From contig DAOVET010000047.1 of the NCBI GenBank assembly GCA_030668825.1, positions 1-18,290 of the forward strand: a DNA stretch of 18,290 bases, read 5' to 3'. Positions within the stretch are counted from its first letter, which is position 1. The number at the start of each line of letters is the position of its first letter. The notes beneath the pieces are model-generated. The model ran no database searches. It saw nothing but the letters and a program-made list of their open reading frames with translations, and was not told the origin of the DNA. Origin of the DNA: Candidatus Heimdallarchaeota archaeon. GTDB lineage: Archaea > Asgardarchaeota > Heimdallarchaeia > Heimdallarchaeales > Heimdallarchaeaceae. The translations under genes were made by a program, and so were the position numbers. This document shows positions 1-18,290 of this stretch, in pieces.

Positions 1-164
1 CTTGCTATAGCTCCAAGAGCTTCTGTTTCAAATTCATCAAAAGCGAATCTTGAAGAATAGGCCAATGTTAACCCTGTCTTATCAGCTAATATAACGTGAT
101 TAATATTAGCATCGCTTGTTATAATTTCATGAAGTATTGTATTTATTTGATCAGCACCATACAA
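1..164 (-). CDS. Roadblock/LC7 (MglB/LAMTOR-like) domain protein, 5' part only; runs off the window edge
   Basis: Not in the ORF track. Hand translation from TTG at 164 (GGTGA SD-like motif just upstream): MYGADQINTILHEIITSDANINHVILADKTGLTLAYSSRFAFDEFETEALGAIA. The helix - 'VILADKTGLTLA' hairpin - 'EALGAIA' helix pattern is typical of Roadblock domains. Confidence 0.7.
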   Translation of the reverse strand, partial: MYGADQINTILHEIITSDANINHVILADKTGLTLAYSSRFAFDEFETEALGAIA

Positions 165-343
165 GCAAATCACCAAGTATTTTATGACATCTCTTAATGT
201 CTATTTGTTGTTTAATATATTTATACTTAATGTCACTTGCATGACAAAACTAGAGAGTTTTCGAGATAGTTAAGAAAATGAATATAGAAAAAAAGGAAAA
301 GAAGAGAGCTTCAGAGCTAAACCAGAGTGTATCAAGCAACGTT

Positions 344-350
344 TTTAAAT
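344..350 (+). promoter_or_regulatory. Putative TATA box for tpiA (probably leaderless transcript)
   Basis: TTTAAAT lies 21-27 nt upstream of ATG 371, the usual archaeal spacing for leaderless mRNAs. Confidence 0.4.
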
Positions 351-370
351 GAGTCGTGAAAATTAGCTCC

Positions 371-1048
371 ATGGCTAAGATATCATATCCTGTAATTATA
401 CTGAATTTTAAGAATTACGATCAAACAATTGGAAACAAGGGGCTATATCTTTCCAAGATTGCAGAAGAAGTTGCTAGAGAATTAAGTGTATCAATTGTAG
501 TTTGCCCTCAAACCGTTGATTTAAGGAAAATCGCAGAAGAGGTTGACATTCCAGTTTTAGCACAGCATGTAGATGCAAATGATTCTGGAAGTTATACAGG
601 AAATAATCTTATCCAAGCTGTAATGGAAACAGGAGCAATTGGCTCTCTTGTTAACCATTCTGAACACAGATTAAAGTTAGCTGATATTGAGAAAATAGTT
701 GATAAAGCAAATACCCTAGATTTTTTCACTTGTGTGTGTTCTAATAATCTTCAAACAAGCAAAGCAATAGCCGCCCTTAATCCAGTAGCGTGTGCTATGG
801 AACCACCTGAACTAATTGGTAGCGGAGTATCAGTTACTACGCAACCAAGTTTGGTTAAAGACACTATCAAAGCTATTTCTGACATTAATTCAAACATTCA
901 ACCCTTAGTGGGAGCTGGAGTTTCGACCAATAAAGATGTTTTTGAAGCTCTGCAATTAGGAGCAAAAGGAGTTCTTTTAGCTTCAGGTTTTGTGAAGGCT
1001 AAAGACCCAAAAGAAGTACTTATAGAAATGGCAAAAGCAGTTTTGTAA
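371..1048 (+). CDS. tpiA: Triosephosphate isomerase, archaeal type
   Basis: NFKNY, AQHVD, NHSEHR, MEPPELIGSG, GAGV and GVLLASG motifs. ATG 371 preferred over GTG 356. Confidence 0.97.
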   Translation: MAKISYPVIILNFKNYDQTIGNKGLYLSKIAEEVARELSVSIVVCPQTVDLRKIAEEVDIPVLAQHVDANDSGSYTGNNLIQAVMETGAIGSLVNHSEHRLKLADIEKIVDKANTLDFFTCVCSNNLQTSKAIAALNPVACAMEPPELIGSGVSVTTQPSLVKDTIKAISDINSNIQPLVGAGVSTNKDVFEALQLGAKGVLLASGFVKAKDPKEVLIEMAKAVL

Positions 1049-1090
1049 ATTCCAGTAAGCAAGAAAAATTTAAGAGAAATCTATTCTCTA

Positions 1091-1567
1091 CTAGTTTCTT
1101 TTCCACATTGTTTTGTCGCCCTGTTGAATCTGAGTAAGAATCCCAGCTTCTGTCATCTGTTTTAAGGATTTGATAAATTCTTCCTTAGAAATCGGAGCAT
1201 TTCCTTGCTTCAATGCAGCGAATTGACATGCAGCAAATATTGCATCTTCAAACATGAACTTAGAAGAACCATAGGATTCAAGTATGATAGCCTTATTTGG
1301 AATATCAGGTTCCTTAGCTGCAACCTTTACCTTTGGTGATTCCTTGACCTCAGTTTTGACTTCAGTTCCATCTTTGGAAAACACGACATCAGCAATTAAG
1401 TCTTTCAAACTCTTCCCTTCAGATTGTTCTCCAAAACCGTATAATTCAGCTATCCAATAAATCGAATGATTAACAAATGAATCAATAGATTCAAAATTCT
1501 CCTCATCAACGAGTTTCTCTATATATTTATACAGTTTTTCAGGAATTTTTGCTTCAAAAGATTTCAT
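1091..1567 (-). CDS. Hypothetical protein with N-terminal ribbon-helix-helix-like and C-terminal winged-helix-like segments
   Basis: N-terminus MKSFEAKIPEKLYKYIEKLVDEENFESIDSFVNHSI fits the RHH (CopG/Arc/MetJ) pattern. C-terminus ISKEEFIKSLKQMTEAGILTQIQQGDKTMWK fits a wHTH helix plus wing. AGGAG SD motif at 1576-1580. Confidence 0.75.
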   Translation of the reverse strand: MKSFEAKIPEKLYKYIEKLVDEENFESIDSFVNHSIYWIAELYGFGEQSEGKSLKDLIADVVFSKDGTEVKTEVKESPKVKVAAKEPDIPNKAIILESYGSSKFMFEDAIFAACQFAALKQGNAPISKEEFIKSLKQMTEAGILTQIQQGDKTMWKRN

Positions 1568-1617
1568 ACGCTTTGCTCCTATTGAATGTATTTGACGTTA
1601 AAATATTCTTCATTCCG

Positions 1618-1632
1618 TTTTAAACCTTTTTT
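1618..1632 (-). promoter_or_regulatory. Putative BRE + TATA box for the RHH-like gene
   Basis: Minus strand reads AAAAAAGG-TTTAAAA (purine-rich BRE then TATA) about 50 nt upstream of ATG 1567. Confidence 0.45.
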
Positions 1633-1656
1633 ATCTAGGTATTGAAGCCTAGAGAG

Positions 1657-1671
1657 AAAAATGAAAAAAAA
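1657..1671 (-). terminator. Possible oligo-U terminator of the rpoE'-rps27ae operon
   Basis: Minus strand TTTTTTTTCATTTTT, about 140 nt downstream of the rps27ae stop and upstream of the next promoter. Confidence 0.3.
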
Positions 1672-1807
1672 GTATTGATGATGGCGTCCTTTTATTTTTC
1701 TATCATGTGTGTGAAGAGCACATCTAAGCCGTCTCAATCAGTCATTCGCCTAATTACATTAAGAAGGAAATGGAGTATAAATTTTTCTGTAAGAGTTTAA
1801 AATTTTG

Positions 1808-1975
1808 TTAAGAGGTTTTACGACCACGTTTATACTGGGTGAAACCACATTTTCCACAAGTTTGACGATCTGGATGTTCAGCCATATATACTGCATCCCC
1901 ACAACGTTCGCAAACCTTTTTTGTTCTAATTATCTTGTCTCCTTCAACTTTGTACCTTTTGTGTATTTCGCTCAT
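1808..1975 (-). CDS. rps27ae: 30S ribosomal protein S27ae (eS31), stand-alone
   Basis: Not in the ORF track (55 aa). Hand translation: MSEIHKRYKVEGDKIIRTKKVCERCGDAVYMAEHPDRQTCGKCGFTQYKRGRKTS. CxxC-MAEH-DR-CGKCG zinc ribbon, in its canonical position after rps24e. Confidence 0.96.
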   Translation of the reverse strand: MSEIHKRYKVEGDKIIRTKKVCERCGDAVYMAEHPDRQTCGKCGFTQYKRGRKTS

Positions 1976-1984
1976 AGTTTGCAC

Positions 1985-2281
1985 CTATTCTTTTTTGTCT
2001 TCTCTAATTCCAGATCTCTTTAGTAAATATTCCCTTTCAACTGCAATAGCACGTTCTTGAGAATCATAAGCATGAATTATAGCGTGACTGATACCAATTC
2101 CATATTTTGCTTGCATTTTAATAAGAACAACTTGGTTTTTCGCTCTGTTAACCTCAGCTGCAACTCTACCAAGAACAGCATCTCTTGTAGGAACAGGCTC
2201 TCCTTGATGTTCTATTTCCACATCAAGTTCCACCCTATCTAGTAGTTTATTTTCTGTTTTCTTAACGATTTTAATTTTCAT
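1985..2281 (-). CDS. rps24e: 30S ribosomal protein S24e (eS24)
   Basis: ENKLLDRVE, H.GEPVPTR, YGIGIS, AYDS and E..YLLKR motifs; synteny with DUF359 and S27ae. Confidence 0.95.
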   Translation of the reverse strand: MKIKIVKKTENKLLDRVELDVEIEHQGEPVPTRDAVLGRVAAEVNRAKNQVVLIKMQAKYGIGISHAIIHAYDSQERAIAVEREYLLKRSGIREDKKE

Positions 2282-2822
2282 TGATTTTCACCATTTTCTG
2301 AATTAAGTTTTTCACTTTCTTCTTAATTTCTTCTGTGACCGTGACTACTACTAGTCCTTCATTTGGTTGTCCATATAAGACTTTTGAATTATAAGGCGAT
2401 TCATATATCGCTGGAAGCACCAGTAAATCCTCTTCACCACTTATTTTTATAATGATTTTGATATCATCCTTTTTTAGAACTTTTTGAATCATGTCCCATG
2501 CTTCTAAAGTAATAGTTCCCGCAGGATTTTTTGCTTCTACCACGGTGAATTTTGACATATCGACTATTTCAGATCTATTTCTTTGAACGCGTTCATCAAT
2601 AATTGCGATGTCGGGGATAAGTCCTCTGTCCAGAATGGTTTGAGTACTTACATCTCCAACTGTAATAATTTTACAATCTTCTTGACTTGCTTTTAGAACG
2701 CGAACAAAATCCTCAATTTCCTCGCCTGTACTAAGAACAATATCTAAGGGCTTTTTAAAATAATTTCTTTCATCTTCAGGTAAGATGTAGTATCCTTTAT
2801 TTAAAGAAACCACTAGTTTCAC
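2271..2822 (-). CDS. GTP-dependent dephospho-CoA kinase (DUF359 family)
   Basis: TVGDV, PDIAIID, NPAGTIT, GEEDLLVLP and VLYGQPNEGLV motifs; conserved position between spt4 and rps24e. Confidence 0.92.
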   Translation of the reverse strand: MKLVVSLNKGYYILPEDERNYFKKPLDIVLSTGEEIEDFVRVLKASQEDCKIITVGDVSTQTILDRGLIPDIAIIDERVQRNRSEIVDMSKFTVVEAKNPAGTITLEAWDMIQKVLKKDDIKIIIKISGEEDLLVLPAIYESPYNSKVLYGQPNEGLVVVTVTEEIKKKVKNLIQKMVKINEN

Positions 2823-3007
2823 CGAACTCTTAGTGCATAGTGTCCTTTCTTATTAATTTTCATTCTTTGAGATACTTCACTATCTTCAGGGTTTAAAATA
2901 AAAATTTCTCCAGTGTATTCAGAAGAGAGATCTTGTGTTTTACAACTTGGACAGACATTGGCTGTTTTCTCAGCAATATGATGACATACTCGACATGCTT
3001 TTGACAT
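2819..3007 (-). CDS. spt4: Transcription elongation factor Spt4 (RpoE'')
   Basis: KACRVCH...CPSCK zinc ribbon, SEVSQRM..KKGHYALRVR C-terminus. ATG 3007 chosen, directly after the rpoE' stop. Confidence 0.93.
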   Translation of the reverse strand: MSKACRVCHHIAEKTANVCPSCKTQDLSSEYTGEIFILNPEDSEVSQRMKINKKGHYALRVR

Positions 3008-3008
3008 A

Positions 3009-3584
3009 TTATGCAACCTCCTCAGCATTCTTTTTAGGTTTCTTCAAATCTCTTTTCCATTCTTCTACCCAATCAATTGCTCCAAGAGAATCTTGACGCA
3101 TAGTTAACCCTACACGAATTGCTGTTTTGCCTATGCTTACGGCAATTATTCTTGATCGAACTTTTGTATTAACTAATAAATCACGTTTAGATTTATCCCC
3201 TCTTAAAACAGCATTCTTTGGAATATAACGGAAATAGTCATCTGCAATTTGAGAAACATGACATAGGGCATCAATGGTTCCTATTCTTATGAAGGCTCCA
3301 AAATCAACGCATTCAACTACTTCTCCAGTTACAATTTCTCCAATTTCAGGTAAATAGCATAATAAACCGAAATCAGTTTCATAATATGCTCCCCCATCTC
3401 CTGAAATTAGTTTACCTTGATATATTTTATTAATCTCTGTAACTGCAACAATAAAACCCACTTCAGGTTCGATTTTACCTTCGAAGCTTTCTCTTGCGAT
3501 TTCTACTAAAACTTGAGAAAGATCTTCATCGAATCTGTTTGGAGGTACTCTAAGTGTATCTTTTACTTTAACACTATAATACAA
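3009..3584 (-). CDS. rpoE1: DNA-directed RNA polymerase subunit E' (Rpo7)
   Basis: RVPPNRF, GDGGAYY, GEVVE..DFGAFIRIG.IDALCHVSQIADD (S1 domain), LTMRQ..LG; TTG start. Confidence 0.96.
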   Translation of the reverse strand: MYYSVKVKDTLRVPPNRFDEDLSQVLVEIARESFEGKIEPEVGFIVAVTEINKIYQGKLISGDGGAYYETDFGLLCYLPEIGEIVTGEVVECVDFGAFIRIGTIDALCHVSQIADDYFRYIPKNAVLRGDKSKRDLLVNTKVRSRIIAVSIGKTAIRVGLTMRQDSLGAIDWVEEWKRDLKKPKKNAEEVA

Positions 3585-3715
3585 GACAACATCATCTCTC
3601 TTTCTTCTACAGTGCTCGTTCTTATCTATTGCTTTTAAATATAGTTATATTAAATATTTTTTTCTAAACAGTTAGAGAGTGTTTGGAGGAAAAATAGTTT
3701 AAGTTAGAGTTTATC

Positions 3716-3752
3716 AAAGTAAGCTGAAATAAAAGTAAGCTGAACGTAAAGT
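3716..3752 (+). repeat. Short direct repeat with a 16-bp period in the divergent rpoE'/eIF2-gamma intergenic region
   Basis: AAAGTAAGCTGAA at 3716-3728 and 3732-3744, with a partial third AAAGT at 3748-3752. Confidence 0.6.
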
Positions 3753-3857
3753 TTTTGATGTATTAGTGTTGTTTGGGTATCAGTCTTGAATAAATATGCA
3801 TTAAAAACTGCAAAATAATTTCATTTGAGCACTAAGAGAACTATTGAGGAAAAATTA

Positions 3858-5174
3858 ATGAGCGAAAAAGATTCCCCAGAAAAGCAAGAAAGTACCCTCA
3901 CAGCTTCAAAAAATGAAGCGGTTAAGAAGGAAAAGAAAGTCATCAGACAGCCAGTGGTTAATATTGGAACTATAGGACATGTAGACAATGGTAAATCAAC
4001 TTTAGTCCAAGCTTTAACAGGTAAATTCCCTGATGATCACTCAGAGGAGCTCAAAAGAGGGATATCAATAAGATTAGGATATGCTGATACAGAATTTCGC
4101 AAGTGCCCTAAGTGTCCTGAGCCTGAAGCTTACACTATTGAAAAAACATGCCTAAAATGTGGAGCACCTTCTGAATTTTTACGAAGAGTTTCTTTTGTTG
4201 ATTGTCCCGGACACGAGGTTCTAATGGCAACATTGTTATCTGGAGCAACATTAATGAATGGAGCAATCCTTCTGATAGCTGCAAACTCAAGATGCCCACA
4301 ACCACAAACAAGAGAACATCTTGCAGCGATGGAGATTCTTCAAATACCAAATATAGTCGTTGTTCAGAATAAAATTGAACTTGTAAGTGAAGAAGAGGCT
4401 GAAAGAAATTATAAAGAAATTCAAGACTTTATTAAAGGAACAATTGCTGAAAACGCTCCAATAATACCAATGAGTGCAATGCATAAAGCAAATCTAGATG
4501 TTTTAATTTGTGAAATTGAAAAAAATATTCCTACACCAGATTTAGACATAGACAGCCCTCTGGAAATGCATGTTGCTAGATCTTTTGATATAAATAGACC
4601 TGGAACAAAAATCAATAAAATTAAGGGAGGAGCTCTTGGGGGAACAATAATCAAAGGGCAAATCAAAGTAGCTGAAGAAATAGAAATTGTACCCGGTTTA
4701 CCAGTCAAAAAGGCAAATAAAATAATTTACACACCAATTAGGACCAAAATTACTAGTATAGCAATAGGAGAGCAGGGTCTTGTTGAAAGCGCCCATTCTG
4801 GTGGTCTTGTTGCTATTGGGACAGAATTAGACCCTTCGTTTGTGAAGGCAGATAAAATGGCAGGTAATATTATTACCACTCCTGGTCATGCTCCTGAAAT
4901 CCTTTCAGAACTAAAATTAAAATTTCAGTTAATGGAATATGTAGTTGGCTCAGAAGAAATAACAAGGGTTCAACCATTAGCCCAAGGTGAGACTTTGATG
5001 TTAAATGTTGGAACTGCAAAAACTGCAGGAGTAATATCTGAAATTAAAGGGAAGGAAGCTTCTATAAAACTTAATCGTGAAGTAGCAGCAAGAGAACAAA
5101 GCAAAGTAGCTATCTCAAGAAGGATATCAGGTAGATTCCGTTTAATAGGAGTTGGTGAAGTTCTTAAGCAGTGA
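3858..5174 (+). CDS. eif2g: Translation initiation factor 2 subunit gamma (a/eIF2-gamma)
   Basis: NIGTIGHVDNGKST, EELKRGISIRLGYAD, zinc knuckle CPKC/CLKC, SFVDCPGHE, QPQTREH, QNKIE, RSFDINRPG and RLIG motifs. ATG 3858 has GAGGA upstream; the track start is TTG 3825. Confidence 0.97.
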   Translation: MSEKDSPEKQESTLTASKNEAVKKEKKVIRQPVVNIGTIGHVDNGKSTLVQALTGKFPDDHSEELKRGISIRLGYADTEFRKCPKCPEPEAYTIEKTCLKCGAPSEFLRRVSFVDCPGHEVLMATLLSGATLMNGAILLIAANSRCPQPQTREHLAAMEILQIPNIVVVQNKIELVSEEEAERNYKEIQDFIKGTIAENAPIIPMSAMHKANLDVLICEIEKNIPTPDLDIDSPLEMHVARSFDINRPGTKINKIKGGALGGTIIKGQIKVAEEIEIVPGLPVKKANKIIYTPIRTKITSIAIGEQGLVESAHSGGLVAIGTELDPSFVKADKMAGNIITTPGHAPEILSELKLKFQLMEYVVGSEEITRVQPLAQGETLMLNVGTAKTAGVISEIKGKEASIKLNREVAAREQSKVAISRRISGRFRLIGVGEVLKQ

Positions 5175-5180
5175 AATCAC

Positions 5181-5567
5181 ATGTTGATTATTATAGATTC
5201 TAGCATGTTAATGCTTCCTCTTGAAAAAAAGATAAACTTATCTTATGAGATAGAACGACTGGTGCAAATAAGTTTTGAAATTGTTGTACCACAAATTGTT
5301 TTGGATGAATTAAGGAGATTATCAGAAAAAGAAAGCCAGTCTATTAAGCTAAAGGCAAAACTAGCATTAGAATTAGCTAACGGGTTTTTAAAAATAGAAT
5401 CAAACACTAATTGCCATGCTGATGAAGAAATATTACGATTGGCAGTAGAAAAAGAAGCAATTGTTGCCACAAATGATACTAAGCTGCGTTTAAGACTACG
5501 GGAGAAGGGGATTGTTGTTATTTCTTTACGTGGGAAGAATAAGCTTTCTTTGTTCGGTGACATCTAG
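5181..5567 (+). CDS. PIN-domain ribonuclease, Fcf1/Utp24-like
   Basis: IIIDSS, VLDEL, ADEEIL and VATND acidic PIN motifs; its usual archaeal position directly after eIF2-gamma. Confidence 0.88.
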   Translation: MLIIIDSSMLMLPLEKKINLSYEIERLVQISFEIVVPQIVLDELRRLSEKESQSIKLKAKLALELANGFLKIESNTNCHADEEILRLAVEKEAIVATNDTKLRLRLREKGIVVISLRGKNKLSLFGDI

Positions 5568-5697
5568 GAAAATTTAACGCGGTATTAATCACAAATCTTA
5601 ATTAGATTATGTTATTGTGTTTTTCAATCCTAATTTGAAAGCAAATATTGGATTAAGAATGAGATAAAAATTATCATAGCTATATGAGGTTATTTGA

Positions 5698-6264
5698 ATG
5701 AAAATCGAAAGTTTATTTCCGGAAATTAAAGAAATTAAGAATGTCGATTTGCAGAATAAGGTTACAAAATCTCTTAAAAAAGCAATTCAACAAGGTGGAT
5801 GGAGCACACAAGACCTTCATAAAATTCCTTTCACACTGTTAATTCCCGACTTAGTCAATGAAGATCTTACAGTTAAAATATCAATTATAGATCATATTCG
5901 AGCTGTAACACAGATGTGTTTAGCCACTTATGAAAGATATGAGATGCTTGGTCTTGGAGATAAGTTGAATAGAGATGAGCTAATCGCAGGTGGATTACTG
6001 CACGACGTAGGAAAATTCATCGAGTATGAAAAAGACGAAACTGGACACATAATTCAGACAGCGGAAGGAAAATACATACGTCATCCTGCGATGGGTCTTG
6101 AATTAGTTTATGAGTATGATTTACCACTGATTGTTAGACAAGCTATTGTTTTTCACAGTAAAGAAGGAGATAAAATTCCTAGATTAAAAGAAGTAGAAAT
6201 TATCCATCGCTGTGATTTTCTTTGTTTTGCTCCAATAAAACAAATATTCGAAGAAAATAAATGA
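5698..6264 (+). CDS. HD-domain metal-dependent phosphohydrolase superfamily protein
   Basis: DHIRAV ... LLHDVGK ... RHP ... FHS ... HRCD (H..HD..H..H..D); GAGGT SD motif; first gene of the tricarboxylate cluster. Confidence 0.88.
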   Translation: MKIESLFPEIKEIKNVDLQNKVTKSLKKAIQQGGWSTQDLHKIPFTLLIPDLVNEDLTVKISIIDHIRAVTQMCLATYERYEMLGLGDKLNRDELIAGGLLHDVGKFIEYEKDETGHIIQTAEGKYIRHPAMGLELVYEYDLPLIVRQAIVFHSKEGDKIPRLKEVEIIHRCDFLCFAPIKQIFEENK

Positions 6265-6282
6265 GGAAAAGGTGTTCTTGAA

Positions 6283-7416
6283 ATGAAGAAATACAAAATT
6301 GCAGTTTTACCAGGTGATGGGGTTGGTGTTGATGTAACAGAAGCAGCAATGAAAGTTCTGGATGCTGTTGGATTCGGAGAAAAAGCTGAATACACATATG
6401 GAGATATAGGCTGGGAATTTTGGTGTAAGGAAGGAAATCCTTTACCAGACATAACAATTGAGCTTCTCAAGAATTCAGATTGTTCTTTGTTTTCAGCTAT
6501 CACATCAAAACCTAAGGAAGAAGCTGAAAAGGAATTAGTTCCAGAATTACAGGGTAAAGGATTAGTTTACTTTAGCCCTATTGTGAGATTACGACAACTG
6601 TTTGACCTTTATGTCAACTTACGTCCTTGTAAGGCTTACCCAGGCAATCCTCTTAATTACAGAGATGATATTGATTTGATTGTTTTTCGTGAAAATACTG
6701 AAGGACTTTATGTTGGAATAGAATGGCATCCTGTCCCTGAAGCAGTAATGAAAACAATTATTGAAAATCATCCCAAAGCAAAACGATTTGAAGAAGAGAA
6801 TCTTAATGATGTAGCCATATCTACTAGAATATTCACTCGAAAAGGAGTTCAACGTATTCTCAAGGCTAGTATGGATTATGCGAAGGAGTTTAACTACCCT
6901 ACTGTAACTGTTGTAGAAAAACCAAATGTTATCAGAGAAACAAGTGGTTTGATGGTACGAGAAGCAAGAAAACTAATACAGGATTATAACAATATGGAAT
7001 TATGGGAAACCAATATTGATGCAATGGCTATGTGGCTTGTAAAAAATCCTCAGAATTATGGTGTTTTAGTATCATCTAACATGTTTGGAGACATTGTTTC
7101 AGACCTAGCAGCTCAATTAATAGGTGGGCTAGGGTTTGCTTGTTCAGGAAATATAGGTGAAAACTTTGCTGTTTTTGAGCCAACACATGGATCTGCTCCC
7201 AAGTATGTGGGGATGAATAAAGTAAACCCAATTGCACAAATTCTTGCTGCAAAAATGATGTTGGATTGGCTAGGTGAAAAACACATGGCCAACAAGATTG
7301 AAGATGCAGTGGCAGCTGTAATTGTTGAAGGAAAATATCGCACTTATGATATGGGTGGAAATACAACAACTTCTGAAATGGCAGATGCCATTTGTGAAAA
7401 AATAAATGCCCTTTAA
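6283..7416 (+). CDS. Isocitrate/homoisocitrate/isopropylmalate dehydrogenase family protein, predicted NADP-preferring
   Basis: PGDGVG, LRQLFDLYVNLRP, RENTEGLY, EKPN, NIDA, NMFGDIVSD, FEPTHGSAPKY and RTYDMGG motifs. Confidence 0.93.
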   Translation: MKKYKIAVLPGDGVGVDVTEAAMKVLDAVGFGEKAEYTYGDIGWEFWCKEGNPLPDITIELLKNSDCSLFSAITSKPKEEAEKELVPELQGKGLVYFSPIVRLRQLFDLYVNLRPCKAYPGNPLNYRDDIDLIVFRENTEGLYVGIEWHPVPEAVMKTIIENHPKAKRFEEENLNDVAISTRIFTRKGVQRILKASMDYAKEFNYPTVTVVEKPNVIRETSGLMVREARKLIQDYNNMELWETNIDAMAMWLVKNPQNYGVLVSSNMFGDIVSDLAAQLIGGLGFACSGNIGENFAVFEPTHGSAPKYVGMNKVNPIAQILAAKMMLDWLGEKHMANKIEDAVAAVIVEGKYRTYDMGGNTTTSEMADAICEKINAL

Positions 7417-7417
7417 C

Positions 7418-7442
7418 TTATTTTTTCCTTCATTTTTTCTTA
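7418..7442 (+). terminator. T-rich tract after the dehydrogenase gene; possible internal terminator
   Basis: TTATTTTTTCCTTCATTTTTTCTT immediately after the TAA, in the largest gap inside the cluster. Confidence 0.35.
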
Positions 7443-7526
7443 TACCATTTTCTATGAAAATCAATACCCCATAAATACATAAGGATAATCTTATTACTTC
7501 TTTATTAATTGGTGAAACTGAGCGAA

Positions 7527-8795
7527 ATGACTAGCTTCACACTTATTGAAAAAATCATTAGAAATTGTACAGATGTTTCAGATAGTGAGATCTATCCAAA
7601 CAACATAGTATGGGTTAATCTTGATTTGGTTACGGCAAGAGATTATGCAGGACCTCAAGTCATAGATCTATTTCAAAAAAATTATACTGGTTCTAGAACA
7701 TTTAACAATGAAAAAATTATCTTTACTCCAGACTGTTATCCTTATGGCAATGATCCAAAGCATGCTAAAGATCAAGAAAAAATTCGTGTATTTGCCAAAG
7801 AACATGGAATCAAGGTTACTGATCTCGGATCAGGTATAGGTTCTCATCTATTGTTTCGAAGAGGTTTTTCAAAACCAGGAGATGTAGTTATTGGAGCTGA
7901 TAGTCATTATAATATTCTTGGAGCTTTAGGAATCTTAGGTCAAGGAGCAGGAGATGTCATGCTTGCTTTTGCCTTTAAAACAGGAAAATCATGGACAAAA
8001 ATTCCTGAAACTGTAAAAGTTATCTTAAAGGGAGATTATGAGTGGCCAACAACAGCAAAAGATTTAGCTCTTTATGTTCTTAAAGAACTTCATGAATATG
8101 GAATTACAGGGAAAGCTGTCGAATTCTATGGTGAAATTATTGACAAGTTATCAATTGAAGAAAGAGTGACTTTATGTTCTCTGATTACAGAAGCTTCAGG
8201 CGTTATTGGGTTTGTACCTGCTGATAAAATTACAGCTGATTATTACTCCGAGAGTGGAATCGAGATAGAAATGTTATCAGCCGATGAAGATGCAAGATAT
8301 GTCTCAGAATTAGTCTTAGATATTCAAGATTTAGGCCAATACATTGCATGTCCTCCACATCCACATAATGTCAAAAAAATTGAGGAAGTAATTGGTACTC
8401 CTATAAATTCTATTGTTATTGGTTCTTGTACAAATGGAAGTGCAGCAGATATTCATGATGCAGCAAAGATACTGAAGGGGCACAAAATCAATCCAAATGT
8501 GAGATTTGGAATAGTTCCTGCTACTAGGGAGGATTTTGTTTCAATCAATCTAAATGGTGATATGACAATAATTCTAGAAGCTGGTGGAAACTTTTTTGGT
8601 GCAGGCTGTTCAACCTGCGCGAATGGACAATATGGCTTAACTGGAGGGAAAACAGCTGTAACCCTAACAACAGGAAACAGAAACACTCAAGGCAAAATTG
8701 GTCCCGCGGATGTCTATTTAGCTAGTCCTGTTGTAGCAGCAGTTACAGCAATTAAAGGCAAAATTGCTTTACCTAAAGAGGTGATTAAGGAATGA
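7527..8795 (+). CDS. Aconitase-family (LeuC/HacA-type) large subunit with non-canonical active site
   Basis: GADSH, GSCTNG and GCSTC (three cluster Cys), TGNRN, YLASP. Start uncertain (TTG 7509, GTG 7512 or ATG 7527). Confidence 0.9.
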   Translation: MTSFTLIEKIIRNCTDVSDSEIYPNNIVWVNLDLVTARDYAGPQVIDLFQKNYTGSRTFNNEKIIFTPDCYPYGNDPKHAKDQEKIRVFAKEHGIKVTDLGSGIGSHLLFRRGFSKPGDVVIGADSHYNILGALGILGQGAGDVMLAFAFKTGKSWTKIPETVKVILKGDYEWPTTAKDLALYVLKELHEYGITGKAVEFYGEIIDKLSIEERVTLCSLITEASGVIGFVPADKITADYYSESGIEIEMLSADEDARYVSELVLDIQDLGQYIACPPHPHNVKKIEEVIGTPINSIVIGSCTNGSAADIHDAAKILKGHKINPNVRFGIVPATREDFVSINLNGDMTIILEAGGNFFGAGCSTCANGQYGLTGGKTAVTLTTGNRNTQGKIGPADVYLASPVVAAVTAIKGKIALPKEVIKE

Positions 8796-9298
8796 GTAAA
8801 GAAACAATCAAAGCTAAAGCAAAACTAGTCATAGTAGATGACGTTGATACTGATCAAATATTTCATCAATCCTTATTAACAATTCATGATCCCATTGAAA
8901 TAAAACCACATATTTTCGGTAATCTTGAAGGGTATAAGAGTTTTGGAAATGAAGACAATGTTGGGAAAATACTGTTGGTAGGCAAAAACTTCGGTAAAGG
9001 ATCAACAAGACAACAAGCTGTAACAGGATTTCTAGCTCATGAAATCAAAGCAATAATTGGTGAATCTTTTGGACCAATTTATTACAGTAATGCTGTAAAT
9101 TCAGGTTTACTCCTTGTAGAAGCACCTGGAATATCTGAATTCAAGGTTAAAGATGATGATAATCTAGAAATAGACATAACTCAATCAGTTATTATCAATC
9201 AGAATAATGGTGAGAGCATTAAATATGCTAAAATACCTCAACCAGTATGGGATATAATAAAAGCTGGTGGCCTTCTAAAACTTGGAGAAATAATGTAA
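8792..9298 (+). CDS. Aconitase-family (LeuD/HacB-type) small subunit, divergent
   Basis: DVDTDQI, GKNFGKGSTR, ESFGPIYYSNAVNSG, IIKAGGL; ATGA overlap with the large subunit. Confidence 0.9.
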   Translation: MSKETIKAKAKLVIVDDVDTDQIFHQSLLTIHDPIEIKPHIFGNLEGYKSFGNEDNVGKILLVGKNFGKGSTRQQAVTGFLAHEIKAIIGESFGPIYYSNAVNSGLLLVEAPGISEFKVKDDDNLEIDITQSVIINQNNGESIKYAKIPQPVWDIIKAGGLLKLGEIM

Positions 9299-9310
9299 AA
9301 AGTGGGAAAT

Positions 9311-11161
9311 ATGAGCAGGAAAACATTTTCAGAAAAACTTTTTTCGTTTAAGTCAAATATAGATGTGAAAGCTGGTGATATTGTTTATGCAGAACCTGAT
9401 TTAATTCTGTCACACGACAATTCAGCATCAATAGAAAAAACTTTTCAAAAAATGGGTGGAACAAAAATCAAATTCCCTGAACGTCTTGTAATTGTCTTGG
9501 ATCATGATTCCCCTCCAACGAGTGCCAAGATAGCAAATGATCACAAAAGTATAAGAGAATTAGTTAAAAGGCAGAATATCACTAATTTCTATGATGAGGG
9601 GAAGGGAATCTGCCACCAATTGATGTCCAACCATGCTTCACCTAATATGCTCATTGTTGGGTCAGATTCTCATACATGCACAAGTGGTGCATTTGCTACA
9701 TTTGCAGCAGGAATTGATAGAACAGAAACAGCAGGATTGTGGTTAACAGGAAAGACTTGGTTTAGAGTACCTGAAACAATTAAAATTGTGCTAAATGGAA
9801 AATTACCTTTGGGTGTTTATGCAAAGGATATTGCTTTATGGCTAATGAATAAATTAGGCGCCGCTGGAGCGACTTATTATGCGATTGAGTTTCATGGAAG
9901 GGGTGTAGAAACTTTATCTATATCTGAAAGAATGACACTAGCAAACCTAGCTTCAGAGATGGGTGCTAAAACAGCTATTTTTCCACCTGACAAAGTCTTA
10001 ATCAATTGGTTAAAAGAAAAACATTGTTCATCAGGAAGTCCACAAGAAAAACTATTCTGGTCAGACAAAGATGCAATTTTTAGCAGAGAAATCATTCTAG
10101 ATTTAAGCAAATTGGAACCTTTAGTTGCAGTTCCACACCAAGTAGATAATACACAGTTTGCCAAAAAACTGGAAGGAACCCCTATTCATCAAGCTTTTCT
10201 GGGAACTTGTACAAATGCCCGATTAGACGATTTAGAGATTGCTGCAAAAATAATCAAAGATAAAAAAGTGAAAGATGATGTAATATTTCTTGTAGCTCCA
10301 GCTTCTAATAAAATCTATCTTGAAGCATTAGAGAAGGGGGTTATTCAAACACTTGTTAAGGCAGGTGCAACAATACTTTCATGCAGTTGTGGTCCTTGCT
10401 TAGGCAAAGGACAAGGAATACCAGCAGACAATTGGAATGTTTTATCTACTGCAAACAGGAATTTTCTGGGAAGAATGGGAAATAAAAATGCACGTATATT
10501 TTTAGCATCTCCAGCTACTATAACAGCTTCTGCAATTGAAGGAAGGATTACAGATCCCAGAAAACATCTATCATCTAGAGCCTTAAGAGAAGAAACTGAA
10601 ATAGTGCTACAATATAGAGATGTAGAAACTAAAACCCTTGAAATAGACTCAAAAGACGATAGATTCAGCATGAATGTTTGGGATTACAGTGATGTTGATG
10701 ATTTCAATACAGATCAGATGTTTGCTGGAGGTCTTACCTACGATATTAAGTCTTCAGAGGGAGATAAAATAGTACCACATCTGTTCAAAGGTTTAGATGA
10801 AACATTTGCAGCTAGAGTTAAGGAGGGCGATATTATAATGGGTGGAGAAAATTTTGGATGTGGTTCATCAAGAGAACATCCAGCTGTTGGACTTGCAGCT
10901 GCAGGTGTGAAAGCTGTTATTGTAAAATCAGTATCTCGGATCTTTTATAGATCTGCAATTAACCAAGGATTACCAATCATTGTACATCAAGAGCTTATTG
11001 GTAAATTTGATAAAAAACAGCAAACAATAATTGACTTGGAAAAAGGTCAAATTACAAATGGAAGTCAAGTTTATTCTTTCCCAAAACTACCAAGCGAATT
11101 ATTAGAAATATTCACAGCTGGAGGACTTATCAAATATTATCAAAAACAATATTCAAACTAG
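9311..11161 (+). CDS. Fused large+small subunit aconitase/homoaconitase/isopropylmalate dehydratase family protein
   Basis: SHDN, LDH, GICHQ, GSDSHT, GTCTNAR, SCGPC, STANRNFLGRMG, then a LeuD domain (NTDQ, GENFGCGSSREH, RIFYRSAINQG, AGGL) in the same frame. Start GTG 9302 or ATG 9311. Confidence 0.93.
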   Translation: MSRKTFSEKLFSFKSNIDVKAGDIVYAEPDLILSHDNSASIEKTFQKMGGTKIKFPERLVIVLDHDSPPTSAKIANDHKSIRELVKRQNITNFYDEGKGICHQLMSNHASPNMLIVGSDSHTCTSGAFATFAAGIDRTETAGLWLTGKTWFRVPETIKIVLNGKLPLGVYAKDIALWLMNKLGAAGATYYAIEFHGRGVETLSISERMTLANLASEMGAKTAIFPPDKVLINWLKEKHCSSGSPQEKLFWSDKDAIFSREIILDLSKLEPLVAVPHQVDNTQFAKKLEGTPIHQAFLGTCTNARLDDLEIAAKIIKDKKVKDDVIFLVAPASNKIYLEALEKGVIQTLVKAGATILSCSCGPCLGKGQGIPADNWNVLSTANRNFLGRMGNKNARIFLASPATITASAIEGRITDPRKHLSSRALREETEIVLQYRDVETKTLEIDSKDDRFSMNVWDYSDVDDFNTDQMFAGGLTYDIKSSEGDKIVPHLFKGLDETFAARVKEGDIIMGGENFGCGSSREHPAVGLAAAGVKAVIVKSVSRIFYRSAINQGLPIIVHQELIGKFDKKQQTIIDLEKGQITNGSQVYSFPKLPSELLEIFTAGGLIKYYQKQYSN

Positions 11162-11171
11162 AGGGATAAAA

Positions 11172-12488
11172 ATGAGATTATATGAATATGAGGCAAAGCA
11201 GATTTTTGAGCAGTTTAACCTTAAAATTCCTAAACAAATAGCAATAATAGAAAGTGTTGAAGATTTAGTGGATATTTCTTTAGAATTTCCAATTATGGTT
11301 AAGGCCATGGTTTTGGTTGGAGGAAGGGGAAAAGCAGGAGGAATAAAGAAAGCTGAAACTATTGAGGAAACAGAGAGCATCATAAAGGAGATGTTGGGCT
11401 TAACAATTCATGGTTATCCCATAAAGAAAATTTTACTTGAGGAAGCTGTTGATATTGCTAGTGAAATCTACTTGTCCATAACCACCGACCCTGCAACTTT
11501 TGATATAGTATTGGTGACATCTGCAAGTGGTGGTGTTGATATTGAAGAAGTTGCCCAAACTAAACCAGATGAAATATGGAAGAAAGTACTAAGAAATAAT
11601 GATAAATCTTTGAATGCTGAAATAGGAAAAAAAGCTGCTGATTTTCTAGTAGACAAAAATCAAAATCTTCAACTAGTGAGAGAAAAACTTCAACAAACTA
11701 TTGAATCTCTCTATTTGGCTTTTCAGGATGCTGAAGCAAAAATTTGTGAAATAAACCCTCTAATTGTAACAAAGAACGGAGATATAATTGCTGCTGATGC
11801 GAAATTTGTACTTGATGATAATAGTTTGTACAGACAAACATCTTTGCTGAAATCAATTGGAATAGATCCTGGAAGTAAAAGGCATGATGTTTCAGAGCAA
11901 ACAGCTTTTGAAGCAAAAGCATATCAAATCGGCTTTCCGTTTATTGATTTACTCGAAAATCCAGAGAATTTTGTGAAAGATGAAGAGAAACTGTATGTAG
12001 GTCTTGTTCCAGGAGGAGCAGGGTACGGAATTTTTTCTGTAGATGAAATTGTTAATGTTGGAAACCGATATTTCAATGGTAAAGCAATTCCCATAAATTT
12101 CATGGATAGTGGTGGCGGTCCTTCAATAAGCAAGGTTGCAGATATGTTTCACCTTCTAATGGATCATCCCGCAACAGATCTAATCATAACTAGTCGTTTT
12201 GGAGGGATATCTAGTTGTGATGTCTTCATTCAAGGATTGGTTATGTCATTAAGAGATAGATTCATTGCTAAGAAAAGAATGATACCGATTTTCGGTCGAA
12301 TGGTTGGAACTGATTTAGCAGCTGCAAAAGCTTTTCTTGAGAAAGCTAAGCTAGAAACTCCAGAACCATTAATAGACCTACACATTGTTGTTGGAAATCA
12401 AAAGATAATGGCGGATGTCATTAAAGATGGAATTGAATATGGGTTTAAAGTGAAAAAACAAAGTGAGAACATTGAGGGTATTAAATGA
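11172..12488 (+). CDS. ATP-grasp acyl-CoA synthetase beta subunit (SucC/citryl-CoA-synthetase-like), partner of the downstream lyase fusion
   Basis: MRLYEYEAK, VKA..LVGGRGKAGGI, GGVDIEE, EINPL, DAKF..DDN, GGAG, NFMDSGGG and FGGI motifs. Confidence 0.88.
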   Translation: MRLYEYEAKQIFEQFNLKIPKQIAIIESVEDLVDISLEFPIMVKAMVLVGGRGKAGGIKKAETIEETESIIKEMLGLTIHGYPIKKILLEEAVDIASEIYLSITTDPATFDIVLVTSASGGVDIEEVAQTKPDEIWKKVLRNNDKSLNAEIGKKAADFLVDKNQNLQLVREKLQQTIESLYLAFQDAEAKICEINPLIVTKNGDIIAADAKFVLDDNSLYRQTSLLKSIGIDPGSKRHDVSEQTAFEAKAYQIGFPFIDLLENPENFVKDEEKLYVGLVPGGAGYGIFSVDEIVNVGNRYFNGKAIPINFMDSGGGPSISKVADMFHLLMDHPATDLIITSRFGGISSCDVFIQGLVMSLRDRFIAKKRMIPIFGRMVGTDLAAAKAFLEKAKLETPEPLIDLHIVVGNQKIMADVIKDGIEYGFKVKKQSENIEGIK

Positions 12489-14626
12489 CAACTGACAAAT
12501 TAGCTGTGGATCAAGGACTTCTTTATTATCTCATTAAACACATCCATCCAGAACTCGCTCAGAAAATATCCAAAAAGAAAACAATCGAAACAATGATTGT
12601 TGGATTAGGAAGACAGGGAACTCGACATGCACAACTTATGATGGAATATGGAACCAACGTTACATGTGGAGTAGCACCAGGCAAAGGTGGTACATTTGTT
12701 CATGAAACTATTCCTGTTTATGAATCTGCAGAGATAGCAAAACAAAAACACCCTGATATTGCTGTAGCAAGTATATGGAAGCATTATTCTTCTGCTAAAG
12801 ATGCAACAATTGAAGTTATTAAATCTGGAATTCCTATTGTTGTTCTAATTTCAGAATTTATTCCACTTAAGGATGTAAGAGACATTCTAGTTGAAGCTAG
12901 AAAACATAAAACAATCTTATTTGGTGGTAACACACCAGGAATAATATTTCCTCCCGAAGGAATAAAAGTGGGTATGCTTCCAGATATTTTTCAAGCGCAG
13001 AAAACTGATAATAAAGTTGGTCCCAAAGGTGTAACAATTTTATCACGAAGTGGAGCTATTCTATATCATTTATCTGATGCACTAGCTAGTGCAGGAATTG
13101 CTCAAAATGGAGTATTGGGGGTAGGAGGAGATGGAGCTATTGGTTCTCGTTTTGTAGACCTTGTATCAAGAATAATGCAATACGAGCACACAGATTTAGT
13201 TGTTATCGCTGGTGAAATTGGTGGAATGCAGGAAGAATTGCTAGCTCAAGATATGAAAGCAAATCCAGAAAAATATCCAAAACCTCTAGTAGCATTAATA
13301 TCAGGAGCCAATGCCCCCGAAGGAAAAACCATGGGGCATGCAGGAGCTGTAATTTCTCCTGGGCAAAGTTATGGTACTTATCAAACAAAGAAGGAATCCT
13401 TGGAAAAAGTAGGAGTAATAGTGGTGAACCATCAAAGAGATTTAATAGATGCTGTAAGCTCAAAATTAAATCGAACATATTTTGATATTGAGGAATATTA
13501 CTCAAAAATGCGTAAAAAATGGGATGCTAAACCACCAGTGAAGACTTGGGGGACTTTAGTAACTAATGTAATGCCAAATAATCTGATAATCCGAGGATAT
13601 CCTCTACAAGAAATTATAGCAAAGAAAGGATTTCTAGAAACGTCATATTTACTCATTAAAGGAGAATTCCCAGAAGAAGCTCAACTTAAAGAAATTGAGG
13701 ATACTGCAAAAAAAGCAATAAAACAAGAATTCACAGAGCTTAAATCGATTACCATAAGTTCAGACATATCTAAAACCCTTGGAACTTTGATGTTGGTCGA
13801 TAATAAGCTTGCAGATTTTGTAAGACTGAATTCTGAAGAAACAAAAATTGCAGCTTATACATTGGGAAGAGTCTTGAAGTATTTTGCATATATTTTAGGC
13901 AATTTAAATCAGCTTGAATCTTCTTCAGTTTCCGAAACATCATTCTCAGAGATGATGTATCTAGGATTGGTCAAAGAAAAAAAACCAGACACACTTAAAG
14001 TTAAACTGCTAGAAGCAATGATTACTGCTTGTGTAGATCACGGGATCACACCACCATCTGCTCAAGCAACAATAATCTTAGCGTCGACTAGAGCTAATTA
14101 TGAAGTAGCTGTAGCTGGTGGTTTACAAGCAATCACAGATGTTCATGGTGGTGCAGGACAAAGGGCAGCTAAATTCTTCTTATCAGTTGTTGAAAAAGCT
14201 GAAAAAGAAAAATTGGATCTCGATGAATCCACCTTCAATTTAATACGTGAAACAATCAAAACCGGTAAAAGAATTGAAGGTTTAGGTCACCGTATTCATA
14301 CACAAGATCCTAGAAGAGATGCGTTATGGGAACTTGCAGAAGATGCAGGATATGCAAGAAGTTGTGTTGATGTTTCAAAAATGATTAGTAATACCTTCCA
14401 CCGCGTGCGAGGAATGAACCTCCCAATTAACGTAGATGGTGTTATTGCGGCTATTACAGCTGACATGGGATTAGACCCAAAACTTGCAAAAGTCATTTTT
14501 GTATTTGGAAGAACAGCAGGACTGGCCGCACATTATTTTGAGGAAATTAATACTCAACCTCAGATGAGAAGGATTGCGTTTGATAAAGCTACTTACAAAG
14601 GACCACCAATTAGAGAAATCAAATAG
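12485..14626 (+). CDS. SucD-like CoA-ligase alpha subunit fused to a citryl-CoA lyase/citrate synthase domain (ATP-citrate-lyase alpha-like architecture)
   Basis: GVAPGKGG, GNTPG, SRSG, GVGGD, GEIGG and GKTMGHAGA (phospho-His). From about aa 355: W.T..IRGYP, DHGITPPS, HGGAG, GLGHRIH..DPR, PINVDG, GR.AG..AH. ATGA overlap with the beta subunit. Confidence 0.92.
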   Translation: MTTDKLAVDQGLLYYLIKHIHPELAQKISKKKTIETMIVGLGRQGTRHAQLMMEYGTNVTCGVAPGKGGTFVHETIPVYESAEIAKQKHPDIAVASIWKHYSSAKDATIEVIKSGIPIVVLISEFIPLKDVRDILVEARKHKTILFGGNTPGIIFPPEGIKVGMLPDIFQAQKTDNKVGPKGVTILSRSGAILYHLSDALASAGIAQNGVLGVGGDGAIGSRFVDLVSRIMQYEHTDLVVIAGEIGGMQEELLAQDMKANPEKYPKPLVALISGANAPEGKTMGHAGAVISPGQSYGTYQTKKESLEKVGVIVVNHQRDLIDAVSSKLNRTYFDIEEYYSKMRKKWDAKPPVKTWGTLVTNVMPNNLIIRGYPLQEIIAKKGFLETSYLLIKGEFPEEAQLKEIEDTAKKAIKQEFTELKSITISSDISKTLGTLMLVDNKLADFVRLNSEETKIAAYTLGRVLKYFAYILGNLNQLESSSVSETSFSEMMYLGLVKEKKPDTLKVKLLEAMITACVDHGITPPSAQATIILASTRANYEVAVAGGLQAITDVHGGAGQRAAKFFLSVVEKAEKEKLDLDESTFNLIRETIKTGKRIEGLGHRIHTQDPRRDALWELAEDAGYARSCVDVSKMISNTFHRVRGMNLPINVDGVIAAITADMGLDPKLAKVIFVFGRTAGLAAHYFEEINTQPQMRRIAFDKATYKGPPIREIK

Positions 14627-14646
14627 GATGTTGATTGGAGAAAAGA

Positions 14647-15450
14647 ATGAAGGATCTAGCATTTGAGATAATTGGAGATATATTGATTATCAGAGATGAT
14701 TCCGATGAAAATTCTTTGAAAAGCTTTGCAGAAGAAAAAATCCAAAAGCACTCTTTTATTAAAACAGTATTACTTCAAACCTCCAAAATCCACGGACAAG
14801 AGCGAAAAAGAAAGCTCAGGTATGTTATGGGGAAAAACAAATCAGAAACAATTCACAAAGAACACGGAAATTCATTCTTAGTAGATCTATTTGAAGTATT
14901 TTTCTCTCCTCGCTTGAGTTACGAAAGACAACGAATTAGTAATTTAATTGGAGAAAATGAGATAATTCTAAATTTCTTTTCAGGAGTTGGTCCGTTTAGT
15001 ATAGCTTTAGCATCGAAATGCAATTCATGTGTTGTTCATAGTATTGAGATAAACAAAACAGCATATGATTATCTTCTCAAAAATATTGAACTAAACAAAT
15101 GTCAGGAAAAAGTTATTCCTTATTTCGGAGACGCTTTTGAGATTGTTCCAAAAATGTTTATCAACAGTGTAAATAGGGTTTTGCTTCCTTTACCTCTAGA
15201 TTCAGACAAAGCCCTTCCAATAGCTTATCAAACTTTGAAAGAAGGAAGAGGAGTTATTCATTGGCAAATTACAGAAAGAATAAGCTCAAAAGAGTTAAGG
15301 GAAGAAATAATTATTGACAGAATTAATAGCATCTCCTATTCGTACAATTTTTCTATGAATTATACAATTACAGATATAAGATTGATTAGATGGTTAGGTC
15401 CCAAAATAGCACATATTGCAGTAGATTTAAGTTTCAAAGCTCCTGAATAG
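14647..15450 (+). CDS. Trm5/Tyw2 (Met-10+) family class I SAM-dependent tRNA methyltransferase
   Basis: FEIIGDI, TIHKEHG, FFSPRLSYERQRI, FSGVGPFSI, EIN..AY.YL.KNIELNK, GDA, RVLLPLP. ATG 14647 or TTG 14635. Confidence 0.88.
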   Translation: MKDLAFEIIGDILIIRDDSDENSLKSFAEEKIQKHSFIKTVLLQTSKIHGQERKRKLRYVMGKNKSETIHKEHGNSFLVDLFEVFFSPRLSYERQRISNLIGENEIILNFFSGVGPFSIALASKCNSCVVHSIEINKTAYDYLLKNIELNKCQEKVIPYFGDAFEIVPKMFINSVNRVLLPLPLDSDKALPIAYQTLKEGRGVIHWQITERISSKELREEIIIDRINSISYSYNFSMNYTITDIRLIRWLGPKIAHIAVDLSFKAPE

Positions 15451-15868
15451 AACTAACATAATCTGCGTATTCCTCAAGTTCTTTGAAATAATCTTCTGAT
15501 GTAAAGATATATTCATTTGAGTTATTAATATCTCGAATAATTTGTAAGAGATCCTGAAGAGATAAAATTCCATTAGTAATTAATAAATCGAAATTTACAA
15601 TTAAACAGACAGCATTTTTCAAAACACTTAATGTATCAAATAAAGTGTTTCTAACATTGATCACTGCCTCATTAGAGTCAATTATTACATATGGGATAGA
15701 GTCTTCTAGCTCTAAATCTGGAATCCAAGTAAAAGAATTATCAATAATGATTACTGATACAGGTTTTGAGTGCCCTTTTGCTCTTAAAATTGATCCTAAT
15801 CCAGTATGAAAAGCTCCTTCTCTCACACCAAAATAGTAATGGGTTAAGTAAAGATCAGTCATAAACAT
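15434..15868 (-). CDS. Degenerate BtuR/CobO (cob(I)alamin adenosyltransferase)-like protein lacking the P-loop
   Basis: LTHYYFG....FHTGLGSILRAKGHSKPV and GILSLQDLLQII..EYIFTS....EL.EYADYVSSI resemble the BtuR N- and C-terminal motifs by eye. Confidence 0.6.
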   Translation of the reverse strand: MFMTDLYLTHYYFGVREGAFHTGLGSILRAKGHSKPVSVIIIDNSFTWIPDLELEDSIPYVIIDSNEAVINVRNTLFDTLSVLKNAVCLIVNFDLLITNGILSLQDLLQIIRDINNSNEYIFTSEDYFKELEEYADYVSSIQEL

Positions 15869-15875
15869 CTACTTA

Positions 15876-17282
15876 CTAATTAGATTGACTTTGTAATTTT
15901 GCCAAGTATCGCTTGTATCCATCTAGAGTGTCTTCAACTCTCAACATATGCCTTTCTGCTTTAATTCGTAGTTCTTGCCATTCCTCTTCATCAATTTTCT
16001 CCGAATTTAGAGCATGTTCTAATTGTTGGATTCTCTCTACGGCCTTTTGTCTTCGTGTTCCGAGGTGTTTGATAACATTCTCAATATCTTCGAATTGAAC
16101 AGGAGTTTTATCTGTTTCTCCAGCTTCTGCTTCAATAATTTTAGTTAATGCAGATTTCTCTTCTGTTTCGAAATCTTTTTCCTTGGATACATGTGCTATT
16201 GTTTCCTTTATCGAAGATACAAAATCAGCAGCTGTTTTGCTCTTCTGGGGTGTCGATAAAACTTTATTTAATCTAGATATAGAAGAACGAAATTCATGGA
16301 CTTCAGCAATTTCTTTCTTACTTAATCCTTCTTCACTTATCACGCTTTCTTCAATAGAGGGGGTGCTCGGAAGGGTAGTTTCTCCTTCTTCATCACTAAT
16401 TGATATTAATTTTTCTGTTAATGGAGAAATAATTGAATCATCTCCTGGATCCAAAGCAGATAACAAACCTGCTAACTCTTTCAAAGCTTCTTGTTCTGTT
16501 TCTATATTTTGCATAAAGGGTTCTTGCTCAAAATCATATTGGGAAGCAAGTTCAATGCCCTCAATCAGGTCTTTAGCATCATCCATCAAATCCTTTTCAG
16601 GTTGCTCAGTTATCTCTGAAATATCATCCAAAGGAGCAGAATCCACAGGTACAGAATCCAATTCAACTTCTTCAATAATTTCTTGTTCTTTAATTTCCTC
16701 GACTTCAGGCTTTTCTGTTTCAGCTTCAATCAGTTCTTCAAAAACTTGAACACCAGAATCGTCTTGGTTTTTTTCCTCGTTTACCTTTATAGGAATCTGT
16801 TTTGAAGGTTCAATTTCTGTAATCTGAATATTACTTCTTTGGAGCTGTAACAAGGCTGCTGTTTGTTGTTTCAGATTTTTTGTCTCTTCACGAATAGAAT
16901 TAATGTTAAGCTCTAACGTTTCAAGTTTTGCATTAATGAACTGTAATGTATCATTTTCAGTACCACTGAATCTATGATATTCTATTTGTAACATATTTGC
17001 ATATGTGATTACATTGTAAACTGTATCAATCATTTCAGGTAATTCTCTAAACCAAGGTCCTGCACTGTCGAACTTCAGAAGAATGTCCTTAGCGGTTGAA
17101 AAATGTTTTTCGTACTCTTTTTGTTGCTCTGGAGGTAAACAAGTTTTAACATATGAGGAAAGAGTGGCCAGATTTGTTATAAGATGTGTTTTAACATCCT
17201 CCTCTTCTTCTGGGTTGAACTTACCTTTTAGAACACCCCAAAACATCGTTTTAATTTCTTCAATTGCTTTCTCTAGGCTCAT
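15876..17282 (-). CDS. Hypothetical acidic protein with coiled coils
   Basis: 468-aa ORF: helical N-terminal domain, heptad-like stretch at about aa 115-150, long E/D-rich middle, C-terminal helical hairpin; 2-nt and 7-nt gaps to its neighbours. Confidence 0.8.
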   Translation of the reverse strand: MSLEKAIEEIKTMFWGVLKGKFNPEEEEDVKTHLITNLATLSSYVKTCLPPEQQKEYEKHFSTAKDILLKFDSAGPWFRELPEMIDTVYNVITYANMLQIEYHRFSGTENDTLQFINAKLETLELNINSIREETKNLKQQTAALLQLQRSNIQITEIEPSKQIPIKVNEEKNQDDSGVQVFEELIEAETEKPEVEEIKEQEIIEEVELDSVPVDSAPLDDISEITEQPEKDLMDDAKDLIEGIELASQYDFEQEPFMQNIETEQEALKELAGLLSALDPGDDSIISPLTEKLISISDEEGETTLPSTPSIEESVISEEGLSKKEIAEVHEFRSSISRLNKVLSTPQKSKTAADFVSSIKETIAHVSKEKDFETEEKSALTKIIEAEAGETDKTPVQFEDIENVIKHLGTRRQKAVERIQQLEHALNSEKIDEEEWQELRIKAERHMLRVEDTLDGYKRYLAKLQSQSN

Positions 17283-17284
17283 TT

Positions 17285-18289
17285 TTAAAACCCTAAATTA
17301 ATTGTTCTTCGTTTAGTGAAATCATGAGGTAATGAAGGCTCTAAATAAACTTTATCGATTTTTAAATCATCCTTCAGTTGAATAGTAACATCAAGTTTTT
17401 CTTTCGAATCAATGTTCCAGAAATATAGAGATGGCTTTATCCCTGATCGAGAATACTCACTTAATATAGAAAATGAACTTACCAGATGTTGATACTCAGG
17501 ACTTTTTTTAGCAGGAAAAGATTCACTCCATGGATTTACATGGATGATTATATTGTTTGTAATCTTTGCTAATTCTGTGATATTTTGACCAAAGAACTCA
17601 TTGGCTCCAGTAATAAAACCAGTTTCTTTATCAGCTTTTATTACAAAAGAAATATCGATGTTCTTTATGCTTTTCACAGTATCTGTAATTTCTTTTAATG
17701 TTTGATTAATGTAGGTAGACCTTTCATCATTCCAATTTCCCATCAAGTCTCTGGATTCAAGATATTCAAAACTGAAATCTCTTTCAATATTCCACTTGCT
17801 CGCAAATAATCTTCTGCATCTATCACAGAAACAAGTTCTTTTGCTTGCCAACATCAAATCGTCTAATACCAAACTTTCTATTGGGTAATGAGCTATTTCT
17901 GATGCTATAGCTGCTGAATATTTTACCAAATTTTCTTGGCTTGGACAAGAATATGAAGTAATAGTAGCCCCATCGCTACTACTTAGTTGAAAATCAGTGT
18001 TTTGAGAAAGAAAATTATCTCCATGAACATAAGTAACCGCATCCACTTTTATGCCCATATTGTCTGCAATTGTACAAAATGAATGAAAGAAGACACCGTT
18101 TGTTTTATCTTTTGGAGCACTATTGCTTTGGTAGAAAGTATAACCAGATCTTCCTTTTGCAACTAATGATATGGCATCCACCATATGTCCATAATGATCT
18201 AAAAAATCATCAGGATTTGTCTGAATGACTGTTGGATCAATAACCAATATCGCTCCGCTCTTTAGTATTTCCTGAAGTATATCTGACAC
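17285..18289 (-). CDS. Glycoside-hydrolase-like TIM-barrel protein (GHL10/DUF187-like); may be 5'-truncated
   Basis: SCPS..LVKY...IASEIA.YPIESLVLDD followed by CFCDRCRRLF resembles the 'CP..P...Y....E.....DG..lD' plus CxCxxC pattern of GHL/GH42-like barrels. The ORF begins at the window edge. Confidence 0.55.
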   Translation of the reverse strand: MSDILQEILKSGAILVIDPTVIQTNPDDFLDHYGHMVDAISLVAKGRSGYTFYQSNSAPKDKTNGVFFHSFCTIADNMGIKVDAVTYVHGDNFLSQNTDFQLSSSDGATITSYSCPSQENLVKYSAAIASEIAHYPIESLVLDDLMLASKRTCFCDRCRRLFASKWNIERDFSFEYLESRDLMGNWNDERSTYINQTLKEITDTVKSIKNIDISFVIKADKETGFITGANEFFGQNITELAKITNNIIIHVNPWSESFPAKKSPEYQHLVSSFSILSEYSRSGIKPSLYFWNIDSKEKLDVTIQLKDDLKIDKVYLEPSLPHDFTKRRTINLGF

Positions 18290-18290
18290 T

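Follow-up and report, generated by a model that had tools for sequence, protein, structure and literature searches.

The seven genes found between positions 5698 and 14626 are fairly likely to be the archaeal form, fused in part, of a conserved gene module connecting citrate with 2-oxoglutarate by way of CCS/CCL (ACL-type) chemistry. The window analysed (18,290 nucleotides) is one entire contig of a Heimdallarchaeota MAG whose genome is 90.6% complete. This reading draws on gene content, on conservation and joint loss among relatives, on motifs and on the absence of alternative enzymes. The features are the following:

5698..6264, + strand: HD-domain phosphohydrolase, 188 aa (PF01966, 40.1 bits vs cut-off 22)
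6283..7416, + strand: beta-decarboxylating dehydrogenase (isocitrate/homoisocitrate/isopropylmalate family) with NADP-type loop, 377 aa (PF00180, 296.7 bits)
7417..7526, + strand: AT-rich spacer with T-runs between the dehydrogenase and AcnL (direct reading)
7509..8795, + strand: AcnL, large subunit of a non-canonical LeuC/aconitase-family hydro-lyase (PF00330, 223 bits)
8792..9298, + strand: AcnS, LeuD-type small subunit, partner of AcnL, with ATGA overlap (PF00694, 54 bits)
9302..11161, + strand: AcnF, fused LeuC-LeuD (HacA/HacB-like) hydro-lyase with canonical motifs, 619 aa (subfamily cut-offs passed)
11172..12488, + strand: LigB, SucC-like ATP-grasp ligase beta subunit (CcsA/AclB analogue), 438 aa (PF08442 and PF00549)
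12485..14626, + strand: LigA-CCL, fusion of a SucD-like alpha subunit with a citryl-CoA-lyase-like domain (PF02629, PF00549, PF00285)

All seven ORFs lie on the + strand and are mostly tightly coupled, as the initial annotation had described, with ATGA overlaps read directly in the sequence at 8792 and 12485 and gaps of 18 nt (HD/dehydrogenase), 3 nt (AcnS/AcnF) and 10 nt (AcnF/LigB). The dehydrogenase and AcnL are separated by a 92-nt spacer, possibly an internal terminator plus promoter, and the true start of AcnL is likely the ATG at 7527. The Pfam domains, in gene order, are HD (PF01966), Iso_dh (PF00180), Aconitase (PF00330), Aconitase_C, fused Aconitase and Aconitase_C, ATP-grasp_2 with Ligase_CoA, and CoA_binding with Ligase_CoA and Citrate_synt. 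Automatic naming does split the set, as had been foreseen, into "succinyl-CoA synthetase alpha subunit", "citrate/2-methylcitrate synthase", "isopropylmalate dehydratase" and "homoaconitate hydratase family". AcnF alone among the cluster proteins reaches NCBIfam curated family cut-offs, which we count against the citrate reading.

In the module as we propose it, LigB and the SucD part of LigA would form an SCS-like ligase (citrate + ATP + CoA <-> citryl-CoA + ADP + Pi) working via the conserved phosphohistidine loop, which reads GHAGA in LigA, and the fused citrate-synthase-fold domain would catalyse citryl-CoA <-> acetyl-CoA + oxaloacetate. The two LeuCD-family [4Fe-4S] hydro-lyases would interconvert citrate, cis-aconitate and isocitrate, each possibly taking one half-reaction, and the NADP-type dehydrogenase would carry out isocitrate <-> 2-oxoglutarate + CO2. 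What we infer from the genes is the substrates, the way in which the two hydro-lyases share the work, and the direction.

The assignment of the C-C step to an ATP-grasp CoA ligase plus a lyase (ATP-citrate-lyase chemistry) is supported, with both sets of domains and their motifs in place. LigA-CCL consists of a SucD-like part (about residues 1-330) and a citrate-synthase-fold, lyase-like part (about 350-713) that retains the catalytic motifs HGGA, GHR and NVD and is nearest to the CCL of Hydrogenobacter (6hxp, 1.4e-36). It misses the cut-offs of the NCBIfam citryl-CoA lyase subfamilies (212 vs 245 and 205 vs 212). LigB falls short of the SucC equivalog (245 vs 370), has no match to a citrate-binding family in Pfam (Citrate_synth_N, 48.6 vs cut-off 83) and is nearer to SCS beta (3ufx_B, 176 bits) than to Hydrogenobacter CcsA (81) or Chlorobium AclB (43, in the ATP-grasp part only). 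This proximity also holds for a bacterial CcsA-like protein, and both observations count against the citrate reading. Because a separate SucCD passes the equivalog cut-offs in this genome (416 vs 336 and 382.5 vs 370), LigBA is a second, divergent ligase; LigA adjoins LigB in all loci examined.

The likeness of the ligase parts to SCS would also suit a Rosetta-stone fusion, with LigB/LigA being a second succinyl-CoA (or other acid) synthetase and the fused domain an independent hydrolysing citrate synthase, that is, an ordinary CS-aconitase-IDH branch in which the citrate step is not coupled to ATP. Along these lines, PF00285 covers model positions 13-353 of 357, so that the domain spans the entire citrate synthase model, including about 106 residues that are absent from CCL and alignable with citrate synthases; the NCBI name of the fusion is "citrate/2-methylcitrate synthase"; and a stand-alone 355-aa homologue (51% identity) occurs at a Thermoplasmata locus where no neighbouring ligase gene was found. 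We nevertheless consider this explanation unlikely, since the C-terminal 230 residues score 212 bits with CCL vs 100 with citrate synthase (1.4e-36 vs 1.7e-16), a housekeeping SucCD is already at hand, and each lineage seen has the lyase either fused to the ligase pair or next to it, the bacterial loci with a short CCL-type lyase among them.

The two dehydratases are as unlike as had been claimed, AcnL and AcnF sharing about 30% identity. AcnL remains below all NCBIfam cut-offs (358 vs 385) and is nearest to the isopropylmalate/citramalate isomerase of M. jannaschii (4kp1, 7e-73). It retains the three Cys ligands and DSH, whereas ARD, D-C and NRN..GK stand where IPMI/HacA of M. jannaschii have VHD/THD, D-H and NRNF.GR, a signature conserved in 29/29 locus orthologues and 115/115 database relatives. 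AcnS scores 98.6 with TIGR02087 (cut-off 108.95), and in 61 of the 76 distant loci it comes after AcnL. AcnF passes the subfamily cut-offs of PRK00402 (492.9 vs 385), TIGR02086 and TIGR01343, and its nearest solved chain is the homoaconitase large subunit of M. jannaschii (4kp2, 7e-105); it is encoded by two separate genes in family f5 and in bacterial loci.

The dehydrogenase is probably NADP-type, as its cofactor loop (HGSAPKY) suggests: the Thermus IDH chain 2d1c has HGSAPKYAG, and the corresponding residues are HGSAPDIA in a homoisocitrate dehydrogenase and in an NAD-IDH. This claim of the initial annotation therefore stands as a supported prediction. HGSAPKY together with Y-x-S-P-I-V-[RKG]-[LM]-R-Q is kept in 68/69 aligned sequences, with that of the window counted in. 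The protein falls under every NCBIfam cut-off (top score AksF2, 322 vs 540), and its nearest solved chain is the Thermus HICDH 3asj (7e-66). An Ile sits at what we take to be the position of Asn115 in E. coli IDH, which counts against the citrate reading. The same is true of the top models of the hydro-lyases and dehydrogenase (homoaconitase HacA, AksF2, Thermus HICDH), with aconitase and IDH models scoring lower, and of the fact that, to our knowledge, no LeuCD-type enzyme acts as a full aconitase.

These scores bear on a homocitrate route, in which the ligase-lyase would act on homocitrate/homocitryl-CoA, AcnF would be a homoaconitase and the dehydrogenase a HICDH, linking 2-oxoglutarate and 2-oxoadipate with ATP coupling, possibly alongside citrate. 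The top score of AcnF is indeed a homoaconitase (HacA_Meth, 427 bits), and two hydro-lyases with one dehydrogenase would suit two elongation rounds. Against this, all the HacA/AksF2-type scores are under the equivalog cut-offs, the bacterial CCL passes citryl-CoA lyase cut-offs, and we know of no citrate-synthase-fold enzyme using 2-oxoglutarate. Since LysX and HMGL-like enzymes were not found in the genome, there is no aminoadipate-lysine pathway to use or supply 2-oxoadipate, and the genome would otherwise lack a citrate-making or -splitting enzyme despite having the rest of the cycle. With DapB also missing and all other TCA enzymes there, the homocitrate/2-oxoadipate route put forward in the initial annotation appears quite improbable.

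The methylcitrate cycle also uses two different aconitase-family enzymes, and 2-methylcitrate synthases of the citrate synthase family appear among the weaker matches, as would fit a route to 2-methylcitrate or another substituted citrate (propionyl-CoA or other acyl-CoA plus oxaloacetate) with AcnD-like and AcnB-like hydro-lyases. However, scores with the AcnD and AcnB models are very low, and the last enzyme of that cycle is a lyase and no beta-decarboxylating dehydrogenase, yet the commonest neighbour of AcnL is IDH (45/76 loci); we give this route very little weight. Least probable is a Leu/Ile-type 2-oxoacid chain elongation (citramalate/isopropylmalate) in which the ligase-lyase would serve as an atypical condensing enzyme. 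It would agree with the LeuC/LeuD/LeuB-like automatic names and with the nearest structure of AcnL, but the LeuA family is absent from this genome and from all 31 genomes of the family (HMGL-like, 0/31), IlvD is absent too, the dehydrogenase combines the NADP-type loop with a conserved Ser in the substrate loop, and the bacterial lyase is CCL-type. A leuBCD identity was rejected, LeuA and IlvD being missing.

The remainder of the genome favours the citrate/2-oxoglutarate module. No match to the HMGL-like/LeuA family (LeuA, homocitrate synthase) was found in this 90.6%-complete genome, and the only Citrate_synt domain is that of the LigA-CCL fusion, which bears out the proposed lack of a condensing synthase. 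Neither aconitase nor IDH paralogues were found elsewhere in it, the cluster's dehydrogenase being its only Iso_dh gene. Without IlvD, DapB and LysX, none of which was found, neither the Leu/Ile nor the aminoadipate-lysine reading has a downstream pathway. Among the separate leu, lys and suc genes considered relevant beforehand, SucCD is present, and LeuA and LysX were not found. The genome also holds two GDH genes, SdhAB, a class I fumarase, a KorA-type 2-oxoacid oxidoreductase, an Ldh_2-type MDH candidate and GTP-PEPCK; with the last five and SucCD the ligase-lyase would close a cycle. LigB/LigA-CCL would then be the sole citrate-making or -splitting enzyme of the genome and complete its TCA cycle.

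The clustering is not due to chance. The seven genes occur together in 24 of 29 loci of relatives, and also in L043 and L044; five seven-gene loci (L016, L018, L021, L043, L044) have differing flanks. In 26 of the 31 family genomes the sole Citrate_synt domain lies within the frame of about 713 aa (in one of these cut to 406 aa at a contig end), and the four genomes without the fusion (G026 and G074, both single contigs, G220 and G080) are also without Iso_dh and Aconitase. The module genes are therefore kept together in relatives and are missing together. In family f20 the dehydrogenase, LigB and LigA adjoin, with HD, AcnL and AcnS close by, and a Thermoplasmatales locus has the fusion gene followed by an AcnL-type hydro-lyase. 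An unfused set (CcsA-like, CcsB-like, CCL, HD, two hydro-lyase pairs and IDH) is found in Aminicenantes-like and high-GC bacterial contigs. All nine unfused genes occur, in two gene orders, in 12 of the 76 distant metagenome loci (6 of the 16 with at least 7 kb upstream and at least 5 kb downstream). The separate CCL of one of these loci (L101) passes two NCBIfam citryl-CoA lyase subfamily cut-offs (277.7 vs 212 and 252.9 vs 245) and can be aligned over its full length with the characterised CCL of Hydrogenobacter (203 bits).

Recurrence elsewhere was the point on which the initial annotation was prepared to be refuted, and it is not refuted there: the genes are conserved together in at least three lineages. 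Since a gene family 3' of AcnS (TsaB in L101) is common to at least 29 of the 76 metagenome loci, these loci are probably one clade, and the lineages that carry the module independently are probably about three to five instead of dozens. Nor is the module universal, a further point against the citrate reading: families f5 and f6 have the ligase-lyase pair alone, without the rest, AcnL-type genes extend to genomes that lack the fusion (16/21 f5 genomes vs the fusion in 10/21), and many genomes contain both the fusion and a true citrate synthase.

The HD protein has H66, H102-D103, H129, H153 and D173 invariant in 13 orthologues, and its predicted structure (pLDDT 93) has the YhaM HD domain as its best match (E 7e-5), ahead of HDDC2, YfbR and PgpH. 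Its gene lies beside the hydro-lyases or IDH in families f1 and f20 and in bacterial loci, and it may be an accessory phosphohydrolase of the module.

The pathway is not, as had been suggested, undescribed: with citrate its chemistry is that of the citrate branch already known from the reductive TCA cycle, which uses CCS/CCL in Hydrogenobacter and ACL in Chlorobium, and ACL homologues of Asgard archaea are already published. As in Hydrogenobacter thermophilus CcsA/CcsB and Ccl (6hxq, 6hxp), an SCS-like two-subunit ligase stands beside a citrate-synthase-fold lyase; Ccl is the best solved match of the Heimdall lyase domain and aligns end to end with the 259-aa CCL of the unfused bacterial module. 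In contrast to that system, the Heimdall alpha subunit and lyase form one 713-aa protein under the CCL cut-offs, with a lyase domain of citrate-synthase-like length and ligase subunits nearer to SCS. The Heimdall enzyme resembles AclB/AclA (Chlorobium limicola 6hxj; Methanothrix 6hxi/6znw) and eukaryotic ACLY in combining a beta-like subunit with an alpha subunit to which a citrate-synthase-homology domain is fused, and it resembles two-subunit ACL also in gene order and translational coupling. The similarity to ACL is weak (AclA 109 bits, M. concilii ACLY-B 68-72), there is no match to the ACL-type citrate-binding domain, and the fusion is about 100 residues longer than AclA; LigA-CCL probably arose by a fusion event separate from ACL. 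Methanogen HacAB, AksF and Thermus HICDH are the best-scoring characterised relatives of AcnF and the dehydrogenase, from which these differ by the unmet equivalog cut-offs, the NADP-type loop (KY for DI) and a genome without homocitrate synthase or a use for 2-oxoadipate.

Clustering of citrate-cleaving genes has a precedent in Leptospirillum ferriphilum, whose rTCA cluster 1 (ccsA, ccsB, acnA, ccl, frdAB, sucCD) has these genes co-transcribed with an aconitase gene (PMC2607301). The cluster has a classical AcnA and neither IDH nor HD, unlike the two LeuCD-type hydro-lyases, IDH and HD of Heimdall. The fungal and Thermus aminoadipate pathway, as outlined in PMC3556520, employs a pair of aconitase-family enzymes to carry out a single isomerisation, which offers a precedent for family members sharing dehydration and rehydration; that pathway runs in the homocitrate series, and a split between AcnL/AcnS and AcnF would be a hypothetical counterpart. 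Because the gene set recurs in unrelated anaerobic bacteria, this is a real pathway module, only partly new. The new part is narrower than first thought: the conserved nine-gene module (seven-gene and fused here), the hydro-lyase subfamily and the HD partner. Nothing in print was found on a hydro-lyase subfamily without the canonical His, on the HD partner or on the conserved module.

ATP-yielding synthesis of citrate, as in Desulfobacter postgatei, and its ATP-spending cleavage seem to us about equally probable. Moller et al. (cited in PMC9768450) are said to have described, in 1987, ACL operating in the ATP-forming direction in the citric acid cycle of D. postgatei, with an ACL-type enzyme reportedly as the sole citrate-forming step and one ATP conserved. 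By analogy, the chemistry of the module in reverse would be that cycle, which may thus be a model for the citrate-synthase-less Heimdall family.

The window constitutes one entire contig (C46) of a 2.76-Mb genome that is in 138 contigs and 90.6% complete. The initial annotation had placed seven co-oriented genes between 5698 and 14626, with ATGA overlaps at 8792 and 12485; open reading frames were found at precisely those coordinates and both overlaps are real. The other gaps within the cluster measure 3-18 nt, apart from the spacer between the dehydrogenase and AcnL genes (92 nt, AT-rich, with T-runs). The features considered here are the following.

3825-5174, aIF2-gamma
5181-5567, PIN_9 protein
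5698-6264, + strand, HD protein
6283-7416, + strand, dehydrogenase (IDH)
7417-7526, IDH/AcnL spacer region, AT-rich, with two T-runs and a TATA-like stretch
7509-8795, + strand, AcnL, a LeuC-like hydro-lyase large subunit (probable start ATG 7527)
8792-9298, + strand, AcnS, a LeuD-like hydro-lyase small subunit
9302-11161, + strand, AcnF, a fused LeuC-LeuD hydro-lyase
11172-12488, + strand, LigB, a SucC-like ligase subunit
12485-14626, + strand, LigA-CCL, a SucD part fused to a citrate-synthase/citryl-CoA-lyase domain (the fusion)
15876-17282, - strand, ORF of 468 aa without Pfam match
17285-18289, - strand, ORF of 334 aa without Pfam match

The spacer region at 7417-7526 may split the cluster into two transcription units, HD-IDH and AcnL to LigA. 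On one side the cluster is bordered by conserved archaeal housekeeping genes (S24e, DUF359, Rpb7-like, aIF2-gamma and the PIN_9 protein), which also flank it in most relatives, and on the other by a Taw2/Trm5-like tRNA methyltransferase. The true start of aIF2-gamma is probably later than listed, since the TTG start lies about 40 codons ahead of the family match. The two minus-strand ORFs adjoin the module in relatives too, at 59-97% identity. Scans of the window for tRNA and Rfam families found nothing. Short low-depth contigs of this stretch occur in three runs that are labelled 'RNA-Seq' but are probably DNA; they are uninformative on expression or operon structure.

Only AcnF reaches the cut-off of any curated NCBIfam family; the other six proteins fall between known families (Pfam, NCBIfam). 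LigB is a SucC-like ATP-grasp subunit (ATP-grasp_2 plus Ligase_CoA), while LigA-CCL (713 aa) carries PF02629 (CoA_binding), PF00549 (Ligase_CoA) and a complete PF00285 (Citrate_synt) in a single protein. This is the alpha-type layout of ATP-citrate lyase (ACL), with CoA-binding, phosphohistidine-loop ligase and citrate-synthase-homology domains, and the phosphohistidine loop GHAGA is present. [quoted passage not shown] The genome has a distinct housekeeping SucCD on another contig (C20) that passes the equivalog cut-offs; LigB and LigA, 30 and 35% identical to it, fail them. The C-terminal domain of LigA-CCL, on the other hand, is closest to the Hydrogenobacter citryl-CoA lyase (CCL; 1.4e-36, against about 1e-16 for citrate synthases), and keeps HGGA, GHR and NVD, motifs that correspond in alignment to the catalytic residues of citrate synthases. 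Some 106 residues of the domain are absent from CCL and present in citrate synthases. At about 364 aa this fused lyase domain lies outside the curated CCL families by a narrow margin, missing both NCBIfam cut-offs (212.1 against 245 and 205 against 212). That LigA-CCL is simply a paralogue of SCS attached to a true citrate synthase appears unlikely to us, given the CCL-like scores of the fused domain and the short CCL that takes its place in the bacterial version of the module (see below).

The order of a beta subunit followed by an alpha subunit fused to the lyase is shared with the AclAB family. However, no ACL citrate-binding domain was listed for LigB (Citrate_synth_N gave 48.6 bits, cut-off 83) and the match of Chlorobium AclB was confined to residues 4-222; with that domain unmatched, LigB/LigA-CCL falls outside the AclAB family. 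With CCS/CCL of the Hydrogenobacter type the window shares an SCS-like ligase distinct from SucCD, but not the separate lyase of about 260 aa.

The dehydrogenase belongs to the Iso_dh family (Pfam, NCBIfam), with scores of 150-188 on the NADP-IDH equivalogs (cut-offs 484-585), and is a putative subfamily of its own. Its substrate loop, Y-x-S-P-I-V-[RKG]-[LM]-R-Q, and its cofactor loop, HGSAPKY, are kept in 68 of 69 aligned dehydrogenases (the window's included), the sole exception, a LeuB/AksF-like gene from another family, reading HGSAPDIAG. The Thermus IDH chain 2d1c shares the KY pair, while DI stands at this place in HICDH and in an NAD-IDH; the expectation of an NADP-type enzyme is thus borne out at this loop. 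The significance of KY as a mark of NADP use comes from work on E. coli IDH. The conserved Ser of the window protein presumably aligns with Ser113 of that enzyme and an Ile occupies what we take to be the position of its Asn115, with a Val at the assumed position of Arg85 of Thermus HICDH. The enzyme failed the HICDH test: its score on the AksF2 model was 322, below the equivalog cut-off of 540, and its cofactor loop is unlike that of HICDH.

The two hydro-lyases differ in how closely they follow known families. Neither AcnL (86-132 bits) nor AcnF (74-199 bits) reached the cut-offs of the AcnA, AcnB and mitochondrial aconitase models (686-1287). AcnF passed the LeuCD/HacAB subfamily cut-off (492.9 against 385) and has the canonical motifs LSHD, LDH and NRNFLGR, while AcnL (358 against 385) and AcnS (98.6 against 108.95) missed theirs. 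AcnL keeps the three cluster cysteines and DSH, but reads ARD where the M. jannaschii proteins have VHD/THD, D-C in place of D-H and G-K (NRN..GK) in place of G-R; these positions would be, by our assignment, Gln72, His101 and Arg452 of pig aconitase. The same non-canonical pattern was present in all 29 orthologues from the loci and in 115 of 115 full-length database relatives, with C, L, V or T instead of His (83 DC, 27 DL, 3 DV and 2 DT) and with the basic Arg and Lys invariant. The resulting signature, ARD[FY][GA]G, TFD[CLVT] and NRN..GK (window 7509-8795; database proteins P0126-P0245; loci L003-L150), defines through its second element a subfamily without the His of the LeuC/HacA D-H pair. 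Proteins labelled WOR-3, Aminicenantes and Thermoplasmata are among the relatives, and the AcnL type is a large candidate subfamily within the aconitase family, uncharacterised, distributed across Asgard archaea, Thermoplasmata and a number of uncultured bacterial phyla. The commonest neighbour of its genes is the IDH. The HD protein has a complete set of metal ligands and a confident predicted model, the fold of which matches generic proteins (YhaM, HDDC2, YfbR and PgpH); a sequence search of the PDB gave no match for it. The ESM Atlas returned the equally generic clusters 'HD domain' and 'isopropylmalate dehydratase large subunit'.

What the rest of the genome encodes is informative about the role of the cluster. 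The absence of a condensing synthase claimed at the outset extends well beyond the window: no HMGL-like gene (LeuA, homocitrate or citramalate synthase) was found in the 90.6%-complete genome or in any of the 31 genomes of the family. Within the same genome there is no Citrate_synt domain outside the fusion and no further gene of the aconitase or Iso_dh families, and the fused Citrate_synt domain is the sole one in 26 of the 31 family genomes. With no other candidates, and with this pattern across the family, the cluster is the only route to make or split citrate and to join it to 2-oxoglutarate, in an organism otherwise equipped for the cycle. The genome does have one KorA-type and three more 2-oxoacid:ferredoxin oxidoreductase alpha genes, SdhAB, a class I fumarase, a candidate malate dehydrogenase of the Ldh_2 type, GTP-PEPCK and two glutamate dehydrogenases; IlvD, DapB, LysX, Ldh_1_N and PYC_OADA were not found in it. 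A search for separate leuABCD, lys and sucCD genes thus recovered SucCD, without LeuA-family, IlvD, LysX or DapB genes. The organism is apparently auxotrophic for Leu, Ile and Lys, and these pathways are therefore not the purpose of the cluster. Elongation towards leucine or isoleucine, whose partner pathways are missing, is a reading to which we give hardly any credence and has been rejected (an HMGL-like gene in 0/31 family genomes, no IlvD). The homocitrate/2-oxoadipate reading, a route of the aminoadipate type, was rejected as the main one because LysX, HMGL-like and DapB genes were not found; taken together with the behaviour of the dehydrogenase in the HICDH test, we consider it very unlikely.

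A search with the fusion protein gave 29 loci, 24 of which have all seven genes in unchanged order. Two are clipped at an end and show the part of the gene set that fits, and three are more distant (a stand-alone lyase-like gene of Thermoplasmata, a SucCD of Armatimonadota and a Thermoplasmatales fragment). In five loci (L016, L018, L021, L043 and L044) the seven genes stay together despite different flanks. Locus L031, a 6.5-kb contig labelled Bathyarchaeia, has IDH-AcnL-AcnS-AcnF-LigB-LigA at 69-81% identity to the window; mis-binning of a Heimdall contig is a likelier explanation than transfer. Strong matches to the fusion (E <=1e-100) were present in 42 of 301 sampled genomes of the phylum, four of them partial: 24 of 29 in the own family and 2, 2, 10 and 4 in families f2, f20, f5 and f6. 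Four genomes of the own family (G026 and G074, both single contigs, G220 and G080) have no fusion, Iso_dh, Aconitase, citrate synthase or HMGL-like gene. The loss of Iso_dh and Aconitase along with the fusion indicates that the module is present or absent as a block. These four genomes appear to be devoid of any citrate arm. In f20, IDH-LigB-LigA are contiguous and HD-AcnL-AcnS lie 1.6 kb off, while in f5 and f6 the LigB-LigA pair is isolated and AcnL/AcnS stand back to back with a split pair of the AcnF type.

Two broader generalisations were tried for the phylum and found to be unsupported. Strict co-occurrence of the AcnL type with the fusion does not hold in f5 and f6 (in f5, 16 of 21 genomes have the AcnL type and 10 of 21 the fusion). 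Nor does the fusion simply replace citrate synthase, since many genomes of f2, f5 and f6 have both.

Metagenome contigs were scanned with an alignment of AcnL-type proteins (A2), and we regard the distant loci so obtained as the most telling result. Eighty loci were returned, of which four close ones (L071-L074) were excluded and 76 distant ones (L075-L150, AcnL 39-46% identical) analysed. In these 76 loci, many of them short, the genes near AcnL were AcnS (61), IDH (45), the AcnF type (29), HD (24), a SucD-like gene or CCL (23) and a LigB-like gene (15). An unfused nine-gene module was complete in 12 of the 76 and occurs in two orders: CcsA-like, CcsB-like, CCL and HD are followed either by AcnF-large, AcnF-small, IDH, AcnL and AcnS (order A) or, in high-GC bacteria, by AcnL, AcnS, AcnF-large, AcnF-small and IDH (order B). 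Sixteen loci extend at least 7 kb upstream and at least 5 kb downstream. The full set of nine is present in six of them; another lacks ligase and lyase but carries HD, IDH and both hydro-lyases, another combines AcnL and AcnS with HD on the opposite strand, and the remainder show just IDH plus AcnL (one) or AcnL with or without AcnS (seven). The joint conservation that a neighbourhood search was to look for is therefore seen both as seven genes in 24 of 29 loci and as nine unfused genes in 12 of 76 distant ones. In one otherwise complete nine-gene module (L116, 6844-7793) the IDH is found as two overlapping ORFs, which a frameshift or faulty assembly could explain.

In the bacterial locus L101, the proteins of which are labelled Aminicenantes in the protein collection, the CCL (259 aa) passes two NCBIfam citryl-CoA lyase subfamily cut-offs (one of them by 277.7 against 212) and aligns over its full length with the characterised Hydrogenobacter enzyme. 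Clustering of the neighbours gave mostly antisense ORFs, plus two gene families downstream of AcnS that are read as TsaB and RimI from the annotation of L101, where both adjoin the module. No other conserved neighbours (transporters, regulators) were found in six loci (L033, L063, L066, L101, L119 and L150). The family equated with the L101 TsaB is common to at least 29 of the 76 loci, which for this reason probably represent one clade; the independent lineages or arrangements are accordingly about three to five (the own Heimdall family, f20, order A, order B and the Thermoplasmatales fragment).

Between the window and the bacteria, identities are 39-46% for AcnL, 47-53% for AcnF, 59-68% for IDH and 30-42% for HD, values by which the hydro-lyases, the IDH and the HD protein are clearly orthologous. 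The citrate-splitting component behaves differently. LigB is 26-29% identical to the bacterial CcsA-like proteins versus 30% to the archaeon's own SucC, and the SucD part 33-36% identical to its bacterial counterparts versus 35% to the own SucD (the lyase part, 33-39%). This equidistance suggests a separate origin of the component in the archaeal lineage. Along these lines, the SucD-lyase fusion of Heimdall is apparently separate from the ACL fusion; this, like the subfamily placements, is based on scores and identities. The long citrate-synthase/CCL-like domain also exists on its own, as a 355-aa homologue in a Thermoplasmata MAG (L026, 4523-5587; 51% identity), and no ligase gene was detected beside it within the 11-kb locus. 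In another family of the phylum (f11), 44 of 76 genomes have a Citrate_synt match at E <=1e-20, those listed being mostly frames of about 330-380 aa whose values (1e-51 to 1e-71) fall between those of true citrate synthase and CCL. The proteins of five such loci (L151-L155) are only 21-27% identical to the fusion domain and have neither ligase nor module genes as neighbours.

These observations taken together make a citrate/2-oxoglutarate module with CCS/CCL-type chemistry the most likely role of the cluster, and this is the simplest reading using all of the parts; a methylcitrate-type route in its place strikes us as highly improbable. The initial annotation was thus right in seeing a real, conserved and mis-annotated module without condensing synthase, but a new (homo)citrate pathway is not supported: the homocitrate branch has no LysX, HMGL-like or DapB gene, and the route is most likely the known one of ACL or CCS-CCL. 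In the predicted scheme the ligase would make or consume citryl-CoA via a phosphohistidine, the lyase domain would interconvert citryl-CoA with acetyl-CoA plus oxaloacetate, the two hydro-lyases would connect citrate, cis-aconitate and isocitrate, and the NADP enzyme isocitrate and 2-oxoglutarate. Two directions may be envisaged. Amino acids could enter as 2-oxoglutarate through the two glutamate dehydrogenases, to be converted by reductive carboxylation and ATP-dependent cleavage to acetyl-CoA and oxaloacetate, and from there by PEPCK to PEP. Alternatively, an oxidative cycle could operate in which the ligase conserves ATP, as reportedly happens at the citrate step of the oxidative cycle of Desulfobacter postgatei. 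A fuller version, which we offer tentatively and hold to be rather doubtful as a whole, combines several of these elements into a citrate arm free of citrate synthase in energy-starved anaerobes, among them Heimdall relatives of the eukaryotic host lineage. In it the lyase would condense acetyl-CoA and oxaloacetate and the SCS-like ligase would save the thioester energy as ATP (CCS/CCL in reverse), the aconitase would consist of two enzymes, one from a large, uncharacterised subfamily with the catalytic His replaced, an HD phosphohydrolase would be the obligatory third partner, and the Heimdall ligase-lyase would have arrived at the ACL architecture by convergence, through a fusion of its own.

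Some of these parts have precedents. In Leptospirillum, ccsAB, ccl and an aconitase are clustered (PMC2607301), and one isomerisation of the fungal aminoadipate pathway is shared by two enzymes of the aconitase family (PMC3556520). Three reports (bioRxiv 10.1101/2022.10.25.513756; PMC11976288; bioRxiv 10.1101/385732) already describe ACL homologues in Asgard archaea, and a survey of archaeal fusions interprets SucD-citrate-synthase fusions as ACL (PMC11237513). The Heimdall proteins may be among those listed as ACL in Supplementary Fig. 28 of PMC11976288 or Supplemental Table 1 of bioRxiv 10.1101/2022.10.25.513756. In the literature searched we found no description of a module of CCS/CCL, HD, two hydro-lyases and IDH, and nothing in print on the conserved nine-gene make-up, the pairing of canonical and non-canonical LeuCD-type hydro-lyases or the HD partner; in the available parts of the papers with both terms, CCS/CCL and Aminicenantes were left unlinked.

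For enzymology, the module raises three questions: in which direction the citrate step runs and how it is coupled to ATP, whether an aconitase can be assembled from a pair of LeuCD-type enzymes of which one lacks the canonical His, and what role the HD protein has. A second, apparently independent SucD-lyase fusion would bear on the evolution of ACL and citrate synthase. Asgard metabolic reconstructions feed directly into models of eukaryote origin, and in them the TCA cycle is usually judged on the presence of citrate synthase, AcnA/B and classical IDH, none of which is present in this Heimdall family. As had been anticipated, the proteins that carry its entire citrate arm go under the names SucD, citrate synthase, LeuC/LeuD and LeuB in annotation pipelines, so that a reconstruction would report a gap in the cycle or assign the genes to leucine synthesis. 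Aminicenantes-like and other uncultured anaerobes share the module, which suggests that it may be a widespread variant of central metabolism.
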